Origin: a virus
Length of the DNA: 6,965 nucleotides
UHGV virus genome: UHGV-0228105
Reading direction: 5' to 3' (one strand)
Shown: piece after piece, positions 1 through 6,965 of the stretch
Numbering within the stretch: position 1 is the stretch's first letter
Layout of the letters: each line of letters opens with the position of its first letter
Notes under the pieces: generated by a model
Told to the model about the DNA's origin: nothing
The model's input: the letters and a program-made list of their open reading frames with translations, nothing else
Databases searched by the model: none
Made by a program: the position numbers and the translations under genes

Positions 1-1825
1 CAATGCGGACCTTCCAGGCCACACCGTCAACAATAAAGCCCTCCTGCTGCTCAAGGTAAGGCTCGTCATTACCGTCAAGATAAGCCACCTCAATTGTGTC
101 CGTTCCCTGTGCTGAAAGCATGTACCATTGCTTATCACTGACTTCATCAAGGCGGGGATCGACAATAATATCCAGTTGTTTGTGGTACGGGTTATATGAA
201 CCACTGTTTGTATCGGCACCAAAAGGCGTGGTTGAGTTAACCATTTGCAACGCTCTGTCTTCCAGAGCCGCTGGAACAAGAAGGAATTTTGGCACAATAT
301 TCAGCACTTCACCGTTTTCATCCCTCTGTGTGCGCATTGCACGGCGTGCAATGCCAAGCCCTGTAGTGCTGACTCCGTTATCAATATCATTTCCGTGTTT
401 TTTGCTGAACAGCGGTATACCGTCAGAAAGCTTTGTGTTTCCTGTCAGCACCAGATGAACCAGATTACCCACCGTTCTGGCGGCTGCTCGCCCCATTGCC
501 TGTGGGATAACTGTTAACTGATTCAGGTCATCGTTAATAATCGCCTGTCGGGTAATGCTGAAAATATTTCCGTAAGTTGCCAGCGCGATTGGTTCGCCAC
601 GGTCACTGGTGGTGATGTATTTATATTCCGCGCCTTCCGGCACTTTGTTTAATGTAGAGAAGCCATTCAGGCCAACACGACGTGCCTCATGGAAGTTTGA
701 CAATGAACCTTTTTTCGTCCACTGGCGGAACGTTTCGCCGCTGTGTTCCCATCCGGCAAGCACGGATTTTTCAGCACCACCAGCAAGGATATAAGTAAAA
801 TCGCTGCTGCTGTGGGTGAATGCCGCGTTTACTATCTGCGAGCGTGTGCTGTAGCTGCCTGTGCTTATGCCGCGATGGGTTAATGATGCCTGCGCCATAT
901 CGAAAAGGCTCATCATGGCGTAAGGGTTGCCGCGTTCTGCCTGCTCGTGCCCAAGACGCGCATTAAGCCCCTGACGCATTGCATCACCCGTTATGTTGCC
1001 GTTATCCGTATATGCGTAGTAAAGATTTGCAGGTGTGGTTTTGTTTGTCGGTGTCGATTCTTTACCCATAGTGAGTAAAAGACGTTCGCGCGCATCCTCA
1101 ACGCTACACCCTGAATCAGCAAGACAACTTATAGCCAGGTCGTTATATCTTCCGTTGAACGTACCGAACAACTCACGGATCCCGTTGAGTCGTTCCTGTT
1201 CTCCGCTGGTAGTTTTCTGGCTGATCATGTTCTTAATATTTTCCGGCATATTTGAAAAATCTCCGATTCGTTTTGATTCAATTCGGGCCATTGCTGTAAT
1301 CGCGGGTATAACCTCGTCTGCGAAGCCGTTAGCCCTGCACTCGTTGCCATCCATCCAGGTTTCCGCCTCCATCATGGCGGTGATTTCCTGTTTGCTCTTC
1401 CCCGTTCTTCCGGCGTAGGTTTCCGCCATCGTGTCGCCCATCTTGTCCATCAGGTCGGCAAAGCGGCGAACATCTCCCGACACTCCGGCTGTAACGCCAC
1501 GGGGGGCGTGTATCATCATCATTGCGTTTTCAGGCATAACGATGTGATCGCCACACATGGCAATAAACGAGGCCATAGAAGCCGCCATACCTTCAATGTG
1601 TACGATTTTTTTTGCCGGATGATTTTTCAGGGCGTTATAGATAGCCAGCCCTTCAAAGATGTCACCACCTGGTGAATGAATGCTCAGATGGATTTCAGAC
1701 ACATTACCGCACGCGTTGATCTCGTCAGTAAGTGCCGATGCCTTTACACCGTACCCGCCGATCTCGTCATAAATGCGCACATGTGCAACATCTGACATAG
1801 CCTTAATGGAAAACCATGTTTTCAT
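1..1825 (-). CDS. ClpP-like (S14) prohead serine protease fused in-frame to a phage major capsid protein; start complete, 3' end runs off the left edge of the window
   Basis: Minus-strand frame is open from the ATG at 1825-1823 down to position 2 (608 codons, no stop). It is absent from the ORF track only because the stop lies outside the window. The N-terminal ~190 aa carry ClpP-type motifs (IHLSIHSPGGDIFEGLAIYNAL; GMAASMASFIAMCGD with a candidate catalytic Ser; MMMIHAPRGVTAG; ECRANGFADEVI). The C-terminal part (TYGNIFSITRQAIINDDLNQLTVIPQAMGRAAARTVGNLV ... PFGADTNSGSYNPY ... EVAYLDGNDEPYLEQQEGFIVDGVAWKVRI) looks like a phage major capsid protein. The start overlaps the upstream stop as ATGA. 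Plus-strand ORFs in 96-1418 are antisense artefacts. Confidence 0.8.
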   Translation of the reverse strand, partial: MKTWFSIKAMSDVAHVRIYDEIGGYGVKASALTDEINACGNVSEIHLSIHSPGGDIFEGLAIYNALKNHPAKKIVHIEGMAASMASFIAMCGDHIVMPENAMMMIHAPRGVTAGVSGDVRRFADLMDKMGDTMAETYAGRTGKSKQEITAMMEAETWMDGNECRANGFADEVIPAITAMARIESKRIGDFSNMPENIKNMISQKTTSGEQERLNGIRELFGTFNGRYNDLAISCLADSGCSVEDARERLLLTMGKESTPTNKTTPANLYYAYTDNGNITGDAMRQGLNARLGHEQAERGNPYAMMSLFDMAQASLTHRGISTGSYSTRSQIVNAAFTHSSSDFTYILAGGAEKSVLAGWEHSGETFRQWTKKGSLSNFHEARRVGLNGFSTLNKVPEGAEYKYITTSDRGEPIALATYGNIFSITRQAIINDDLNQLTVIPQAMGRAAARTVGNLVHLVLTGNTKLSDGIPLFSKKHGNDIDNGVSTTGLGIARRAMRTQRDENGEVLNIVPKFLLVPAALEDRALQMVNSTTPFGADTNSGSYNPYHKQLDIIVDPRLDEVSDKQWYMLSAQGTDTIEVAYLDGNDEPYLEQQEGFIVDGVAWKVRI

Positions 1826-2016
1826 AGCCAGGCTCCTAACGTTGCCTGGTACCAGTATTCAACCGCGCTGCGTGTGATTTGTCCTTTCGTGGGTACTGGC
1901 ATACCCGGGTGATTATCTTTGATGAACTGCTGATAGCGTTCGATCTTCTCCATAGTTCCGGCGTCTATGTGTACCGTGGCACTTTTATCCGGCTTTCTGG
2001 TGTTGTTCTCTGGCAT
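1822..2016 (-). CDS. Small protein (64 aa), possibly ribbon-helix-helix DNA-binding; translationally coupled to the protease-capsid gene
   Basis: ORF-track ORF 1822..2049 (75 aa). The internal ATG at 2016-2014 has a near-ideal Shine-Dalgarno (GGAGGCGGA, 7 nt spacer), so the start is placed there; 2049 is the alternative. Sequence MPENNTRKPDKSATVHIDAGTMEKIERYQQFIKDNHPGMPVPTKGQITRSAVEYWYQATLGAWL fits a strand-helix-loop-helix pattern. Stop TGA overlaps the downstream ATG (ATGA). Confidence 0.55.
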   Translation of the reverse strand: MPENNTRKPDKSATVHIDAGTMEKIERYQQFIKDNHPGMPVPTKGQITRSAVEYWYQATLGAWL

Positions 2017-2211
2017 AAATCCGCCTCCGTTTTGATTAACGGGCATCATTATTGATCGATAAAAGTAATAGATAAATCATTTTCTACCTGAAAATCAGAT
2101 TATGTTTTTTCTGATTATTCTCAGAGAGGCAAAGCCATTGACGCATTTTTGCTATTGAAGCAATATTAAGACTCGTCATCCTGGCGATAAAAACTCCTTT
2201 GTCGTGTAAAA

Positions 2212-2247
2212 GCGCCTCCGGTAACAGCAATCGGGGGCGCTTTTTTT
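2212..2247 (+). terminator. Rho-independent terminator-like hairpin, strongest on the plus strand
   Basis: GCGCCTCCG (2212-2220) / CGGGGGCGC (2232-2240) form a 9-bp stem with one G-U wobble on the plus-strand RNA, 11-nt loop, followed by T7 (2241-2247). On the minus strand the same stem has a C-A mismatch and only a 4-U tail. Confidence 0.45.
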
Positions 2248-2444
2248 GCGCCTGTTTTTTTGTAAATGTTTTCGGGAACGCTCCAGTGATGAACGAAAAA
2301 CAACCTTATTCGACACTAAAAATTTTTATTCCTCAATATATCAATAACTTATAGTGGTGGTGATGGTGCCATAAAAATCAAAAAATGCGCCTTTTTCCGC
2401 GCCCCTCCGCCCCGTGGACAGGCTCACCCCGCCAGGAGGACCCG

Positions 2445-2468
2445 CAAAAAAGCCGGATTGCTCCGGCT
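2445..2468 (-). terminator. Rho-independent terminator of the upstream minus-strand small genes
   Basis: Minus-strand RNA: stem GCCGGA / UCCGGC, or 7 bp if the flanking A-U pair is counted (plus 2451-2457 and 2462-2468), GCAA tetraloop (GNRA type), then a U5-6 tract (plus A-tract 2446-2450). Lies 7 nt downstream of the stop at 2475-2477. Confidence 0.55.
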
Positions 2469-2474
2469 GTGTGA

Positions 2475-2750
2475 TTAGCTGTCCTGGTAATTGCGCCATA
2501 TTTCATCGCTTACACCATCTATACCCATTTCAGCATAAGTGCGATCTACTGCCTTTCTCAGGTCACCGAAGTTATCCGGCGGCTCCGGTGGCCTCTGTGC
2601 CTTCCTGGAACATTCCAGCCGTCGCATCGTAACCTGATGCCGTTCCTTGTCTGTCTCCACCAGCAGCATGACTTCACCCCATCGCGCCGCCGCCCTCCGG
2701 TAAAAGCCTTTCGCCTCGAGTTCCTCCGCTATGCGGTCATGTACCATCAC
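2475..2750 (-). CDS. Small protein (91 aa), tentatively PerC/Pch-family transcriptional activator-like
   Basis: ORF-track ORF; overlaps the upstream ORF by 14 nt and is followed by a terminator. N-terminal segment DRIAEELEAKGFYRRAAARWGEVML matches my recollection of the PerC-family signature (acidic helix then RRAA-RW). This is recalled, not searched. Confidence 0.5.
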   Translation of the reverse strand: MMVHDRIAEELEAKGFYRRAAARWGEVMLLVETDKERHQVTMRRLECSRKAQRPPEPPDNFGDLRKAVDRTYAEMGIDGVSDEIWRNYQDS

Positions 2751-3021
2751 CTGACTCTCCGGTTTTTACGTTGATGGTTGTTACCTGTTCCGCTTCGGCA
2801 ATCTCCCGTTCTGTCATCGTGGCAAAGTTTGCCGACGCCGTGGTCATGAATGCGCTTATCAGTTCGGGATGTTCCTTCGCGTATCCTTCCCCGGCGTGGC
2901 GGTCTATCGTTCTGATTGCCACCTTTAATGCGTGCTCTGTCATGTCTAACGCGCGATATTTCGGTTCTGTTCTGTCTCTGCATTTTTTGAGTGATTTGTT
3001 AAATTTCCCTGAAGTGTGCAT
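2737..3021 (-). CDS. Hypothetical protein (94 aa)
   Basis: ORF-track ORF with protein-like composition. Purine-rich GAGGGGG lies ~11 nt upstream of the ATG at 3021. Sits immediately downstream of the iteron region. A competing 78-aa arginine-rich ORF (2747..2983) in another frame is judged spurious. Confidence 0.5.
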   Translation of the reverse strand: MHTSGKFNKSLKKCRDRTEPKYRALDMTEHALKVAIRTIDRHAGEGYAKEHPELISAFMTTASANFATMTEREIAEAEQVTTINVKTGESGDGT

Positions 3022-3060
3022 TTTTATTTTTACCCCCTCGTTTAAAAAGTTTTGAGTTGT

Positions 3061-3300
3061 ACCTCTCCCCCTCTACCCCTTCTACCCAGCACCACCAAAA
3101 GCCAGCAATGGCGCACCTTTCAGCAGGGTAGAGGGCTTTTAATCCCCTTCTACCCGCCCTCTACCTGTCTACCTGGAATTGATAAAATCAGGTAGAAGAG
3201 GTAGAGGGCTTTTATTAGCCTTCGACCTGGCCCTCTACCCACCTATCATATTGAATAATATATATTTATTTACTTCAGGTAGAGGAGGTAGAGGGCTTTT
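3061..3300. repeat. Iteron array with AT-rich core: candidate origin of replication
   Basis: At least 11 copies of a 9-mer family in both orientations. GGTAGAGGGCTTTT occurs at 3127-3140, 3200-3213 and 3287-3300; degenerate copies GGTAGAAGA at 3191-3199 and GGTAGAGGA at 3278-3286. Inverse copies CCCTCTACC at 3069-3077, 3157-3165 and 3231-3239; CTTCTACCC at 3079-3087 and 3147-3155; TCTACC at 3168-3173. A 30-bp almost pure AT stretch lies at 3245-3275. The array ends 9 nt from the primase stop codon. Confidence 0.6.
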
Positions 3301-3308
3301 GCAAAAAA

Positions 3309-5057
3309 TTATAAAAACGCGTCACAATCGTCTGTTGTTATTGCGTTAGTCTGCGTTACTCCCTTAACTTTCCGAGTAATATATTCATGACCGTAAACTT
3401 TCGCAGCGGGTTTCATAGCTTTGCTGAACTCAGCCACGTTTAGCGGCTTGTTCCTTCCGGCGTATGCCATAAACGCCAGATAGACGCGGTAAAGGCTGTT
3501 TCTGGTCGTGTACCTGGAAGAGTCACCACCACCGCCCATCATCAGGCCGTGCGCTTCCTCCAGAAAATTAAGAAACTGGCAAAACTCAATAACCGGATCC
3601 GTTTGCTGCTTTATCGCCAGTGCTTCATCACCGTCACGCTGTTCCAGTAGTAAAGCCCGCGCCTTTTCAGGGTCGGCAAAGTTCGCCAGTAATCGGCGGA
3701 TAATGACGGGGATTTCAGCCGCGATTTTTTCCGGTAGCTCCCTGTCTTTTTCAGCCTCACTGACGATATTGTCGAAACGGAAAATCACGCGACGACGTGC
3801 CACGCCTCCGGCCCGTTCGGTGAATATCATCGGGTTGTTGTTGGTTGCCAGCACAACCGCCCTGATTACCGCTGTGAAACGCTTCTCATATTTCGGGTTA
3901 ATTTCCACGGGGTCACCGCCCGTGATTTTCTTGATGCCCGTGCCTTCGCCTGTATATTTCGGCTGGTCAGCCAGGACAATAAGCCGACTCCCGACAACCT
4001 GCGCACGCCCACCAGCATCATCAAGCGATGTCATCTCAGCACTTACCGTGTTCTGTTTCCCTGCCAGAAGGCTGGCTATATGCGTAAATGTACTCTTGCC
4101 GCTCCCGCCCTCTCCTGTGGCCTCAATAAACATCTGCCAGTCGTACCGGTTCGCCATAATCATGTACAGCGCGGCACATATACGCATCATCTTGCGCGGG
4201 TCTTTTCCGGCTGCGTGCTCAAGCCATTTATGAAAGTTTGGCGCGTTGTCGCGAATGTTCTCCCCTGGTGCTGGTGGCGTGTACTCAATGCCGTTGTGCG
4301 TGGTGATCCAGTTCTCCGGCGTGTGCGGGGAAAACTCCCCCGTTTTCAGGTCAAGCGCACCATTGGCGAACGGCAGCAAATCGCCGGACGGCTCGCCCAT
4401 TGGTTCGGCAATAACTTTTAACGCTTCCACGGCGTTATTGATTACGCGCTTGCTGAACGTGGCTTTATGTTCTGAATAAATCGCCACCATTTCGCGGCTC
4501 AGCTCCATTGTGCTGACCGGGCACCATACCCCGCCGCGCCAGATGTGGACGATTTCACTTTCCGGATCCACACAAACGCCATCAAATCGACCAGCAAGCA
4601 TCTGTGCGCGCTCACTGTCTGCCATTTGTGCCAGTTGCGTATTTTTCTGCTCCGGCATGGTAATCCCTGCGGCAATATTTTCACGCTCAGCATTCAGATA
4701 GCGCCGCCAGTTTTCACACTTCTGACCGTGCATTCCTTCTGGGTAAAAATTCGCATCCTGAATATCTGCCACCGCCAGCTTCTGACCAATCTTTTTGGTC
4801 TCCACTAAATCCAGTTCTCCGGCCTGGTACAGCCTTACGCGCTTTTTCCCATCCGGAACAATTTTCAGCGCATCAAGTTCGGCAAGCTGCTTTGGCCCAA
4901 GCCACACAGGCGGCACATTATCGCCGGATGCGGGGCCATCCTGTTCCTGCCATTGTTCCGCGTGTGACCAGGCATCACTACCCGCAAAGATAATTACCTC
5001 TGTGTCTTTGTGTTTTATTCCGCGTGGCTGTTTTTTTACGTTCGGTGCCAGTTTCAC
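3309..5057 (-). CDS. Primase-helicase / replication initiator of the D5 / P4-alpha (SF3 NTPase) family, 582 aa
   Basis: Long ORF-track ORF. Walker A GEGGSGKST followed by a hydrophobic stretch ending in acidic residue (RLIVLADQ), typical of phage/plasmid primase C-terminal NTPase domains. Start is GTG at 5057-5055 with AGGGG ~8 nt upstream, overlapping the upstream stop (GTGA). Stop TAA at 3311-3309. An N-terminal primase catalytic motif is not recognisable by eye. Confidence 0.88.
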   Translation of the reverse strand: MKLAPNVKKQPRGIKHKDTEVIIFAGSDAWSHAEQWQEQDGPASGDNVPPVWLGPKQLAELDALKIVPDGKKRVRLYQAGELDLVETKKIGQKLAVADIQDANFYPEGMHGQKCENWRRYLNAERENIAAGITMPEQKNTQLAQMADSERAQMLAGRFDGVCVDPESEIVHIWRGGVWCPVSTMELSREMVAIYSEHKATFSKRVINNAVEALKVIAEPMGEPSGDLLPFANGALDLKTGEFSPHTPENWITTHNGIEYTPPAPGENIRDNAPNFHKWLEHAAGKDPRKMMRICAALYMIMANRYDWQMFIEATGEGGSGKSTFTHIASLLAGKQNTVSAEMTSLDDAGGRAQVVGSRLIVLADQPKYTGEGTGIKKITGGDPVEINPKYEKRFTAVIRAVVLATNNNPMIFTERAGGVARRRVIFRFDNIVSEAEKDRELPEKIAAEIPVIIRRLLANFADPEKARALLLEQRDGDEALAIKQQTDPVIEFCQFLNFLEEAHGLMMGGGGDSSRYTTRNSLYRVYLAFMAYAGRNKPLNVAEFSKAMKPAAKVYGHEYITRKVKGVTQTNAITTDDCDAFL

Positions 5058-5353
5058 TTTTTGCCCCTGAATCCGTTAATCATGTTTTTCATCTTCTGAA
5101 TATTGGCGCGTGCTTTCTCCCCGCTGGTTGGCTTACTGCGGGGCGCTGCCTGTACCAGAGAAAAATCACGCCGGAACTGATAAACAGGCATCACGCAATC
5201 ATATTCGTAGCCTTCACGGCGGTAAGTGACGCGCCGATCCTCCACTCCCTTAATCATTACCGTGCCACCGTACTGGTCGCGGTAAATATCGCCGCGCGTA
5301 AATTTAGGGTGAGTGTTGCCACTGGCAGTTAAGCCAGAAATTTTCTTTTTCAT
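5054..5353 (-). CDS. Hypothetical small basic protein (99 aa)
   Basis: ORF-track ORF. ATG at 5353-5351 lies 5 nt after the stop of the upstream ORF; its own stop overlaps the primase GTG start. Sequence MKKKISGLTASGNTHPKFTRGDIYRDQYGGTVMIKGVEDRRVTYRREGYEYDCVMPVYQF... has no family I can name. Confidence 0.55.
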   Translation of the reverse strand: MKKKISGLTASGNTHPKFTRGDIYRDQYGGTVMIKGVEDRRVTYRREGYEYDCVMPVYQFRRDFSLVQAAPRSKPTSGEKARANIQKMKNMINGFRGKK

Positions 5354-5358
5354 GGTTT

Positions 5359-5586
5359 TTATTCCGCGTTTATTTTTTTATCGTGAATTTCGATCGCTTT
5401 ATTTAATTCGGTGATTACCGTATCGAGTAATGAAATAAACGCACCAGCAAGATTAGATTCACGTTCATCTTCCGGCGCATCACTTAAACCATCCAGCCAG
5501 ATAAGCAATATTTGCCGCAAGCATTCACTGTTAGTCAGTGCGTTTTCTGCATGGCTCATTGATTTAAAATAATGGTCATCATGCAT
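5359..5586 (-). CDS. Hypothetical small acidic protein (75 aa from the proposed start)
   Basis: ORF-track ORF 5359..5631. Start moved to the ATG at 5586-5584 (MHDDHYFK...), which has AGGGG upstream and overlaps the upstream stop (ATGCATGA). Confidence 0.5.
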   Translation of the reverse strand: MHDDHYFKSMSHAENALTNSECLRQILLIWLDGLSDAPEDERESNLAGAFISLLDTVITELNKAIEIHDKKINAE

Positions 5587-5815
5587 GGTGCGCCCCTTGA
5601 ATATCTGCGGTAAGAATTTTACCTGCCTCATTCAGCGCCATATCAGCACTAAGTTGCATAACCGCCAGCGAATGAGGAACGAAAGCCCCTGCATATTCTG
5701 TTTCACTGGTGGCGTGCTTATGCGCCCTGTCAGCAATAACAGAAATATCAATAAGCGCGAGCATCAGCGTAGTGAGCGCGGCGGCGGTTGCGTCCGGACG
5801 GATGTTATTGCACAT
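5579..5815 (-). CDS. Hypothetical small protein (78 aa from the proposed start)
   Basis: ORF-track ORF 5579..5872. Start placed at the ATG at 5815-5813 (MCNNIRPD...), preceded by GGAGGGG with an 8-nt spacer and overlapping the upstream stop at 5807-5805. The upstream ATG at 5872 lacks a Shine-Dalgarno. Confidence 0.5.
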   Translation of the reverse strand: MCNNIRPDATAAALTTLMLALIDISVIADRAHKHATSETEYAGAFVPHSLAVMQLSADMALNEAGKILTADIQGAHHA

Positions 5816-6038
5816 GGTGTACCCCTCCGCATTTTTTTTCGTTAGAAATAAGCGTTCTTCTTTCCTGTTCATCGCTCAGGAATACGCAGACCTCACCGCT
5901 AAGGCGTTTAAGTAAGCCGATGATTGCCCCTGATTCGCTGTCGGTCATCATGCCAGGGTAATCCTCTGCCAGTGCGCAAATAACTTCGATTTGGTGGGCG
6001 CGTTCTGCTGCCTGTTGTAGTGTGATTTCCTGGCTCAT
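5805..6038 (-). CDS. Hypothetical small protein (77 aa from the proposed start)
   Basis: ORF-track ORF 5805..6095. Start placed at the ATG at 6038-6036 (MSQEITLQQAAERAHQIEV...), preceded by AGGAGGT at about -8 and overlapping the upstream stop as ATGA. Confidence 0.55.
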   Translation of the reverse strand: MSQEITLQQAAERAHQIEVICALAEDYPGMMTDSESGAIIGLLKRLSGEVCVFLSDEQERRTLISNEKKCGGVHHVQ

Positions 6039-6229
6039 AAGCCTACCTCCTGACGAATACGGGCGGCAAATACAGCAACACAACCGGACGGGCAACGGTT
6101 ACGCGCTTCGCGTTCCGTCCAGGCGGTTACGTGGATGATTTGAGATTCTCCGGCACTCAGGGCCAGAAAACGCCACACAAAGGCCGTTTGTGTGTGTGCT
6201 AGTCGTGGAGTATGATTTACGGCAACCAT
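6035..6229 (-). CDS. Hypothetical small protein (64 aa), first gene of the minus-strand operon
   Basis: ORF-track ORF. GAGAGGT Shine-Dalgarno ~9 nt upstream of the ATG at 6229. Contains a Cys pair (RNRCPSGC). Lies ~95 nt downstream of the predicted promoter. Confidence 0.5.
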   Translation of the reverse strand: MVAVNHTPRLAHTQTAFVWRFLALSAGESQIIHVTAWTEREARNRCPSGCVAVFAARIRQEVGL

Positions 6230-6308
6230 AAATTTACCTCTCTATAGTGTTTGTGGTTAGAGGCCCTGCTAGTGGTAGCGACACTTGCGGGGCTTTGCAT
6301 TTATGAAC

Positions 6309-6361
6309 CCTGAGCAGCTCAGGTGTGGCCCACTATATGTTTTAGGTGTGGCCCACGTCAA
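6309..6361 (-). promoter_or_regulatory. Control region: predicted sigma70-like promoter for the minus-strand operon, overlapped by a perfect palindrome and two 13-bp direct repeats
   Basis: On the minus strand: -35 TTGACG (plus 6356-6361), 18-nt spacer, -10 TATAGT (plus 6332-6337). Direct repeats AGGTGTGGCCCAC at 6321-6333 and 6344-6356, each containing GTGG-N-CCAC, with 23 bp between starts. Perfect palindrome CCTGAGC-A-GCTCAGG at 6309-6323, at or just downstream of the predicted start site. Confidence 0.45.
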
Positions 6362-6422
6362 GGGTTTTATTTGCGCTTTTTCTGTGTATACTGTCCCCCA
6401 CCAATCAACAGGAGAAACAGCA

Positions 6423-6602
6423 ATGGCAACGGGTACAACAAACGCAAAATCACAAGCTTTAAAGGCTCGTGTACCGCATGAAATAGTTGACGCAATGGAA
6501 TCAGTGAAAGACTCAGGCGAAAGCACATCACAATTTATCATTACGTCAATGCAAGGCGAGATCAAACGCCGCCAGCGCCGCAAGGCCAAAGAAGCGGAAT
6601 AA
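6423..6602 (+). CDS. Small ribbon-helix-helix (CopG/Arc-like) DNA-binding protein, 59 aa; candidate repressor
   Basis: ATG at 6423 preceded by AGGAGA (6410-6415, 7-nt spacer). Sequence MATGTTNAKSQALKARVPHEIVDAMESVKDSGESTSQFIITSMQGEIKRRQRRKAKEAE fits strand (LKARVP), helix (HEIVDAMESVKDSG), helix (STSQFIITSMQGEI). It is the only plus-strand gene, divergent from the operon and convergent with alpA. The overlapping 153-aa minus ORF (6269..6730) is judged spurious. Confidence 0.55.
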   Translation: MATGTTNAKSQALKARVPHEIVDAMESVKDSGESTSQFIITSMQGEIKRRQRRKAKEAE

Positions 6603-6690
6603 TCCACCAGCAAACCACCACACTGATCACATTGCCCACCAGCCAGCAAATCGCTATGATGTTCGGGCTTATGTTTAGTGTTTTCCCATT

Positions 6691-6721
6691 GGCGACCTCT
6701 GATCCGGGTCGCCTTTGTTTT
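6691..6721 (+). terminator. Rho-independent terminator downstream of the RHH gene
   Basis: GGCGACC (6691-6697) / GGTCGCC (6707-6713) form a 7-bp perfect stem with a 9-nt loop, followed by TTTGTTTT (6714-6721). No U-tract on the minus-strand side, so it is unidirectional. Confidence 0.5.
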
Positions 6722-6740
6722 ATGTGTCATATGCTCCCCT

Positions 6741-6965
6741 TTACGCTGCCTTACCTGAATTAATGCGATCCCGGCTTTTAACCCATTCCATAACCTCGGA
6801 CAGCAGCCAACCTACAGAACGACCGCCCAGATTAAGGCGTGACGGAAATCGCCCTTTTTTCTCCAGTTCGTAGCGTGTAGTACGGCACACTCCAGTTAAC
6901 TTACGACATTCATCCTCACGGATTACGCGATCTGATAGTGATTGAAATTGTGTATTTTGATTCAT
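6741..6965 (-). CDS. alpA: AlpA-family (MerR-type HTH, excisionase-like) transcriptional regulator
   Basis: Translation contains the AlpA-type core CRKLTGVCRTTRYELEKKGRFPSRLNLGGRSVGWLLSEVMEWVKSR (compare the recalled pattern L-x-R-S-T-I-Y-x-L-x-x-G-x-FP-x-P-x-x-LGGR-x-V-GW-x-x-SE-V-x-x-W). The ATG falls exactly at the window edge (6965-6963), so the true N-terminus could lie outside the window. Confidence 0.85.
   Translation of the reverse strand: MNQNTQFQSLSDRVIREDECRKLTGVCRTTRYELEKKGRFPSRLNLGGRSVGWLLSEVMEWVKSRDRINSGKAA

Follow-up and report, generated by a model that had tools for sequence, protein, structure and literature searches.

A 6,965-nt sequence read as the central part of a classical Gram-negative phage-inducible chromosomal island carrying a protease/scaffold/capsid fusion gene

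The 6,965-nt stretch of DNA analysed here (“the window”) is best read as the middle 7 kb of an E. coli satellite of 10.06 kb, a “classical” Gram-negative phage-inducible chromosomal island (PICI) with the backbone of EcCICFT073 and with lambdoid siphophages of the mEp460, cdtI and Stx-phage type as its helpers. This reading, which includes the proposals made below about packaging and about the capsid gene as a head subunit, is assigned a probability of about 0.72. The satellite belongs to a kind that is already catalogued and not to the rarer type that builds its own capsids, because genes for portal, terminase, connector, tail or lysis functions are missing from the gene tables of approximately 20 related contexts in its lineage (lineage A). 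The roles in excision, induction, packaging and capsid formation are inferred here from sequence.

The boundaries of the island are given by an 11.9-kb contig (L008), to which the window is 99.97% identical over the matching part. The island in this contig lies between two copies of a 31-bp direct repeat, at 577 and 10610, and its integrase gene (640-1860) lies outside the window, on the right side of the island in the orientation of the window, which is where the preliminary description had expected an integrase and att repeats. A tyrosine integrase at one end together with att repeats is also present in L005 and L003; the islands in L008, L005 and L003 are 10.06-10.35 kb long, and the repeats around them measure 31, 18 and 16 bp, respectively. 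The same description had placed portal, terminase and head-completion genes beyond the left edge, an expectation that failed: the L008 island stops approximately 0.9 kb beyond the capsid gene, and what follows that gene is a second cos site, a truncated 93-aa ORF, attR, and then a chromosomal thiM-like gene. The chromosomal site lies between a metal-repressor gene and the thiM-like gene, and not within a prophage.

This ending recurs in eight contexts with an identical primase and in ten with an identical 64-aa gene, and it is shared by the annotated relatives L001, L002 and L015. The late cassette terminates the island in approximately 20 contexts, at four kinds of site, and it stays in place where the modules for replication and integration are exchanged between contexts. 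One relative, L015 from O157:H7, is inserted within terL of a lambdoid prophage which otherwise looks complete; its fusion protein is 91% identical to that of the window, and the head gene of the host prophage is a 659-aa fusion. A second satellite lineage (B), represented by L016, adjoins a tRNA-Ile gene and has an alpA-like helix-turn-helix gene and one extra TerS-like gene (a DUF1441 TerS homologue), with no portal and no large terminase.

Read leftward, the window contains alpA, small genes, the primase-helicase, the iterons, PerC, the 64-aa gene and the fusion gene, which form a one-directional operon headed by alpA in which all later genes but one share its strand. The order noted in the preliminary description (alpA, small genes, a D5/P4-alpha-type primase-helicase, iterons 3' of it and the capsid fusion) is present in full on the minus strand. 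The alpA-led leftward operon, taken together with the primase-helicase and the adjacent iteron origin, points to a replicon of the island's own. The alpA gene (6741-6965, minus strand; 74 aa; PF05930, E 2e-16) is complete, with the window ending at its ATG, and is the same gene as L008 2668-2892; its product is an AlpA-family regulator and probably the switch for excision and induction. A 59-aa gene on the opposite strand (6423-6602, plus strand; phrog_949, 4.9e-23) has a homologous stretch in L001 that is annotated as YlcI/YnfO family. The variable zone of the island (5359-6229, minus strand) is occupied by four overlapping small genes of 64, 77, 78 and 75 aa, whose ORFs agree with the L008 gene calls and which match PHROGs of unknown function only, with no PADLOC match.

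The replication genes begin with a DUF4222 gene (5054-5353, minus strand; 99 aa; PF13973, 3.6e-24) that overlaps the start of the primase-helicase gene (3309-5057, minus strand; 582 aa). The latter is of the D5/P4-alpha type (D5_N 1.6e-14, DUF5906 2.5e-10, Pox_D5 7.9e-5) and also matches TIGR01613, the P4-family primase C-terminus, at 1e-31. Beginning 13 nt past its stop codon is a predicted replication origin (3068-3296), in which ten iterons, GGTAGARGRG, are arranged in both orientations around an AT-rich core; 0.78 iterons are expected by chance, and none of 200 shuffles reached ten. The repeat families in the origin region are D1, D2, D4, I2 and I3. Beyond the origin lie a 94-aa gene (2737-3021, minus strand; phrog_1231, 1.4e-49; no Pfam, PDB or PADLOC match) and a gene for a 91-aa PerC-family transcriptional activator (2475-2750, minus strand; PF06069, 2.4e-45). 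Both this PerC gene and the cos-like site at 2243-2447 were overlooked in the preliminary description. An intrinsic-terminator-like hairpin with a T-run (2451-2468, minus strand) stands directly after PerC and directly before the cos region, so that the capsid cassette is preceded by a terminator-like hairpin; a search for a sigma-70-like promoter upstream of it yielded none.

The fusion gene (2-1825, minus strand) is open at the left edge of the window, where it encodes 608 aa; in L008 the full length is 626 aa, the last 18 residues lying beyond the window edge. The protein matches NCBIfam NF045540, “ClpP-like prohead protease/major capsid protein fusion”, at 2.6e-259, and HMM searches of the 608-aa protein matched both of the domains that had been proposed for it (CLP_protease at residues 42-173, 4e-33; Phage_capsid_4 at residues 331-607, 4.8e-49). 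Three regions may be distinguished. The ClpP-like prohead protease domain (residues 1-180; 1286-1825, minus strand; PF00574 4e-33, NF045542 9e-60) matches solved ClpP chains at about 1e-14 and keeps the motifs GMAASMAS and MMIHAP, which contain the catalytic Ser and His. The helical scaffold-like linker, delimited by alignments (residues 181-300; 926-1285, minus strand), lacks a Pro/Ala-rich segment of 30-35 aa that is present in the helper proteins, and this deletion is common to both satellite lineages. The major capsid domain (residues 301-608; 2-925, minus strand) is of the Mu-gpT/Phage_capsid_4 family (PF25209 4.8e-49, PF10124 2.5e-10), and the profile of this C-terminal domain reaches the solved Mu-GpT-family capsid proteins 8rkc, 8rkx and 9jod at about 3e-9.

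The fusion gene is a diverged copy of the single-gene head kit of the mEp460, cdtI and Stx lambdoid helpers. By tblastn its product has 50-52% identity, over 99% of its length, with the head proteins of mEp460, cdtI, 1720a-02, VT1-Sakai and Stx2 phages; in global alignment with helper head proteins the identity is 52-55%. The gene is under purifying selection: dN/dS is about 0.11 overall and 0.06-0.13 across the three domains (protease 0.09-0.10, linker 0.06-0.07, capsid 0.12), and none of the fusion-gene copies listed carries a pseudogene flag. A near-full-length match is found in 143 of 5426 complete genomes. A structure model of the fusion had a pLDDT of 44, too low for the model to be of use.

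Directly upstream of the fusion gene lies the 64-aa gene (1822-2016, minus strand; phrog_4934, 6.6e-42), whose TGA overlaps the ATG of the fusion gene (ATGA); because of this overlap the two genes are probably translationally coupled. Identical copies of the 64-aa protein occur in 1782 index blocks, and the gene stands immediately upstream of the fusion in 10 of the 10 contexts shown. In lineage B the equivalent position is held by a 68-aa gene whose product is 36% identical, and in the helper phages examined (mEp460, 1720a-02 and the O157 prophage) it is held by the portal gene; the 64-aa gene is satellite-specific and is absent from these helpers. The suggestion that its product is RHH-like was not upheld, since the protein has no Pfam match and a single-sequence structure model has only two helices (pLDDT 65).

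The late zone has the order cos A, 64-aa gene, protease/scaffold/capsid fusion, cos B, 93-aa gene, in which the two cos-like sites are so called by position and by similarity to helper sequence. Candidate cos site A (2243-2447, minus strand) consists of a 65-nt core (2383-2447) and a flank of the TerS-binding type (2243-2382). The core includes ACGGGGCGG, which we take to be as at lambda cosN. In 1720a-02 and the O157 helper prophage, the stretch immediately before terS matches this core at 89-91% identity; taken together, the cores of cos A and cos B are 82-92% identical to sequence upstream of helper terS. Candidate cos B (L008 9715-9779) lies 2529 bp beyond cos A, outside the window, and the two form direct repeats around the capsid cassette, of the mEp460/Stx-phage type. 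Over 100 nt, the flank of cos A shows 91-92% identity to 1720a-02, CP-1639 and ASU11 only, with one further weak match to phi458 (75%); the flank of cos B matches VT1-Sakai and Stx2 phages only, together with a partial match to Fels-1. Between these two helper subgroups, the TerS proteins share 52% identity over residues 1-66 and 100% over residues 101-158. Because the flanks match different helper subgroups, the island is probably packageable by either of two terminase specificities.

When the element is compared with the features of Gram-negative PICIs, taken from Fillol-Salom 2018 and the SatelliteFinder PICI model (PMC10085698), it has an integrase with att repeats, an alpA operon, a primase with a 3' origin, a capsid gene and cos-like sites, lacks genes for tail, lysis, portal and connector proteins, and measures 10.06 kb. 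The closest known system is EcCICFT073 (PMC6092414, PMC6739421), which has the same order of int, alpA, small genes, primase, iteron origin, PerC, small gene and capsid gene through to a 93-aa gene; its PerC is 79% identical to that of the window over the 68 residues compared, its terminal 93-aa protein is 73% identical to that of the island, and both elements have two cos sites, no terS and a size of about 10 kb. The late genes differ. The capsid gene of EcCICFT073, c1499, is of the lambda-E type, is followed by a decoration gene, and represents a capsid family unrelated to that of the fusion, with which it has no match in BLASTP, whereas the present island has the protease/scaffold/Mu-gpT-type fusion. 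EcCICFT073 also has RppA and lambda-type cosN sites around rppA in inverted orientation, whereas the present island has no Rpp and has direct-repeat cos sites around the capsid cassette. SaPIbov5 (Carpena 2016; Hawkins 2021, PMC8569155) is likewise cos-packaged with its helper's cos, and the capsid homologue Ccm is its sole head gene, but it is Gram-positive and unrelated in sequence, and Ccm has no fused protease.

The Sandia study (PMC10111431) describes the same four-zone organisation and helper late-gene capture as seen here, with no analysis of dual cos flanks or of the fusion protein. It reports PICIs at tRNA-Ile2 with a CLP_protease gene, which L016 resembles by its tRNA-Ile site and differs from by its alpA-like gene. 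It also describes HE-PICIs inserted in terminase genes; insertion in a helper prophage late gene is found in L015, in terL, but not in the L008 island. With P4-like satellites the island has only alpA and the P4-family primase C-terminus in common. No sid, psu or delta was found among the genes scanned, in which Pfam gave AlpA, DUF4222, D5_N/DUF5906, PerC, ClpP and capsid only, the remaining genes having no Pfam match and matching only PHROGs of unknown function.

By analogy with PICIs of the EcCICFT073 type, a helper would activate alpA, and the island would then excise and replicate as concatemers, which the terminase of the helper would cut and package at the cos sites. Because these sites keep flanks of the helper TerS-binding type, neither an Rpp adaptor nor a TerS of the island's own should be needed.

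Two other accounts of what the element is must be considered. It could be a capsid-forming PICI, with a full head and packaging module whose portal and terminase genes lie beyond the left edge, borrowing only tails. The cf-PICI EcCIEDL933 (Alqurainy et al., 10.1101/2022.09.08.507074) does share with the present island the PICI-type int/alpA/rep half, a protease of its own and a major capsid protein. The cf-PICIs of that preprint, which are about 15.4 kb long and form small capsids of their own, add to these a portal, head-tail connectors, HNH, TerS and TerL, none of which the present island has; approximately 20 complete contexts lack portal, connector, TerL and HNH genes, with TerS also absent from lineage A, and a 10-kb island that ends some 0.9 kb past its capsid gene leaves this account very improbable. 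For L008, which is near-identical to the window, it is ruled out by the lack of portal and terminase before attR. The preliminary description had favoured this class or a variant of it: its satellite with a capsid gene of its own survives as a PICI with a protease-capsid gene, its gene content and the integrase and att repeats of L008 bearing out the PICI assignment, but not as a self-capsid-forming element. The alternative that the island is a decayed prophage which happens to retain a head gene is less credible still. The head gene and cos sites are indeed of phage origin, but the unit is constant at about 10 kb, has att repeats at several unrelated sites, one of them inside an otherwise complete-looking prophage, and has intact genes, alpA, and a primase and iteron replicon of its own, all of which contradict a remnant. 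A full prophage with tail and lysis genes in the flanks, or a fusion protein that failed to match capsid and protease domains, had been named as grounds for abandoning the original proposal, and neither was encountered.

Within the classical PICI reading, the role of the capsid gene is a separate matter. Capsid genes belong to the core components of PICIs in Proteobacteria (PMC10085698), and 21 of 29 reference Gram-negative PICIs have one (PMC10111431). The only tested counterpart is c1499, whose deletion had no effect on transfer or interference, the DNA of EcCICFT073 being packaged in phage-sized heads (PMC6092414). The capsid gene of the present island might be captured cargo with no needed role, a redundant or back-up helper late gene as c1499 appears to be, with about four island copies packaged in unmodified helper heads. 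The lack of a phenotype on deletion of c1499 or c1500, the repeated capture of helper late genes proposed in PMC10111431, and the fit of both four copies (40.3 kb) and the span from cos A to cos B (42.8 kb) to a helper head of 44-47 kb lend this some plausibility. A useless copy would, however, be expected to decay, so the low dN/dS of each of the three domains, at 45% divergence from the helpers, and the retention of the cassette while other modules swap, count against cargo, as do the linker deletion common to two lineages and the coupled, satellite-only 64-aa gene; on balance we regard cargo as possible but the less probable reading. A role in interference only, in which the protein would poison or mis-size helper heads to the benefit of the host and take no share in satellite particles, is unlikely: interference with the helper is usual among PICIs, Ccm of SaPIbov5 blocks the helper phage through a change of capsid size, and an altered scaffold linker could disturb assembly, but the conserved catalytic motifs and the selection on every domain suggest a working, maturing subunit, and PADLOC found no defence-family matches. 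We tentatively favour, at somewhat under even odds, a productive head subunit, neither relic nor pure poison, that would build heads on helper portals, either by itself or together with helper subunits, in a manner resembling that of the SaPIbov5 Ccm protein; the size-redirecting role of Ccm is proven, and its extension to the present fusion is by analogy only. Co-assembly with helper subunits at 52-55% identity is uncertain. If the fusion is a productive subunit, head assembly would be biased towards the satellite.

The element is an ordinary and very common E. coli phage-inducible chromosomal island (PICI), a somewhat diverged allele of a class that has already been catalogued. Its organisation matches the published definition of Gram-negative PICIs, which comprises an integrase and alpA, a primase-replicase whose origin adjoins it, a gene for capsid morphogenesis and either terS or cos, with no other structural or lysis genes, in about 10 kb (PMC6092414; PMC10085698). 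All genes of the window except one are oriented leftward. From the right, alpA (6741-6965, minus strand; PF05930, 2e-16) is followed by a YlcI/YnfO-like gene of 59 aa (6423-6602) on the opposite strand to the remaining genes, four small genes without known function (5359-6229, minus), a DUF4222 gene (5054-5353, minus), and a 582-aa primase-helicase (3309-5057, minus) with D5_N, DUF5906 and Pox_D5 matches and a P4-family primase C-terminus (TIGR01613, 1e-31). The first iteron lies 13 nt past the primase stop, and ten copies of GGTAGARGRG, against 0.78 expected by chance and a count attained in none of 200 shuffles, occupy 3068-3296 in both orientations flanking an AT-rich core. A 94-aa gene (2737-3021), PerC (2475-2750; PF06069, 2.4e-45) and a 64-aa gene (1822-2016) follow, all on the minus strand, and the last of these is joined by an ATGA overlap to an open gene (2-1825, minus) that encodes 608 residues of a ClpP-like protease/scaffold/major-capsid fusion up to the window end. 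The preliminary description had recognized the gene order, the iteron origin and the protease/capsid fusion, and was borne out at every testable point except in calling the 64-aa protein RHH-like, a label which is plausible but stays unproven because the single-sequence model of this protein reaches a pLDDT of 65 and shows two helices only. Sequence searches of the PDB with the 94-aa and 64/75-aa proteins gave no meaningful match, PADLOC assigned none of the small genes to a defence family, and megablast with the full window as query matched no phage record. Rfam gave no matches at E <= 0.1, and therefore no RNAs of the C4 or isrK type.

What flanks the window can be read from contexts in which the same island recurs. 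A primase protein identical at every residue is found on 14 public contigs; one of these, L008, is a metagenome contig of 11.9 kb that matches the entire window at 99.97%. The island in L008 measures 10.06 kb and is delimited by copies of a 31-bp direct repeat at 577 and 10610. To the right of the window it holds a gene of 239 aa followed by that of a tyrosine integrase; on the other side, the fusion gene is completed at 626 aa and is followed only by a second cos-like site, a truncated 93-aa gene and attR, beyond which lies a chromosomal thiM-like gene. The same order of 64-aa gene, fusion, 93-aa gene and island end recurs in every other context that has the identical primase, in ten contexts with an identical 64-aa protein, and in three annotated complete genomes (L001, L002 and L015). 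In L016, which represents a second satellite lineage, B, the ending is the same but for an additional TerS-like gene after the fusion and before the 93-aa gene. None of the related contexts examined contains a gene for a portal, large terminase, connector, tail or lysis protein. The insertion sites are of at least four kinds (cspD/clpS, beside a yejM-like gene, repressor/thiM, and inside a prophage), and the replication gene is either a D5-type primase or an AAA_25 helicase. In L018, L022 and L025 as against L017 and L019, one 64-aa/fusion/93-aa cassette is accompanied by differing replication modules, integrases and insertion sites, which indicates modular shuffling of the island. The 93-aa gene, whose product has a very basic C-terminus, is shortened to 47 aa in L008 (9947-10090) and is intact in sister islands (L005, 15372-15653) and in the known island EcCICFT073. 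It was considered as a decoration protein, but this was rejected, since it does not resemble the gene that comes after the fusion in the helpers and is a backbone gene common to EcCICFT073.

Since no portal or terminase gene lies past the left edge in L008, the expectation that such genes would be found there is falsified. With it goes the support for a capsid-forming satellite, the reading that had been proposed on the basis of the head gene, as the element lacks portal, connectors, HNH and TerL, and in the window's lineage, A, also TerS. Capsid-forming PICIs, as defined by the work on EcCIEDL933, measure about 15.4 kb and must encode portal, connectors, HNH, TerS and TerL (preprint 10.1101/2022.09.08.507074), whereas the present island has none of these genes in its 10.06 kb. 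The closer comparison is with the prototype EcCICFT073, with which the island has a backbone in common, including PerC (79% identical) and the terminal 93-aa protein (73%, in the same position). The late zones differ: that of EcCICFT073 carries c1499, a capsid gene of the lambda-E type, together with a decoration gene and RppA, and two lambda-type cosN sites that flank rppA in inverted orientation, whereas that of the present island carries the protease/scaffold/capsid fusion and no Rpp, and c1499 has no BLASTP similarity to the fusion. An Rpp protein as packaging adaptor was likewise rejected, because the island has no Rpp-like gene of 144-153 aa and none of its proteins matches RppA by BLASTP. 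A capsid gene is the commonest late gene of Gram-negative PICIs, occurring in 21 of 29 reference islands, and PICIs with a CLP_protease late gene have already been reported (PMC10111431).

The identity of the fusion is established by profile matches at the level of domains and of the whole protein. CLP_protease matches residues 42-173 (4e-33) and Phage_capsid_4 residues 331-607 (4.8e-49), while NCBIfam NF045540, [quoted passage not shown], and phrog_133 also match the fusion (2.6e-259 and 1e-272). Solved ClpP structures match it at about 1e-14, and a profile of the C-terminal domain finds the solved Mu-GpT-family capsid proteins 8rkc, 8rkx and 9jod at about 3e-9; it is on these HMM and PDB-profile matches that the assignment of the capsid fold is based, and not on the AlphaFold2 model of the 608 residues, which has a pLDDT of 44 from a 15-sequence alignment. 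The ClpP-type motifs GMAASMAS and MMIHAP are retained. Between satellite alleles about 11% apart in DNA, dN/dS is 0.11 overall (protease 0.09-0.10, scaffold-like linker 0.06-0.07, capsid domain 0.12), and in the helper lineage it is 0.17. A near-full-length copy is present in 143 of 5426 complete E. coli genomes, and none of the copies listed carries a pseudogene flag. A Pro/Ala-rich segment of 30-35 residues between protease and scaffold (at about fusion residues 200-210; window 926-1285) is present in all helper proteins examined and absent in both satellite lineages, so that this linker deletion is a satellite-specific change common to A and B. Directly upstream of the fusion, both lineages have a related small gene (64 aa in A, 68 aa in B, 36% identical) in the position that holds the portal gene in the helper phages examined. 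Lineage B, represented by L016 4053-14110 in E. coli HS13-1, adjoins a tRNA-Ile gene and encodes a 637-aa fusion that is 63% identical to that of lineage A, together with a DUF1441 TerS homologue, 64% identical to mEp460 TerS, which lineage A lacks. The low dN/dS, the retained motifs, and the linker deletion and upstream small gene common to both lineages therefore mark the fusion as a maintained, satellite-adapted version of the one-gene head kit of the helper.

Three independent lines of evidence, the homology of the fusion, the cos cores and an insertion in an O157:H7 prophage, point to lambdoid siphophages whose head is made from one fused protease/scaffold/capsid polypeptide as the helpers. 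Over 99% of its own length, the satellite fusion aligns with the head protein of 1720a-02, CP-1639, VT1-Sakai, several Stx2 phages, mEp460 and cdtI, with an identity of 50-52% by tblastn and 52-55% by global alignment, and in the helpers this gene is preceded in order by terS, terL, a head-tail joining gene and a portal gene. In E. coli O157:H7 strain 3-5-1 (L015, 3542-13429), an island with a fusion protein 91% identical to that of the window has inserted into a lambdoid prophage, within its large-terminase gene, and the head gene of that prophage is itself a 659-aa fusion. This is a helper-embedded configuration, of the kind described in PMC10111431, in a Shiga-toxin-producing lineage.

The third line is provided by a 65-nt GC-rich core, found just upstream of terS in the helper phages, which contains ACGGGGCGG, as at lambda cosN. 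Two copies of the core, in direct orientation and spaced by 2529 bp, flank the 64-aa/fusion cassette of the island, each in a cos-like site: cos A lies at window 2243-2447 (core 2383-2447, minus strand), right after a terminator-like hairpin (2451-2468) that follows PerC, and cos B at L008 9715-9919. The two cores are about 90% identical to one another and to the helper cores; over the 140 nt downstream of the core, cos A and cos B are 62% identical. In lambda-type cos sites the region downstream of the core is the one bound by TerS. The cos A flank matched only 1720a-02, CP-1639 and ASU11 (91-92% over 100 nt), plus weakly phi458 (75% over about half of the query), and the cos B flank matched, at 77-79% over about 130 nt, only VT1-Sakai and a set of eight Stx2 phages, with a partial match to Fels-1 in addition; it is 77.5% identical to the flank of the O157 helper prophage. 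The TerS proteins of these two helper subgroups are 52% identical over residues 1-66, 88% over 67-100 and 100% over 101-158, and the N-terminal part would, by analogy with lambda Nu1, be the part that binds DNA. From these comparisons the island would appear to carry one packaging signal for each helper terminase specificity, two in all, which would also account for its doing without TerS or an Rpp adaptor. These sites were found by comparison with the region upstream of mEp460 terS and differ in type from lambda cosN, for which an exact and near-exact search of the window gave a single match with two mismatches, inside the primase gene and at chance level.

What the fusion does for the satellite can be read in more than one way. 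The favoured reading is that it would act as a productive head subunit which biases assembly towards the satellite, by analogy with Ccm of SaPIbov5 and with PmCI172, for which small capsids have been seen. Against this, c1499 of EcCICFT073, which is analogous but unrelated, gave no phenotype, and EcCICFT073 DNA is packaged in phage-sized heads (PMC6092414). Size arithmetic, which is not evidence, does not favour either phage-sized or small heads, because the sizes are compatible with both: four island copies (40.3 kb), or four units plus 2.5 kb from cos A to cos B (42.8 kb), would suit a helper head of 44-47 kb, as judged from helper record lengths, and 12.6 kb and 20 kb are near the values that a simple volume calculation gives for T=3 and T=4 shells. 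A bolder proposal, which is regarded as unlikely, is that the lineage is intermediate between classical and capsid-forming satellites, the fusion, with its satellite-specific shortened linker, and the coupled 64-aa gene building its own, possibly smaller shells on stolen helper portals, and the two cos sites together serving as a packaging signal of dual specificity. If this were true, one island could exploit two terminase types, and the presence of two cos sites in some PICIs, a question raised in the literature, would be explained for this lineage.

As one more allele of a very common, already catalogued E. coli satellite class, the window changes little. Its moderately interesting features are the self-contained head gene and the two cos sites with flanks matching two helper subgroups, which make the lineage a clean, testable handle on the role of the lone capsid gene in Gram-negative PICIs and on the two-cos question. 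The islands occur in Shiga-toxin-producing E. coli (O157:H7, O145, O111 and O103), and because the apparent helpers of the islands in these hosts include Stx-converting phages, they may influence the yield and spread of Stx phages.

In a simple scan of window 2050-2470, the coding strand showed no sigma-70-like promoter ahead of the 64-aa gene, and since the cassette is also preceded by the terminator-like hairpin, its expression may need an activator or antitermination. The PerC gene follows the replication module and precedes the cos/capsid cassette; repression of the LEE pathogenicity island has been reported for another E. coli PICI, EcCIMP1 (PMC11773190). Where the YlcI-like gene and the leftward operon diverge, the intervening region contains a perfect 13-nt direct repeat, AGGTGTGGCCCAC, in two copies at 23-nt spacing (6321-6356), which is a candidate operator.

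Follow-up and report, generated by a model that had tools for sequence, protein, structure and literature searches.

Several described systems resemble the gene analysed here. In the Pseudomonas phage MD8, gp5 has been read as protease, scaffold and major capsid protein (MCP) in one gene (PMC8508860). In phages lambda (C/Nu3) and Mu (I/Z) a protease of the ClpP superfamily is fused to the scaffold, and the scaffold is also made as a nested in-frame product (PMC8508860). Satellites can carry capsid genes as well: of 29 Gram-negative PICIs used as reference, 21 are reported to have them, and some PICIs have been noted to contain a CLP_protease gene (PMC10111431). Satellite-borne homologs of helper capsid genes include SaPIbov5 Ccm, which is a diverged paralogue of phi12 CP (PMC6893505), c1499 of EcCICFT073 and the capsid gene of PmCI172. 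Neither Ccm nor c1499 has a protease domain, and a function has been demonstrated for Ccm only. EcCICFT073 packages phage-sized DNA, its capsid gene is dispensable (deletion of c1499 gave no phenotype), and its interference with the helper maps to Rpp rather than to the capsid genes. Barth et al. proposed that PICIs go through cycles of late-gene capture and loss. No experimental test of a protease/capsid fusion of the NF045540 type in a PICI was found in the literature consulted.

The stretch of DNA analysed here (the window, 6,965 nucleotides) contains a fusion gene of this kind at 1..1825 on the - strand, consisting of a ClpP-like prohead protease, a linker that may serve as scaffold, and an MCP. 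The gene is carried by a small PICI-type satellite of Escherichia coli and not by a phage. Its overall interpretation as a PICI-borne NF045540 fusion, which probably processes itself and has a capsid role linked to a helper phage, is given a probability of about 85%, judged from sequence comparison, structural models and analogy. The protein of the MD8-like phage CF60a is 47% identical to the window protein over the whole length, and the MCP part of MD8 gp5 is closest to that of Mu, as is the case here. However, gp5 (693 aa) is the capsid gene of a complete phage, whereas the present copy resides in a satellite that has no other head genes.

When the reverse complement of 1-1828 was translated, a frame of 608 codons without a stop was found, running from 1825 to base 2. 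Such a run would arise by chance with a probability of approximately (61/64)^608, roughly 2e-13. Stop codons were abundant in the three + frames and in the other two - frames of this segment. The + strand contained no long ORF; a + strand reading was thus ruled out and the feature was assigned to the - strand. The start at the ATG at 1825-1823 is well supported by sequence signals, because an AGGAG motif is located 7 nt upstream and the ATG overlaps, as ATGA, the stop codon of a 75-aa ORF (1822..2049, - strand). This small ORF belongs to phrog_4934, a family with no assigned function, and is kept upstream of the fusion in both satellite lineages described below; the overlap indicates that the two genes are translationally coupled. 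A search of the - strand ahead of the unit formed by the 75-aa ORF and the fusion detected no sigma-70-like promoter. At the other end the frame stays open to base 1 and the window contains no stop codon for it. Related proteins run 18-21 residues past the window edge (ending with KVRIDAGVAALDYRGMVRAISS in L009; 629 aa in total in L001), and, judged by these relatives, 1-1825 represents the first 608 codons of a gene of ~626-629 codons. The initial annotation had described a single ORF at 1-1825 without stating the strand: the uninterrupted frame was confirmed, but the gene is not complete in the window. GMAASMAS (with Ser83) and MMMIHAPRGVTAG (with His106) were both present in the translation, and the domain limits proposed there lie near those found here (protease ~1-175, linker ~176-265/277, capsid from ~266).

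The protein matched the curated model NF045540 (scaf_prot_MCP1, 'ClpP-like prohead protease/major capsid protein fusion protein') with 832.1 bits against a cutoff of 475, and it falls in phrog_133 of the PHROGs collection. Pfam searches detected CLP_protease (4e-33) and Phage_capsid_4 (4.8e-49). Together with the fold searches described below, these matches bear out that one frame encodes a ClpP-like protease, a linker and a capsid domain of the HK97 fold. Members of NF045540 and phrog_133 have the same architecture and belong to the same sequence family; the window copy differs only in being short of the last ~18-21 codons. Among full-length database proteins the closest share 92% identity over 629 aa, and PGAP uses the NF045540 name for the corresponding gene of E. 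coli genomes. Both genuine phages and two lineages of satellites have this architecture. With two curated NCBI models, the PHROGs families phrog_133 and phrog_4523, and a published reading of the MD8 type, this is an ordinary, well-known and already named gene type, and the view that such a fusion is unusual could not be upheld. A sequencing error or frameshift that joins separate protease and capsid genes had been named as a possible source of the long frame, and the gene is indeed split in the short-read contig L009 and in the draft Vibrio genome L010. Against this, 143 complete E. coli genomes showed the same architecture (at least 80% of window 1-2100 covered), the frame is undivided in hundreds of independent records, both complete genomes and phages, and the curated NCBIfam models were themselves derived from the fusion. 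The probability of an artefact is therefore negligible.

The protease domain comprises residues 1-175 (1301..1825, - strand), as delimited by alignment with ClpP, the AlphaFold2 (AF2) model, Foldseek and the NF045542 match. Ser83 (codon 1577-1579), which lies in GMAASMAS, and His106 (codon 1508-1510) match the catalytic residues of ClpP by position in the alignment, whereas the position of the catalytic Asp of ClpP is occupied by Glu155 (codon 1361-1363). All three residues are invariant among 191 homologs. The serine that had been suggested for mutagenesis can thus be equated with Ser83. The model of this domain had a pLDDT of 80-90 over residues 10-175, and in Foldseek it matched ClpP chains with TM-scores of 0.78-0.84 and an rmsd of ~1.9 A, in agreement with the S14 fold that had been expected. 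The match to the head maturation protease model NF045542 (201 bits, cutoff 120) was well above threshold. A bona fide cellular ClpP was considered and rejected: the TIGR00493 score was 62 bits against a cutoff of 308.6, and Glu155 replaces the catalytic Asp. On the strength of the alignment and the model, the domain is classified as a ClpP-like serine protease of the head-maturation type.

Residues 266-608 (2..1030, - strand) form the N-arm and the capsid domain, as delimited by Pfam, AF2 and Foldseek. Pfam profiles PF25209 (Phage_capsid_4, 168 bits, cutoff 27) and PF10124 (Mu-like_gpT, 40.6 bits, cutoff 20.1) matched this part. The PDB sequence matches listed, from single-sequence as well as profile searches, included ClpP chains only and no solved capsid protein; the capsid relationship thus rested on Pfam and on fold comparison. 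The full-length AF2 model was good for the protease and poor for the capsid part (pLDDT 61.7, pTM 0.36), therefore the capsid domain was modelled alone. This model reached a pLDDT of 76 and a pTM of 0.73, with low confidence in the E-loop region (~377-408). The Foldseek matches listed for it were almost all HK97-fold shells (capsids and encapsulins), the best among them being the JBD30 procapsid (3.5e-05) and the Mu capsid. The TM-scores of 0.37-0.45 were modest and support the fold class rather than a close match. As far as profiles and model can tell, the C-terminal domain is an HK97-fold capsid domain of the Mu gpT type, as had been anticipated. The gpT type of MCP is shared with Mu, as seen from both the Mu-like_gpT match and the match to the Mu capsid fold, but in Mu and in lambda the capsid protein is encoded by a separate gene.

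The two domains are connected by a linker (residues 176-265, 1031..1300, - strand, defined by AF2 and alignment), which is the putative scaffold. Residues 177-206 and 255-277 were of low confidence in the AF2 model, and residues 207-252 formed a small helical bundle with invariant Cys234, Asp237 and Cys240. A linker that is largely of low confidence or disordered and contains one conserved helical bundle fits a scaffold or delta-like role. Within the linker, Met193 (ATG at 1247..1249, - strand, GGAG 11 nt upstream) is a candidate internal start. Met193-Pro194 is invariant, and an SD-like motif 10-11 nt upstream is conserved. By analogy with lambda C/Nu3 and Mu I/Z, initiation at Met193 may give a nested scaffold-MCP product. 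Because of this possibility the strict 1:1 protease-to-capsid stoichiometry, which had been deduced from the fusion, is not established. In lambda and Mu the nested product is known, whereas in the window protein the nested start is predicted from these signals.

The genes surrounding the fusion are those of a satellite. Profile matches identified, all on the - strand, an AlpA-family regulator gene (6741..6965), which is a hallmark of PICIs, a gene for an Icd-like host cell division inhibitor (6035..6229), a P4-family primase/D5-type helicase gene (pri-rep, 3309..5057) and a PerC-family regulator gene (2475..2750), which is a typical accessory gene of Gram-negative PICIs. Direct and inverted iterons of the GGTAGAGG type at 3067..3300 adjoin the primase gene on its downstream side. 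They are likely to be the satellite replication origin when the position of ori in PICIs (PMC6092414) is applied to repeats beside the primase. Directly after PerC a terminator-like hairpin with a T-run (2451..2468, - strand) divides this gene from the unit containing the 75-aa ORF and the fusion. A cos-like element at 2342..2456 (- strand) shares 83-86% identity with the sequence immediately preceding terS in an Stx2d phage and in the O157 helper prophage, and a second cos-like copy follows directly after the fusion gene in the relatives.

The left end of the island falls outside the window, and its content was deduced from relatives of 89-100% identity. In relatives L001 and L004-L009 the order int...fusion...93-aa ORF is contained in ~10 kb, and neither portal nor terL is present. 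The integrase adjoins alpA in L001 and L004-L008; in the present island this position lies outside the window. An alpA gene, pri-rep with an adjacent ori, a single direction of transcription (-) and the lack of lysis and tail genes characterize the island, on gene content, as a Gram-negative PICI-type satellite of ~10 kb, for which induction and high-frequency transfer by a helper phage are predicted; the helper-like cos element and, in L004, the insertion in a helper terL are indirect signs of this. Other satellite types were rejected. A cf-PICI has its own portal, head-tail connectors and small terminase subunit besides protease and capsid, whereas the relatives have just the small ORF, the fusion and the 93-aa ORF, joined in the 62% identical lineage by a DUF1441 TerS-like gene, and lack portal and connector genes. 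A P4-like satellite is not supported, as only the primase belongs to a P4 family and there were no matches to sid, psu or delta. In the interval from the primase to the fusion, the window has no ORF of ~144-153 aa, the size of an Rpp-type packaging redirector. The initial annotation did not mention the satellite context.

The closest phage relative of the satellite fusion, 51% identical end to end, was found in potential helper phages. In the Stx2d phage Stx2_112808 (45.9 kb) the gene order is terS-terL-portal-fusion-head/tail genes, and no MCP other than the fusion (BCI49800.1) is annotated. The homolog thus appears to be the sole capsid gene of lambdoid Stx/O157-type prophages. In L004 the satellite (~10.4 kb) sits inside terL of a prophage that has its own 659-aa fusion, so that, as in the case of Ccm, a satellite paralogue of the helper capsid protein is present, here at 51% identity and in the same chromosome region. 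BCI49800.1 and the 659-aa gene (E. coli O157:H7 3-5-1) share the catalytic residues and the linker Met-Pro with the window copy. The helper copy differs in its longer linker and in its place within a full head module, where it comes after the portal gene; the satellite linker lacks a Pro/Ala-rich stretch of ~35 aa.

If the fusion behaves like HK97, lambda C/Nu3, Mu I/Z-T and the published reading of MD8 gp5, its capsid domains would assemble into a procapsid that encloses linker and protease. Cleavage by the protease in the disordered stretch preceding the N-arm, at about residues 255-277, and its degradation of the enclosed parts would then leave ~350-370 residues as the mature capsid subunit. 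The satellite protein, a paralogue that has diverged from the capsid protein of the helper, would be made upon helper induction and would join or compete with helper capsid assembly on the helper portal. The helper terminase could subsequently package satellite DNA via the cos-like site.

More specifically, it is tentatively suggested that the cassette of cos, small ORF, fusion and cos takes over helper heads, either by building or resizing shells on the helper portal or by poisoning procapsids. The satellite subunit would process itself, its shortened linker would dictate a shell of smaller size, and the internal start at Met193 would tune the ratio of protease to capsid. Remodelling in the manner of Ccm, by which the fusion would co-assemble with helper portal and capsid into heads small enough to take up the ~10-kb satellite but not the helper genome, is a possible but doubtful role. 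The paralogous relationship to the helper capsid gene, which parallels that of Ccm to phi12 CP (PMC6893505), the shorter linker, the difference in size between the island (~10.4 kb in L004) and the related Stx2d phage (45.9 kb), and strong purifying selection on the fusion are in accord with such remodelling, but EcCICFT073, which also has a capsid homolog, packages phage-sized DNA with a dispensable capsid gene. Still less probable is plain interference, in which a dominant-negative subunit or a misplaced protease would poison helper procapsids and protect the host or the satellite. PICIs often interfere with helper packaging, and the protease residues are retained although the helper has its own protease; however, in EcCICFT073 interference was assigned to Rpp.

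A functionless relic, i.e. a captured helper late gene that is being lost, is improbable. The capture-and-loss cycles of Barth et al., the lack of a phenotype of the c1499 deletion and the split copies in L009 and L010 would be compatible with it. On the other hand, dN/dS between satellite copies was 0.09-0.12 per domain (~0.11 throughout), indicating that the gene is maintained by purifying selection, and the catalytic residues are invariant. In addition, a second satellite lineage, only 62% identical, has likewise retained the complete domain arrangement, the ORF coupled to the fusion on its upstream side and a cos-like copy on either flank. The precedent c1499 is not the same gene: c1499/c1500, a pair of the lambda E/D type, encode an E-type MCP (351 aa) and a decoration protein, without a protease.

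The gene type itself adds nothing new, being covered by curated models, annotated by name in E. coli and described in print. What this lineage offers is a complete and strongly conserved polyprotein that matches the head gene of Stx/O157 phages, together with a cos-like region, which makes it a reasonable system for studying satellite capsid genes. It could show whether such genes affect the spread of Stx-type prophages.

The initial annotation had placed a ClpP-like protease, a linker and a capsid domain in one uninterrupted frame at 1-1825, and such a frame is present: on the minus strand a run of 608 codons, beginning with ATG 1825-1823, is open as far as base 2. (The reverse frame from 1828 begins A-M-K-T-W-F.) Both motifs quoted in that annotation, GMAASMAS and IHAPRGVTAG, were found in it. 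Over 1-1830 all three plus frames contain stops, and no long plus-strand ORF was listed; translation showed that the remaining two reverse frames are closed over the same segment. The fusion ORF is absent from the ORF listing because it crosses the left edge of the window. This edge cuts off its 3' end, and no stop codon was found within the window; the fusion proteins of relatives extend 18-21 residues further. At the 5' end, an AGGAG lies 7 nt upstream of ATG 1825, which shares the sequence ATGA with the TGA of the preceding 75-aa ORF. Such a start/stop overlap is the usual mark of translational coupling. Together, the AGGAG and the ATGA overlap convincingly support the start at ATG 1825.

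Residues 42-173 of the fusion protein matched Pfam CLP_protease (4e-33) and residues 331-607 matched Phage_capsid_4 (4.8e-49); a match to Mu-like gpT was also found. The protein scored 832 bits with NCBIfam NF045540, [quoted passage not shown] (curated cutoff 475), and matched PHROGs phrog_133 at 8e-265. The protease domain scored 201 with NF045542, "head maturation protease, ClpP-related" (cutoff 120). It is not a true ClpP, as it failed the NCBIfam equivalog (62 vs 308.6). An alignment to solved ClpP matches Ser83 and His106 with the catalytic Ser and His, and Glu155 with the position of the catalytic Asp; none of the three varies among 191 full-length homologs.

In the AlphaFold model of the 608 residues the protease domain had a pLDDT of 80-90, and Foldseek aligned it to ClpP chains with TM scores of 0.78-0.84 (~1.9 Å). 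Confidence was low at residues 177-206 and 255-277, which surround a small helical bundle in the linker (207-252, pLDDT 75-80), and mediocre in the capsid part. When residues 266-608 were remodelled alone with a broader alignment, pLDDT was 76 and pTM 0.73. The Foldseek matches listed for this model were nearly all HK97-fold shell proteins, the best being the procapsid of the Mu-like phage JBD30 (3.5e-05) and the Mu capsid. The TM scores of the predicted capsid structure (0.37-0.45) support assignment to the HK97 fold class but no closer relationship. PDB sequence searches with the fusion protein listed ClpP only, and no solved capsid protein. Thus the CLP_protease, NF045542 and ClpP-fold matches bear out the protease that had been proposed, and Phage_capsid_4 and the HK97-fold matches the capsid domain. 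Within the helical bundle of the linker (window 1031-1300) Cys234, Asp237 and Cys240 are invariant.

The possibility that a frameshift or sequencing error in the source had obscured two separate genes is contradicted by the distribution of the fusion. Among 5426 complete E. coli genomes, 143 matched window 1-2100 at a coverage of at least 80%, every time with a CDS carrying the fusion name, and 82 phage records cover at least 80% of the protein. The best full-length database proteins (629 aa) are 92% identical, and many already carry the fusion name. Two copies are split by a frameshift, with the protease in one ORF and scaffold plus capsid in another: that of a Logan short-read contig (L009, 1497-3376; ORFs of 101 and 543 aa) and that of a draft Vibrio astriarenae genome (L010, 2411-4386), where the frameshift separates the protease from the remainder. 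These look like errors or recent lesions; the single-gene fusion is genuine. It is not unusual, as had been thought, but already known: besides its membership in NF045540 and phrog_133, a 2021 paper on phage MD8 and its relatives (PMC8508860) read a single gene as protease, scaffold and major capsid protein, and one of those relatives, CF60a, gives a 47% match to the window protein. Capsid genes have likewise been described for PICIs, some of them "bearing a CLP_protease gene" (PMC10111431).

The gene belongs to a satellite, not to a phage. The minus strand of the window encodes AlpA (6741-6965), an Icd-like protein (6035-6229), a P4-family primase (3309-5057), a PerC-family protein (2475-2750, with a weak ANR-family match of 0.0015), small ORFs, DUF4222, a 94-aa ORF, the 75-aa ORF and the fusion. 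The sole exception among genes taken as real is a short, divergent YlcI/YnfO-type ORF on the plus strand (6285-6602, family match 1.6e-18). A 153-aa minus-strand ORF antisense to it (6269-6730) matched no family and is likely to be spurious. Annotated relatives (~10 kb), inserted between cspD and clpS or elsewhere, have the order integrase-HTH/AlpA-Icd-...-primase-SSB-small ORF-fusion-93-aa ORF, a layout matching Gram-negative PICIs (PMC6092414, PMC10111431). These elements contained no genes for a portal, a terminase large subunit, a tail or lysis, and they fall outside the definition of a capsid-forming PICI. Direct and inverted iterons of the GGTAGAGG type (GGTAGAGG/CCTCTACC) span 3067-3300, directly downstream of the primase gene, where PICI origins are located (PMC6092414), and this block is likely to be the replication origin. 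In the model PICI EcCICFT073 the corresponding position, behind PerC and a small ORF, is occupied by a capsid gene of lambda E type together with a decoration gene, so that its capsid gene is of another type. A second satellite lineage (L005-L008), whose fusion is 62% identical, has the identical layout plus a DUF1441 gene directly after the fusion (12171-12656), 49% identical to the small terminase subunit (TerS) of the Stx2d phage.

A terminator-like hairpin with a T-run (2451-2468, minus strand) immediately follows the PerC gene. A search of the minus strand at 2050-2450, ahead of the 75-aa/fusion unit, gave no sigma-70-like promoter; read-through or an activator may therefore be required for its expression. 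In EcCIMP1, another PICI, the PerC-like gene reportedly represses LEE and does not activate it (PMC11773190).

The Stx2d-converting phage Stx2_112808 has the order terS-terL-small ORF-portal-fusion (674 aa)-head/tail genes; as no second capsid gene is annotated there, the fusion appears to be its capsid gene. In E. coli O157:H7 3-5-1 (L004, NZ_CP038416.1) a satellite of ~10.4 kb (10031-20449, from int to the 93-aa ORF) sits inside terL of a lambdoid prophage, 3.7 kb from the prophage's own 659-aa fusion, an arrangement known as "helper-embedded PICI" (PMC10111431). Over their full length the satellite and helper fusion proteins share 51% identity; a Pro/Ala-rich stretch of ~35 aa in the helper linker is missing from that of the satellite. 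An element of ~100 nt (2342-2456, minus strand) in the ~400-nt non-coding spacer that precedes the 75-aa ORF is 83-86% identical to DNA just upstream of terS in the Stx2d phage (L003, 4458-4566) and the O157 helper (L004, 22072-22165). In lambda-type phages cos is located just upstream of terS, and the conserved core of the element, ACGGGGCGG...CGCGG, presumably resembles lambda cosN. In relatives a second cos-like copy directly follows the fusion (L001, 11819-11918; L004, 10820-10918; L005, 11933-12029), so that two copies flank the small-ORF and fusion module, recalling the two cos sites reported in EcCICFT073.

The initial annotation had also inferred a 1:1 protease-to-capsid stoichiometry. 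In a 34-sequence alignment Met193-Pro194 of the linker is invariant, and 10-11 nt 5' of the Met193 codon (1247-1249; upstream stretch 1250-1273) an SD-like motif occurs in both satellite lineages and the helper, kept despite differing residues (GGAGAT, Gly-Asp; GAGGAA, Glu-Glu). Annotation of the split Vibrio gene starts the capsid ORF at exactly the Met193 equivalent, with AAGGA upstream. These sequence features hint at Met193 as a candidate nested start, which would bear on the 1:1 ratio; nested in-frame scaffold products have precedents in lambda C/Nu3 and Mu I/Z (PMC8508860). Alternatively, conservation of the coding sequence could have produced the motif by chance; its spacing is long for an SD.

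Nei-Gojobori comparison of the window with two 92% identical satellite copies gave a dN/dS of 0.11 for the fusion (protease 0.09, linker 0.07-0.10, N-arm 0.03-0.04, capsid domain 0.12). These low values and the invariant catalytic residues argue against a decaying relic. In the same comparison dS was uneven (protease ~0.2, capsid domain ~0.7), a pattern suggestive of recombination within the fusion gene.

These results touch the question of what role a capsid polyprotein that is both complete and conserved has in a satellite without other head genes. The domain identities, catalytic-residue conservation, selection, satellite context and homology to the helper capsid gene and cos-like region are established; the mechanism we propose is drawn by analogy. 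Capsid domains would assemble with linker and protease inside; the protease would then cut the disordered segment before the N-arm and degrade the interior, and the satellite protein would join, or compete with, helper head assembly. Its putative role may be the formation of small capsids, as with SaPIbov5 Ccm, or interference, or it may contribute little. The only PICI capsid genes tested so far proved dispensable, and EcCICFT073 DNA is packaged at phage length.

What the first reader, a model, noticed from the sequence alone, without database searches (positions are those of the whole stretch)
1822..2049. Small RHH-like protein translationally coupled to the protease-capsid gene
A 64-aa ORF with a strong Shine-Dalgarno (GGAGG, 7-nt spacer) ends in an ATGA overlap with the protease-capsid start. 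Its sequence has a strand-helix-helix layout (ATVHID; MEKIERYQQFIKDN; TKGQITRSAVEYWYQ) like Arc/CopG-type DNA binders. In the position where a small terminase or packaging-specificity factor would be expected, a tiny DNA-binding protein could be a packaging-site recognition or redirection factor, or a late-operon regulator.
Basis: inference. Interest (0 to 1): 0.45.

Follow-up and report, generated by a model that had tools for sequence, protein, structure and literature searches.

The report
Small partner gene of satellite capsid
A real, strongly conserved 64-residue protein of unknown family sits in front of the capsid gene carried by a group of enterobacterial phage satellites; it is most likely a small DNA-binding regulator of that capsid operon, but neither its fold nor its role is proven.

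Summary
On the minus strand a 64-aa ORF (2016-1825; 75 aa if read from 2049) has a GGAGG Shine-Dalgarno with a 7-nt spacer. Its stop overlaps the start of a ClpP-protease/major-capsid fusion gene (ATGA). The window is a Gram-negative PICI-type phage satellite (alpA, D5 primase, PerC, cos site, capsid gene).

The ORF is a true gene: 92 protein clusters, all hits that carry a source name from Enterobacterales, synonymous sites saturated, dN/dS about 0.05-0.12. It is absent from 50,697 phage records.

It is found only, and nearly always, directly upstream of a satellite-specific lineage of the capsid fusion gene. Of 80 capsid loci, it occurs in 8 of 9 satellite-lineage loci and 0 of 71 helper-lineage loci. 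The 4-bp overlap is always kept. A terminator and a conserved sigma-70-like promoter always lie upstream.

The RHH idea is plausible but unproven. There is no significant HMM or fold match. AlphaFold gives coil-helix-helix at pLDDT 67. The alignment to ParG is in the RHH register but weak (P about 0.005-0.009).

The packaging-specificity idea is disfavoured. The cos site changes position among relatives while the ORF stays with the capsid gene, and relatives carry TerS-derived genes next to cos.

Best guess: an autoregulator of the satellite capsid operon (confidence 0.4). Main rival: a capsid-assembly cofactor.

The parts
1825..2016 (-). Small ORF, 64 aa (stop TGA at 1824-1822). Member of an uncharacterised family (phrog_4934) found so far only in Enterobacterales.
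2024..2028 (-). Shine-Dalgarno GGAGG, 7 nt before ATG 2016
   Evidence: Purine-rich SD in all orthologous loci.
1822..1825 (-). ATGA stop/start overlap with the capsid fusion gene. The same 4-bp overlap occurs in every relative examined.
1833..1837 (-). AGGAG Shine-Dalgarno of the capsid gene, encoded within the conserved C-terminal L-G-A-W codons of the small ORF
2..1825 (-). ClpP-like prohead protease / HK97-type major capsid fusion gene (3' end beyond the window). It belongs to a satellite-specific lineage.
2048..2076 (-). Conserved sigma-70-like promoter block: -35 TTTATC (2076-2071), 17-nt spacer ending in GATC (2057-2054), -10 AATAAT (2053-2048). An A/T-rich UP-like stretch lies upstream (about 2077-2100).
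   Evidence: consensus matches conserved in 17 distinct satellites; not shown to be functional
2027..2043 (-). Inverted repeat CCCGTT-N5-AACGG in the predicted 5' UTR. Its 3' arm overlaps the SD by one base. Seen in the E. coli type only.
2283..2450 (-). cos site: cosQ-like GGGTCCT at 2443-2437, cosN-like GGGCGGAGGGGC at 2412-2401, and the cosB-side region. It is 91.7% identical to the cos region just upstream of terS in phage 1720a-02.
2451..2468 (-). Intrinsic-terminator-like hairpin plus T-run, 7 nt after the perC stop codon (2477-2475). It separates the early/replication genes from the cos and capsid unit.
   Evidence: Equivalent terminators lie upstream of the promoter in relatives.

Best explanation
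The ORF encodes a small dimeric DNA-binding protein, probably ribbon-helix-helix-like, with strand T14-D18, helix 19-35, a proline-rich loop and helix 44-60. It is the first gene of the satellite's own capsid operon and regulates that operon, most simply as a CopG/Arc-style autorepressor acting at the conserved promoter just upstream (about 2100-2017).

Transcription starts after a terminator, from a sigma-70-like promoter with an A/T-rich upstream element. The regulator and the protease-capsid fusion are translated from one mRNA with a 4-bp stop/start overlap. Capsid output would therefore be tied to regulator level and buffered as the satellite replicates.

Shown here: the gene is real, under strong purifying selection, satellite-specific, and invariably linked and coupled to the satellite-lineage capsid gene behind a conserved promoter. 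Inferred: the fold, the dimer, DNA binding, the operator and the sign of regulation.
For: - Strict linkage. In all 15 distinct satellite arrangements read here, the ORF abuts the ClpP-MCP fusion with a 4-bp overlap. These differ in replication module (D5 primase or AAA_25) and in integration site (cspD/clpS region, fis, or a helper prophage's own capsid gene).
- Lineage specificity. Among 80 capsid-fusion loci from species genomes, the ORF is in 8 of 9 satellite-lineage loci and 0 of 71 helper-lineage loci.
- Own transcription unit. A terminator is followed by a conserved -35/17 nt/-10 block 31-37 nt before the ATG in 8 of the 9 satellites scored, and the same block is seen by eye in the 17 upstream regions. 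First-gene position with an overlapped downstream gene is the classic layout of RHH autoregulators (CopG-RepB, Arc-Ant, omega-epsilon-zeta; established knowledge).
- Sequence pattern and AF2 secondary structure fit strand-helix-helix with a basic N-terminal tail.
- hhalign to ParG 1p94 aligns 46-47 columns across the whole RHH domain in register: P 0.009 (single sequence) and 0.005 (ParG family profile), and 0 of 300 shuffles reach the observed score.
- RHH_1 gives a sub-threshold hit on strand plus helix A in one member.
- No similarity to any helper structural protein (TerS, gpW-like, portal, capsid), which argues against a captured structural fragment.
Against: - No significant match to any RHH model in Pfam, NCBIfam or PDB sequences.
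- The AF2 model is of low-to-moderate confidence (pLDDT 67) and monomeric, so no ribbon is seen.
- The helix-helix connection is an 8-residue HPxxPxPx loop rather than the canonical short G-x-S/T/N turn.
- The ParG alignment is no stronger than an equally weak alignment to the unrelated YbdD/Sel_put family (P 0.004). It is not significant after correcting for about 15 comparisons.
- No clear repeated operator could be defined in the promoter; only recurrent GAT/ATC-containing motifs and a conserved GATC were seen.
- Translational coupling to a highly expressed structural protein would equally suit a stoichiometric protein partner.
Confidence: 0.4

Rival explanations
1. The protein is a protein-binding cofactor of the satellite's own protease-capsid fusion. 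It could be a chaperone, a protease regulator, or a size- or assembly-directing factor, made in a fixed ratio with the capsid protein. With it, the diverged satellite capsid protein would build or poison capsids together with helper parts. This would be a two-component analogue of SaPIbov5 Ccm or SaPI CpmAB.
For: - Perfect co-inheritance with a satellite-specific capsid lineage. Satellite capsids are 58-88% identical to each other and only 48-58% identical to helper capsids, while helper capsids are 64-72% identical to each other. The co-occurrence is 8 of 9 against 0 of 71.
- Invariant translational coupling.
- No detectable DNA-binding domain.
- The most conserved segment is the proline-rich loop and helix 2 (HPxxPxPxxxQIVRxxVxxW), which could be a protein interface.
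- The role of PICI capsid genes is an open question: deleting the capsid gene of EcCICFT073 did not relieve interference with lambda (PMC6092414).
Against: - No similarity to any known scaffold or size-determination protein, or to any region of the capsid fusion.
- The basic N-terminal tail and strand-like motif are more typical of DNA binders.
- 4-bp overlaps are common in phage operons and do not by themselves imply a complex.
Confidence: 0.3
2. The protein is an interference factor aimed at the helper. It would be a small DNA binder or protein inhibitor that reduces helper late or capsid gene expression or helper head assembly, so that the satellite's capsid protein prevails. This is analogous to PLE CapR or SaPI Pti proteins.
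For: - It is satellite-specific and absent from 50,697 phage records.
- It is expressed together with the satellite's replacement capsid gene.
- Helper-embedded relatives insert into the helper's own protease-capsid gene, which shows that this satellite group manipulates helper capsid supply.
Against: - Lambdoid late genes are one long Q-antiterminated transcript with no dedicated capsid promoter to repress (established knowledge).
- Nothing found here links the protein to helper DNA or helper proteins.
Confidence: 0.12
3. The protein is a packaging-specificity factor. It would bind at or near cos, or bind the helper TerS, and redirect the terminase to satellite DNA, in the manner of Rpp.
For: In this window and in its E. 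coli relative it is the first ORF downstream of cos, where terS sits in the helper phage. The E. coli relative L001 has two cos sites flanking the small ORF and capsid module.
Against: - The cos position is not conserved. In Klebsiella, Yersinia and other satellites cos lies downstream of the capsid gene, while the ORF keeps its place.
- The window's cos, including the cosB side, is 91.7% identical to a helper-type phage, so no redirection is needed.
- Relatives carry a full-length (153-161 aa) or truncated (61-74 aa, N-terminal HTH) DUF1441 TerS homologue next to cos. These are better candidates for that role.
- There is no similarity to TerS. Rpp proteins are 144-153 aa TerS mimics (PMC6739421).
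Confidence: 0.08
4. The ORF is mainly a leader ORF. Its translation would deliver ribosomes to, or unmask, the capsid gene start, and the peptide itself would have little function.
For: The last codons (L-G-A-W) double as the capsid gene's Shine-Dalgarno, and the stop overlaps the start.
Against: - Strong amino-acid conservation across the whole length, with saturated synonymous sites.
- The divergent subfamily keeps the core residues but not the LGAW end.
- The capsid gene has its own good SD.
Confidence: 0.05

Closest known systems
Ribbon-helix-helix autoregulators (CopG of pMV158, Arc/Mnt of P22, omega of pSM19035, ParG of TP228)
   Same: - Similar size (45-76 aa) and a basic N-terminal tail.
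- An alternating strand-like motif followed by two amphipathic helices.
- First gene of an operon, with the stop overlapping the next gene (CopG, Arc, omega).
- A profile alignment to ParG 1p94 covers the whole RHH domain in register.
   Different: - No significant sequence or fold match.
- An 8-residue proline-rich loop replaces the G-x-S/T/N turn.
- The downstream gene is a phage-type capsid fusion, not a replication, toxin or partition gene.
- Dimerisation and DNA binding are untested.
Rpp proteins of E. coli PICIs (RppA/B/C; Fillol-Salom et al. 2019, PMC6739421)
   Same: A small protein encoded only by satellites, in the late region of a Gram-negative PICI that carries a lambda-like cos site.
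   Different: - Rpp proteins are 144-153 aa and mimic the TerS DNA-binding domain. They act with a satellite-specific cosB.
- This protein is 64 aa, shows no TerS similarity and tracks the capsid gene rather than cos.
- Here the cosB side is helper-like.
Satellite capsid-redirection systems (SaPIbov5 Ccm; SaPI1 CpmA/CpmB; P4 Sid/Psu; PLE TcaP)
   Same: The satellite carries its own diverged homologue of the helper major capsid protein, as with Ccm. The small ORF is its invariable partner, recalling small accessory proteins such as the 72-aa CpmB (size from memory).
   Different: - No sequence similarity to any of them.
- No evidence here that this satellite makes small capsids.
- The related PICI EcCICFT073, which has a lambda E-type capsid gene, is packaged in full-size heads (PMC6092414).
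Gram-negative PICIs and helper-embedded satellites with a captured capsid gene in the 'late zone' (Fillol-Salom 2018, PMC6092414; Tommasini et al. 2022, bioRxiv 10.1101/2022.07.18.500453)
   Same: The element as a whole fits this description: alpA, a DUF3950/YlcI-like gene, DUF4222, D5 primase, then cos and a capsid gene. Relatives sit at fis or inside a helper prophage's protease-capsid gene.
   Different: - The parts of those papers read here describe the capsid gene but do not mention a conserved small upstream partner.
- Here the capsid gene is a ClpP-MCP fusion of a distinct, old satellite lineage rather than a recent capture.
YbdD/YjiX small proteins (Pfam Sel_put, PF04328)
   Same: Similar length and a shared local motif, Y-x-x-h-h-[RK]-x-N-H-P-[DE]-x-P. 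Sub-threshold hits occur in 11 of 32 members. hhalign gives P 0.004.
   Different: - Scores are 12-14 bits against a cut-off of 25, and only about 21 residues align.
- The genomic context is unrelated; by my recollection YbdD/YjiX lie downstream of CstA-type transporters.

Membership tests
Ribbon-helix-helix superfamily (Arc/MetJ/CopG) | Significant sequence or profile match to an RHH family | tested here: not met
   No Pfam or NCBIfam hit for the window protein. RHH_1 reaches E 0.14 (12.6 bits against a cut-off of 20.5) in 1 of 35 members. PDB sequence profile search finds nothing. hhalign to ParG gives P 0.005-0.009, HH-suite probability 4-7%.
Ribbon-helix-helix superfamily (Arc/MetJ/CopG) | N-terminal beta-strand followed by two alpha-helices within about 45 residues | tested here: inconclusive
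Ribbon-helix-helix superfamily (Arc/MetJ/CopG) | Short turn with a G-x-S/T/N motif between helix A and helix B | tested here: not met
   The connection is an 8-residue loop, H-P-x-x-P-x-P-x, with three (nearly) invariant prolines. It aligns as an insertion relative to ParG's K-G-T-S turn.
Ribbon-helix-helix superfamily (Arc/MetJ/CopG) | Obligate homodimer with an antiparallel two-stranded ribbon that binds repeated operator subsites | not testable with these tools
Only recurrent GAT/ATC motifs and a conserved GATC were seen in the promoter.
Rpp (redirecting phage packaging) proteins | A protein of about 144-153 aa whose N-terminal domain mimics the helper TerS DNA-binding domain | tested here: not met
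   The protein is 64 aa. tblastn against the helper locus (1720a-02) finds no similarity to any of its genes, and its TerS, gpW-like and portal sequences show no visible resemblance. Rpp sizes are from PMC6739421.
Rpp (redirecting phage packaging) proteins | Works with a satellite cos whose cosB differs from that of the helper | tested here: not met
   Window 2450-2283, including the cosB side, is 91.7% identical to phage 1720a-02 up to its terS start. The cos position varies among relatives.
Small terminase (DUF1441 / Nu1 type) | Sequence match to the helper-type TerS family | tested here: not met
   The helper TerS matches DUF1441 at E 6.9e-49. Relatives carry separate DUF1441 genes. The small ORF has no such match.
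phrog_4934 (PHROGs, unknown function) | Profile match over the full length | tested here: met
   E 6.6e-42, with residues 1-64 aligned to profile positions 12-75 of 75. The family has no annotated function.
Sel_put / YbdD-YjiX (PF04328) | Score above the Pfam gathering threshold | tested here: not met
   Scores are 12-14 bits against a cut-off of 25, on residues 26-46 only.
Gram-negative PICI / helper-embedded satellite (the element that carries the ORF) | alpA, a primase or replicase, helper-type cos and late-zone capsid gene, with no tail or lysis genes; an integrase next to alpA in complete relatives | tested here: met
   Pfam and PHROG assignments for the window. Complete relatives carry an integrase and have chromosomal or prophage insertion sites. 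The cos site is shown.

The most novel reading that the evidence does not exclude
The small protein and the diverged ClpP-protease/capsid fusion would form an old, satellite-only two-gene machine. The small protein would be a dedicated cofactor: a size determinant, an assembly switch, or an inhibitor of the helper's protease-capsid protein. It would let the satellite's capsid protein co-assemble with helper portal, terminase and tails into satellite-specific heads. This would explain what capsid genes in classical Gram-negative PICIs are for.
Probability: 0.2. Interest if true: 0.7.

Novelty: new variant of a known kind. Interest (0 to 1): 0.42.

Why it matters
Many Gram-negative PICIs and helper-embedded satellites carry a copy of a capsid gene. 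Its function is unknown: deleting it in EcCICFT073 did not relieve interference with the helper.

This work shows that one widespread class of these capsid genes is a separate, old satellite lineage. It never travels without a small, highly conserved, uncharacterised partner gene behind its own conserved promoter. That defines a compact two-gene module to test.

If the partner is a regulator, it gives a handle on how satellites time capsid expression. If it is an assembly cofactor, it would be a new capsid-hijacking mechanism in lambdoid or Stx-type helper systems of pathogenic E. coli.

Tried and rejected
- Pfam, NCBIfam and PADLOC scans of the protein and of 32-35 family members gave no family above threshold.
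- PDB sequence profile searches found nothing.
- Two AlphaFold2 runs gave pLDDT 60 and 67.
- A full HMMER scan of 1.84 billion representatives found only 7 clusters, all close relatives.
- The first genome-contig scan with the 64-aa protein returned nothing confirmable. It was replaced by a scan with the capsid alignment.
- I tested whether the ORF is a remnant of a helper gene (portal 3' end, gpW-like, TerS, capsid interior). There was no similarity at protein level, and no nucleotide similarity at the capsid junction.
- I looked for EcCICFT073 in CFT073 by guessed coordinates and hit an unrelated lambdoid prophage, so I did not pursue it.
- hhalign against eight RHH proteins and six controls written from memory gave only ParG (sequence then verified against 1p94, one residue corrected) and YbdD with P below 0.01. 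Neither is significant after multiple testing.
- A canonical LexA box in the promoters of the 59-aa type was rejected. The motif is CTG-N9-CAG, one base short.
- The 153-aa minus-strand ORF at 6269-6730 has the same length as RppC. I judged it spurious, because it is antisense to a YlcI/YnfO-family gene and has no family match.
Full report
**What is in the window**

All the relevant genes run on the minus strand. From high to low coordinates they are:
- an AlpA-family gene (6965-6744);
- a divergently oriented YlcI/YnfO (DUF3950-type) gene on the plus strand;
- several small ORFs and a DUF4222 gene;
- a D5/P4-type primase (5057-3312);
- a phrog_1231 protein and a PerC-family regulator (2750-2478);
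- a non-coding stretch;
- the small ORF under study;
- a gene that runs off the left end and matches Clp_protease (E 4e-33) and Phage_capsid_4 (E 4.8e-49).

Complete relatives in E. coli add a tyrosine integrase and sit between clpS and cspD. This is the gene order of Gram-negative phage-inducible chromosomal islands and of the helper-embedded satellites described by Tommasini et al..

**The observation**

The longest ORF is 2049-1822 (75 aa). The 64-aa reading starts at ATG 2016. It is preceded by GGAGG (2028-2024) with a 7-nt spacer. Its TGA (1824-1822) overlaps the capsid gene's ATG (1825-1823).

The 64-aa start is supported in two ways. Orthologues begin at the same Met. A conserved -10-like hexamer lies on top of the upstream ATG.

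**It is a real gene**

- It matches phrog_4934 (unknown function) at E 6.6e-42.
- It occurs in 151 of 5,426 complete E. coli genomes, always under or next to a 'ClpP-like prohead protease/major capsid protein fusion' annotation.
- Three searches of the 5.8-billion-protein collection gave 92 clusters in two subfamilies, of 59-64 aa and 63-70 aa. Every hit that carries a source name is from Enterobacterales and is called 'hypothetical'.
- A word-index-free HMMER scan of 1.84 billion representatives found only seven clusters.
- There was no match in 50,697 phage records. The single plasmid hit is a satellite inside a prophage on a Rahnella megaplasmid.
- Between genera, synonymous sites are saturated (pS 0.70-0.84) while pN is 0.15-0.30. 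Where dS is computable, dN/dS is about 0.05-0.12.
- Residues H16, T21, Y28 and P37 are invariant across both subfamilies. V15, D18, A19, P40, P42, Q46, R49, V52 and W55 are nearly so.

**What it is linked to**

In every satellite read, the ORF is immediately upstream of the protease-capsid fusion with the same 4-bp overlap. These are the window plus relatives from E. coli, Rahnella, Yersinia, Klebsiella, Moellerella, Kosakonia and metagenomes. The linkage holds although the replication module differs (D5 primase or AAA_25 helicase) and the insertion site differs (cspD/clpS region, fis, other chromosomal sites, or the helper prophage's own protease-capsid gene).

The satellite capsid proteins are 58-88% identical to one another. 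They are only 48-58% identical to helper-phage capsid proteins, which are 64-72% identical among themselves. The satellite gene is therefore an old separate lineage, not a recent capture.

I then took 80 capsid-fusion loci from one-genome-per-species data and searched them with a profile of the small protein.
- Eight loci have the ORF, abutting the capsid start. They are exactly the loci whose capsid is 56-62% identical to the window's.
- The ninth satellite-lineage locus has a 5'-truncated capsid gene.
- None of the 71 helper-lineage loci has the ORF.

The protein shows no similarity to the helper's TerS, gpW-like protein, portal or capsid fusion. Its conserved C-terminal L-G-A-W codons double as the capsid gene's Shine-Dalgarno in subfamily 1. 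The divergent subfamily 2 lacks that ending but keeps the core.

**The non-coding region upstream**

Window 2450-2283 is a cos site. It aligns with lambda cosQ and cosN: GGGTCCT at 2443-2437 and GGGCGGAGGGGC at 2412-2401. It is 91.7% identical to the region just upstream of terS in phage 1720a-02. That phage is a lambdoid with a DUF1441-type TerS, a portal and a Clp-protease/capsid fusion. The likely helpers are therefore Stx-type or lambdoid phages with this head module.

A terminator-like hairpin (2468-2451) follows perC.

Between cos and the ORF lies a block conserved in 17 distinct satellites:
- an A/T-rich stretch;
- a -35-like TTTATC/TTTACT (window 2076-2071);
- a 17-nt spacer that ends in GATC in 15 of 17 cases (window 2057-2054);
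- a -10-like AATAAT/TATGAT (window 2053-2048), 31-37 nt before the ATG in 8 of the 9 satellites scored.

In the relatives a terminator always precedes this block. The small ORF and the capsid gene therefore form their own transcription unit. These are consensus matches; no transcription data were available.

**Is it a packaging factor?**

In this window the ORF is indeed the first gene after cos. But the arrangement varies in relatives:
- In the Klebsiella and Yersinia satellites and in the metagenome-derived L016/L017, cos lies downstream of the capsid gene.
- There it is followed by a truncated (61-74 aa, N-terminal HTH) or full-length (153-161 aa) DUF1441 TerS homologue.
- The E. coli relative L001 has two cos sites flanking the module.

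The ORF follows the capsid gene, not cos. The window's cosB side is helper-like, so no Rpp-style redirection is needed. Rpp proteins are 144-153 aa TerS mimics. I rate this reading at about 0.08.

**Is it RHH?**

For:
- The family has a basic N-terminal tail and an alternating (T/S)-V-H-(I/L)-D segment.
- It has an amphipathic helix and a second helix, QIVRxAVNxWL, that resembles helix B of CopG/ParG-type proteins.
- AlphaFold2 with 32 sequences gives coil 1-18, helix 19-35, loop 36-43 and helix 44-60.
- hhalign to ParG aligns 46-47 columns over the entire RHH domain in register. The ParG sequence was checked against PDB 1p94. P is 0.009 with the single sequence and 0.005 with a 10-member ParG profile. 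None of 300 shuffled targets reaches the observed score.

Against:
- No RHH model in Pfam or NCBIfam matches. The best is RHH_1 at E 0.14 in one member.
- The model is monomeric and of modest confidence.
- The helices are joined by an atypical 8-residue proline-rich loop.
- An equally weak alignment exists to YbdD/Sel_put (P 0.004).

I put the RHH fold at roughly even odds. It is not a demonstrated family member.

**Most likely mechanism**

The protein is a small, basic protein with a strand-helix-helix pattern. Its gene is the first in an operon, with its stop overlapping the next gene, behind a conserved promoter that follows a terminator. That is the standard layout of RHH autoregulators such as CopG, Arc and omega.

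I therefore commit to a dimeric DNA-binding regulator of the satellite capsid operon, probably an autorepressor acting at about 2100-2017 (confidence 0.4). Only the linkage, the coupling, the conservation and the promoter-like architecture are shown. The fold, dimerisation, DNA binding and direction of control are inferred.

The main rival (0.3) is a protein cofactor of the satellite's diverged protease-capsid fusion. The perfect co-inheritance of the two genes and the lack of any detectable DNA-binding domain make this a serious alternative. It would also be the more novel outcome. The remaining readings are anti-helper interference (0.12), a packaging factor (0.08) and a mere leader ORF (0.05).

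**Novelty and interest**

The element type is known. Capsid genes in Gram-negative PICIs have been noted before, without a function (PMC6092414; bioRxiv 10.1101/2022.07.18.500453). What appears new is that one class of these capsid genes is an old satellite-specific lineage, invariably paired with an uncharacterised small protein behind a conserved promoter.

That makes the module a well-defined experimental target, but nothing here is categorically surprising. Interest is 0.42.

Noticed in passing
window 2283-2450 (minus strand): This is a complete lambda-like cos site: cosQ-like 2443-2437, cosN-like 2412-2401, and the cosB side. It is 91.7% identical to the region upstream of terS in Stx-type phage 1720a-02 and also matches CP-1639, VT1-Sakai and mEp460. 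This points to lambdoid phages with a DUF1441 TerS and a ClpP-MCP head module as helpers.
   Followed up: yes
L001 8819-8918 and 11284-11469: The closest E. coli relative has two cos sites, one on each side of the small ORF and capsid module. This recalls cos1 and cos2 of EcCICFT073. The window ends before the position of a possible second site.
   Followed up: partly
L007 12252-12476; L010 12320-12505; L019 8270-8494; L020 8245-8469; L016 10308-10769; L101 9382-9867: Satellite relatives carry, right after a cos site downstream of the capsid gene, either a truncated (61-74 aa) N-terminal HTH piece or a full-length copy (153-161 aa) of the helper-type small terminase (DUF1441). The truncated forms could act as Rpp-like TerS decoys.
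   Followed up: partly
L002 (Rahnella plasmid), L008 (Yersinia), L018 (Kosakonia), L019 (metagenome): In these loci the whole satellite is inserted inside the helper prophage's own ClpP-protease/capsid gene, splitting it after roughly 100-200 codons. The satellite brings its own diverged copy. These are helper-embedded satellites of the kind described by Tommasini et al.
   Followed up: partly
window 2054-2057, and the equivalent position in 15 of 17 satellites: A single GATC (Dam site) lies directly against the -10-like hexamer of the capsid-operon promoter. The promoter might therefore respond to the methylation state of freshly replicated satellite DNA.
   Followed up: no
L007, L014, L019, L020, L024-L026 (about 15-30 nt before the small ORF start): Satellites with the 59-aa form have a conserved CTG-N9-CAG element (for example CTGTATAAATATCAG) between the -10 hexamer and the Shine-Dalgarno. 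It looks like a LexA box but is one base short. It could be an operator.
   Followed up: no
window 2027-2043 (minus strand): The inverted repeat CCCGTT-N5-AACGG lies in the predicted 5' UTR. Its 3' arm overlaps the Shine-Dalgarno of the small ORF by one base. It occurs in the E. coli type only and may modulate translation.
   Followed up: no
window 2236-2252: The hairpin GGCGC-A7-GCGCC lies between cos and the promoter block. Read on the plus strand it is followed by a T-run and scores as a terminator, so it would stop antisense transcription coming out of the capsid region.
   Followed up: no
window 6285-6602 (+) and 6269-6730 (-): The plus-strand ORF carries a YlcI/YnfO-family domain (NF041551, E 1.6e-18, residues 55-96). 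The gene annotated at this place in relative L001 is 59 aa, so its real start is probably an internal codon rather than 6285. The overlapping 153-aa minus-strand ORF has no family match and is probably spurious.
   Followed up: partly
window 2478-2750 and 2740-3021 (minus strand): A PerC-family transcriptional activator (E 2.4e-45) lies directly upstream of cos and is preceded by a phrog_1231 protein. PerC could be the activator of the capsid-operon promoter. In relative L001 an SSB gene occupies this position and a PerC gene lies elsewhere.
   Followed up: no

Follow-up and report, generated by a model that had tools for sequence, protein, structure and literature searches.

The interval between the PerC-family regulator gene and the capsid operon of the virus genome UHGV-0228105 very probably serves a Gram-negative PICI-type phage satellite as a junction for packaging and regulation. 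Judging by its sequence, it would mostly be a cos packaging site that the satellite copied from lambda-like helper phages. The DNA analyzed here is a single stretch of 6,965 nucleotides, referred to as the window, and the interval lies near its left end, at about 2050-2470. The earlier note had described this gap as non-coding DNA with two terminators, an operator-like inverted repeat and a possible small RNA, and missed its main content, the cos site at 2249-2450.

Gene layout and identity of the element

All of the long open reading frames of the window lie on the minus strand. The genes and repeats that characterize the element are the following.

6744-6965, minus strand: AlpA regulator (Phage_AlpA, Pfam)
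3312-5057, minus strand: D5-type primase (Pfam)
3066-3300, interval between the primase and PerC genes, both orientations: iterons GGTAGAGGGC, at least 10 copies
minus strand: DUF4222 protein (Pfam)
2478-2750, minus strand: PerC-family regulator (Pfam)
1822-2016, minus strand: 64-aa ORF (phrog_4934), preceded by the Shine-Dalgarno sequence GGAGG at 2028-2024
from ATG 1825 off the left edge, minus strand: ClpP-protease/major-capsid fusion (Pfam)

The same gene order is found in related E. coli chromosomes, in islands of approximately 10 kb that are bounded by an integrase. One such island adjoins a tRNA-Pro gene, one lies within tqsA and one adjoins clpA/cspD. In the O157:H7 strain H6437, a satellite of the same type is inserted in the terminase large-subunit gene of a prophage and is co-oriented with that gene. 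The element is a Gram-negative PICI-type E. coli phage satellite and is not P4-like, an assignment based on Phage_AlpA, the D5-type primase, PerC, the ClpP/capsid fusion, the iterons and the ~10-kb integrase-bounded relatives. Among the features of Gram-negative PICIs, the phage satellite type described in PMC6092414, the window itself contains AlpA, a primase with adjacent iterons and co-directional genes, while the integrase and the overall size are taken from the related genomes. The H6437 context corresponds to the helper-embedded PICI configuration (PMC10111431).

The earlier note had found no credible ORF in the 420 bp between 2050 and 2470. This holds insofar as the gap contains ORFs of at most 52 aa, and a test ORF from the gap has no match in Pfam or PHROG. 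The gap is slightly longer than proposed, however, with the downstream gene most likely beginning at ATG 2016.

A lambda-type cos site

Read on the minus strand, the direction of the genes, 2249-2450 is recognizable as a lambda-type cos site that takes up about half of the gap. Its elements and the terminator that adjoins it are listed from the PerC side.

2468-2445, minus strand: intrinsic terminator after the PerC-family gene, with a 7-bp stem (2468-2451) and the T-run TTTTTT (2450-2445)
2443-2437, minus strand: cosQ heptamer GGGTCCT
2412-2401, within cosN (2397-2416): predicted 12-nt cohesive end GGGCGGAGGGGC, flanked by CACG and GCGG
2249-2400, minus strand: cosB-like block, with 2283-2400 corresponding by homology to the cosN-terS interval of phages
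2266-2254: motif TTTACAAAAAAAC, common to the cos of a prophage in L002 (15-mer match) and the second cos of the satellites

The terminator, which the earlier note had placed at 2445-2468 at the end of the upstream genes, is borne out. It folds to -12.6 kcal/mol (z -2.95) and directly precedes cosQ. In a MAFFT alignment, a hairpin is located at this same position before cosQ in lambda, in lambdoid phages and in both cos copies of the satellites.

The GGGTCCT heptamer, which we take to be the sequence recognized as cosQ in lambda, matches lambda base for base where the two align. Further along the minus strand, ACG-GGGCGGAGGGGC-GCGG (2415-2397) aligns with ACG-GGGCGGCGACCT-CGCGG of lambda (MAFFT, with the lambda ends joined). 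The left half of the cohesive end is identical to that of lambda, whereas the center and right part differ (GGGCGGAGGGGC vs GGGCGGCGACCT); the center also varies among alleles. The spacing from cosQ to ACGGGGCGG is 21 nt in the window and 20 nt in lambda. A search for GGGTCCT-N19-23-ACGGGGCGG gives a single match in the window and no match in 200 shuffled sequences, and the combined cosQ/cosN pattern recurs in related satellites and phages. The record LR595868.1, a related phage assembled as a linear molecule, opens with CCACGGGGCGGGAGC and closes with GGTGGCCTG; its ends therefore lie 5 nt from the nick predicted from lambda and not exactly on it. From the sequence we infer that a terminase would cut at cosN and bind at cosB.

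When a phage collection was searched with the gap, matches were restricted to 2283-2450. Phage 1720a-02 shows 91.7% identity over 168 nt, with the match ending 31 nt before the terS ATG, and mEp460 shows approximately 75% identity at the right end of its record, whose first gene is terS. In every annotated phage (1720a-02, mEp460), the matching segment has the lysis genes on one side and the small-terminase gene on the other, and the cos-like homolog of the prophage in L002 is likewise located between lysis genes and terS. The matching phages encode a small terminase of the DUF1441 type. Homology to phage DNA extends to approximately 2249. In this cos copy (cos1), cosQ is intact in the window and mutated to AGGTACT in 28 of 44 related sequences, so that some copies may be initiation-only or decaying.

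Relatives of the window have a second complete cos directly after the capsid gene, at a position that falls outside the window. The cosB of this second site resembles that of the prophage hosting the satellite in H6437 (85-87% over 204 nt). The cos of the window instead resembles that of phage 1720a-02 (92% over 168 nt).

Distribution among E. coli genomes

A blastn search with the gap against 5426 complete E. coli genomes located 2283-2450 in about 2000 of them and the promoter-hairpin module, 2125-2262, in only 144. The 144 module-carrying genomes include many Shiga-toxin-producing strains, and in them the block 1650-2290 travels as one unit at 95-98% identity. From IMG/VR, 39 further copies were obtained, and 33 distinct upstream sequences were aligned. 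One satellite sub-type (L011, L045, L046) has only 2001-2102 in common with the window; in place of the module it carries a hairpin, GCCGGA-TTTTTT-CCGGCT followed by TTTTTT, which forms a minus-strand terminator. Only one E. coli satellite lineage carries the module, and a search of species genomes with the hairpin pattern returned only chance matches in unrelated GC-rich taxa. Deep covariation analysis is impossible because no more distant relatives were found.

The plus-strand hairpin

Between the cosB-like block and the control region of the capsid operon lies a second hairpin.

2212-2247, plus strand: GC-rich hairpin with an 11-bp stem and a 7-nt loop (2212-2240), followed by T7 (2241-2247)

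We regard this element as a real intrinsic terminator, predicted to be strongly biased to the plus strand and specific to the satellite lineage. On the plus strand, the fold of this region has an energy of -24 kcal/mol, as opposed to -18.1 kcal/mol on the minus strand, where two G.U pairs become A.C mismatches and account for the difference. The plus-strand tail is T7, while on the minus strand it is only TTTT. None of the 30 distinct module-bearing sequences has lost the stem or the T-run; the tail is T7-8, the loop varies and contains an indel, and the minus-strand tail is 3-4 T in every allele. The earlier note had called the hairpin a good terminator on the plus strand only, and this bias indeed extends to every module-bearing allele; the hairpin itself is longer than was described. 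A role as part of cos was rejected, as the hairpin is absent from phage cos regions and from the second cos of the satellites. A literature search for the hairpin sequence found no paper.

The hairpin may serve as an insulator only, that is, as a mostly plus-strand and partly bidirectional terminator that keeps cos and the replication operon apart from the control region of the capsid operon, with any short RNA from the promoter-like site being a by-product without function. This is a credible reading, although we stop short of calling it probable. It agrees with the observation that in both sub-types the interval from cosB to the conserved promoter block contains a terminator hairpin, albeit in opposite orientations, and with the conservation of hairpin and T-run while the sequence from promoter to hairpin drifts. 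The A7 and T7 flanks are also those of bidirectional terminators, and the minus-strand fold is still appreciable at -18 kcal/mol. The minus-strand U-tract is nevertheless only 3-4 U in all alleles, and termination on that strand should therefore be poor. Moreover, apart from transcription from the candidate promoter, there is no obvious strong plus-strand transcription to be stopped.

A candidate short RNA

The segment upstream of the hairpin on the plus strand contains a promoter-like site, and the two together define a hypothetical transcript.

2138-2167, plus strand: sigma-70-like promoter candidate TTGACG-18-AATATT, pointing at the hairpin (9/12 consensus matches)
2174-2247, plus strand: hypothetical RNA of ~73 nt that folds into two hairpins (-30.9 kcal/mol, z -5.8)

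The promoter-like site is present as the earlier note reported it. Matches of this quality are not in excess in the window (6 found vs 7.8 expected from shuffles), and the only notable feature of the candidate is its position ~45 nt upstream of the terminator. It is from this arrangement that an RNA starting near 2174 and ending at the 2212-2247 terminator was proposed as a regulator, which we consider improbable. In its most plausible form, the RNA would be cis-antisense; its promoter and that of the capsid operon would diverge, with the inverted repeat lying between them, and such an RNA could coexist with the cos site. Several observations are in its favor. The terminator is specific to the plus strand in every allele, the RNA folds well, and regulatory regions are commonly built from divergent promoters around a conserved inverted repeat. 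We estimate the chance of finding a 9/12 promoter within 100 nt upstream and on the right strand at about 0.04. Of 44 sequences, 40 have TTGACG as the -35 element and the other four have TTGACT.

The -10 element argues against the RNA. It is AATATT in 19/44 sequences, AGTATT in 21/44 and ACAATT in 4/44, and the latter two groups (25/44) therefore lack the critical second-position A that sigma-70 promoters need. Strains 95-3322 and O22:H8 strain 154, both 100% identical to the window over 2125-2262, have the AATATT allele, and O157:H7 H6437 has AGTATT. In the divergent alleles L012 and L047, conservation within the gap is lowest across promoter and RNA body together (2117-2211), at 57-67% identity. 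The body alone is 65-67% identical in these alleles, in comparison to 85-99% for the leader, the inverted repeat, the T-runs and cosB. A body that is the most variable part of the gap therefore has no conserved seed. The earlier note had tied its proposal to conservation of promoter and hairpin as a unit; the hairpin and the -35 element are indeed kept, but the -10 element is kept only in part of the sequences and the body is not conserved. Nor does covariation, to which that note had also looked, lend support: RNAalifold detects a compensatory change in 0 of 21 predicted pairs. The upstream helix tolerates four one-sided transitions without a break, which is in line with a structured RNA but is not significant. 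The L011/L045/L046 sub-type dispenses with the module altogether and has its minus-strand terminator instead, and the restriction of the module to one lineage likewise counts against a regulator.

Database comparisons point the same way. No Rfam family reaches threshold in the whole window (E up to 1) or in 2040-2480 (E up to 10). None of the weak Rfam matches listed is a family of the P1 C4/P4 CI type, a negative that counts only if Rfam includes such a model. Two of the weak matches were considered and set aside: ctRNA_p42d (23 bits vs a gathering score of 50) matches the terminator shape only, and STnc130 (25.5 bits vs 55; minus strand, 2200-2340) is a core-genome sRNA near dmsA that was treated as a chance match. 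Esr41, a ~70-nt sRNA of an EHEC island that is found in SpLE1/OI-43 between z1181 and z1182, near ter and iha, was dropped because its genomic context differs. A search for trans targets of the RNA body in the window, a helper prophage and phage loci returned only the trivial cis complement and one 12-mer (E 0.36), so that complementarity to satellite or helper sequences does not exceed chance. The RNA sequence was not found in a literature search. The small RNA of satellite P4, which the earlier note had invoked as an analogy, fits poorly, as the element is of the PICI type and the P4 CI RNA is processed from an operon leader and has no dedicated promoter (PMC10111431).

On this comparative evidence, a functional short RNA ending at the 2212-2247 terminator is possible and rather unlikely. 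We are similarly doubtful that a lineage-specific plus-strand RNA of ~73 nt, divergent from the capsid-operon promoter and ending at the terminator that abuts cosB, regulates the satellite. Such an RNA could act in antisense against transcripts that read through into the capsid operon; alternatively, it could shield the cos site and the replication genes. As a regulator it would be off in alleles with the A-to-G change in the -10 element. If real, it would be the first regulatory RNA for this satellite type, a conclusion that the evidence does not favor.

It is very improbable that the variable segment instead encodes a peptide, namely one of 30-31 aa on the minus strand from ATG 2179 to the stop at 2084. 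The frame is open in three divergent allele classes, in L012 by way of a new ATG after a 1-nt insertion. The 31-aa ORF was rejected, however, because codon 15 is a stop in the most common allele, no Shine-Dalgarno sequence is located at a usable distance, and amino-acid identity (~55%) is below nucleotide identity (~65-70%). The peptide also has no PHROG match.

Probable control region of the capsid operon

Two further elements lie between the variable segment and the 64-aa ORF.

2093-2116: inverted repeat AATCAGA-N10-TCTGATT, with exact arms
2075-2048, minus strand: predicted weak capsid-operon promoter, with -35 TTATCT (2075-2070), a 16-nt spacer and -10 AATAAT (2053-2048) (8/12)

The inverted repeat, which had been pointed out before, is present and exact, and AATCAGA has a single occurrence in the window. 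Of 44 sequences, 36 have identical arms and the remainder differ by a single base, whereas the 10-nt spacer varies. Conserved arms around a variable spacer are expected of a protein-binding site, and the repeat is thus a probable regulator binding site, likely serving the capsid operon. Three proteins of the satellite are candidates for this regulator: the PerC-family protein, whose gene lies just upstream, AlpA and the 64-aa protein itself.

TTATCT-16-AATAAT is the best minus-strand sigma-70 match in 2010-2300, yet it agrees with the consensus at only 8 of 12 positions. It is located within the block 2001-2102 that is conserved even in the module-less satellite sub-type. With a predicted start near 2041, the center of the repeat would fall at about -63.5, and the leader would comprise 25 nt and contain GGAGG. 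This spacing fits an activator-dependent promoter, and both the use of the promoter and the binding of a regulator are to be read as predictions.

The first gene of the operon, the 64-aa ORF, most likely starts at ATG 2016, in agreement with the PGAP annotation in two related genomes. Its stop overlaps the start of the capsid fusion (ATG 1825) as ATGA. The AlphaFold model of the protein contains two helices at low confidence (pLDDT 63) and is therefore too poor for a fold search. The sequence pattern led us to guess at a ribbon-helix-helix protein, for which searches with the 64-aa sequence gave no support. No relatives of the protein were found in 185,579 species genomes, and its matches in the protein database were E. 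coli clusters only.

Proposed organization of the junction

The reading that we prefer, a packaging and regulatory junction, can be followed along the minus strand. The hairpin and T-run at 2468-2445 would end the replication/PerC operon. The helper terminase, consisting of a gpA-type TerL and a DUF1441-type TerS, would bind cosB and nick cosN, after which packaging of the replicated satellite DNA would proceed in the direction of the capsid genes. Beyond cosB, the plus-strand hairpin at 2212-2247 should stop plus-strand transcription from entering cos and the replication genes, and may also partly stop minus-strand read-through. The poorly conserved spacer (2117-2211) with its plus-strand promoter-like site comes next. 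It is followed by the inverted repeat at 2093-2116, which would bind a regulator of the weak promoter at 2075-2048. This promoter would drive the 64-aa ORF and the protease/capsid fusion gene.

An apparently "empty" intergenic region is in this way turned into a functional map for a common E. coli satellite, one that indicates the expected cutting site of the helper terminase, the probable site of capsid-operon control and the hairpins that act as terminators. In relatives, the two cos sites have cosB sequences like those of two different phage groups, which may be relevant to the range of helpers. In practical terms, the result is useful for annotation and for the contrast that it provides to PICIs of the Rpp type.

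Comparison with known systems

The site shares with the cos of lambda the identical GGGTCCT heptamer, ACGGGGCGG at the left nick, a spacing that differs by 1 nt and a hairpin immediately upstream of cosQ. Unlike in lambda, the center and right part of the cohesive end are different, and cosB has no recognizable similarity to that of lambda.

Lambda OOP and P22 sar are short phage antisense RNAs with their own promoter and an intrinsic terminator. Together with P4 CI/P1 C4, they offer a functional analogy only to the hypothetical transcript, as RNAs of 70-80 nt with a strong hairpin and U-run; no match to a sequence or structure family of this kind was obtained. The activator-dependent late promoters of P2 and P4 have a dyad upstream of a weak -35 element. 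The inverted repeat is similarly centered ~60 bp upstream of a weak, here predicted, promoter of morphogenesis genes, but its sequence is different and no Ogr/Delta-type activator was identified.

A cos-like block that is shared by satellite and helper has been reported at this position in helper-embedded PICIs (PMC10111431). The H6437 copy resembles these in lying inside a prophage, in contrast to other copies, which occupy other chromosomal sites.

The closest comparison is with EcCICFT073, which has functional cos sites in two copies near a capsid homolog (PMC6092414, PMC6739421, PMC9026076). With functional cos sites established there, the cos of the present satellite is an already known type of feature. 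As in EcCICFT073, cosQ and cosN are copied from helpers and placed downstream of the replication module, adjoining a capsid homolog, and relatives of the window likewise have two cos copies. In EcCICFT073, however, cosB bears no relation to phage cosB; an Rpp-TerS heterodimer recognizes it, and rpp is encoded after cos. No rpp-like gene is present among the genes examined here or in annotated relatives, and the arrangement of Rpp-type packaging was not found. In contrast to these best-studied E. coli PICIs, the satellite keeps a phage-type cosB, 92% identical to that of a phage, without Rpp, and downstream of its cos come a lineage-specific spacer, the 64-aa ORF and the ClpP-protease/capsid fusion gene.

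A second cos site in related satellites

In related satellites, the stop codon of the capsid fusion gene is directly followed by a second complete cos, which lies just past where the window's source ends on the left. Each cos copy, like those of lambda and the lambdoid prophages, has a hairpin directly before cosQ. The relevant features, with L numbers denoting loci of related satellites or prophages, are:

L001 9600-9810 and L002 (E. coli O157:H7 H6437) 6600-6808: second complete cos
Window 2437-2443, minus strand: cosQ heptamer, with equivalent positions in L002, L006-L008, L018, L020 and others
Window 2445-2468: hairpin before cosQ, found also at lambda 48450-48472, L002 ~18040-18060 and L001 ~9785-9805

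The satellite in L002 sits in a prophage, and over 204 nt the cos of this host prophage is 85-87% identical to the cosB of the second site; the window's cos shares 92% identity with phage 1720a-02. Because the two sites resemble different phages in this way, one satellite carries two cosB types. The cosQ heptamer is intact in the window's own copy. Among 44 related sequences, 28 have AGGTACT in place of GGGTCCT in the window-type cos; at these loci, the second copy fits the intact cosQ/cosN pattern. The hairpin adjoining cosQ is followed by a T-run in all except lambda and phage mEp460, and we know of no function assigned to it.

In some public annotations, short "hypothetical proteins" are placed over the cos region: at window 2341-2499 on the minus strand, at L006 5342-5506, and in the records of phages 1720a-02 and mEp460. 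Such gene calls overlap cosQ/cosN and are likely to be spurious.

Small ORFs and iterons

Three further features lie outside the cos site:

Window 1822-2016, minus strand: 64-aa ORF, phrog_4934
Window 2084-2179, minus strand: 31-aa ORF
Window 3066-3300, flanked by the primase gene and a 94-aa ORF: iteron GGTAGAGGGC, at least 10 copies in both orientations

The 64-aa ORF was found in E. coli only and is translationally coupled to the capsid fusion gene via ATGA. Its AlphaFold model has two helices, predicted with low confidence, and the protein may be a small DNA-binding regulator. The 31-aa frame is open across three divergent allele classes, and in L012 a new ATG keeps it open after a 1-nt insertion. 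The commonest allele has a stop at codon 15, and the ORF at 2084-2179 has no Shine-Dalgarno sequence. The iteron array is a probable replication origin and accounts for chance microRNA-family matches in Rfam.

A satellite within a prophage terminase gene

At L002 4775-17327, a lambdoid prophage has its large-terminase gene split by a satellite of the same type, which lies within that gene and runs in the same orientation. This arrangement corresponds to the helper-embedded PICI configuration of PMC10111431.

Follow-up and report, generated by a model that had tools for sequence, protein, structure and literature searches.

A PerC-family gene carried by a PICI-like satellite: almost certainly an allele of pchE and probably an accessory regulator

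The window analyzed here, a stretch of 6,965 nucleotides of viral DNA, carries a PerC-family gene which is almost certainly an intact allele of the already named pchE. As for its role, it seems moderately probable that pchE is an accessory ('moron'-type) regulator which alters host physiology, being neither a LEE activator nor required by the satellite. A preliminary description of this DNA had placed a possible PerC/Pch-like activator of the LEE, acting through ler, downstream of the origin of a satellite. Its position holds, as the origin iterons sit between the primase gene and the pchE frame, and so does the carriage of a PerC-family gene on a satellite, since a full-length protein of the family is encoded within an alpA-primase-ori-cos island; the proposed action on the LEE is treated below together with the published phenotypes. 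The observation is correct but ordinary: the naming of pchE dates back two decades, and both the gene and its residence in phage-inducible chromosomal islands (PICIs; EcCIEDL933, EcCICFT073) have already been published.

The minus-strand frame 2475..2750 from which the family had been proposed is present and encodes exactly the peptide DRIAEELEAKGFYRRAAARWGEVML, which takes up residues 4-28 when numbering begins at the ATG. The frame itself stands, but its upstream end was set 3 nt too far: because a GGAGAG motif lies 7 nt upstream of the ATG at 2747-2745, and Sakai pchE is annotated as 90 aa, this codon is the likely start rather than the GTG at 2750. The resemblance to the PerC family was substantiated by a Pfam search, in which PF06069 matched the protein over its full length at E 2.4e-45 (153.2 bits, where the curated cut-off is 22.6; 89 of the 90 profile positions, residues 2-90 of the 91-aa GTG translation), far above chance expectation. 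The product also matched PHROG 994 (E 8.4e-47). The motif G14, R17 R18 A19, R22 W23, R43 and C46 is invariant in an alignment of seq­uences comprising seven proteins with the references, where it is common to PerC, PchA-C, PchD and PchE, and its columns are invariant or more than 90% conserved in an alignment of 44 sequences. At 90 aa and inside an alpA-primase-ori-cos satellite, the protein has the small size (~10 kDa) and the location on a horizontally transferred element that are typical of the PerC family. By the NCBIfam test it is no member of the ANR family, since NF033650 reached only 18.3 bits, over residues 7-53, against a cut-off of 32. The pchE alleles compared are all intact and their dN/dS is 0.21 across 11 unique sequences; the gene is functional where present and under purifying selection. 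Of 5426 complete E. coli genomes, 766 (14%) contain DNA resembling pchE.

The affiliation within the family was studied by aligning the protein to four reference loci: Sakai PchE, Sakai PchD, a 104-aa protein of the PchA-C type encoded beside prophage lysis genes, and PerC from EPEC pMAR2. The family kinship with PerC and PchA-C is clear, as had been expected, but the grouping is with PchE. The window protein has the same length as Sakai PchE (ECs_1588 / NP_309615, Sp7 / O-island 51) and is 98% identical to it (88 of 90 residues; the differences are R53K and Q88P), and the gene lies in the slot after the primase that is of the Sp7/OI-51 type. Its identity to PchD is 38%, and it falls outside the sequence group 1 (PerC, PchA, PchB, PchC), with 41% to the PchA-C type and 42% to PerC against 98% to PchE. 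One database homologue carries the name 'transcriptional regulator PchE'. Among the perC homologues of EHEC, PchE has been labeled 'group 3' (PMC6265319, PMC5931665).

The surroundings of the gene (Table 1) have the layout of Gram-negative PICIs (PMC6092414), with alpA, pri-rep and an adjacent iteron origin, a cos-like site and one direction of transcription. Read along the minus strand, the window runs from alpA through small ORFs, DUF4222, the P4-type primase, the iteron origin and the 94-aa ORF to pchE, which is followed on its 3' side by ~460 nt of intergenic DNA with a terminator-like hairpin and the cos-like site, and then by the 64-aa ORF and the capsid gene. The borders of the window fall inside alpA and the capsid gene; in related loci an integrase lies beside alpA. 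The primase gene also matched NCBIfam TIGR01613 (110 bits, cut-off 108.7), and the placement of the origin immediately after it is that described for PICIs (PMC6092414); some of the iterons are contained in longer repeats of 26-33 nt, spaced by 73-87 nt. The 94-aa ORF had no match in Pfam, NCBIfam or PADLOC. Its stop overlaps the start of pchE, and the pair is therefore co-transcribed and translationally coupled. The 64-aa ORF belongs to a PHROG family of unknown function; the mechanical frame has 75 aa and begins at 2049, but relatives annotate 64 aa. It is ATGA-coupled to the protease/capsid fusion gene, whose identity comes from the annotation of homologous E. coli loci. In the interval between alpA and the replication gene, a YlcI/YnfO-family gene (6285-6602, plus) and a 64-aa ORF (6035-6229, minus) form a divergent pair; the latter has matches among the PHROG 'transcriptional repressor' families and is listed in E. 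coli records as an Icd-like cell-division inhibitor.

Table 1 Features of the window around pchE and their coordinates
Feature	Coordinates	Strand	Remarks
ClpP-like prohead protease / major capsid protein fusion	1..1825	minus	open from ATG 1825; gene cut by the left window edge
64-aa ORF	1825..2016	minus	Shine-Dalgarno GGAGG, ATG at 2016; PHROG 4934, E 5.7e-51
AT-rich spacer	2017..2400	minus	~385 nt, 35-41% GC; between cos-like site and capsid module
cos-like site	2401..2443	minus	cosQ GGGTCCT 2443-2437; cosN-like 12-mer GGGCGGAGGGGC 2412-2401
Intrinsic-terminator-like hairpin	2445..2468	minus	AGCCGGA-gcaa-TCCGGCT + TTTTTTG; begins 7 nt past the pchE stop
pchE CDS	2475..2747	minus	90 aa + stop; PerC-family 'group 3' homologue
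Upstream ORF, up to 94 aa	2737..3021	minus	ECs_1586 homologue; PHROG 1231, E 1.4e-49; blastn to Sp7 90.6%
Shine-Dalgarno GGAGAG	2757..2762	minus	7 nt 5' of the pchE ATG; read from the sequence
Replication origin	3060..3300		≥10 GGTAGAGGG(C) iterons, lying in either orientation; repeat finder
P4-family primase/helicase (pri-rep)	3309..5057	minus	Pfam D5_N, DUF5906, Pox_D5
alpA, AlpA-family regulator, PICI master activator	6741..6965	minus	Pfam Phage_AlpA, E 2e-16; gene cut by the window end

The only morphogenesis genes visible in the window are the 64-aa ORF and the protease/capsid fusion gene, and in S19-651 and two other related E. coli islands (L022 and L023) the island ends soon after the fusion gene, without portal or terminase. 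This layout is unlike both the Sp7-type capsid-forming PICIs (cf-PICIs) and the EcCICFT073 type. Sp7 / O-island 51 fits the capsid-forming PICI EcCIEDL933, of ~15 kb and with capsid, portal and terminase genes (10.1101/2022.09.08.507074). Islands of the EcCICFT073 type are said to be devoid of capsid morphogenesis genes (PMC6092414), but the current RefSeq annotation disagrees, as it places a major capsid protein and a head decoration protein upstream of rppA (9169-10997 in EcCICFT073, L104; 10082-11910 in L003) and, in L003, a head-tail connector as well.

The gap between pchE and the capsid gene begins with the hairpin, at 2468-2451 without its T-run, which is the structure given by RNA folding of 2430-2480 (-16.8 kcal/mol, with a z-score of only -1.55). 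It is kept in islands without pchE and is common to cos1 of EcCICFT073. The adjoining cos-like site, in which ACG is directly followed by GGGCGGAGGGGC, is colinear with that of lambda (GGGTCCT, 20 nt, then ACG directly followed by GGGCGGCGACCT), both in order and in spacing. In EcCICFT073, whose cos1 was validated experimentally (PMC6092414), hairpin, cosQ and cosN are laid out as in the window, including the preceding ATCCGGCTTTTTT, but cosN there is the lambda 12-mer, whereas in the window the variant GGGCGGAGGGGC takes its place. Because of this replacement, the sequence suggests a helper terminase other than the lambda/phi80 type. In S19-651, L022 and L023 the cos-like unit of ~100 nt (2358-2456) has a second copy behind the capsid gene, so that two cos-like sites of the same orientation flank the capsid module in these relatives. 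The second copies are located at 9820-9918 in L001 and at 5819-5918 in L022 and L023.

In the middle of the gap, within 2208-2253, there is a further hairpin with 13-bp arms (2208-2244; AAAAGCGCCTCCG / CGGGGGCGCTTTT) and T-runs on both strands. It looks like a bidirectional terminator, judging from the sequence, and could also be the end of a small RNA or part of cosB. A sub-threshold Rfam match to ctRNA_p42d on the plus strand (23 bits, gathering score 50) overlaps it. Searched at a permissive threshold, the whole window yielded only sub-threshold, chance-level Rfam matches, and accordingly no known RNA is assigned to the gap. Consensus promoter scans of the coding strand in the gap and the origin gave no match of at least 9/12, and 8/12 only with relaxed rules; the best promoter-like match in the spacer is a weak extended -10-like TGaTATATT (2343-2335). 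No promoter for pchE or the capsid gene could be placed from these scans of gap and origin.

The comparison of related islands indicates that pchE is a cassette which is quite likely optional and lies outside the core gene set of the satellite. The DNA of pchE and the hairpin (2446-2751) is 96.7% identical to Sp7 in pairwise blastn, and the homology ends just past the hairpin. Because it breaks directly after this terminator, the packaging modules of the window and Sp7 are unrelated, and pchE is paired with unrelated downstream modules in different islands. A PerC-family gene occupies the equivalent slot in Sp7, STEC1024, S19-651 and EcCICFT073. L022 and L023 are 97% identical to positions 1702-2473 of the window, which run from the hairpin and the cos-like site through the gap into the capsid gene, and pchE is precisely missing from their slot. 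In L022 it is replaced by ~25 nt (8474-8499), the homologue of the 94-aa ORF abutting the hairpin, and in L023 by an SSB gene (8469-8916). The fact that near-identical islands differ by pchE as a precise unit is evidence for its status as a cassette. At their far end, L022 and L023 have a different PerC-family gene of 100 aa (WP_001360810, ~47% identical), which is the last of the island. Since some islands without slot pchE (L022, L023, L035, L083, L084) carry such a far-end gene, the slot count may understate how often some PerC function is retained.

This count was obtained from 80 IMG/VR loci, which were sampled with the primase rather than PerC as the anchor and then searched with a PerC HMM. 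In this sample, which is redundant and confined to close relatives of one primase, a PerC gene occupies the slot in 19 of the 76 loci long enough to be evaluated: 9 of 11 Sp7-type cf-PICIs, 9 of 28 of the CFT073 type, and one whose capsid module was not identified. The gene lies at the island end in 3 loci, and 12 loci with at least 6 kb beyond the primase have no PerC gene downstream or in the flanks. A scan across genera, with one genome per species, retrieved PchE-like genes from E. albertii, E. ruysiae, Atlantibacter, Kluyvera, Shimwellia, Enterobacter, Buttiauxella and others. In the other genera of Enterobacterales, 12 of 13 loci have the gene directly behind a P4-type primase, SSB being present or absent, and alpA was seen upstream in 8 of these 12. 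The idea of a core PICI gene, to which this synteny had given rise, was largely dropped, as the primase-anchored census shows that the slot often lacks a PerC gene.

The structure of PchE was modeled with AlphaFold2 from 44 homologues (mean pLDDT 86). The model consists of four helices (5-13, 16-27, 33-50 and 60-73), and PchE is thus predicted to be a small all-helical TPR-like bundle without a helix-turn-helix. Foldseek returned nothing at E <1 for this model, the likeness of fold being generic, and a PDB sequence search with the family profile gave nothing meaningful (best E 0.05, a MarR-family protein). Because the predicted fold is devoid of a helix-turn-helix, PchE might act through protein contacts, a mode that we propose only tentatively.

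Taken as an accessory regulator, pchE would close the PICI replication operon on its 3' side as an optional cassette, co-transcribed with the 94-aa ORF. Its product would contact nucleoid-associated silencing complexes or activators, by analogy with the group 1 Pch proteins, which displace H-NS, and with the related ANR proteins, whose binding partners are H-NS and AraC-type regulators. The product would act on host loci and not on the morphogenesis genes of the island: curli and csgD would go down, flagella up, and ler would barely change. Published phenotypes go in this direction, as pchE overexpression lowers csgD/curli and biofilm and raises flagella (PMC6265319, PMC7369912). Nevertheless, all the PchE phenotypes come from plasmid overexpression, and deletion had little effect (PMC6265319, PMC7369912). 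Moreover, H-NS anti-silencing has been demonstrated only for group 1 Pch, and the match of fold is generic. The far-end PerC-family genes of the five islands listed above, together with the redundancy of an IMG/VR sample limited to close relatives of one primase, also weigh against this explanation, and the constant site of the gene before cos and capsid, inside an AlpA-driven operon, fits a role in satellite induction no less well than one in the quiescent lysogen.

One such role is that of the satellite's own regulator: an early, AlpA-driven product which would activate or de-silence the AT-rich region before the 64-aa ORF and the capsid gene. The preliminary description had named this as its alternative, with a late promoter of the island in the adjacent gap (2050-2470). 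Several observations are in line with it. pchE is the last gene before the terminator-like hairpin, the cos-like site and a spacer of low GC content whose coding strand yielded no good sigma-70 promoter in the scans; the slot is conserved over three types of packaging module and across genera, and is filled in most of the Sp7-type cf-PICIs of the primase-anchored sample. In addition, group 1 Pch proteins anti-silence H-NS on AT-rich DNA: they activate LEE1 only where it is silenced by H-NS/StpA/Hha/YdgT, and they reduce H-NS occupancy (PMC4764244). Yet the same gap and capsid module exist in L022 and L023 without slot pchE, in 57 of the 76 evaluable loci the slot is without a PerC gene, and the 12 long loci mentioned above have no such gene at all. 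What immediately follows pchE is a terminator and a cos-like site without any obvious promoter, and the modules found there in different islands are unrelated, with no evident shared target sequence. Furthermore, the PchE model has no DNA-binding fold, and pchE mRNA falls on SOS induction in the O157 strain PA20 (PMC5931665). It is therefore unlikely that PchE serves as the regulator of its own island.

A wider version of the idea, which we consider comparably improbable, is that PchE-type proteins are life-cycle factors, TPR-like adaptors that would strip H-NS-type silencers off the AT-rich cos/capsid region. In that case, PchE would be expressed together with the replication operon when the satellite is induced, the de-silencing of host loci would be incidental and would explain the effects of overexpression on curli and flagella, and in islands without a slot copy a further PerC-family gene at the far end would compensate. 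If this were true, the 'Pch' family would serve phages and satellites quite generally as a means of anti-silencing, and the activation of the LEE by PchA-C would be a derived side use.

PchE could alternatively act on the helper phage, by interference or by modulating helper genes, and not on genes of the host or the island. PerC-family genes are indeed common in temperate phages (SfV orf40, SfII, SfIV, mEp460, ST64B) and are found even in lytic phages of ~70 kb such as FSL SP-076 and Pylas, and Gram-positive PICIs usually have interference genes after the origin (PMC6739421). However, when the post-origin genes of EcCICFT073 were cloned singly, only c1503 (rppA) cut lambda plaquing (PMC6739421), and the PerC-like gene of this island is one of the post-origin genes, located between the SSB and capsid genes. 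The PADLOC defence models matched neither PchE nor the 94-aa or the 64-aa ORF. An effect on the helper is thus very doubtful.

Least probable of all is that PchE would be an activator of ler and the LEE like PerC and PchA-C, with the satellite delivering a virulence activator. The Pfam family and the invariant N-terminal motif are those of PerC and PchA-C, and some PICI homologues of PerC activate the LEE according to Fillol-Salom 2018 (PMC6092414), but the identity to the active proteins is only 41-42%. On a ler-lacZ fusion the effect of PchE was significant but small, less than 2-fold, versus 5- to 8-fold for PchA-C as calculated from the reported Miller units (PMC5931665), and pchD and pchE had only a slight effect on the LEE (PMC6265319). 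Overexpressed pchE even lowered adhesion and eae (PMC7369912). The homologues of EcCIEDL933 and EcCICFT073 left LEE1-lacZ unaffected, as far as the results of Porter 2005 are relayed in PMC11773190. The distribution of the gene also argues against such a role, since the E. coli genomes that carry it include uropathogenic CFT073 and it is found in PICIs of Enterobacter, Kluyvera, Shimwellia and Buttiauxella. The LEE activation put forward in the preliminary description is thus contradicted by published work on alleles nearly identical to this one. A role as the packaging-redirection protein Rpp is ruled out, as Rpp corresponds to c1503, a wHTH protein of 144 aa encoded further downstream.

The useful outcome is a correction: a PerC-family match on a satellite does not amount to a 'LEE activator', since several laboratories have put the PchE subgroup to that test and it did not pass. 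pchE is widespread in E. coli without the LEE and in other Enterobacterales. The remaining interest lies in the role of PerC-family proteins for the phages and satellites that carry them, and the precise pairs of presence and absence (the window or S19-651 versus L022 or L023) would provide natural isogenic material on this question.

The system closest to the window is Sp7, where the order is primase, ECs_1586, SSB, pchE, ECs_1589 and then the capsid genes (PMC3378721). As in the window, pchE follows the primase and the ECs_1586 homologue and is bordered by the same terminator, but in Sp7 an SSB gene, absent from this place in the window, separates the two ORFs, and a full capsid/portal/terminase module stands where the window has the protease-MCP fusion gene. 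In EcCICFT073, the PerC-like gene lies in the equivalent slot, after the primase, a hypothetical gene and SSB. Its product (WP_000233305, 82 aa) equals the window protein over residues 1-57 save for L28Q, whereas the C-terminal third is shorter and divergent. The group 1 proteins, that is PerC of EPEC pMAR2 and PchA-C of the EHEC lambdoid prophages, share the Pfam family and the N-terminal motif with PchE but are encoded in the plasmid perABC operon or beside lambdoid prophage lysis genes and not in a PICI; they strongly activate ler and relieve H-NS silencing, whereas PchE does not appreciably activate ler (PMC5931665, PMC4764244). PchD (ECs_1388, SpLE1), of 'group 2', is a PerC-family protein of ~89 aa, 38% identical to the window protein, that left ler unaffected in published tests; its gene belongs to the tellurite/Iha island, beside ibrA/ybdM, and not to a satellite. 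Finally, the PICI-borne, PerC-like EcCIMP1_025 and the ANR/Aar family are, like PchE, small helical regulators on mobile elements, and EcCIMP1_025, which is ~40% identical to the homologues of EcCIEDL933 and EcCICFT073, represses LEE1 (PMC11773190).

Follow-up and report, generated by a model that had tools for sequence, protein, structure and literature searches.

A 12-iteron array directly downstream of rep is the probable replication origin of a capsid-forming PICI of Escherichia coli

The 6,965-bp stretch of DNA analyzed here (the window; UHGV virus genome UHGV-0228105) carries, directly downstream of the gene for a 582-residue Rep protein, an array of 12 short iterons that is very probably the replication origin (ori) of a capsid-forming E. 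coli PICI. An initial annotation, made from the letters of the window, had proposed an origin bound by the adjacent initiator. Our sequence comparisons support that proposal through the position of the array in the rep-proximal gap, the inverted iteron pairs around the least stable spacer, an SF3 helicase with a P4-alpha-type domain, and homology to the rep-ori segment of EcCICFT073. The kind of origin and its family are already known, the layout and function of an E. coli PICI origin having been published in 2018. Here, we describe the anatomy of the array and its statistics, its conservation, its co-variation with Rep, and its homology to the EcCICFT073 origin.

RESULTS

Gene context of the array

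The genes around the array all lie on the minus strand, in the order AlpA, Icd-like, DUF4222, Rep, a 94-residue ORF, PerC, and a ClpP-capsid fusion (Table 1). Because this gene order, from AlpA to the ClpP-capsid fusion, is that of Gram-negative PICIs, the window is identified as part of a capsid-forming PICI of E. coli. DNA related to the window is present in about 1,700 complete E. coli genomes, in chromosomal islands beside an integrase; these relatives carry the integrase and chromosomal flanks, and one E. coli protein on record is 100% identical to the 582-residue product. Neither a terminator nor a minus-strand promoter was predicted in the gap between rep and the next gene, and no DnaA box or IHF consensus was found in 3022-3308. 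No RNA family reached its Rfam gathering score in the array region (27 against 46.5 bits), and in the eight E. coli relatives inspected, RefSeq annotates no gene in the interval from rep to the following gene. In most relatives (among loci L001, L005, L006, L008, L009, and L094), an SSB gene comes right after the small post-origin ORF. In the window, PerC directly follows that ORF, so the DNA beyond the origin has a mosaic makeup.

Table 1. Coordinates of the features described in this study (window positions unless residues are given)
Feature	Position	Strand	Basis or remark
AlpA-family regulator	6741-6965	-	
Icd-like protein	6035-6229	-	
DUF4222 protein	5054-5353	-	
rep, 582-aa initiator-helicase	3309-5057	-	
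D5_N domain of Rep	residues 151-280		
DUF5906, SF3 ATPase of Rep	residues 314-415		Walker A GGSGKST
Pox_D5 origin-binding winged-helix domain of Rep, predicted	residues 485-573; 3339-3605	-	match to 1KA8
Whole iteron array, 12 sites	3069-3295		9-mer search, PWM
Iterons 11 and 12, rep-proximal pair beside AT-rich spacer	3278-3295	+	
Iteron 12, GGTAGAGGG	3287-3295	+	9-mer search, PWM
Iteron 11, GGTAGAGGA	3278-3286	+	9-mer search, PWM
AT-rich spacer, 37 bp, 84% A+T, proposed DNA unwinding element	3241-3277		stability, composition
Iterons 9 and 10, opposed pair across AT-rich spacer	3219-3239	-	
Iteron 10, GGTAGAGGG	3231-3239	-	9-mer search, PWM
Iteron 9, GGTCGAAGG, degenerate	3219-3227	-	PWM
Iterons 7 and 8, set	3191-3208	+	
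Iteron 8, GGTAGAGGG	3200-3208	+	9-mer search, PWM
Iteron 7, GGTAGAAGA	3191-3199	+	9-mer search, PWM
Second, shorter AT-rich spacer, 17 bp, 76% A+T	3174-3190		
Iterons 4 to 6, set	3146-3173	-	
Iteron 6, GGTAGACAG	3165-3173	-	9-mer search, PWM
Iteron 5, GGTAGAGGG	3157-3165	-	9-mer search, PWM
Iteron 4, GGTAGAAGG	3146-3154	-	9-mer search, PWM
Iteron 3, GGTAGAGGG, single site	3127-3135	+	9-mer search, PWM
Conserved non-iteron block, third spacer, CTGAAAG..GCGCCATTRCTGGC in rep direction	3101-3124		conservation
Iterons 1 and 2, distal pair adjoining the following gene	3069-3086	-	
Iteron 2, GGTAGAAGG	3078-3086	-	9-mer search, PWM
Iteron 1, GGTAGAGGG	3069-3077	-	9-mer search, PWM
Ribosome-binding site GAGGGGG of the 94-aa ORF	3031-3037	-	
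94-aa ORF, phrog_1231, next gene of the operon and distal origin boundary	2737-3021	-	homologues annotated at the same position
PerC	2475-2750	-	
ClpP-protease/major-capsid fusion	runs off the left end of the window	-	

Twelve iterons lie in the gap downstream of rep

A search with the 9-mer GGTAGAGGG, together with a PWM scan of the window, identified 12 iterons of 9 bp each, seven on the minus strand and five on the plus strand, all of them inside 3069-3295. They share the core GGTAGA/TCTACC, and six match GGTAGAGGG exactly. The array takes up 227 of the 287 bp that separate the rep stop codon from the next gene. When up to two mismatches to GGTAGAGGG were allowed, 20 matches were found window-wide, 13 of which fall between 3061 and 3295. 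The PWM was made from the core-containing sites, and its 12-nt scoring frame puts the 12 sites within 3068-3296. Their scores range from 13 to 19.8 bits, and the best site outside the array reaches 10.1 bits, less than shuffled windows reach on average with their top site (12.3 bits). The degenerate GGTCGAAGG scores 13.0 bits even though it was left out when the PWM was built. The GGTAGA/TCTACC hexamer occurs 12 times in the 6,965 bp, and 11 of these occurrences are clustered within 3072-3292, against an expectation of about 0.12 per 240 bp (Poisson P of about 1e-18).

These counts bear out the at least 11 copies of the 9-mer in both orientations that the initial annotation had listed, as well as its three extended 14-mers (GGTAGAGGGCTTTT, starting at 3127, 3200, and 3287). 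The cluster also lies within 3061-3300 as proposed, but the string at 3061-3069 (GGGAGAGGT), which would be a thirteenth iteron, was rejected because the PWM gives it just 4 to 6 bits. Similarly, the array does adjoin the rep stop, but 8 nt, not 9, separate the last 14-mer from the stop codon (3309-3311). Neighboring iteron cores are spaced 8 to 12 bp apart and, read in the direction of rep, the array consists of three units, each made of a leftward set, a spacer, and a rightward set.

The spacer nearest to rep is the least stable DNA of the window

Among all 35-mers of the 6,965 bp, the least stable is 3244-3278, with -32.8 kcal/mol compared to a mean of -48.3 (standard deviation, 3.9), i.e., about 4 standard deviations below the window mean. 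It coincides with the first AT-rich spacer, which two iteron pairs of opposite orientation (3219-3239 on the minus strand and 3278-3295 on the plus strand) bracket. The description of 3245-3275 as pure AT was not accurate, as 28 of its 31 positions are A or T and the longest uninterrupted run is 19 nt (3254-3272).

Rep is an initiator-helicase with a P4-alpha-type C-terminal domain

The helicase core of Rep matches the self-loading helicase PriRep5 of SaPI5 (7OLA, cryo-electron microscopy; E = 1.4e-14), and a match to the origin-binding winged helix of P4 alpha covers the C-terminal ~90 residues (1KA8; E = 9e-6 with the full protein and 9e-7 with the domain alone). Based on this match, the C-terminal domain of Rep is homologous to the origin-binding domain of P4 alpha. 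The corresponding Pox_D5 region includes residues 541-544 (AEFS) and the wing segment KGVTQTN. An AF2 model of the origin-binding domain had a pLDDT of 45.6 and was unusable for mapping either of these elements.

The gene had been labeled a primase-helicase, and the first half of that name could not be upheld. No primase family matched Rep, whose N-terminal 150 residues gave only a modest match to a small TOPRIM-like fold over about 110 residues. The name traces to TIGR01613, which covers residues 227-493, i.e., the helicase part. Long P4-type primase profiles align with Rep only from about residue 133 on, and when profiles of Rep and of the primase half of P4 alpha were compared, no match was obtained (probability, 0.6%). 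The 582-residue protein can thus safely be called an initiator-helicase, but the primase label is not supported.

The origin is conserved in related islands

From E. coli and Shigella genomes and IMG/VR contigs, 88 related loci were collected, corresponding to 70 distinct origin sequences; a contig scan contributed 3 loci, and protein searches with domain fragments gave few matches, mostly fragments. Across the 70 origins, mean column entropy is 0.28 bit in the iteron cores and 0.75 bit at the remaining array positions (Mann-Whitney P = 4e-10), and the rep-proximal pair, iterons 11 and 12, is kept in all 70. The first spacer is AT-rich throughout (66 to 87% A+T; mean, 77%) compared to the whole origin (58%) in 69 distinct origins, and its sequence varies, with 34 different spacers among those 69. 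The non-iteron block at 3101-3124 is conserved about as well as the iteron cores in the 70 origins, in both of the allele groups described below. In vB_KppS-Ant, the single iteron is likewise followed by a CTGAAA motif, which is also seen in both repeats of P4 crr.

The array is an allele of the tested EcCICFT073 origin

The E. coli PICI EcCICFT073 was located from the coordinates in Table S1 of PMC6092414 (locus L094). Its Rep is 89% identical to that of the window over the full length, and its 288-bp rep-proximal gap aligns with the 287 bp of the window and contains 11 GGTAGA iterons whose order and orientation are those of the window. Like the window origin, that of EcCICFT073 lies directly 3′ of rep, and the two share the AT-rich spacer, the non-iteron block, and the ribosome-binding region. 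Given the identity of the Reps and the alignment of the origins, the window array is an allele of this previously tested origin. The two differ in the flank next to the core (CYTCTACC in the window and TRTCTACC in EcCICFT073), in Rep residues 541-544 (AEFS and NDFG, respectively), and in the downstream module, which is capsid forming, with the ClpP-capsid fusion, in the window and cos-type in EcCICFT073.

The EcCICFT073 rep-ori segment maintains a temperature-sensitive plasmid at 44°C; loss of rep leaves no colonies, and deletion of ori leaves significantly fewer, though not zero (Fillol-Salom et al. 2018, ISME J, PMC6092414). Gram-negative PICIs are transcribed in one direction (PMC6092414). 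Every feature of a Gram-negative PICI origin that can be checked in the sequence is found in the window: the array begins 8 nt past the rep stop, fills the gap to the next gene, and belongs to the same operon, and the genes run in one direction from alpA through rep and ori to the downstream genes. A single GGTAGA cluster was found in the complete 11.4-kb EcCICFT073 island and, likewise, one in 22 kb around another relative. A literature search found the iteron sequence itself in the text of no relevant paper, and PMC6092414 gives sequences only in a figure.

Iterons co-vary with the C-terminal domain of Rep

The related origins fall into two allele groups. Group A, to which the window and an O157:H7 island (L007) belong, combines CYTCTACC iterons with AEFS at residues 541-544; group B, with CFT073 and Shigella, combines TRTCTACC iterons with NDFG. 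The AEFS/NDFG tetrapeptide (3432-3443 in the window) and the iteron flank are concordant in 79 of 80 distinct segments, the exception being a natural recombinant (L054) that has AEFS with B-type iterons. However, the nearly fixed differences between the groups form one linkage block that begins 127 nt ahead of the stop codon and runs on across the origin. Because of this single block and the recombinant, the A/B association alone proves nothing, and we rejected AEFS/NDFG as a proven specificity switch, the association being confounded by physical linkage and broken in L054. One IMG genome (2703718778) carries two islands of this Rep family, L019 and L083, whose iterons belong to group A in one island and to group B in the other; the case is a single one and is compatible with the idea that different alleles can coexist.

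Co-variation is also seen between more distant loci, as a C-terminal domain that reads the iterons would lead one to expect, and it is stronger there than the A/B allele association. The same architecture is combined with TGTTCAC(C/T) iterons in relatives from Serratia and Morganella and in the Klebsiella/Escherichia satellite vB_KppS-Ant, and such iterons accompany P4-like C-terminal domains in L003, L004, and L012/L095; the domain of L003 matches 1KA8 with E = 3e-24, compared to 9e-7 for the window. One contig (IMGVR_UViG_3300011357_000012; L111) encodes a helicase body 95% identical to that of the Ant-like Rep of L095, whose iterons are TGTTCACC. Over the last 115 residues, however, its identity to L095 is only 68%, with the wing insertion GPDKGR, and its iterons are GTGTCTAC. 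For another protein with this wing type (P0148; contig L175, Logan SRR33398659), TCTAC iterons were predicted beforehand, and 11 were found; for P0141, no contig location was found. Judging from these comparisons, the L111/L175 type is a natural swap of the binding domain together with its iterons. In 12 loci, Reps with the wing motif G-x-T-x-[ST]-N are paired with TCTAC cores, and those with G-[ILVW]-[RQ]-x-N are paired with TTCAC or TTCAT cores.

The operon leader carries a different repeat

Two degenerate iteron-like strings in the operon leader had been taken as a possible basis for autoregulation by the initiator. The strings exist, but one base to the right of where they had been placed, and as iterons they were rejected: one scores 7.25 bits, which puts it at rank 19 in the window and under the 8.6 bits that shuffles average for their fifth-best site, and the other scores -3.8 bits. 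As both are at chance level by PWM and the leader has a different repeat, the proposed autoregulation through these strings is not sustained. The repeat is a 13-nt perfect direct repeat, AGGTGTGGCCCAC, at 6321-6333 and 6344-6356, 23 nt apart; it overlaps the -35 and -10/+1 regions of a sigma-70-like promoter on the minus strand (6361-6332; TTGACG-18-TATAGT, 10 of 12 matches). It is unrelated to the iterons and is probably the operator of an island regulator (AlpA or a repressor). Further upstream, a short plus-strand gene (6423-6602) opposes the operon; it has no Pfam match, and its positional homologues are annotated as the YlcI/YnfO family. A terminator-like hairpin follows on the plus strand (6691-6713), about 90 nt downstream of this gene. 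The 153-residue minus-strand ORF listed at 6269-6730 is probably spurious.

DISCUSSION

A model for initiation at the array

On induction, the operon, with its AlpA-type activator (6741-6965) and its promoter (6361-6332), would be switched on and the 582-residue Rep made. The C-terminal winged helix of Rep would then bind the 8- to 9-bp iterons CYTCTACC (equivalent to GGTAGARG). The opposed pairs 3219-3239 and 3278-3295 would bracket the unwinding element, and the sets 3191-3208, 3146-3173, 3127-3135, and 3069-3086 would add binding sites. Several Rep protomers may assemble there and melt the spacer 3241-3277, after which Rep would load itself as an SF3 hexameric helicase, probably with one ring per side, and a host polymerase would copy the excised island for packaging. 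A mechanism of this kind has been shown for SaPI Reps (PMC9371898). For the island itself, we infer Rep binding at these sites, melting at 3241-3277, the loading of a double hexamer, the stoichiometry, and the maker of the primer.

Comparison with other origins

The proposed origin shares its layout with those of SaPIs, which have 6 to 12 short iterons directly after rep, an AT-rich center, and at least two opposed iterons per side (PMC9371898). In Staphylococcus aureus, the SaPI initiator Rep/PriRep is also a self-loading helicase with a C-terminal winged helix (PMC9371898). The likeness is one of architecture only, i.e., position after rep, an AT-rich center, and at least two opposed iterons on each side. 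The origin DNA has no sequence similarity, the iterons are 8 to 9 bp in the window and 5 to 6 bp in SaPIs, and the SaPI operon organization is unlike the one-direction transcription of Gram-negative PICIs.

The likeness to P4 extends to sequence. In P4 (NC_001609.1; L011), crr (4291-4590) lies directly 3′ of alpha (4636-6969), in the position of the PICI origin, and has iterons in both orientations, whereas ori is at 9086-9809. P4 alpha binds its iterons in both ori and crr. The SF3 helicase is homologous (40% identity over residues 133-571), as is the origin-binding domain (1KA8), and the P4 type 1 repeat, TGTTCACC, recurs unchanged in intermediate relatives, within a PICI architecture. On the other hand, the window iteron shares only 4 of 8 bases with that repeat, and no TTCAC was found in the window array, which thus lacks the type 1 repeat. 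The 120-bp duplicated units of P4 and a terminator between rep and the array are also absent from the window, and Rep is without the ~330-residue primase part of alpha. In P4, ori and crr are about 4.5 kb apart, in contrast to the single cluster of the window and of the complete EcCICFT073 island. Together with the position of crr, the graded series of octamers, from TGTTCACC in P4 through TRTCTACC in CFT073 to CYTCTACC in the window, suggests a shared ancestry of the replication modules of P4 and PICIs.

The iterons of theta plasmids such as pSC101, RK2, R6K, and P1 are 17- to 22-bp direct repeats in one orientation, usually accompanied by DnaA boxes and read by a non-helicase initiator. As in these plasmids, repeated initiator sites adjoin an AT-rich unwinding element in the window, but the sites are 8 to 9 bp long and occur in both orientations, with no DnaA or IHF consensus and with an SF3 helicase as the initiator.

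Alternative roles of the array

The position of crr in P4, where the region directly 3′ of alpha is not ori, raises the question of whether the array could be a P4-crr-like cis replication enhancer, a second Rep-binding region with initiation elsewhere in the island, outside the window. The same iterons occur in both orientations in crr, and the C-terminal domain of Rep is homologous to that of alpha. We nevertheless consider this role very unlikely, as only one GGTAGA cluster is present in the complete 11.4-kb EcCICFT073 island and in the 22 kb around a relative, the EcCICFT073 rep-ori fragment alone sustained replication (PMC6092414), and the least stable, AT-rich element lies inside the array itself. 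The same element and the published replication experiment, both of which an origin explains, also weigh against a mainly regulatory function. In that scenario, the array would act as a Rep-dependent operator or roadblock for read-through into PerC and the capsid genes, or in copy control by "handcuffing"; in plasmids, copy control is among the functions of iteron arrays. As the array lies inside the operon, with neither a terminator nor a minus-strand promoter predicted in the rep-proximal gap, bound Rep would meet transcribing RNA polymerase. Regulation as the main role has no support, and we regard it as highly improbable, but Rep-dependent regulation could coexist with origin function.

Since capsid-forming PICIs package their own DNA and the array is near the morphogenesis genes, we also considered a packaging (pac) site for the island's own small terminase. 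This assignment is extremely improbable, as the same array is found in EcCICFT073, a PICI that is of the cos type and packages its DNA differently, and in islands with quite different downstream modules, and the iterons co-vary with the C-terminal domain of Rep, not with packaging genes. Finally, a repeat of chance origin or low complexity, a gene for a small protein, and a structured RNA are readings of the array with next to no probability. On the plus strand, the ORFs 3052-3195 and 3179-3349 do overlap the array, but they give low-complexity peptides, the stop-free stretches vary from 27 to 58 residues among homologues, and RefSeq has no gene there in the eight E. coli relatives. The Rfam matches are weak, microRNA-like ones that arise from the inverted repeats and stay well short of the gathering score (27 versus 46.5 bits), and the hexamer clustering (P of about 1e-18) speaks against chance.

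Implications for satellite replication

Placing the island origin precisely, with 12 iterons and one unwinding element, helps PICI annotation and the design of Rep-dependent vectors. As to how such islands replicate, it leaves understanding unchanged, layout and function having been published in 2018. The allele pairs, the joint swaps of domain and iterons, and the continuity with P4 crr go somewhat beyond the literature, as comparative inferences from sequence. A small set of residues may set iteron specificity. More broadly, but tentatively and at somewhat less than an even chance, the C-terminal domain of Rep and the iterons could form matched, swappable specificity pairs within one family that leads from P4 crr (TGTTCACC) to TRTCTACC and CYTCTACC; in such a family, the wing position (Thr or hydrophobic) would track TCTAC or TTCAC cores, and residues 541-544 would track the flank alleles. 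If this is true, islands in one cell could replicate without cross-talk, and the replication modules of P4 and PICIs would share ancestry, with the PICI ori corresponding to P4 crr. The allele pairs, with a change of 3 to 4 residues in Rep, the swaps, and the link to P4 crr may bear on the replicon specificity and compatibility of co-resident satellites.

What the first reader, a model, noticed from the sequence alone, without database searches (positions are those of the whole stretch)
5054..6229. Five-gene cassette of small, coupled, unrecognised ORFs between the regulator and the primase
Five ORFs of 64-99 aa are packed on the minus strand with overlapping or near-abutting junctions (ATGA, ATGTGCAATAA, ATGCATGA, a 5-nt gap, then GTGA into the primase). 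Each proposed start has a Shine-Dalgarno, except the last (5353), whose upstream sequence is only a weak GGAA and which sits 5 nt after the preceding stop. I cannot assign any of them to a family by eye. Tight coupling implies co-expression at the front of the early operon. In mobile elements this position often holds regulators, replication-accessory factors, or anti-defence / helper-interference proteins. This is where I would look first for something undescribed.
Basis: partly seen in the sequence, partly recalled or inferred. Interest (0 to 1): 0.6.

Follow-up and report, generated by a model that had tools for sequence, protein, structure and literature searches.

The report
Small early genes of a PICI
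The five small back-to-back genes are real and form the front of the replication operon of an E. coli-type phage satellite (a PICI): the first is a homologue of the phage P1 cell-division inhibitor Icd, the last is the known virulence regulator RgdR, and the three between them are swappable helical proteins that nobody has characterised.

Summary
Five minus-strand ORFs tile 5054-6229 with junctions of -4, -11, -8, +5 and -4 nt. The same junctions recur in about 80 related loci. All five evolve under purifying selection in the proposed frame only.

The window is an EcCICFT073-type Gram-negative PICI: AlpA, the cassette, a P4/D5-type primase, ori iterons, PerC, and a ClpP-protease/capsid fusion.

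"Unrecognised" is only partly right.
- O1 is an Icd-like protein (NF033153) and a true homologue of phage P1 Icd (hhalign 96.6%).
- O5 is an 84%-identical, full-length orthologue of RgdR (ECs1581, DUF4222). It keeps the RGD motif. RgdR is a published activator of LEE type III secretion, reported in all analysed E. coli PICIs.
- O2-O4 are acidic helical proteins restricted to satellites. They fall in catalogued PHROG families of unknown function, and no search gave them a domain, defence, sequence or fold match.

The slot is mosaic. Icd-like, O4, RgdR and the replicase are near-constant, while O2, O3 and alternative genes are shuffled. A sister version of this six-gene block (ECOR61) was reported as a phage-triggered growth-arrest system, with the Icd-like protein as the likely effector.

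Verdict: a new member of a known kind, of modest interest. The real unknowns are O2-O4 and what RgdR does for the island itself.

The parts
6035..6229 (-). O1, 64 aa, basic (pI 10.2). Icd-like protein, a homologue of the phage P1 cell-division inhibitor Icd. First gene of the operon.
   Evidence: NF033153 at 65 bits against a cutoff of 25. The family profile matches P1 Icd with hhalign 96.6%, E 5e-10. 92% identical to Sakai ECs1577. dN/dS 0.40. The AF2 model is beta-beta-alpha-beta with pLDDT 70.
5805..6038 (-). O2, 77 aa, acidic (pI 5.0). Function unknown. A variable member of the slot (family F6).
   Evidence: phrog_1478 at 3e-28. 100% identical over 74 aa to EcCICFT073 C_RS06960 and 53% to Sakai ECs1579. 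Present in 27 of 80 loci. Only 33 representative clusters among 1.84e9 proteins. dN/dS 0.28.
5579..5815 (-). O3, 78 aa, acidic (pI 5.6), with a hydrophobic N-terminal helix. Function unknown. A variable member of the slot (family F5).
   Evidence: phrog_5146 at 2e-34 and phrog_2512. 42% identical to EcCICFT073 C_RS06965. Present in 35 of 80 loci, and fused to family F9 in 6 loci. dN/dS 0.53. Maximum KD19 hydrophobicity 1.97 at residue 10.
5359..5586 (-). O4, 75 aa, acidic (pI 4.6), a two-helix hairpin. Function unknown. A near-core member of the slot (family F2).
   Evidence: phrog_2196 at 1e-23. Present in 71 of 80 loci. 662 homologues, none with a Pfam domain. AF2 pLDDT 90.1 with helices at 4-33 and 38-74. 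No Foldseek PDB hit at E<=1e-3. dN/dS 0.45.
5054..5353 (-). O5, 99 aa, basic (pI 10.3). RgdR orthologue (DUF4222). Its stop overlaps the primase start (GTGA).
   Evidence: PF13973 at 84.5 bits. 84% identical to ECs1581/RgdR and 82% to c1493, over the full length, with R20-G21-D22, Q27, K35 and R61 conserved (PMC3378721). The junction to the replicase is -4 in 78 of 80 loci.
3309..5057 (-). Primase/replicase (Pri-Rep) of the island, 582 aa. It is the last gene coupled to the cassette.
   Evidence: D5_N, DUF5906 and Pox_D5 domains. TIGR01613 P4-family primase at 110 bits. phrog_864 at 9e-166.
6332..6361 (-). Promoter-like site TTGACG-18-TATAGT, about 100 nt upstream of O1. It is the candidate operon promoter.
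   Evidence: Consensus scan gives 10 of 12 matches. An identical site lies at the same relative position in EcCICFT073. Function is inferred, not shown.
6321..6356 (.). Two perfect copies of AGGTGTGGCCCAC, 23 nt apart. Each contains the palindrome GTGG-C-CCAC, and the pair overlaps the promoter-like site. Candidate operator.
   Evidence: The same pair occurs in 8 of 87 loci, including EcCICFT073.
6423..6602 (+). YlcI/YnfO-family small basic protein. It is transcribed divergently from the cassette and convergently with alpA.
   Evidence: NF041551 at 66 bits. phrog_949. Conserved in EcCICFT073 and in a Serratia island.
6741..6965 (-). AlpA-family regulator. In EcCICFT073 it is the activator of the PICI cycle.
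   Evidence: PF05930 at 60 bits. Function comes from PMC6092414.
3066..3300 (.). ori-like iteron field just 3' of the primase: about 10 copies of GGTAGAGGGC/GCCCTCTACC around an AT-rich centre.
   Evidence: The position matches the PICI ori described in PMC6092414.

Best explanation
The five ORFs are the promoter-proximal genes of the early/replication operon of an EcCICFT073-type Gram-negative phage-inducible chromosomal island (PICI).

Proposed sequence of events:
1. A helper phage induces alpA. This is shown for EcCICFT073 and inferred here.
2. AlpA switches on a promoter at about 6361-6332. That promoter is overlapped by a pair of 13-nt repeats and faces a divergent YlcI/YnfO-type gene.
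3. A polycistronic mRNA is translated by ribosome hand-over through the overlapping stop/start junctions, down to the primase.

The products fall into three classes:
- O1 is a basic 64-aa homologue of the phage P1 division inhibitor Icd. It most likely arrests host division or growth while the island replicates. In a sister island it is the likely effector of phage-triggered growth arrest.
- O2, O3 and O4 are acidic helical proteins of about 75 aa. They are drawn from a pool that recombines between islands. O4 is near-constant, while O2 and O3 are optional. Their role is unknown. The most likely role is modulating or partnering the two basic proteins, or helper-specific functions.
- O5 is RgdR, a basic DUF4222 protein. 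It is always translationally coupled to whichever replicase the island carries. In EHEC it acts as a co-regulator, activating LEE1/type III secretion and repressing motility.

What is shown: the gene reality, the coupling, the homologies and the mosaic structure. What is inferred: the promoter, AlpA dependence in this island, and the activities of O1-O4.
For: Element identity. The window holds AlpA, a P4/D5-type primase, PerC and a ClpP-protease/capsid fusion. It has ori iterons just 3' of pri. Its gene order matches EcCICFT073 and Sakai Sp7/OI-51.

Real coupled genes. The junctions are conserved, and dN/dS is 0.28-0.53 in frame against 0.79-1.89 out of frame.

O1. NF033153 at 65 bits. Its family profile matches P1 Icd at 96.6%, E 5e-10. 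An Icd-like gene is also the first gene in a Serratia island whose primase is only 53% identical. In ECOR61, removing the Icd-like gene abolishes phage-gene-triggered growth arrest. The ECOR61 gene lengths (192 and 186 nt) and overlaps (1 and 8 nt) equal those of Sakai ECs1579/1578/1577.

O5. 84% identical to RgdR, with the RGD motif present. RgdR function comes from PMC3378721. [quoted passage not shown] The junction to the replicase is -4 in 78 of 80 loci. The block precedes four different replicase types.

AlpA control. AlpA activates the downstream EcCICFT073 genes, and AlpA overexpression gives pri-dependent replication that impairs growth. The promoter-like site and the repeat pair are identical in EcCICFT073.

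Mosaic slot. Gene orders were tabulated for 84 loci.
Against: The promoter is only a consensus match. The scan found 2 sites in the region against 3.0 expected by chance. No transcript data exist here.

RgdR phenotypes in EHEC were seen without helper induction. Some expression must therefore be independent of the induced cycle.

O1 and P1 Icd share only about 34% identity over 53 columns, and BLAST does not connect them even at E<=10. The P1-type C4 antisense RNA control is absent. No activity has been measured for this subfamily other than in ECOR61, and that locus was matched by geometry, not by sequence.

O2-O4 have no functional evidence at all. In ECOR61, the Tn5 hits in the genes after Icd could be polar effects.
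Confidence: 0.75

Rival explanations
1. The block is primarily an abortive-infection or superinfection-exclusion module. The Icd-like protein is a toxin-like effector. The small acidic proteins (O2-O4 and their alternates) act as sensors or gatekeepers that release the effector when particular phage proteins appear. Swapping them changes which phages are sensed.
For: ECOR61 has a six-gene Icd-like...primase block. It causes growth arrest when the T7-group accessory gene orf24 is expressed. Suppressor insertions fall in the Icd-like gene and in the next two small genes, one of which belongs to the O2 family by geometry. Removing Icd abolishes the effect. The middle genes are mosaic and restricted to satellites. 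There is charge complementarity: O1 and O5 have pI about 10.2, and O2-O4 have pI 4.6-5.6.
Against: PADLOC gave no match. dN/dS is below 1, with no sign of diversifying selection. The reconstituted ECOR61 effect was described as muted and needed all six genes including the primase. That fits simple runaway island replication, which is known to harm growth in EcCICFT073. The Tn5 hits may be polar. The ECOR61 sequence was not compared directly.
Confidence: 0.2
2. O4 and O5 (RgdR) are replication accessory factors of the island replicase, for example in ori recognition or loading. The effects of RgdR on LEE and motility would then be side effects of a small basic DNA-binding protein.
For: O4 is present in 71 of 80 loci and O5 in 80 of 84. 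Both are fixed immediately upstream of the replicase, with a -4 coupling in 78 of 80 loci. The same block precedes four unrelated replicase types. RgdR shows weak non-specific DNA binding. In a lambdoid Klebsiella phage, the DUF4222 homologue lies between cro and the replication genes.
Against: The Serratia and Morganella islands have homologous primases (52-53% identical) but lack DUF4222. AlpA-driven EcCICFT073 replication was reported to need pri and int, and no other factor was named. No homology to any known replication protein was found.
Confidence: 0.2
3. O2-O4 are anti-defence or helper-interference proteins. They would be carried as accessory cargo at the front of the operon.
For: They are small, acidic, fast-turnover, satellite-restricted genes in a recombining slot. 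Many known anti-defence proteins look like this (own knowledge).
Against: No similarity to any known inhibitor was found by sequence or fold. In EcCICFT073 the interference function maps downstream of the ori (Rpp). O4 is near-core rather than accessory.
Confidence: 0.1
4. Some of the five ORFs are not genes but chance open frames.
For: They are short. O5 has a weak ribosome-binding site. O2-O4 have no Pfam family.
Against: Frame-specific purifying selection. PHROG matches from 1e-23 to 1e-34. Conserved junctions. Hundreds of homologues. RgdR has been studied experimentally.
Confidence: 0.02

Closest known systems
Early region of the model Gram-negative PICI EcCICFT073 (alpA ... c1493 ... pri) and of the capsid-forming island Sp7/OI-51 (ECs1577-ECs1582) of E. 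coli O157:H7 Sakai
   Same: The order is the same: int, alpA, a divergent YlcI/YnfO gene, Icd-like, small ORFs, DUF4222/RgdR, then the replicase with overlapping junctions. The promoter-like site and the 13-nt repeat pair are the same as in EcCICFT073. O2 is 100% identical over 74 aa to the CFT073 protein. O1 is 92% identical to ECs1577. O5 is 82-84% identical to c1493 and ECs1581.
   Different: The combination of middle genes differs. CFT073 has six genes, with an extra F9-family gene. Sakai has F13 in place of O3. O3 and O4 here are only 42% and 37% identical to the CFT073 versions. This exact five-gene combination reaches 80% coverage in only 2 of 5426 complete E. coli genomes.
RgdR (ECs1581), prophage-island regulator of LEE type III secretion (Flockhart et al. 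2012, PMC3378721)
   Same: O5 is 99 aa long, has a DUF4222 core, keeps RGD at residues 20-22 along with K35, Q27 and R61, and lies directly upstream of the island primase. It is 84% identical.
   Different: There are 16 substitutions, mostly at the two ends, including D10A and H45R as in the ED1a/CFT073 variants. Activity was not tested. The host of this window may not carry LEE.
Icd of phage P1 (immI operon c4-icd-ant)
   Same: O1 is a small protein of similar size (64 aa against 73 aa in P1) with the shared core FxWRF...A(T)TE(x)EAR...P(x)G...F(x)AR. Both score on NF033153. In both cases it is the first ORF of an operon and overlaps the next gene by 4 nt.
   Different: Identity is only about 34%. 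There is no C4-type antisense RNA upstream (Rfam). The downstream genes are unrelated: an antirepressor in P1, and small helical proteins plus a replicase here.
Prophage-encoded superinfection-exclusion/PCD system of E. coli ECOR61 (Silas et al., bioRxiv 10.1101/2023.04.06.535777)
   Same: It has six linked genes running from an Icd-like gene to a DNA primase. The lengths and overlaps of its first three genes equal those of Sakai ECs1577-1579, the sister arrangement of this cassette. The third gene belongs to the O2 family.
   Different: Its second gene is F13, not O3. Its Icd-like gene is annotated with an N-terminal extension. Equivalence rests on geometry, because the sequence could not be fetched. 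The trigger (orf24) has not been tested on this island.
Satellite phage P4 and P4-like prophages (Vis/AlpA ... alpha primase)
   Same: They carry an AlpA-family regulator, an Icd-like gene and a P4-family primase in the same relative order. In ECOR15 the order is AlpA, Icd-like, hypothetical, primase.
   Different: The P4 late genes (sid, delta, psu) are absent here. The PICI-type capsid gene, PerC and RgdR are not P4 features.

Membership tests
RgdR / DUF4222 (PF13973) | The DUF4222 domain scores above the Pfam gathering threshold | tested here: met
   84.5 bits against a cutoff of 27, covering residues 16-68 and the whole 53-position model.
RgdR / DUF4222 (PF13973) | Full-length orthology to ECs1581 (99 aa) | tested here: met
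   84% identity over residues 1-99 with no gaps, and 82% to the functional CFT073 variant c1493.
RgdR / DUF4222 (PF13973) | Arg-Gly-Asp at residues 20-22, plus K35 (residues shown to matter for activity) | tested here: met
   R20, G21, D22, Q27, K35 and R61 are all present. RGD occurs in 44 of 81 family members in the related loci. The rest have NGD, PGD, CGD or HGD.
RgdR / DUF4222 (PF13973) | Activates LEE1/type III secretion and represses motility | not testable with these tools
   This needs reporter and secretion assays of the kind used in PMC3378721.
Icd-like (NF033153; phage P1 Icd) | Scores above the curated NCBIfam cutoff | tested here: met
   65 bits against a cutoff of 25. P1 Icd itself scores 52.6 bits.
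Icd-like (NF033153; phage P1 Icd) | Demonstrable homology to P1 Icd itself | tested here: met
   hhalign of the O1 family profile against P1 Icd gives probability 96.6%, E 5.3e-10, over 53 columns. tblastn alone does not find P1 even at E<=10.
Icd-like (NF033153; phage P1 Icd) | Inhibits host cell division when expressed | not testable with these tools
   There is only indirect support. The Icd-like gene is required for growth arrest in ECOR61.
Icd-like (NF033153; phage P1 Icd) | P1-type control by a C4 antisense RNA upstream of icd | tested here: not met
   An Rfam scan of the whole window at E<=1 found no C4/CI family match. This is a feature of the P1 immI operon rather than of the protein family.
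Gram-negative PICI (EcCICFT073 type) | An AlpA regulator followed by a Pri-Rep gene, with an iteron ori immediately 3' | tested here: met
   AlpA PF05930 at 60 bits. The primase has D5_N and TIGR01613. The iteron field lies at 3066-3300, next to the pri stop at 3309.
Gram-negative PICI (EcCICFT073 type) | Size of about 10-15 kb, own integrase, att sites, and no phage tail or lysis genes | tested here: inconclusive
   The window (6965 nt) lacks both ends of the island. Close relatives are islands of about 10 kb with an integrase, lying between host genes.
Gram-negative PICI (EcCICFT073 type) | Induction and transfer by a helper phage | not testable with these tools
   Shown for EcCICFT073 only.
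ECOR61 superinfection-exclusion system (Silas et al.) | A six-gene block from an Icd-like gene to a DNA primase | tested here: met
   O1-O5 plus pri make six genes.
ECOR61 superinfection-exclusion system (Silas et al.) | Same gene families as the ECOR61 locus | tested here: inconclusive
   The ECOR61 contig could not be fetched. Its gene lengths and overlaps equal Sakai ECs1577-1579 (F0/F7, F13, F6). The window shares Icd-like and F6 (O2) but has O3 instead of F13.
Known anti-phage defence or anti-defence proteins | A match to a PADLOC model or to a solved inhibitor structure | tested here: not met
   PADLOC gave 0 hits for all five. PDB sequence and profile searches were empty. The fold searches gave nothing significant.

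The most novel reading that the evidence does not exclude
The recombining set of small acidic helical proteins (O2, O3, O4 and the alternates F9, F13, F16) could be a modular specificity layer. It would bind and gate the two basic proteins of the operon, the Icd homologue and RgdR. Which phage proteins release Icd-mediated growth arrest, or trigger island take-off, would then depend on which small genes an island carries. That would make the front of the PICI early operon a programmable phage sensor-effector system and not just filler.
Probability: 0.15. Interest if true: 0.7.

Novelty: new member of a known kind. Interest (0 to 1): 0.3.

Why it matters
Parts of this block occur in about a quarter of complete E. 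coli genomes (1316 of 5426). That makes it one of the commonest satellite gene sets in the species.

It links three things that are usually studied separately: satellite induction and replication, host growth arrest by an Icd homologue, and virulence regulation by RgdR (with PerC further downstream).

Showing that the five ORFs are a known module with two named members saves effort. It also narrows the open questions to specific, testable ones:
- what O2-O4 do;
- why RgdR is welded to every replicase type;
- whether the Icd homologue is the island's growth-arrest effector.

Tried and rejected
1. Paralogy among the small genes. hhalign between all slot families gave probabilities below 8%, so they are not a detectable tandem paralogue array.

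2. C4/CI-type antisense RNA upstream of the icd-like gene. The Rfam E-value scan found only chance miRNA/ctRNA hits.

3. Defence-system membership. PADLOC gave 0 hits.

4. Solved-structure relatives by sequence and by profile. Nothing scored below E 0.01.

5. Fold assignment.
   - The O4 hairpin matched only generic alpha-hairpins. The top hit was T4 Vs.4/Acb2 at E 0.44. This was judged to be no evidence.

6. Phage homologues for context. O1 has a single hit, in a 16.5-kb satellite-like 'phage'. O5 has 16 weak hits.

7. Domains in distant O2 relatives and in the alternate slot families. None were found except Bro-N in F12. The 815-aa hit is a repetitive artefact.

8. The terminator-like hairpin inside O1 (6194-6174) as an attenuator. 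It is absent from EcCICFT073, so it was dropped.

9. First clustering attempt. It collapsed because of fused or extended ORFs. It was redone with trimmed starts and stricter coverage.

10. A structure of O5 could not be predicted.

Full report
**What is in the sequence**

On the minus strand, the ORF listing and the raw sequence show exactly five ORFs tiling 5054-6229.
- O1, 6229..6035, 64 aa
- O2, 6038..5805, 77 aa
- O3, 5815..5579, 78 aa
- O4, 5586..5359, 75 aa
- O5, 5353..5054, 99 aa

The junctions are ATGA, ATGTGCAATAA, ATGCATGA, a 5-nt gap, and GTGA into a GTG-initiated 582-aa primase. Just 5 of the 1176 nt are non-coding.

**What element this is**

The neighbours are:
- an AlpA-family regulator (6965..6741);
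- a P4/D5-type primase (5057..3309);
- a PerC regulator (2750..2475);
- a ClpP-protease/major-capsid fusion that runs off the left edge.

A field of GGTAGAGGGC iterons lies just 3' of the primase.

About 1690 E. coli records carry related DNA. The best matches are chromosomal islands of about 10 kb with an integrase, lying between host genes. The same front end occurs in the model Gram-negative PICI EcCICFT073 and in Sp7/OI-51 of O157:H7 Sakai. The literature describes this architecture as the Gram-negative PICI (PMC6092414, PMC10111431).

**Are the five ORFs genes?**

I collected 83 loci around primase homologues plus annotated loci. I then called same-strand ORFs upstream of the primase and clustered them.

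All five window ORFs fall in recurring families. Median pairwise dN/dS is 0.40, 0.28, 0.53, 0.45 and 0.32 for O1 to O5 in the proposed frames. In the two shifted frames it is 0.79-1.89. AlpA gives 0.35 by the same method.

The junction geometry is conserved:
- O5/primase is -4 in 78 of 80 loci.
- O4->O5 is +5 in 51 of 64.
- O3->O4 is -8 in 15 of 15.
- O2->O3 is -11 in 11 of 11.

All five hit PHROG families at 1e-23 to 1e-34. They are real, translationally coupled genes.

**O5 is RgdR**

O5 carries DUF4222 (84.5 bits). The only characterised DUF4222 protein is RgdR (ECs1581) of EHEC O157:H7. RgdR is a 99-aa basic protein encoded on OI-51. It activates the LEE1 promoter and type III secretion, represses motility, binds DNA weakly and non-specifically, and depends on an Arg-Gly-Asp motif at residues 20-22 (PMC3378721, PMC10877973).

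O5 is also 99 aa. It is 84% identical to ECs1581 and 82% to the functional CFT073 variant c1493, without gaps. It keeps R20-G21-D22, Q27, K35 and R61.

[quoted passage not shown] Across my loci the motif is RGD in 44 of 81 members and NGD, PGD, CGD or HGD in the others.

**O1 is a homologue of P1 Icd**

[quoted passage not shown] It is 92% identical to Sakai ECs1577.

BLAST does not connect O1 to P1, even at E<=10. I therefore fetched P1 icd and compared it with a 56-sequence O1 family profile. hhalign gave 96.6% probability, E 5e-10, over 53 columns. The shared core is FxWRF...ATExEAR...PxG...FxAR. P1 Icd itself scores 52.6 bits on the same model.

Like O1, P1 icd overlaps its downstream gene by 4 nt. 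No C4-type antisense RNA is present in the window.

An Icd-like gene is also the first gene after the divergent YlcI-type gene in a Serratia island whose primase is only 53% identical. This position is therefore old.

**O2, O3 and O4**

None has a match in Pfam, NCBIfam, PADLOC or PDB sequences.

All three are acidic, with pI 5.0, 5.6 and 4.6. O1 and O5 are basic, with pI about 10.2.

- **O4:** a profile search found 662 homologues, all 'hypothetical'. AlphaFold2 gives a confident two-helix hairpin (pLDDT 90). It matches only generic alpha-hairpins, with no Foldseek hit at E<=1e-3.
- **O2:** an exhaustive HMMER search found only 33 representative clusters among 1.84 billion proteins. None carries a domain.

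The families are not detectable paralogues of one another. True phages hardly carry them.

**The slot is a mosaic with a fixed frame**

Among the 80 loci that have DUF4222:
- O4's family is present in 71;
- O3's in 35;
- O2's in 27;
- the alternates F9, F13, F16 and an O3+F9 fusion in 18, 12, 6 and 6.

The number of genes from the Icd-like gene to RgdR ranges from 3 to 9, most often 5.

Parts of the cassette occur in 1316 of 5426 complete E. coli genomes. This exact combination reaches 80% coverage in only 2 of them. The block also precedes four different replicase types: primase family, DUF927, RepA helicase and a primase-like DNA-binding protein.

RgdR is absent from the Serratia and Morganella relatives. 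In a lambdoid Klebsiella phage, the DUF4222 homologue lies between cro and the replication genes.

**How the cassette is probably expressed**

The cassette does not abut alpA. A plus-strand YlcI/YnfO-family gene (6423-6602; NF041551, 66 bits) lies between them.

In the 194-nt divergent region there is a promoter-like TTGACG-18-TATAGT on the minus strand (6361..6332). It is overlapped by two perfect copies of AGGTGTGGCCCAC, 23 nt apart, each containing the palindrome GTGG-C-CCAC. Both the promoter-like site and the repeat pair are identical in EcCICFT073.

In EcCICFT073, AlpA activates the downstream genes and is induced by helper phages. AlpA overexpression causes pri- and int-dependent runaway replication that harms growth.

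Since pri is translationally coupled to O5, I infer that the cassette belongs to that AlpA-dependent unit. The 2019 interference study cloned only genes downstream of the ori. O1-O4 have therefore never been tested in EcCICFT073.

**Published functional link for the block as a unit**

Silas et al. (bioRxiv 10.1101/2023.04.06.535777) report a 'prophage-encoded superinfection exclusion system' in ECOR61. Their findings:
- Expression of a T7-group accessory gene (orf24) arrests growth.
- Tn5 suppressors map to an Icd-like gene and to the next two small genes.
- Removing the Icd-like gene abolishes the effect.

The two small genes are 186 and 192 nt long, with overlaps of 8 and 1 nt. Those figures are exactly those of Sakai ECs1578 and ECs1579 after ECs1577. 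They also match the F13 and F6 families in my tabulation, and F6 is the O2 family.

I could not fetch the ECOR61 contig, so this equivalence is an inference from geometry.

**Verdict**

Co-expression at the front of the early operon is right, and the expectation of regulators or host-takeover factors was good. However, two of the five genes are recognisable and one of them has been characterised experimentally.

The best-supported model is a helper/AlpA-driven polycistronic unit. It delivers an Icd-type growth or division inhibitor, exchangeable acidic helical partners, the RgdR co-regulator and the replicase.

Three points remain unknown and worth testing:
- the role of O2-O4;
- the role of RgdR for the island itself;
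- whether the Icd homologue is the effector of growth arrest.

This is a new combination within a known kind of element, of modest interest.

Noticed in passing
window 6321-6356 (repeats) and 6332-6361 (promoter-like site): There are two perfect 13-nt direct repeats, AGGTGTGGCCCAC, 23 nt apart. Each holds the palindrome GTGG-C-CCAC. Together they lie over the -35 and -10 of the cassette's predicted promoter. An identical pair and promoter are present in EcCICFT073 and in 7 other loci. This looks like an operator for AlpA or for the divergent YlcI-type protein. No AlpA binding site is named in the PICI papers I read.
   Followed up: partly
window 6423-6602 (+): A 59-aa basic YlcI/YnfO-family gene is transcribed divergently from the cassette. 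It is conserved at this spot in EcCICFT073 and in a Serratia island. By eye the sequence looks like a ribbon-helix-helix protein. The 2018 PICI paper says the existence of a master repressor in Gram-negative PICIs is unclear, and this gene is an untested candidate. A literature search for YlcI/YnfO found nothing functional.
   Followed up: partly
window 6269-6730 (-): A 153-aa ORF lies antisense to the YlcI-type gene. In many relatives the same stretch reads in frame into the Icd-like gene. [quoted passage not shown] Some variants carry a Pfam Ash (PF10554) N-terminus. It is unresolved whether these extensions are translated or are annotation artefacts.
   Followed up: no
window 3066-3300: About ten copies of the 10-nt iteron GGTAGAGGGC/GCCCTCTACC, in both orientations, surround an AT-rich centre immediately after the primase stop codon. 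This is the expected PICI replication origin. It also explains the spurious Rfam miRNA hits at 3215-3298.
   Followed up: partly
window 1-1825 (-), 1822-2049 (-), 2475-2750 (-), 2737-3021 (-): Downstream of the ori the island encodes a 94-aa protein (phrog_1231), a PerC-family regulator (153 bits), a 75-aa protein, and a ClpP-protease/major-capsid fusion (Clp protease plus Phage_capsid_4) that runs off the window. With RgdR, the island therefore carries two families known to regulate LEE. The relatives are only about 10 kb long and show no terminase or portal gene, so the role of the capsid fusion is unclear.
   Followed up: partly
E. coli genomes; loci L001-L087: The Icd-like...DUF4222 block is found upstream of four different replicase types: P4-type primase, DUF927, RepA-family helicase and a primase-like DNA-binding protein. 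The block and the replicase therefore recombine independently, yet RgdR always stays adjacent to the replicase.
   Followed up: partly
loci with family F18 (e.g. L077 6030-6464): In six loci the O3-family gene is fused in frame to the F9-family gene, giving a protein of about 146 aa (phrog_2512). This hints that these two small proteins act together.
   Followed up: no
window 6174-6194 (-): A terminator-like hairpin (CACACAAACGGCCTTTGTGTG followed by a T-rich tail) lies inside the 5' part of O1. It is not present in the EcCICFT073 Icd variant, so it is probably coincidental.
   Followed up: yes
locus L089 (LR881103.1, 'Escherichia phage vB_KppS-Ant', 16.5 kb): This 'phage' record has an integrase, a regulator, an ORF ending in an Icd-like domain, two small ORFs, a primase, and capsid, portal and terminase genes. 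It looks like a capsid-forming PICI deposited as a phage.
   Followed up: no

Follow-up and report, generated by a model that had tools for sequence, protein, structure and literature searches.

How is the early operon of a mobile element kept silent when repeated sequences of more than one kind crowd its promoter, and which factor acts on which of them? The question is raised by a 6,965-nt stretch of viral DNA (UHGV virus genome UHGV-0228105), the whole of which is called the window below. Our best explanation, which we hold as a whole to be likely on the strength of sequence comparison, is that positions 6188-6422 form the control switch of a phage-inducible chromosomal island (PICI) from Escherichia coli. 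In this explanation, two direct repeats over the operon promoter are operators O1 and O2 of three 11-bp operators for a divergently encoded 59-aa repressor of the ribbon-helix-helix (RHH) type, and the segment 6224-6303 is a plus-strand SymR-like antisense RNA gene that adds a second layer of control.

The element and its genes

Family scans of the window ORFs, together with the annotation of homologous loci, identify the window as the control and replication part of a capsid-forming PICI (cf-PICI). In the homologous E. coli loci, read from right to left, an integrase, an AlpA-type regulator, a YlcI/YnfO family protein on the opposite strand and an Icd-like protein are followed by hypothetical proteins, DUF4222, a P4-type primase, PerC and a fusion of a ClpP protease and a major capsid protein. 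The integrase falls beyond the window, and the 582-aa primase and the ClpP-capsid fusion were identified from the annotation of the homologous loci. About ten GGTAGAGGG iterons follow the primase gene (3067-3300). The joint occurrence of alpA, the icd-like gene, DUF4222, a P4-type primase, origin iterons, PerC and the ClpP-capsid fusion therefore identifies the element as a cf-PICI, and the hallmarks of Gram-negative PICIs and cf-PICIs, that is, alpA, a P4-type primase-replicase with adjacent origin iterons and capsid genes of their own, are all found. In EcCICFT073, the prototype Gram-negative PICI, the copy of the control region is 91% identical and the set of O1, O2 and O3 is the same. The genes around the switch are as follows.

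6741..6965, minus strand: alpA, 74 aa (Pfam PF05930, E 2e-16), convergent to the ylcI-like gene and pointing the same way as the operon
6691..6713, plus strand: intrinsic terminator of the ylcI-like gene, GGCGACC...GGTCGCC followed by TTTGTTTT, with a U-run on the plus strand only
6423..6602, plus strand: ylcI-like gene for a 59-aa YlcI/YnfO-family protein, a predicted RHH repressor
6035..6242, minus strand: Icd-like gene, 64 aa, ATG at 6229 (NCBIfam NF033153, phage_ICD_like, E 5e-18; annotated as Icd-like in homologous loci), the first gene of the operon, with Shine-Dalgarno GAGAGG at 6242-6237

On the minus strand, a long ORF extends antisense across ylcI and the intergenic DNA. It was also considered as a gene, and was rejected because its translation shifts non-conservatively wherever the operators change. 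As a separate matter of annotation, the RefSeq record of CFT073 stretches the Icd-like ORF over the entire control region, which is an annotation problem.

Divergent promoters and three putative operators

The region would hold two back-to-back sigma-70 promoters that fire in opposite directions, P_L into the operon from the icd-like gene to the primase gene and P_R into the gene of the 59-aa RHH protein. A minus-strand operon promoter had been proposed in the first-pass annotation, and its position stands; it is the sole minus-strand match of sigma-70 type in 5800-6965.

6332..6361, minus strand: operon promoter P_L, -35 TTGACG (6361-6356), 18-bp spacer, -10 TATAGT (6337-6332), with the start predicted near 6324-6326
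6387..6392, plus strand: -10 TATACT of P_R for the ylcI-like gene, at a position that is fixed across loci

For P_L, the -35, a spacer of 17-18 bp and a TAnnnT -10 are conserved in 63 of 65 unique regions. The -35 of P_R is weak, with none convincing; its -10, in the form GTAT(A/G)(C/G)T, recurs at a fixed position in nearly all loci, where it is fused to O3 just as the -10 of P_L is fused to O1.

The 13-bp direct repeats AGGTGTGGCCCAC reported earlier over P_L are indeed present at 6321-6333 and 6344-6356, 23 bp apart from start to start. An exact 13-nt repeat within 40 nt appeared in 0 of 200 dinucleotide shuffles of the window; the direct repeat is thus far beyond chance and needs an explanation, whereas the nearby palindrome, taken alone, needs none. 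The spacing had been described as two helical turns, a description that fails across the family, since O1 and O2 lie 22-25 or 35-36 bp apart, at non-integral turns. Two features had been overlooked: each repeat is an imperfect palindrome itself (GTG-TGGCC-CAC), and a third, degenerate copy, CTGTCCCCCAC, at 6391-6401 adjoins the -10 of P_R. The comparison covered 91 related loci from at least ten genera, of which 10 were collected from other genera and 80 from IMG/VR, and each locus has three copies of an 11-bp site, GTG-N5-CAC, whose positions are conserved. In the window, the three putative operators are the following.

6323..6333, no strand assigned: operator O1, GTGTGGCCCAC, overlapping the last 2 bp of the P_L -10 and the predicted start
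6346..6356, no strand assigned: operator O2, GTGTGGCCCAC, filling the first 10 bp of the P_L spacer and sharing one base with the -35
6391..6401, no strand assigned: operator O3, CTGTCCCCCAC, degenerate, overlapping the -10/+1 of P_R

O2 is fixed at -77 from the ylcI-like ATG (about 90 loci) and adjoins TTGA(C/A/G)G in 63 of 65 unique regions. Because this conserved -35 is followed by a spacer and TAnnnT, O2 falls in the P_L spacer and O1 over the -10 and the start. O1 is found in every related locus as a copy with the locus-specific core 22-36 bp from O2, and its orientation relative to O2 may be flipped. O3 is fixed at -32 in all loci and has the core of O2 in every class, and it is likely to be an autoregulatory site. 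The O3 variant of the window, with two core mismatches, is common to 15 of the 20 loci whose 59-aa protein is of the ALKARV type (see below), and the perfect CTGTGGCCCAC is present in 5. A search near alpA, near the origin, in the rest of the window and in the CFT073 locus gave no further operator copies beyond chance.

The palindrome at the predicted start of the operon transcript

The other element noted earlier at P_L, a perfect 7-1-7 palindrome, is likewise present in the sequence.

6309..6323, no strand assigned: palindrome CCTGAGC-A-GCTCAGG, the form that a recurrent dyad takes here, spanning about +2 to +16 of the predicted operon mRNA

Perfect palindromes with arms of at least 7 make three hits at two loci in the window against 1.6 expected, a count that 24% of shuffles reach; for the 193-bp region itself, 4% of shuffles contain one. 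The palindrome is absent from L002 and L003, two elements whose RHH protein and operators are the same, while CFT073 and most E. coli relatives have a different 8-5-8 dyad, CACCTTGA-N5-TCAAGGTG. Since the palindrome is unconserved among elements that share the RHH protein and its operators, it cannot be the specific operator of that protein. It does not track the AlpA allele either.

What recurs is the presence of a dyad rather than its sequence. Among unique loci, 48% have a dyad with arms of at least 6 bp directly to the left of O1, compared with 2.8% of shuffled controls (about 17-fold). It is confined to the architecture in which O1 and O2 are 22-25 bp apart; in the 35-36 bp class, O1 itself is palindromic (GGTGC-atc-GCACC) and takes the position of the dyad in the transcript. 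The palindrome would fold into a hairpin of -8.2 kcal/mol in the window and -11.7 kcal/mol in CFT073, and a hairpin of -8 to -12 kcal/mol lies a few nucleotides from the predicted 5' end of the operon mRNA in all architectures. With moderate confidence, therefore, we suggest that the palindrome is probably the 5'-terminal stem-loop of the P_L transcript; an extended DNA site at this place is possible.

The contrary view, that the palindrome has no function of its own, either because it arose by chance or because it is a protein-binding extension of O1 (a fourth, outward-facing pair of half-sites) rather than an RNA hairpin, appears to us unlikely, though it accounts for some of the facts. One such palindrome is expected by chance at this window size, and the arms CACCTT...AAGGTG of the relatives look like operator arms. 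Against it stand the roughly 17-fold excess of dyads adjoining O1 over shuffled controls, the compensatory change between the window (CCTGAGC/GCTCAGG) and its nearest relatives (CCTTGA/TCAAGG), and the palindromic O1 that occupies the same transcript position in the long-spacing class.

A candidate antisense RNA between O1 and the icd-like gene

The most conserved DNA of the region, which had also been overlooked, lies between O1 and the icd-like start codon. Its predicted features are on the plus strand, opposite to the operon.

6188..6216, plus strand: predicted antisense promoter P_as, -35 TTGTGT (6188-6193), 17 bp, -10 TATGAT (6211-6216), with the start predicted near 6224
6224..6303, plus strand: candidate SymR-like cis-antisense RNA of about 80 nt, with stem-loops SL1 (6224-6258) and SL2 (6260-6296)

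The loop of SL1 presents an anti-Shine-Dalgarno sequence, CCUCU, complementary to the Shine-Dalgarno of the icd-like gene, and its stem spans the icd-like start codon. The GC-rich hairpin SL2 leads into a tail that is only moderately rich in U (4-6 T in 10). P_as lies within the first codons of the icd-like gene, which puts the predicted 5' end (6224) 5 nt into that gene. In nearly all unique loci, a TAnnnT hexamer precedes SL1 by a fixed distance, despite Icd N-termini that are unrelated, and loci with a poor P_as -35 have an extended -10 TG.

On which strand does the structure act? RNAalifold, applied to 40 diverse copies, recovers the two stem-loops; of their 21 pairs, 14 show double compensatory changes. 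G.U combinations valid on the plus strand only number 133, compared with 2 on the minus strand only, a count that is biased because the structure was derived on the plus strand; the independent comparisons of folding energy and z-score are less affected by this. Folded independently, the plus strand is the more stable in 40 of 40 copies (mean -34.5 vs. -22.6 kcal/mol), and the z-scores in the window are -3.35 for plus and -1.38 for minus. A plus-strand SymR-like antisense RNA gene is thus probably a better reading of 6224-6303 than a leader.

The Rfam symR model scores 17.8 bits (E 0.24) in the window, far under its gathering score of 61 bits, so the window copy falls outside the family as Rfam defines it. 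In five relatives, the model gives full-length plus-strand hits of 34-43 bits (maximum 42.8; E 6e-5 to 7e-3), and in one relative there is a weak plus-strand hit to P22 sar. Conversely, a covariance model built from the antisense family finds the copies of the window, CFT073 and L001 at 54-69 bits; with filters off it also finds the annotated symR of K-12 at its exact coordinates (25.5 bits), which it misses with default filters. The cis-antisense geometry of SymR, with a promoter inside the target ORF and coverage of the Shine-Dalgarno and AUG, is found here with a predicted start. The target differs: it matches phage_ICD_like and is not a SymE protein of AbrB fold. Esr41 and the other Rfam small RNA families of mobile elements gave no hits.

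It could be argued instead that the hairpins of 6224-6303 function in the sense strand and make up a structured leader at the 5' end of the operon mRNA (an attenuator, a processed C4/CI-like immunity RNA or an RNA-stability element), and that there is no separate antisense gene. Phages P1 and P4 do have sense-strand C4/CI RNAs beside icd-type genes, one of the related loci (L079) has a true C4 RNA downstream in its operon, and the window gives an equally weak minus-strand Rfam match, to the R1162 antisense RNA (E 0.27). We regard this alternative as improbable, in view of the G.U asymmetry of 133 to 2 in favour of plus, the lower plus-strand energy in every one of the 40 copies and a minus-strand z-score of just -1.38, to which are added the conserved plus-strand -10 at a fixed distance from SL1, with its extended TG where the -35 is poor, and the reciprocal similarity to SymR on the plus strand. 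An immunity RNA of C4/CI type upstream of icd was specifically sought and rejected, with no Rfam hit in the window (E <=1) or in 6180-6330 (E <=10), while the C4 RNA of L079 (72 bits) served as the positive control for RF01695.

The probable reader of the operators

The RHH assignment of the divergent 59-aa protein, made earlier from its sequence, is supported by the predicted fold of the monomer. A beta-strand at about residues 11-17 (containing ALKARV) is followed by helices at 19-28 and 35-58, which gives the beta-strand-helix-helix of about 45 residues typical of RHH proteins (MetJ/Arc/CopG). At the sequence level, the protein matches no curated RHH family model and no Pfam family at E <=0.01, NCBIfam YlcI_YnfO_N being the sole match; a search of PDB chain sequences returned noise and no relative, and Foldseek found nothing with the predicted structure. 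RHH factors are obligate dimers that bind repeated sites, often cooperatively, and the three repeated sites are consistent with binding of such a dimeric protein.

The 5-bp core of the operators falls into at least 13 classes. Inside each locus the copies share one core, some of them flipped, even as the intervening DNA diverges; the GTG/CAC arms are invariant in all classes. Between operator class and residues 12-17 of the neighbouring 59-aa protein, the correspondence is essentially one-to-one. Eleven of the pairings, from the at least 13 classes, are listed here (residues 12-17, then core).

ALKARV: TGGCC
SVTARI: TAAGA
QLNARF: AATCG
KLQARA: GAATC
QVSVRL: AACAC
QIVSRV: AATGC
MTTVRI: AAATA
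TIAARV: TTCAA
QLASRV: CTAAC
KMSARV: GCACC
LFTVRV: ATACA

The agreement with operator class was expressed as the adjusted Rand index (ARI) on 72 non-redundant loci, which fall into 13 operator classes.

YlcI residues 12 and 14: ARI 0.89
YlcI residues 12-17: ARI 0.81
YlcI C-terminal half: ARI 0.37
alpA-side flank: ARI 0.10
Icd-like alleles: ARI 0.09

Along the protein, this association, which is correlative, peaks at residues 12 and 14, and R16 is invariant. Such a pattern is that of the DNA-facing strand of an RHH protein (i, i+2, i+4), in which alternate side chains specify the DNA site, as the correlation here would have it. G-rich cores go with Lys at residue 12, and cores that begin with AA go with Gln. 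The neighbours of the protein behave differently: three operator classes are found beside the Icd allele of the window and four beside the commonest Icd cluster; AlpA proteins that match that of the window at 95-100% identity accompany four operator classes, and AlpA is missing from the vicinity of many loci that have the same three-site architecture. Only 110-175 bp separate the operators from the beta-strand codons, and linkage alone would give co-inheritance. The argument from co-variation depends on the three cores of a locus being the same amid differing surroundings, which linkage does not explain.

Most likely, then, it is the RHH protein rather than AlpA that reads the repeats. The first-pass annotation had proposed, as an example, that the RHH protein represses at the palindrome and that an AlpA-type or helper-encoded factor recognizes the repeats. 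This assignment appears to be inverted, as the cores track residues 12 and 14 of the RHH protein (ARI 0.89) and not the alpA flank (ARI 0.10). In its favour, the palindrome is located at the predicted start site, AlpA is a known activator for such islands (PMC6092414), and in Pseudomonas the AlpA-binding element of the P. aeruginosa alpB and PA0807 promoters sits between -35 and -10 (PMC7969949), the very place of O2 in the P_L spacer. The sequence of the site, by contrast, does not follow the AlpA allele, given the four classes beside near-identical AlpA proteins; loci without a nearby AlpA retain the full architecture, and elements with the same RHH protein lack the palindrome or have a different dyad. 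We therefore consider the earlier assignment very unlikely. A close paralogue of the 59-aa protein encoded by a helper is not supported at the sensitivity of tblastn, as a search of 50,697 phage genomes with the 59-aa protein gave no match.

Equally hard to credit is a scheme in which a conserved host, helper-phage or AlpA-type factor reads the constant GTG/CAC arms and the cores, irrelevant to binding, match the RHH protein by hitch-hiking in a small recombining cassette, for although the arms are invariant across all classes and the closeness of the beta-strand codons to the sites makes linkage expected, hitch-hiking leaves unexplained the three identical, sometimes flipped cores per locus with diverged DNA between them, the concentration of protein variation at alternate strand positions and the chemically sensible trends of Lys with G and Gln with A.

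A proposed two-layer switch

From the observed conservation and co-variation, the predicted fold and the strand preference of the RNA structure, the following mechanism is proposed, in which we infer binding, repression and the transcription starts from the anatomy of the region and the co-variation. The RHH dimer would insert a two-stranded beta-ribbon into the major groove, where residues 12 and 14 would recognize the variable 5-bp core, and the invariant Arg16 the constant GTG/CAC arms. Occupation of O1 and O2 would keep RNA polymerase off P_L and the island silent, while weaker binding at O3 would give negative autoregulation, weakened in this lineage. With full complementarity to the icd-like mRNA at its Shine-Dalgarno and start codon, the antisense RNA would block translation of that mRNA, probably with polar effects downstream, so that P_L transcripts that escape repression would be stopped at the icd-like ribosome-binding site. 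The dual control that had been suggested for this promoter probably exists; its second layer, though, would be the antisense RNA in the left part of the region and not a second type of operator. This model, an RHH repressor on O1, O2 and O3 with an antisense RNA layer, we judge to be the probable one.

How might such a switch be opened? The AlpA of Pseudomonas is a processive antiterminator (PMC7969949). Together with the orientation of alpA, which runs in the direction of the operon and faces the repressor gene convergently, and with a terminator whose U-run is on the plus strand only, this leads to the speculation that AlpA-modified polymerase reads through the repressor gene into the operon. 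A wider joint reading, which we put forward tentatively as a possibility, would make the YlcI/YnfO RHH protein the master repressor of Gram-negative PICIs and cf-PICIs, in a swappable immunity cassette of at least 13 heteroimmune classes, with a bypass through helper-triggered AlpA and a gate formed by the SymR-like RNA and Icd. Induction would then occur without inactivation of the repressor, through an AlpA of antiterminator type that loads at its own promoter. Transcription would then cross the convergent repressor gene, shut that gene off by collision and antisense effects and continue into the operon, bypassing the repressed promoter, and the SymR-like RNA and the Icd-like cell-division inhibitor would make a gate on the first gene that resembles a type I toxin-antitoxin system.

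Comparison with known systems

A repressor with several operators at divergent promoters, combined with an antisense RNA, is a familiar design, seen in P22 immI, in the lambdoid phages and in SymE/SymR. The immI region of P22 encodes the RHH repressors Mnt and Arc, the divergent promoters Pant and Pmnt and the sar antisense RNA. Its likeness to the present region, tested on sequence through the Rfam sar model only, lies in a small RHH repressor divergent from the operon it represses, in operators over the core promoter and in a short cis-antisense RNA on the ribosome-binding site of the downstream gene. In P1 immI and P4 immunity, the C4/CI RNAs are processed from the sense strand and have their target sites upstream or downstream. 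The similarity is an Icd-type first gene of an early operon under post-transcriptional control by a small RNA; the difference is that the structure here is on the opposite strand, and that Rfam C4 is not matched in the window. The lambdoid immunity regions also have several operators flanking divergent promoters, and a repressor-operator cassette that exists in many specificity classes and reassorts against the flanking genes. Unlike them, the present region would use a 59-aa RHH reader in place of the HTH pair cI and Cro, it belongs to a helper-dependent satellite, and features of an SOS-cleavable repressor are not evident.

The closest parallel for the RNA is SymE/SymR of E. coli K-12 (RF01809). 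SymR, transcribed from a promoter within symE, has been proven to block translation as an antisense RNA, in addition to the control exerted by a transcriptional repressor (Kawano, Aravind and Storz, 2007; PMC1891008). The two share a length of about 77-80 nt, a promoter in the first codons of the target, two stem-loops, complementarity to the Shine-Dalgarno and AUG, and reciprocal similarity of the covariance models; the annotated K-12 symR at 2836 starts 5 nt inside symE, as the candidate RNA does in the icd-like gene, and in both cases the antisense is layered over a transcriptional repressor. They differ in the score of the window (17.8 bits vs. 61), in the target (Icd-like here, AbrB-fold SymE there), in the repressor (an element-encoded RHH protein here, LexA for SymE) and in that the RNA here is predicted.

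EcCICFT073 and EcCIEDL933 (Fillol-Salom et al., 2018; PMC6092414) are elements of the same kind with the same module, the operators of CFT073 being identical, and alpA lies just upstream of the operon in the same direction. For EcCICFT073, AlpA was reported to activate induction, with no repressor known for Gram-negative PICIs and the global repressor described as unclear (PMC6092414). The published work thus gives the activator AlpA only and mentions no repressor, which sets it apart from the scheme suggested here.

Implications

In the searchable literature, we found no role of this kind given to the YlcI/YnfO family and no repressor or operator given for Gram-negative PICIs, nor a description of the specificity classes, of the operators of the divergent small gene or of the antisense RNA. 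[quoted passage not shown] For Gram-negative PICIs, including the capsid-forming ones that cross species, the need for AlpA is known, and silencing has been an open point since their description. The present analysis offers a candidate silencer, namely the 59-aa protein with its three mapped operators and a predicted recognition code at residues 12 and 14, with its module also present in EcCICFT073, a laboratory model. If true, this would be the first function for the YlcI/YnfO family of the "y-ome". The specificity classes would imply that co-resident and incoming islands are immune or non-immune to each other, and such immunity classes would be relevant both to satellite ecology and to engineered PICI-based delivery vehicles. 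The antisense RNA, in turn, is a candidate for an unannotated small-RNA gene that is widespread in the islands of Enterobacterales.

Conservation and portability of the control region

The three-operator module, which consists of the predicted repressor sites O1, O2 and O3 together with the ylcI-like gene for the predicted repressor, is portable between different element backbones, as judged from the compared sequences. In four related loci from several genera (L005, L006, L009 and L010), alpA is missing from the position to the right (downstream) of the ylcI-like gene, its place being taken by an antirepressor-like or KilA-like ORF or by something else, and the module is unchanged despite the different downstream gene. 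In the window, the E. coli CFT073 locus and 15 of the 20 loci that encode the window's repressor type, the third operator, O3 (6391-6401), has a degenerate sequence (CTGTCCCCCAC); a perfect core is present in the other loci of this type (5/20). O3 may be a conserved weak autoregulatory site that has been selected rather than decayed.

The Icd-like reading frame

The N-termini of the Icd-like proteins encoded by the window (6035-6229) and the related loci are mutually unrelated (MVAVNHT..., MLNHTT..., MAELQHTQT..., MACSHDT...), and all of them carry, within the first few codons, a motif of the H-T/D-T type. The antisense strand of these codons constitutes the -10 element of the predicted antisense promoter. 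What is conserved at this N-terminus seems, from the sequences, to be a DNA signal rather than a protein one.

For CFT073, the Icd-like CDS is annotated in RefSeq with a length of 474 nt (L093 2276-2749; in the window 6269-6730, minus strand), spanning the entire control region and overlapping the start of the ylcI-like gene. In many loci, the icd frame is likewise open across the intergenic region and antisense through ylcI, giving ORFs of 153-344 aa. The start of the 474-nt CDS has probably been called too far out: wherever the operators differ between loci, conservation of the translated sequence is lost.

Additional RNA elements in a related locus

In L079, a related locus whose Icd allele is of the window's type, the Rfam search identified the following elements, located 400-600 nt into the operon:

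L079 885-972 and 1040-1089, minus strand: genuine C4 antisense RNA (RF01695, 72 bits), a1/b1 target element of C4 and isrK-like match

None of the three was found by Rfam in the window. In some islands, P1/P4-type RNA immunity is therefore stacked onto the predicted operator/antisense-RNA switch.

Putative replication origin and module boundary

Two further features were identified in the window:

3067-3300, both orientations: iterons GGTAGAGGG(C)/CCCTCTACC, about 10 copies
2209-2248, plus strand: strong, GC-rich hairpin AAAAGCGCCTCCG...CGGGGGCGCTTTTTTTGC, with an A-run 5' and a T-run 3'

The iteron array, directly 3' of the primase stop codon (3309), is probably the replication origin of the island, and the microRNA matches reported by Rfam here are spurious, being caused by the iterons. 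The hairpin, which also gives a weak Rfam match to ctRNA_p42d, looks like a bidirectional intrinsic terminator that separates the PerC-side genes from the capsid module.

Follow-up and report, generated by a model that had tools for sequence, protein, structure and literature searches.

A candidate ribbon-helix-helix repressor/operator cassette antisense within the alpA-to-replication path of Gram-negative phage-inducible chromosomal islands

The window, a 6,965-nt stretch of viral DNA (UHGV-0228105), comes from a phage-inducible chromosomal island (PICI) of the Gram-negative kind. Almost all of its genes lie on the minus strand and are read leftward. The leftward operon begins with an Icd-like gene, continues through small ORFs and a DUF4222 gene and then reaches a P4/D5-type primase gene (5057-3309); the window also contains a gene for a PerC homologue and the first part of a capsid/protease fusion gene. 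Related islands that are complete measure about 10 kb and have the integrase gene beside alpA. Between alpA and the Icd-like gene is a small gene of the YlcI/YnfO family, whose product has a predicted ribbon-helix-helix (RHH) fold (Table 1). A preliminary description of this DNA, made from the letters alone, had singled it out as the only plus-strand gene, divergent from the early operon and convergent with alpA. Both observations hold: in the part of related islands that corresponds to the window no other plus-strand gene is conserved or annotated, and the RHH gene has the described orientation towards both neighbours. It is divergent from the Icd-like-to-primase operon in every locus examined, with an Icd-like gene as the divergent first gene for 41 of the 42 RHH gene copies, and in related islands and in EcCICFT073 int and alpA are downstream of it on the opposite strand.

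Table 1. Features around the RHH gene, listed from alpA leftward to the Icd-like gene (coordinates are those of the window).
Feature	Position	Strand	Basis or description
alpA	6965-6741	-	Phage_AlpA family, PF05930, E 2e-16; convergent with the RHH gene
Antisense ORF, 153 aa	6269-6730	-	ATG 10 nt past the alpA stop, behind GGGGAG
Intrinsic terminator, plus-strand unit	6691-6723	+	GGCGACC, 9-nt loop, GGTCGCC, then TTTGTTTTAT
Two Chi sequences	6604-6643	-	Sequence match; GCTGGTGG on minus strand, CCACCAGC at 6604-6611 and 6636-6643 on plus strand
YlcI/YnfO-family gene, 59 aa, ribbon-helix-helix (RHH)	6423-6602	+	ORF read from sequence; ATG 6423, TAA 6600-6602
Shine-Dalgarno AGGAG	6410-6414	+	Read directly from sequence; 8 nt upstream of ATG 6423
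Box R3 (CTGTCCCCCACC)	6391-6402	+	Degenerate third copy; covers the predicted start of the RHH gene's own transcript
Candidate -10 TATACT, RHH gene's own promoter	6387-6392	+	This hexamer or a near variant at the same distance from the ATG in most of 42 copies
Sigma-70-type promoter, Icd-like/primase operon	6332-6361	-	TTGACG 6361-6356, 18 nt, TATAGT 6337-6332; 10/12 matches
Box R2 (AGGTGTGGCCCAC)	6344-6356	+	In the spacer of the leftward promoter, abutting its -35; perfect 13-nt direct repeat of R1
Box R1 (AGGTGTGGCCCAC)	6321-6333	+	Overlaps the end of the leftward -10 and the predicted start site
Structured 5' leader, Icd-like/primase operon	6230-6325	-	Alignment of 25 distinct leaders
Icd-like gene	6229-6035	-	NF033153, E 5e-18; first in the leftward operon

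The 59-aa protein scored 68.4 bits against the NCBIfam model NF041551 (YlcI/YnfO), for which the curated cut-off is 30 (E 4e-19, residues 9-50 covered), and also matched phrog_949 (E 5e-23). RefSeq likewise names its homologues YlcI/YnfO, a family of unknown function. Pfam and PDB sequence searches with the protein gave no match, nor did a Foldseek search. The AF2 monomer model (pLDDT 90.9) confidently predicts an RHH fold of the Arc/MetJ/CopG kind, with an N-terminal strand followed by two helices and structural similarity to solved RHH domains. The preliminary description had proposed predicting the structure of an RHH dimer; the modelling is of a single chain, for which the fold is confident and in which DSSP leaves the strand unclosed. 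In this model the beta-strand comprises residues ~10-17, with A12, K14 and R16 directed towards the DNA, and the helices comprise residues 19-28 and 35-58. In the Arc-operator structure Q9, N11 and R13 are the base-contacting residues, and the hhalign register, a weak alignment with a probability of 20%, puts these opposite A12, K14 and R16 of YlcI. R16, P18, E33, F38 and the tail EIKRRQR are invariant in YlcI homologues, the full basic tail being GEIKRRQRRK.

The 59-aa ORF is a genuine conserved gene and not a chance ORF. Among 22 close pairs, codon positions 1, 2 and 3 of the ylcI frame differ by 25, 17 and 184 nt, respectively. This test cannot separate the two strands, because the third positions of the ylcI and antisense frames coincide, and BLOSUM62 scores of the substitutions were used as the strand discriminator in its place. 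The mean score was +0.04 in the plus ylcI frame versus -0.8 to -1.3 in the five other frames. Homologues were found in many Enterobacterales. The preliminary description had allowed that the ORF might prove not to be conserved; we retrieved 39 loci from 18 genera in which it has the same arrangement. A megablast search with positions 6230-6760 gave a match in 671 of 5,426 complete E. coli genomes, and DNA and protein searches of 50,697 phage records found no homologue of the island subfamily. The experimentally studied model island EcCICFT073 contains an identical module, with the same boxes and a protein that is ~92% identical. The RefSeq locus tag for the EcCICFT073 copy was added late.

The 190 bp between the RHH gene and icd hold the best sigma-70-like promoter of the window, which points leftward into the operon. 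Its -35 ([GT]TCAA on the plus strand) and its TATAGT are conserved across genera. For the RHH gene's own promoter there was no recognisable good -35, and the consensus scan did not call the TATACT listed in Table 1. Three boxes of the form GGTG-N-CAC are distributed over the operon promoter and the start of the RHH gene. R1 and R2 are spaced by 23 bp, wider than in classical cooperative RHH operators. R3 is degenerate both in the window and in EcCICFT073; elsewhere it matches the R1/R2 core of its own locus, as with GTGGCCCACC in L003-L005. This three-box layout is common to the 39 loci from 18 genera. The 5-nt core varies among them, giving 16 types, and the copies within a locus agree. R1 and R2 have opposite orientations in some loci, as would suit a symmetric dimer bound to a pseudo-palindrome. 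A search for the box elsewhere in the window and in two complete islands found none, so it is confined to this one intergenic region. The possibility that the boxes are replication iterons was dismissed, since the copies of the ori-like iteron (GGTAGAGGGC), at least 10 in number, differ in sequence from the boxes and are located at 3066-3300, just past the primase gene.

Box type was compared with the sequence of the protein encoded beside it. The median identity of YlcI residues 11-15 was 100% for pairs of loci with the same box versus 20% for pairs with different boxes. The flanking proteins showed no such association (same-box versus different-box pairs, 41% versus 45% for Icd-like and 33% versus 37% for AlpA), and Icd-like proteins at least 94% identical to each other adjoin three different box types. 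Mutual information computed column by column between protein and box type gave no useful signal, as nearly all columns correlate through lineage; the pairwise Icd-like and AlpA controls and a partial Mantel test were used in its place. Across the 16 types, box distance correlated with residues 12 and 14 (Mantel r 0.42, p 0.0008), and did so when residues 18-52 were controlled for (partial Mantel r 0.41, p 0.0002); residues 11, 13, 15 and 17 showed no correlation with it (r -0.02). A signal that alternates along the strand in this way would be expected of a beta-ribbon that reads DNA. The core TGGCC, for example, goes with A12/K14 and the core AAATA with M12/T14. The reverse-complement cores TCGGA and TCCGA have one strand peptide common to both types, as expected if a symmetric dimer binds a pseudo-palindrome. 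Where a genome has two copies (L007, L017 from Pectobacterium, and L018), these are two different box/peptide pairs. Since no box is more than 100 bp from the gene, part of the association between box and protein is simple linkage. Linkage alone, however, would hardly explain why the Mantel signal is specific to one face or why box type is decoupled from Icd-like, although these two results fall short of proof of binding.

Transcripts from the leftward promoter would begin with a structured leader. It consists of hairpin A (arms at ~6262-6269 and 6287-6294), then the invariant CUCUAACCAC, then a hairpin around the icd Shine-Dalgarno. Compensatory changes occur in 9 of 14 pairs, and 88% of alignment cells are paired versus 30-46% in slid controls, a value reached in 0 of 500 shuffles. 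No Rfam family matched the leader. A C4/CI or isrK immunity RNA ahead of icd was ruled out: the C4/isrK covariance models gave no match in the window (E up to 1) or in the O157 island (E up to 0.1), and none at the gathering score in 12 related loci.

In other islands the same slot holds different RHH genes. E. coli BH100N has a different 59-aa RHH-patterned protein there with different repeats, TGTGTAATG and CATTACACA, flanked on one side by the conserved leader and on the other by the conserved Chi motifs and terminator stem. The O157:H7 island has a related, unannotated 57-aa RHH-patterned ORF and two copies of the palindrome ATGGTAATTACCAT, and H23 has a different RHH allele. Unrelated-looking RHH genes, each with its own repeats, thus stand between conserved flanks, so that the regulator is replaced together with its sites, as happens with the immunity regions of temperate phages.

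The preliminary description had the RHH gene end in its own unidirectional terminator. This terminator is real, conserved and, by its sequence, one-directional, with the U-run on the plus strand only. Its G+C-rich hairpin (6691-6713; 8 pairs, 6 of them G-C) is followed directly by the U-run and its structure is conserved, as in Rho-independent terminators. The hairpin folds with -16.2 kcal/mol on the plus strand and with -15.1 kcal/mol on the minus strand, where it is without the U-tail. The element GGCGRCC-N6-GGYCGCC-TTTGTTTTAT is found 104-467 nt past the RHH gene stop in at least 14 loci. Its stem occurs in compensatory variants (GGCGACC/GGTCGCC, GGCGGCC/GGCCGCC and GGCAGCT/AGCTGCC), and since these turn GR into SC in the overlapping antisense peptide, it is the structure that is under selection. 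In BH100N the stem is kept and the loop replaced. A stringent terminator scan called a site in 12 of 41 downstream regions, missing imperfect stems and the more distant conserved hairpin. Co-oriented, heterogeneous ORFs lie between the RHH gene and the conserved terminator in 18 of the 42 gene copies, and in loci with cargo ORFs between the RHH gene and alpA the terminator element is beyond those ORFs. This fits a terminator that would serve the whole plus-strand unit and shield alpA and int from antisense transcription. In the window there is no ORF between the RHH stop and the terminator, which bears out the preliminary remark that no downstream toxin partner is evident. One downstream ORF in another locus looks BrnT-like by eye. 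The downstream stretch is also rich in Chi sites, with 14 in 41 distinct 250-nt stretches versus ~2.9 expected; these encode 'AGG' in the antisense ORF.

We propose that a dimer of the RHH protein would bind its three cognate boxes through N-terminal beta-strand residues 12, 14 and 16. Bound at R1 and R2, it would occupy the -10/start and the spacer by the -35 of the strong Icd-like-to-primase promoter, and at R3 its own start; a protein binding at these positions would repress both the internal early (replication) promoter and its own gene. While the island is quiescent, the division-inhibitor-like and replication genes would thereby be kept off. Gene and boxes together would form a swappable, immunity-type cassette whose many specificities would prevent cross-regulation between islands in one cell. 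The preliminary description had gone further and named the gene a candidate master repressor. That name does not suit a protein whose boxes are at one promoter region only, and published work found that overexpression of AlpA alone induces excision and replication of EcCICFT073. As AlpA suffices in an island with the identical module, the RHH protein cannot be the sole gate, and its repression under AlpA-only induction would be either bypassed or weak. With boxes at a single intergenic region, the best-supported role is therefore that of a repressor of the internal early promoter and autoregulator, not of a multi-promoter master switch.

The same findings could be accommodated by a more local role, in which the RHH protein binds the boxes but serves only to regulate itself, or to activate or insulate the plus-strand unit, made up of its own gene and, in other islands, the cargo genes between it and alpA; AlpA alone would control the life cycle. 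The sufficiency of AlpA in EcCICFT073, the confinement of the box to one place in the islands and the heterogeneous co-oriented ORFs ahead of the conserved terminator all accord with it. However, two of the three boxes are in a repressing position, on the leftward -10/start and in the spacer, and the gene is divergently paired with an Icd-like first gene in nearly all copies (41/42). We therefore regard a purely local role as unlikely. Less probable again is an addiction module that would stabilise the island, with the RHH protein as the antitoxin-like half restraining either the Icd-like division inhibitor or a downstream partner. The RHH and Icd-like genes are divergent and not co-transcribed, with no sign of protein-protein neutralisation; Icd-like type is uncoupled from RHH type, which is unexpected for a cognate toxin-antitoxin pair; and no toxin gene follows the RHH gene in the window, so that the co-transcribed toxin of a type II system is absent there.

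The strand opposite the RHH gene is itself open. The 153-aa antisense ORF passes through the terminator, RHH gene, boxes and promoter, and it ends within the leader, 40 nt short of the icd ATG. Only about half of the loci have an equivalent frame of 235-409 codons, which often continues in frame into the Icd-like gene. In O157:H7 a 314-aa ORF from the alpA side runs in frame into Icd-like, and PGAP annotates it as an Icd-like pseudogene in the RHH gene's place. Of 41 distinct RHH genes, 40 have no stop in the antisense frame, versus an expectation of 0.30-0.47 per gene from the YlcI amino-acid sequences, a joint probability of ~1e-7 when one representative is taken per box type (16 types). We take the open frame to mean that selection maintains a path across the repressor gene that can be translated. 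Together with the start of the 153-aa ORF 10 nt past alpA, it lends indirect support to the preliminary idea that alpA-side expression would read through across the RHH gene. Long open frames in many loci could also mean that what functions is the (eta-like) ORF, or the transcript, leading from alpA to icd on the minus strand, with the RHH gene as its by-product, as the PGAP call would have it; the coincidence of third codon positions leaves the codon-position test alone unable to decide between the two strands. Yet substitutions are conservative only in the plus frame (mean BLOSUM62 +0.04 versus -0.98 in the antisense frame, where they are not protein-like), a Pfam search with the antisense ORFs matched no family, and the compensatory changes in the hairpin alter the antisense peptide. 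The plus frame, in turn, passes curated HMMs and is predicted to fold confidently into a known DNA-binding fold, and we consider a by-product very improbable. Least credible is that the hairpin and gap are a packaging (cos) site and the small protein a packaging accessory: ylcI and nohD of K-12 diverge from either side of a perfect lambda cosN, that of DLP12, which is 200 bp from ylcI, and the hairpin contains GGCGACCT, 8 of 12 cosN bases, but no match to cosN (GGGCGGCGACCT) with up to 3 mismatches occurs at 6600-6740, the two perfect cosN sites of EcCICFT073 are ~7 kb away at its late end, and the stem varies by compensatory changes as a terminator stem would, which rules out a cos site at the hairpin.

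In the repressor model the cassette would thus lie on the opposite strand within the path that joins alpA to the operon. When a helper phage turns on alpA, transcription would pass the one-directional terminator, and this alpA-derived, translated transcription would cross the repressor gene antisense into the operon, bypassing the repressed promoter. The convergent transcription would probably also lower repressor synthesis. We hold with moderate confidence to this explanation as a whole, namely that an RHH dimer binds the boxes, represses the early promoter and autoregulates, with alpA read-through as the bypass. A stronger version is more tentative: that the islands, EcCICFT073 among them, possess a hitherto overlooked protein-based immunity switch, built on a hypervariable RHH cassette of at least 16 specificities, in which helper-induced AlpA expression would run over and silence the repressor gene and bypass its promoter.

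No repressor is known for Gram-negative PICIs (PMC6092414), and the authors of the EcCICFT073 work state that the repressor is unknown. The preliminary remark that enterobacterial islands are usually described as being without a dedicated repressor agrees with this. In the searchable literature, outside of which subscription journals fall, we found no repressor for these islands, no function for YlcI and no description of the EcCICFT073 module. The reading put forward here, that Gram-negative PICIs have an RHH repressor/operator immunity cassette in an unexpected place, antisense to a read-through path from alpA to the replication genes, is partly supported by the comparison of sequences and by the modelled fold. 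A gene with identical operators sits in the model island EcCICFT073, where the RefSeq annotation is a family of unknown function, and the YlcI/YnfO family is given a testable function. Automated annotation sometimes puts a long antisense 'pseudogene' in the place of the RHH gene. If the protein represses the internal early promoter, this would explain the silence of the division-inhibitor-like and replication genes without AlpA. It would, if true, also offer a direct means of manipulating how islands present in a large share of E. coli genomes stay quiescent and are induced, as well as at least 16 small repressor/operator pairs of natural origin that are orthogonal to one another.

In Gram-positive PICIs, Stl/Rpr is a small DNA-binding regulator that is divergent from the excision/replication operon and next to int (PMC6092414). 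The RHH gene is likewise predicted to encode a small DNA-binding regulator and is divergent from its operon, and to that extent the preliminary comparison with an stl-type arrangement stands. The resemblance does not go beyond geometry. Stl proteins are HTH proteins, whereas the RHH fold predicted here is unrelated, and Pfam and PDB sequence searches showed no relation of the 59-aa protein to Stl/Rpr. Stl has the orientation of int; here int, like alpA, is downstream on the other strand. Stl is lifted by the binding of a helper-phage protein, whereas the published trigger here is AlpA, and the boxes here are at one promoter region only.

The NCBIfam family takes its name from YlcI of DLP12 and YnfO of Qin in K-12. 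The window protein passes this family's model and has the strand-helix-helix pattern of the K-12 proteins, but its identity to them is only ~14%. Their genes adjoin cos and the small-terminase homologue of lambdoid prophages, whereas the window gene adjoins alpA and icd.

Arc and Mnt of phage P22 are also small RHH repressors. In the immI region of P22 their operators overlap divergent promoters, and beta-strand residues Q9, N11 and R13 read the DNA; in the immI region of P1 (c4 RNA, icd, ant) icd is the first gene of an operon under a dedicated immunity factor. The locus studied here has features of both, with an Arc-like register, from a weak alignment, upstream of an Icd-like first gene. 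Beyond the fold, however, PDB sequence searches detected no family relation, and the setting differs in being a satellite island and not a phage, with three boxes, at least 16 specificities and the gene antisense in a read-through ORF.

A parallel in overall layout is phage P4, in which eta is coupled to an alpA homologue and spans the internal promoter and the immunity region (PMC10111431). The gene order of the P4 left operon (PLL, vis, eta/kil, PLE, CI RNA/seqA, alpha primase) is the same as that of the island: an AlpA/Vis homologue, a coupled long ORF over an internal early promoter, a short nested product and a P4-type primase. In P4 the immunity factor targets the internal promoter. P4 immunity, however, is exerted by the CI RNA on termination, whereas here an opposite-strand RHH gene has putative operators on the promoter itself. 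By analogy, the switch proposed above might be the protein counterpart of P4 RNA immunity, a convergent-transcription (excludon-like) toggle that would give heteroimmunity between islands, a parallel we offer as a possibility and with some doubt.

We identified an array of iterons, GGTAGAGGGC and GCCCTCTACC, flanking AT-rich stretches immediately 3' of the primase gene. This array is very probably the replication origin of the island. Matches of the same interval to microRNA-like Rfam families were spurious. The Rfam int-alpA RNA motif (RF02996) was found in three related loci, between int and alpA; the region matching its position falls outside the window.

The operon that begins with the Icd-like gene has a conserved, structured 5' leader, comprising a two-part hairpin, then the invariant CUCUAACCAC, then a second hairpin around the Shine-Dalgarno sequence. 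Compensatory changes were seen at 9 of the 14 pairs (25 distinct loci compared). No family was matched in an Rfam search of the leader, which may be a new cis-regulatory element. A minus-strand terminator-like hairpin, CACACAAACGGCCTTTGTGTG followed by GCGTTTTCTG, lies about 35 nt inside the Icd-like coding region (6174-6194). As it is also found in the BH100N island, it may be an attenuator.

Coordinates of features in the window and in related loci (L0xx)
Feature	Position	Strand or orientation	Remarks
Iteron array	3066-3300	both	at least 10 copies
Operon leader	6230-6325	minus	alignment, compensatory changes
alpA-coupled stop-free antisense frame	6269-6730; L046 (O157:H7) 2488-3432	minus	open frame
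Chi sites	6604-6611, 6636-6643, 777, 2657, 4009	minus	
Chi site	4270	plus	
int-alpA RNA motif	L003 8893-8961; L012 8461-8529; L016 8910-8975		between int and alpA
Gap ORFs	L045 (EcCICFT073) 15243-15416; L046 3032-3220; L007 ~11450	as RHH gene	
RHH-patterned gene in RHH slot	L043 (BH100N) 2819-2998		own repeated boxes
RHH-patterned gene in RHH slot	L046 2816-2989		own repeated boxes
ylcI region	L002 (K-12 DLP12) 6447-6834	ylcI divergent from nohD	
110-aa homologue	L035 (Yersinia pekkanenii) 532-864		

The slot of the RHH gene is occupied in BH100N and O157:H7 by other small RHH-patterned genes; that of O157:H7 has no RefSeq annotation. Between alpA and the RHH gene lies a gap whose length ranges from 0.14 to about 2 kb across loci; it holds heterogeneous co-oriented ORFs, including, in CFT073 and O157, a conserved arginine-rich ORF of approximately 57-62 aa. 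This stretch may act as a small hotspot for cargo. One gap ORF, from Superficieibacter, resembles the BrnT toxin, as judged by eye alone. Beyond the islands, a perfect lambda cosN lies 200 bp upstream of K-12 ylcI, with nohD divergent, and the inverted repeat ATCAATTA-N14-TAATTGAT precedes ylcI; some target at the cos end may be under the control of the prophage branch of the YlcI/YnfO family. In the Yersinia pekkanenii homologue, the basic C-terminal helix is duplicated internally (EIARRQ ... EIKRRQRKK).

Chi sequences occur five times on the minus strand of the window and once on the plus strand, with two of the minus-strand sites directly past the RHH gene. Chi was enriched at the equivalent position in other genera (14 sites versus approximately 2.9 expected). 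These sites may shield island DNA, whether replicating or packaged, against RecBCD; alternatively, they may simply mirror 'AGG' codons of the antisense ORF that traverses the RHH gene. That frame was open in 40 of 41 genes, yet its substitution pattern was not protein-like. PGAP annotation sometimes calls it an Icd-like pseudogene, and the RHH gene is then missed. A second minus-strand terminator-like hairpin (6451-6471), antisense to the variable segment of the RHH gene that encodes the beta-strand, probably arose by chance. In many loci the antisense frame runs on in frame into the Icd-like gene, and an alpA-coupled antisense frame continuing in this way is the point of likeness to eta/kil of phage P4.
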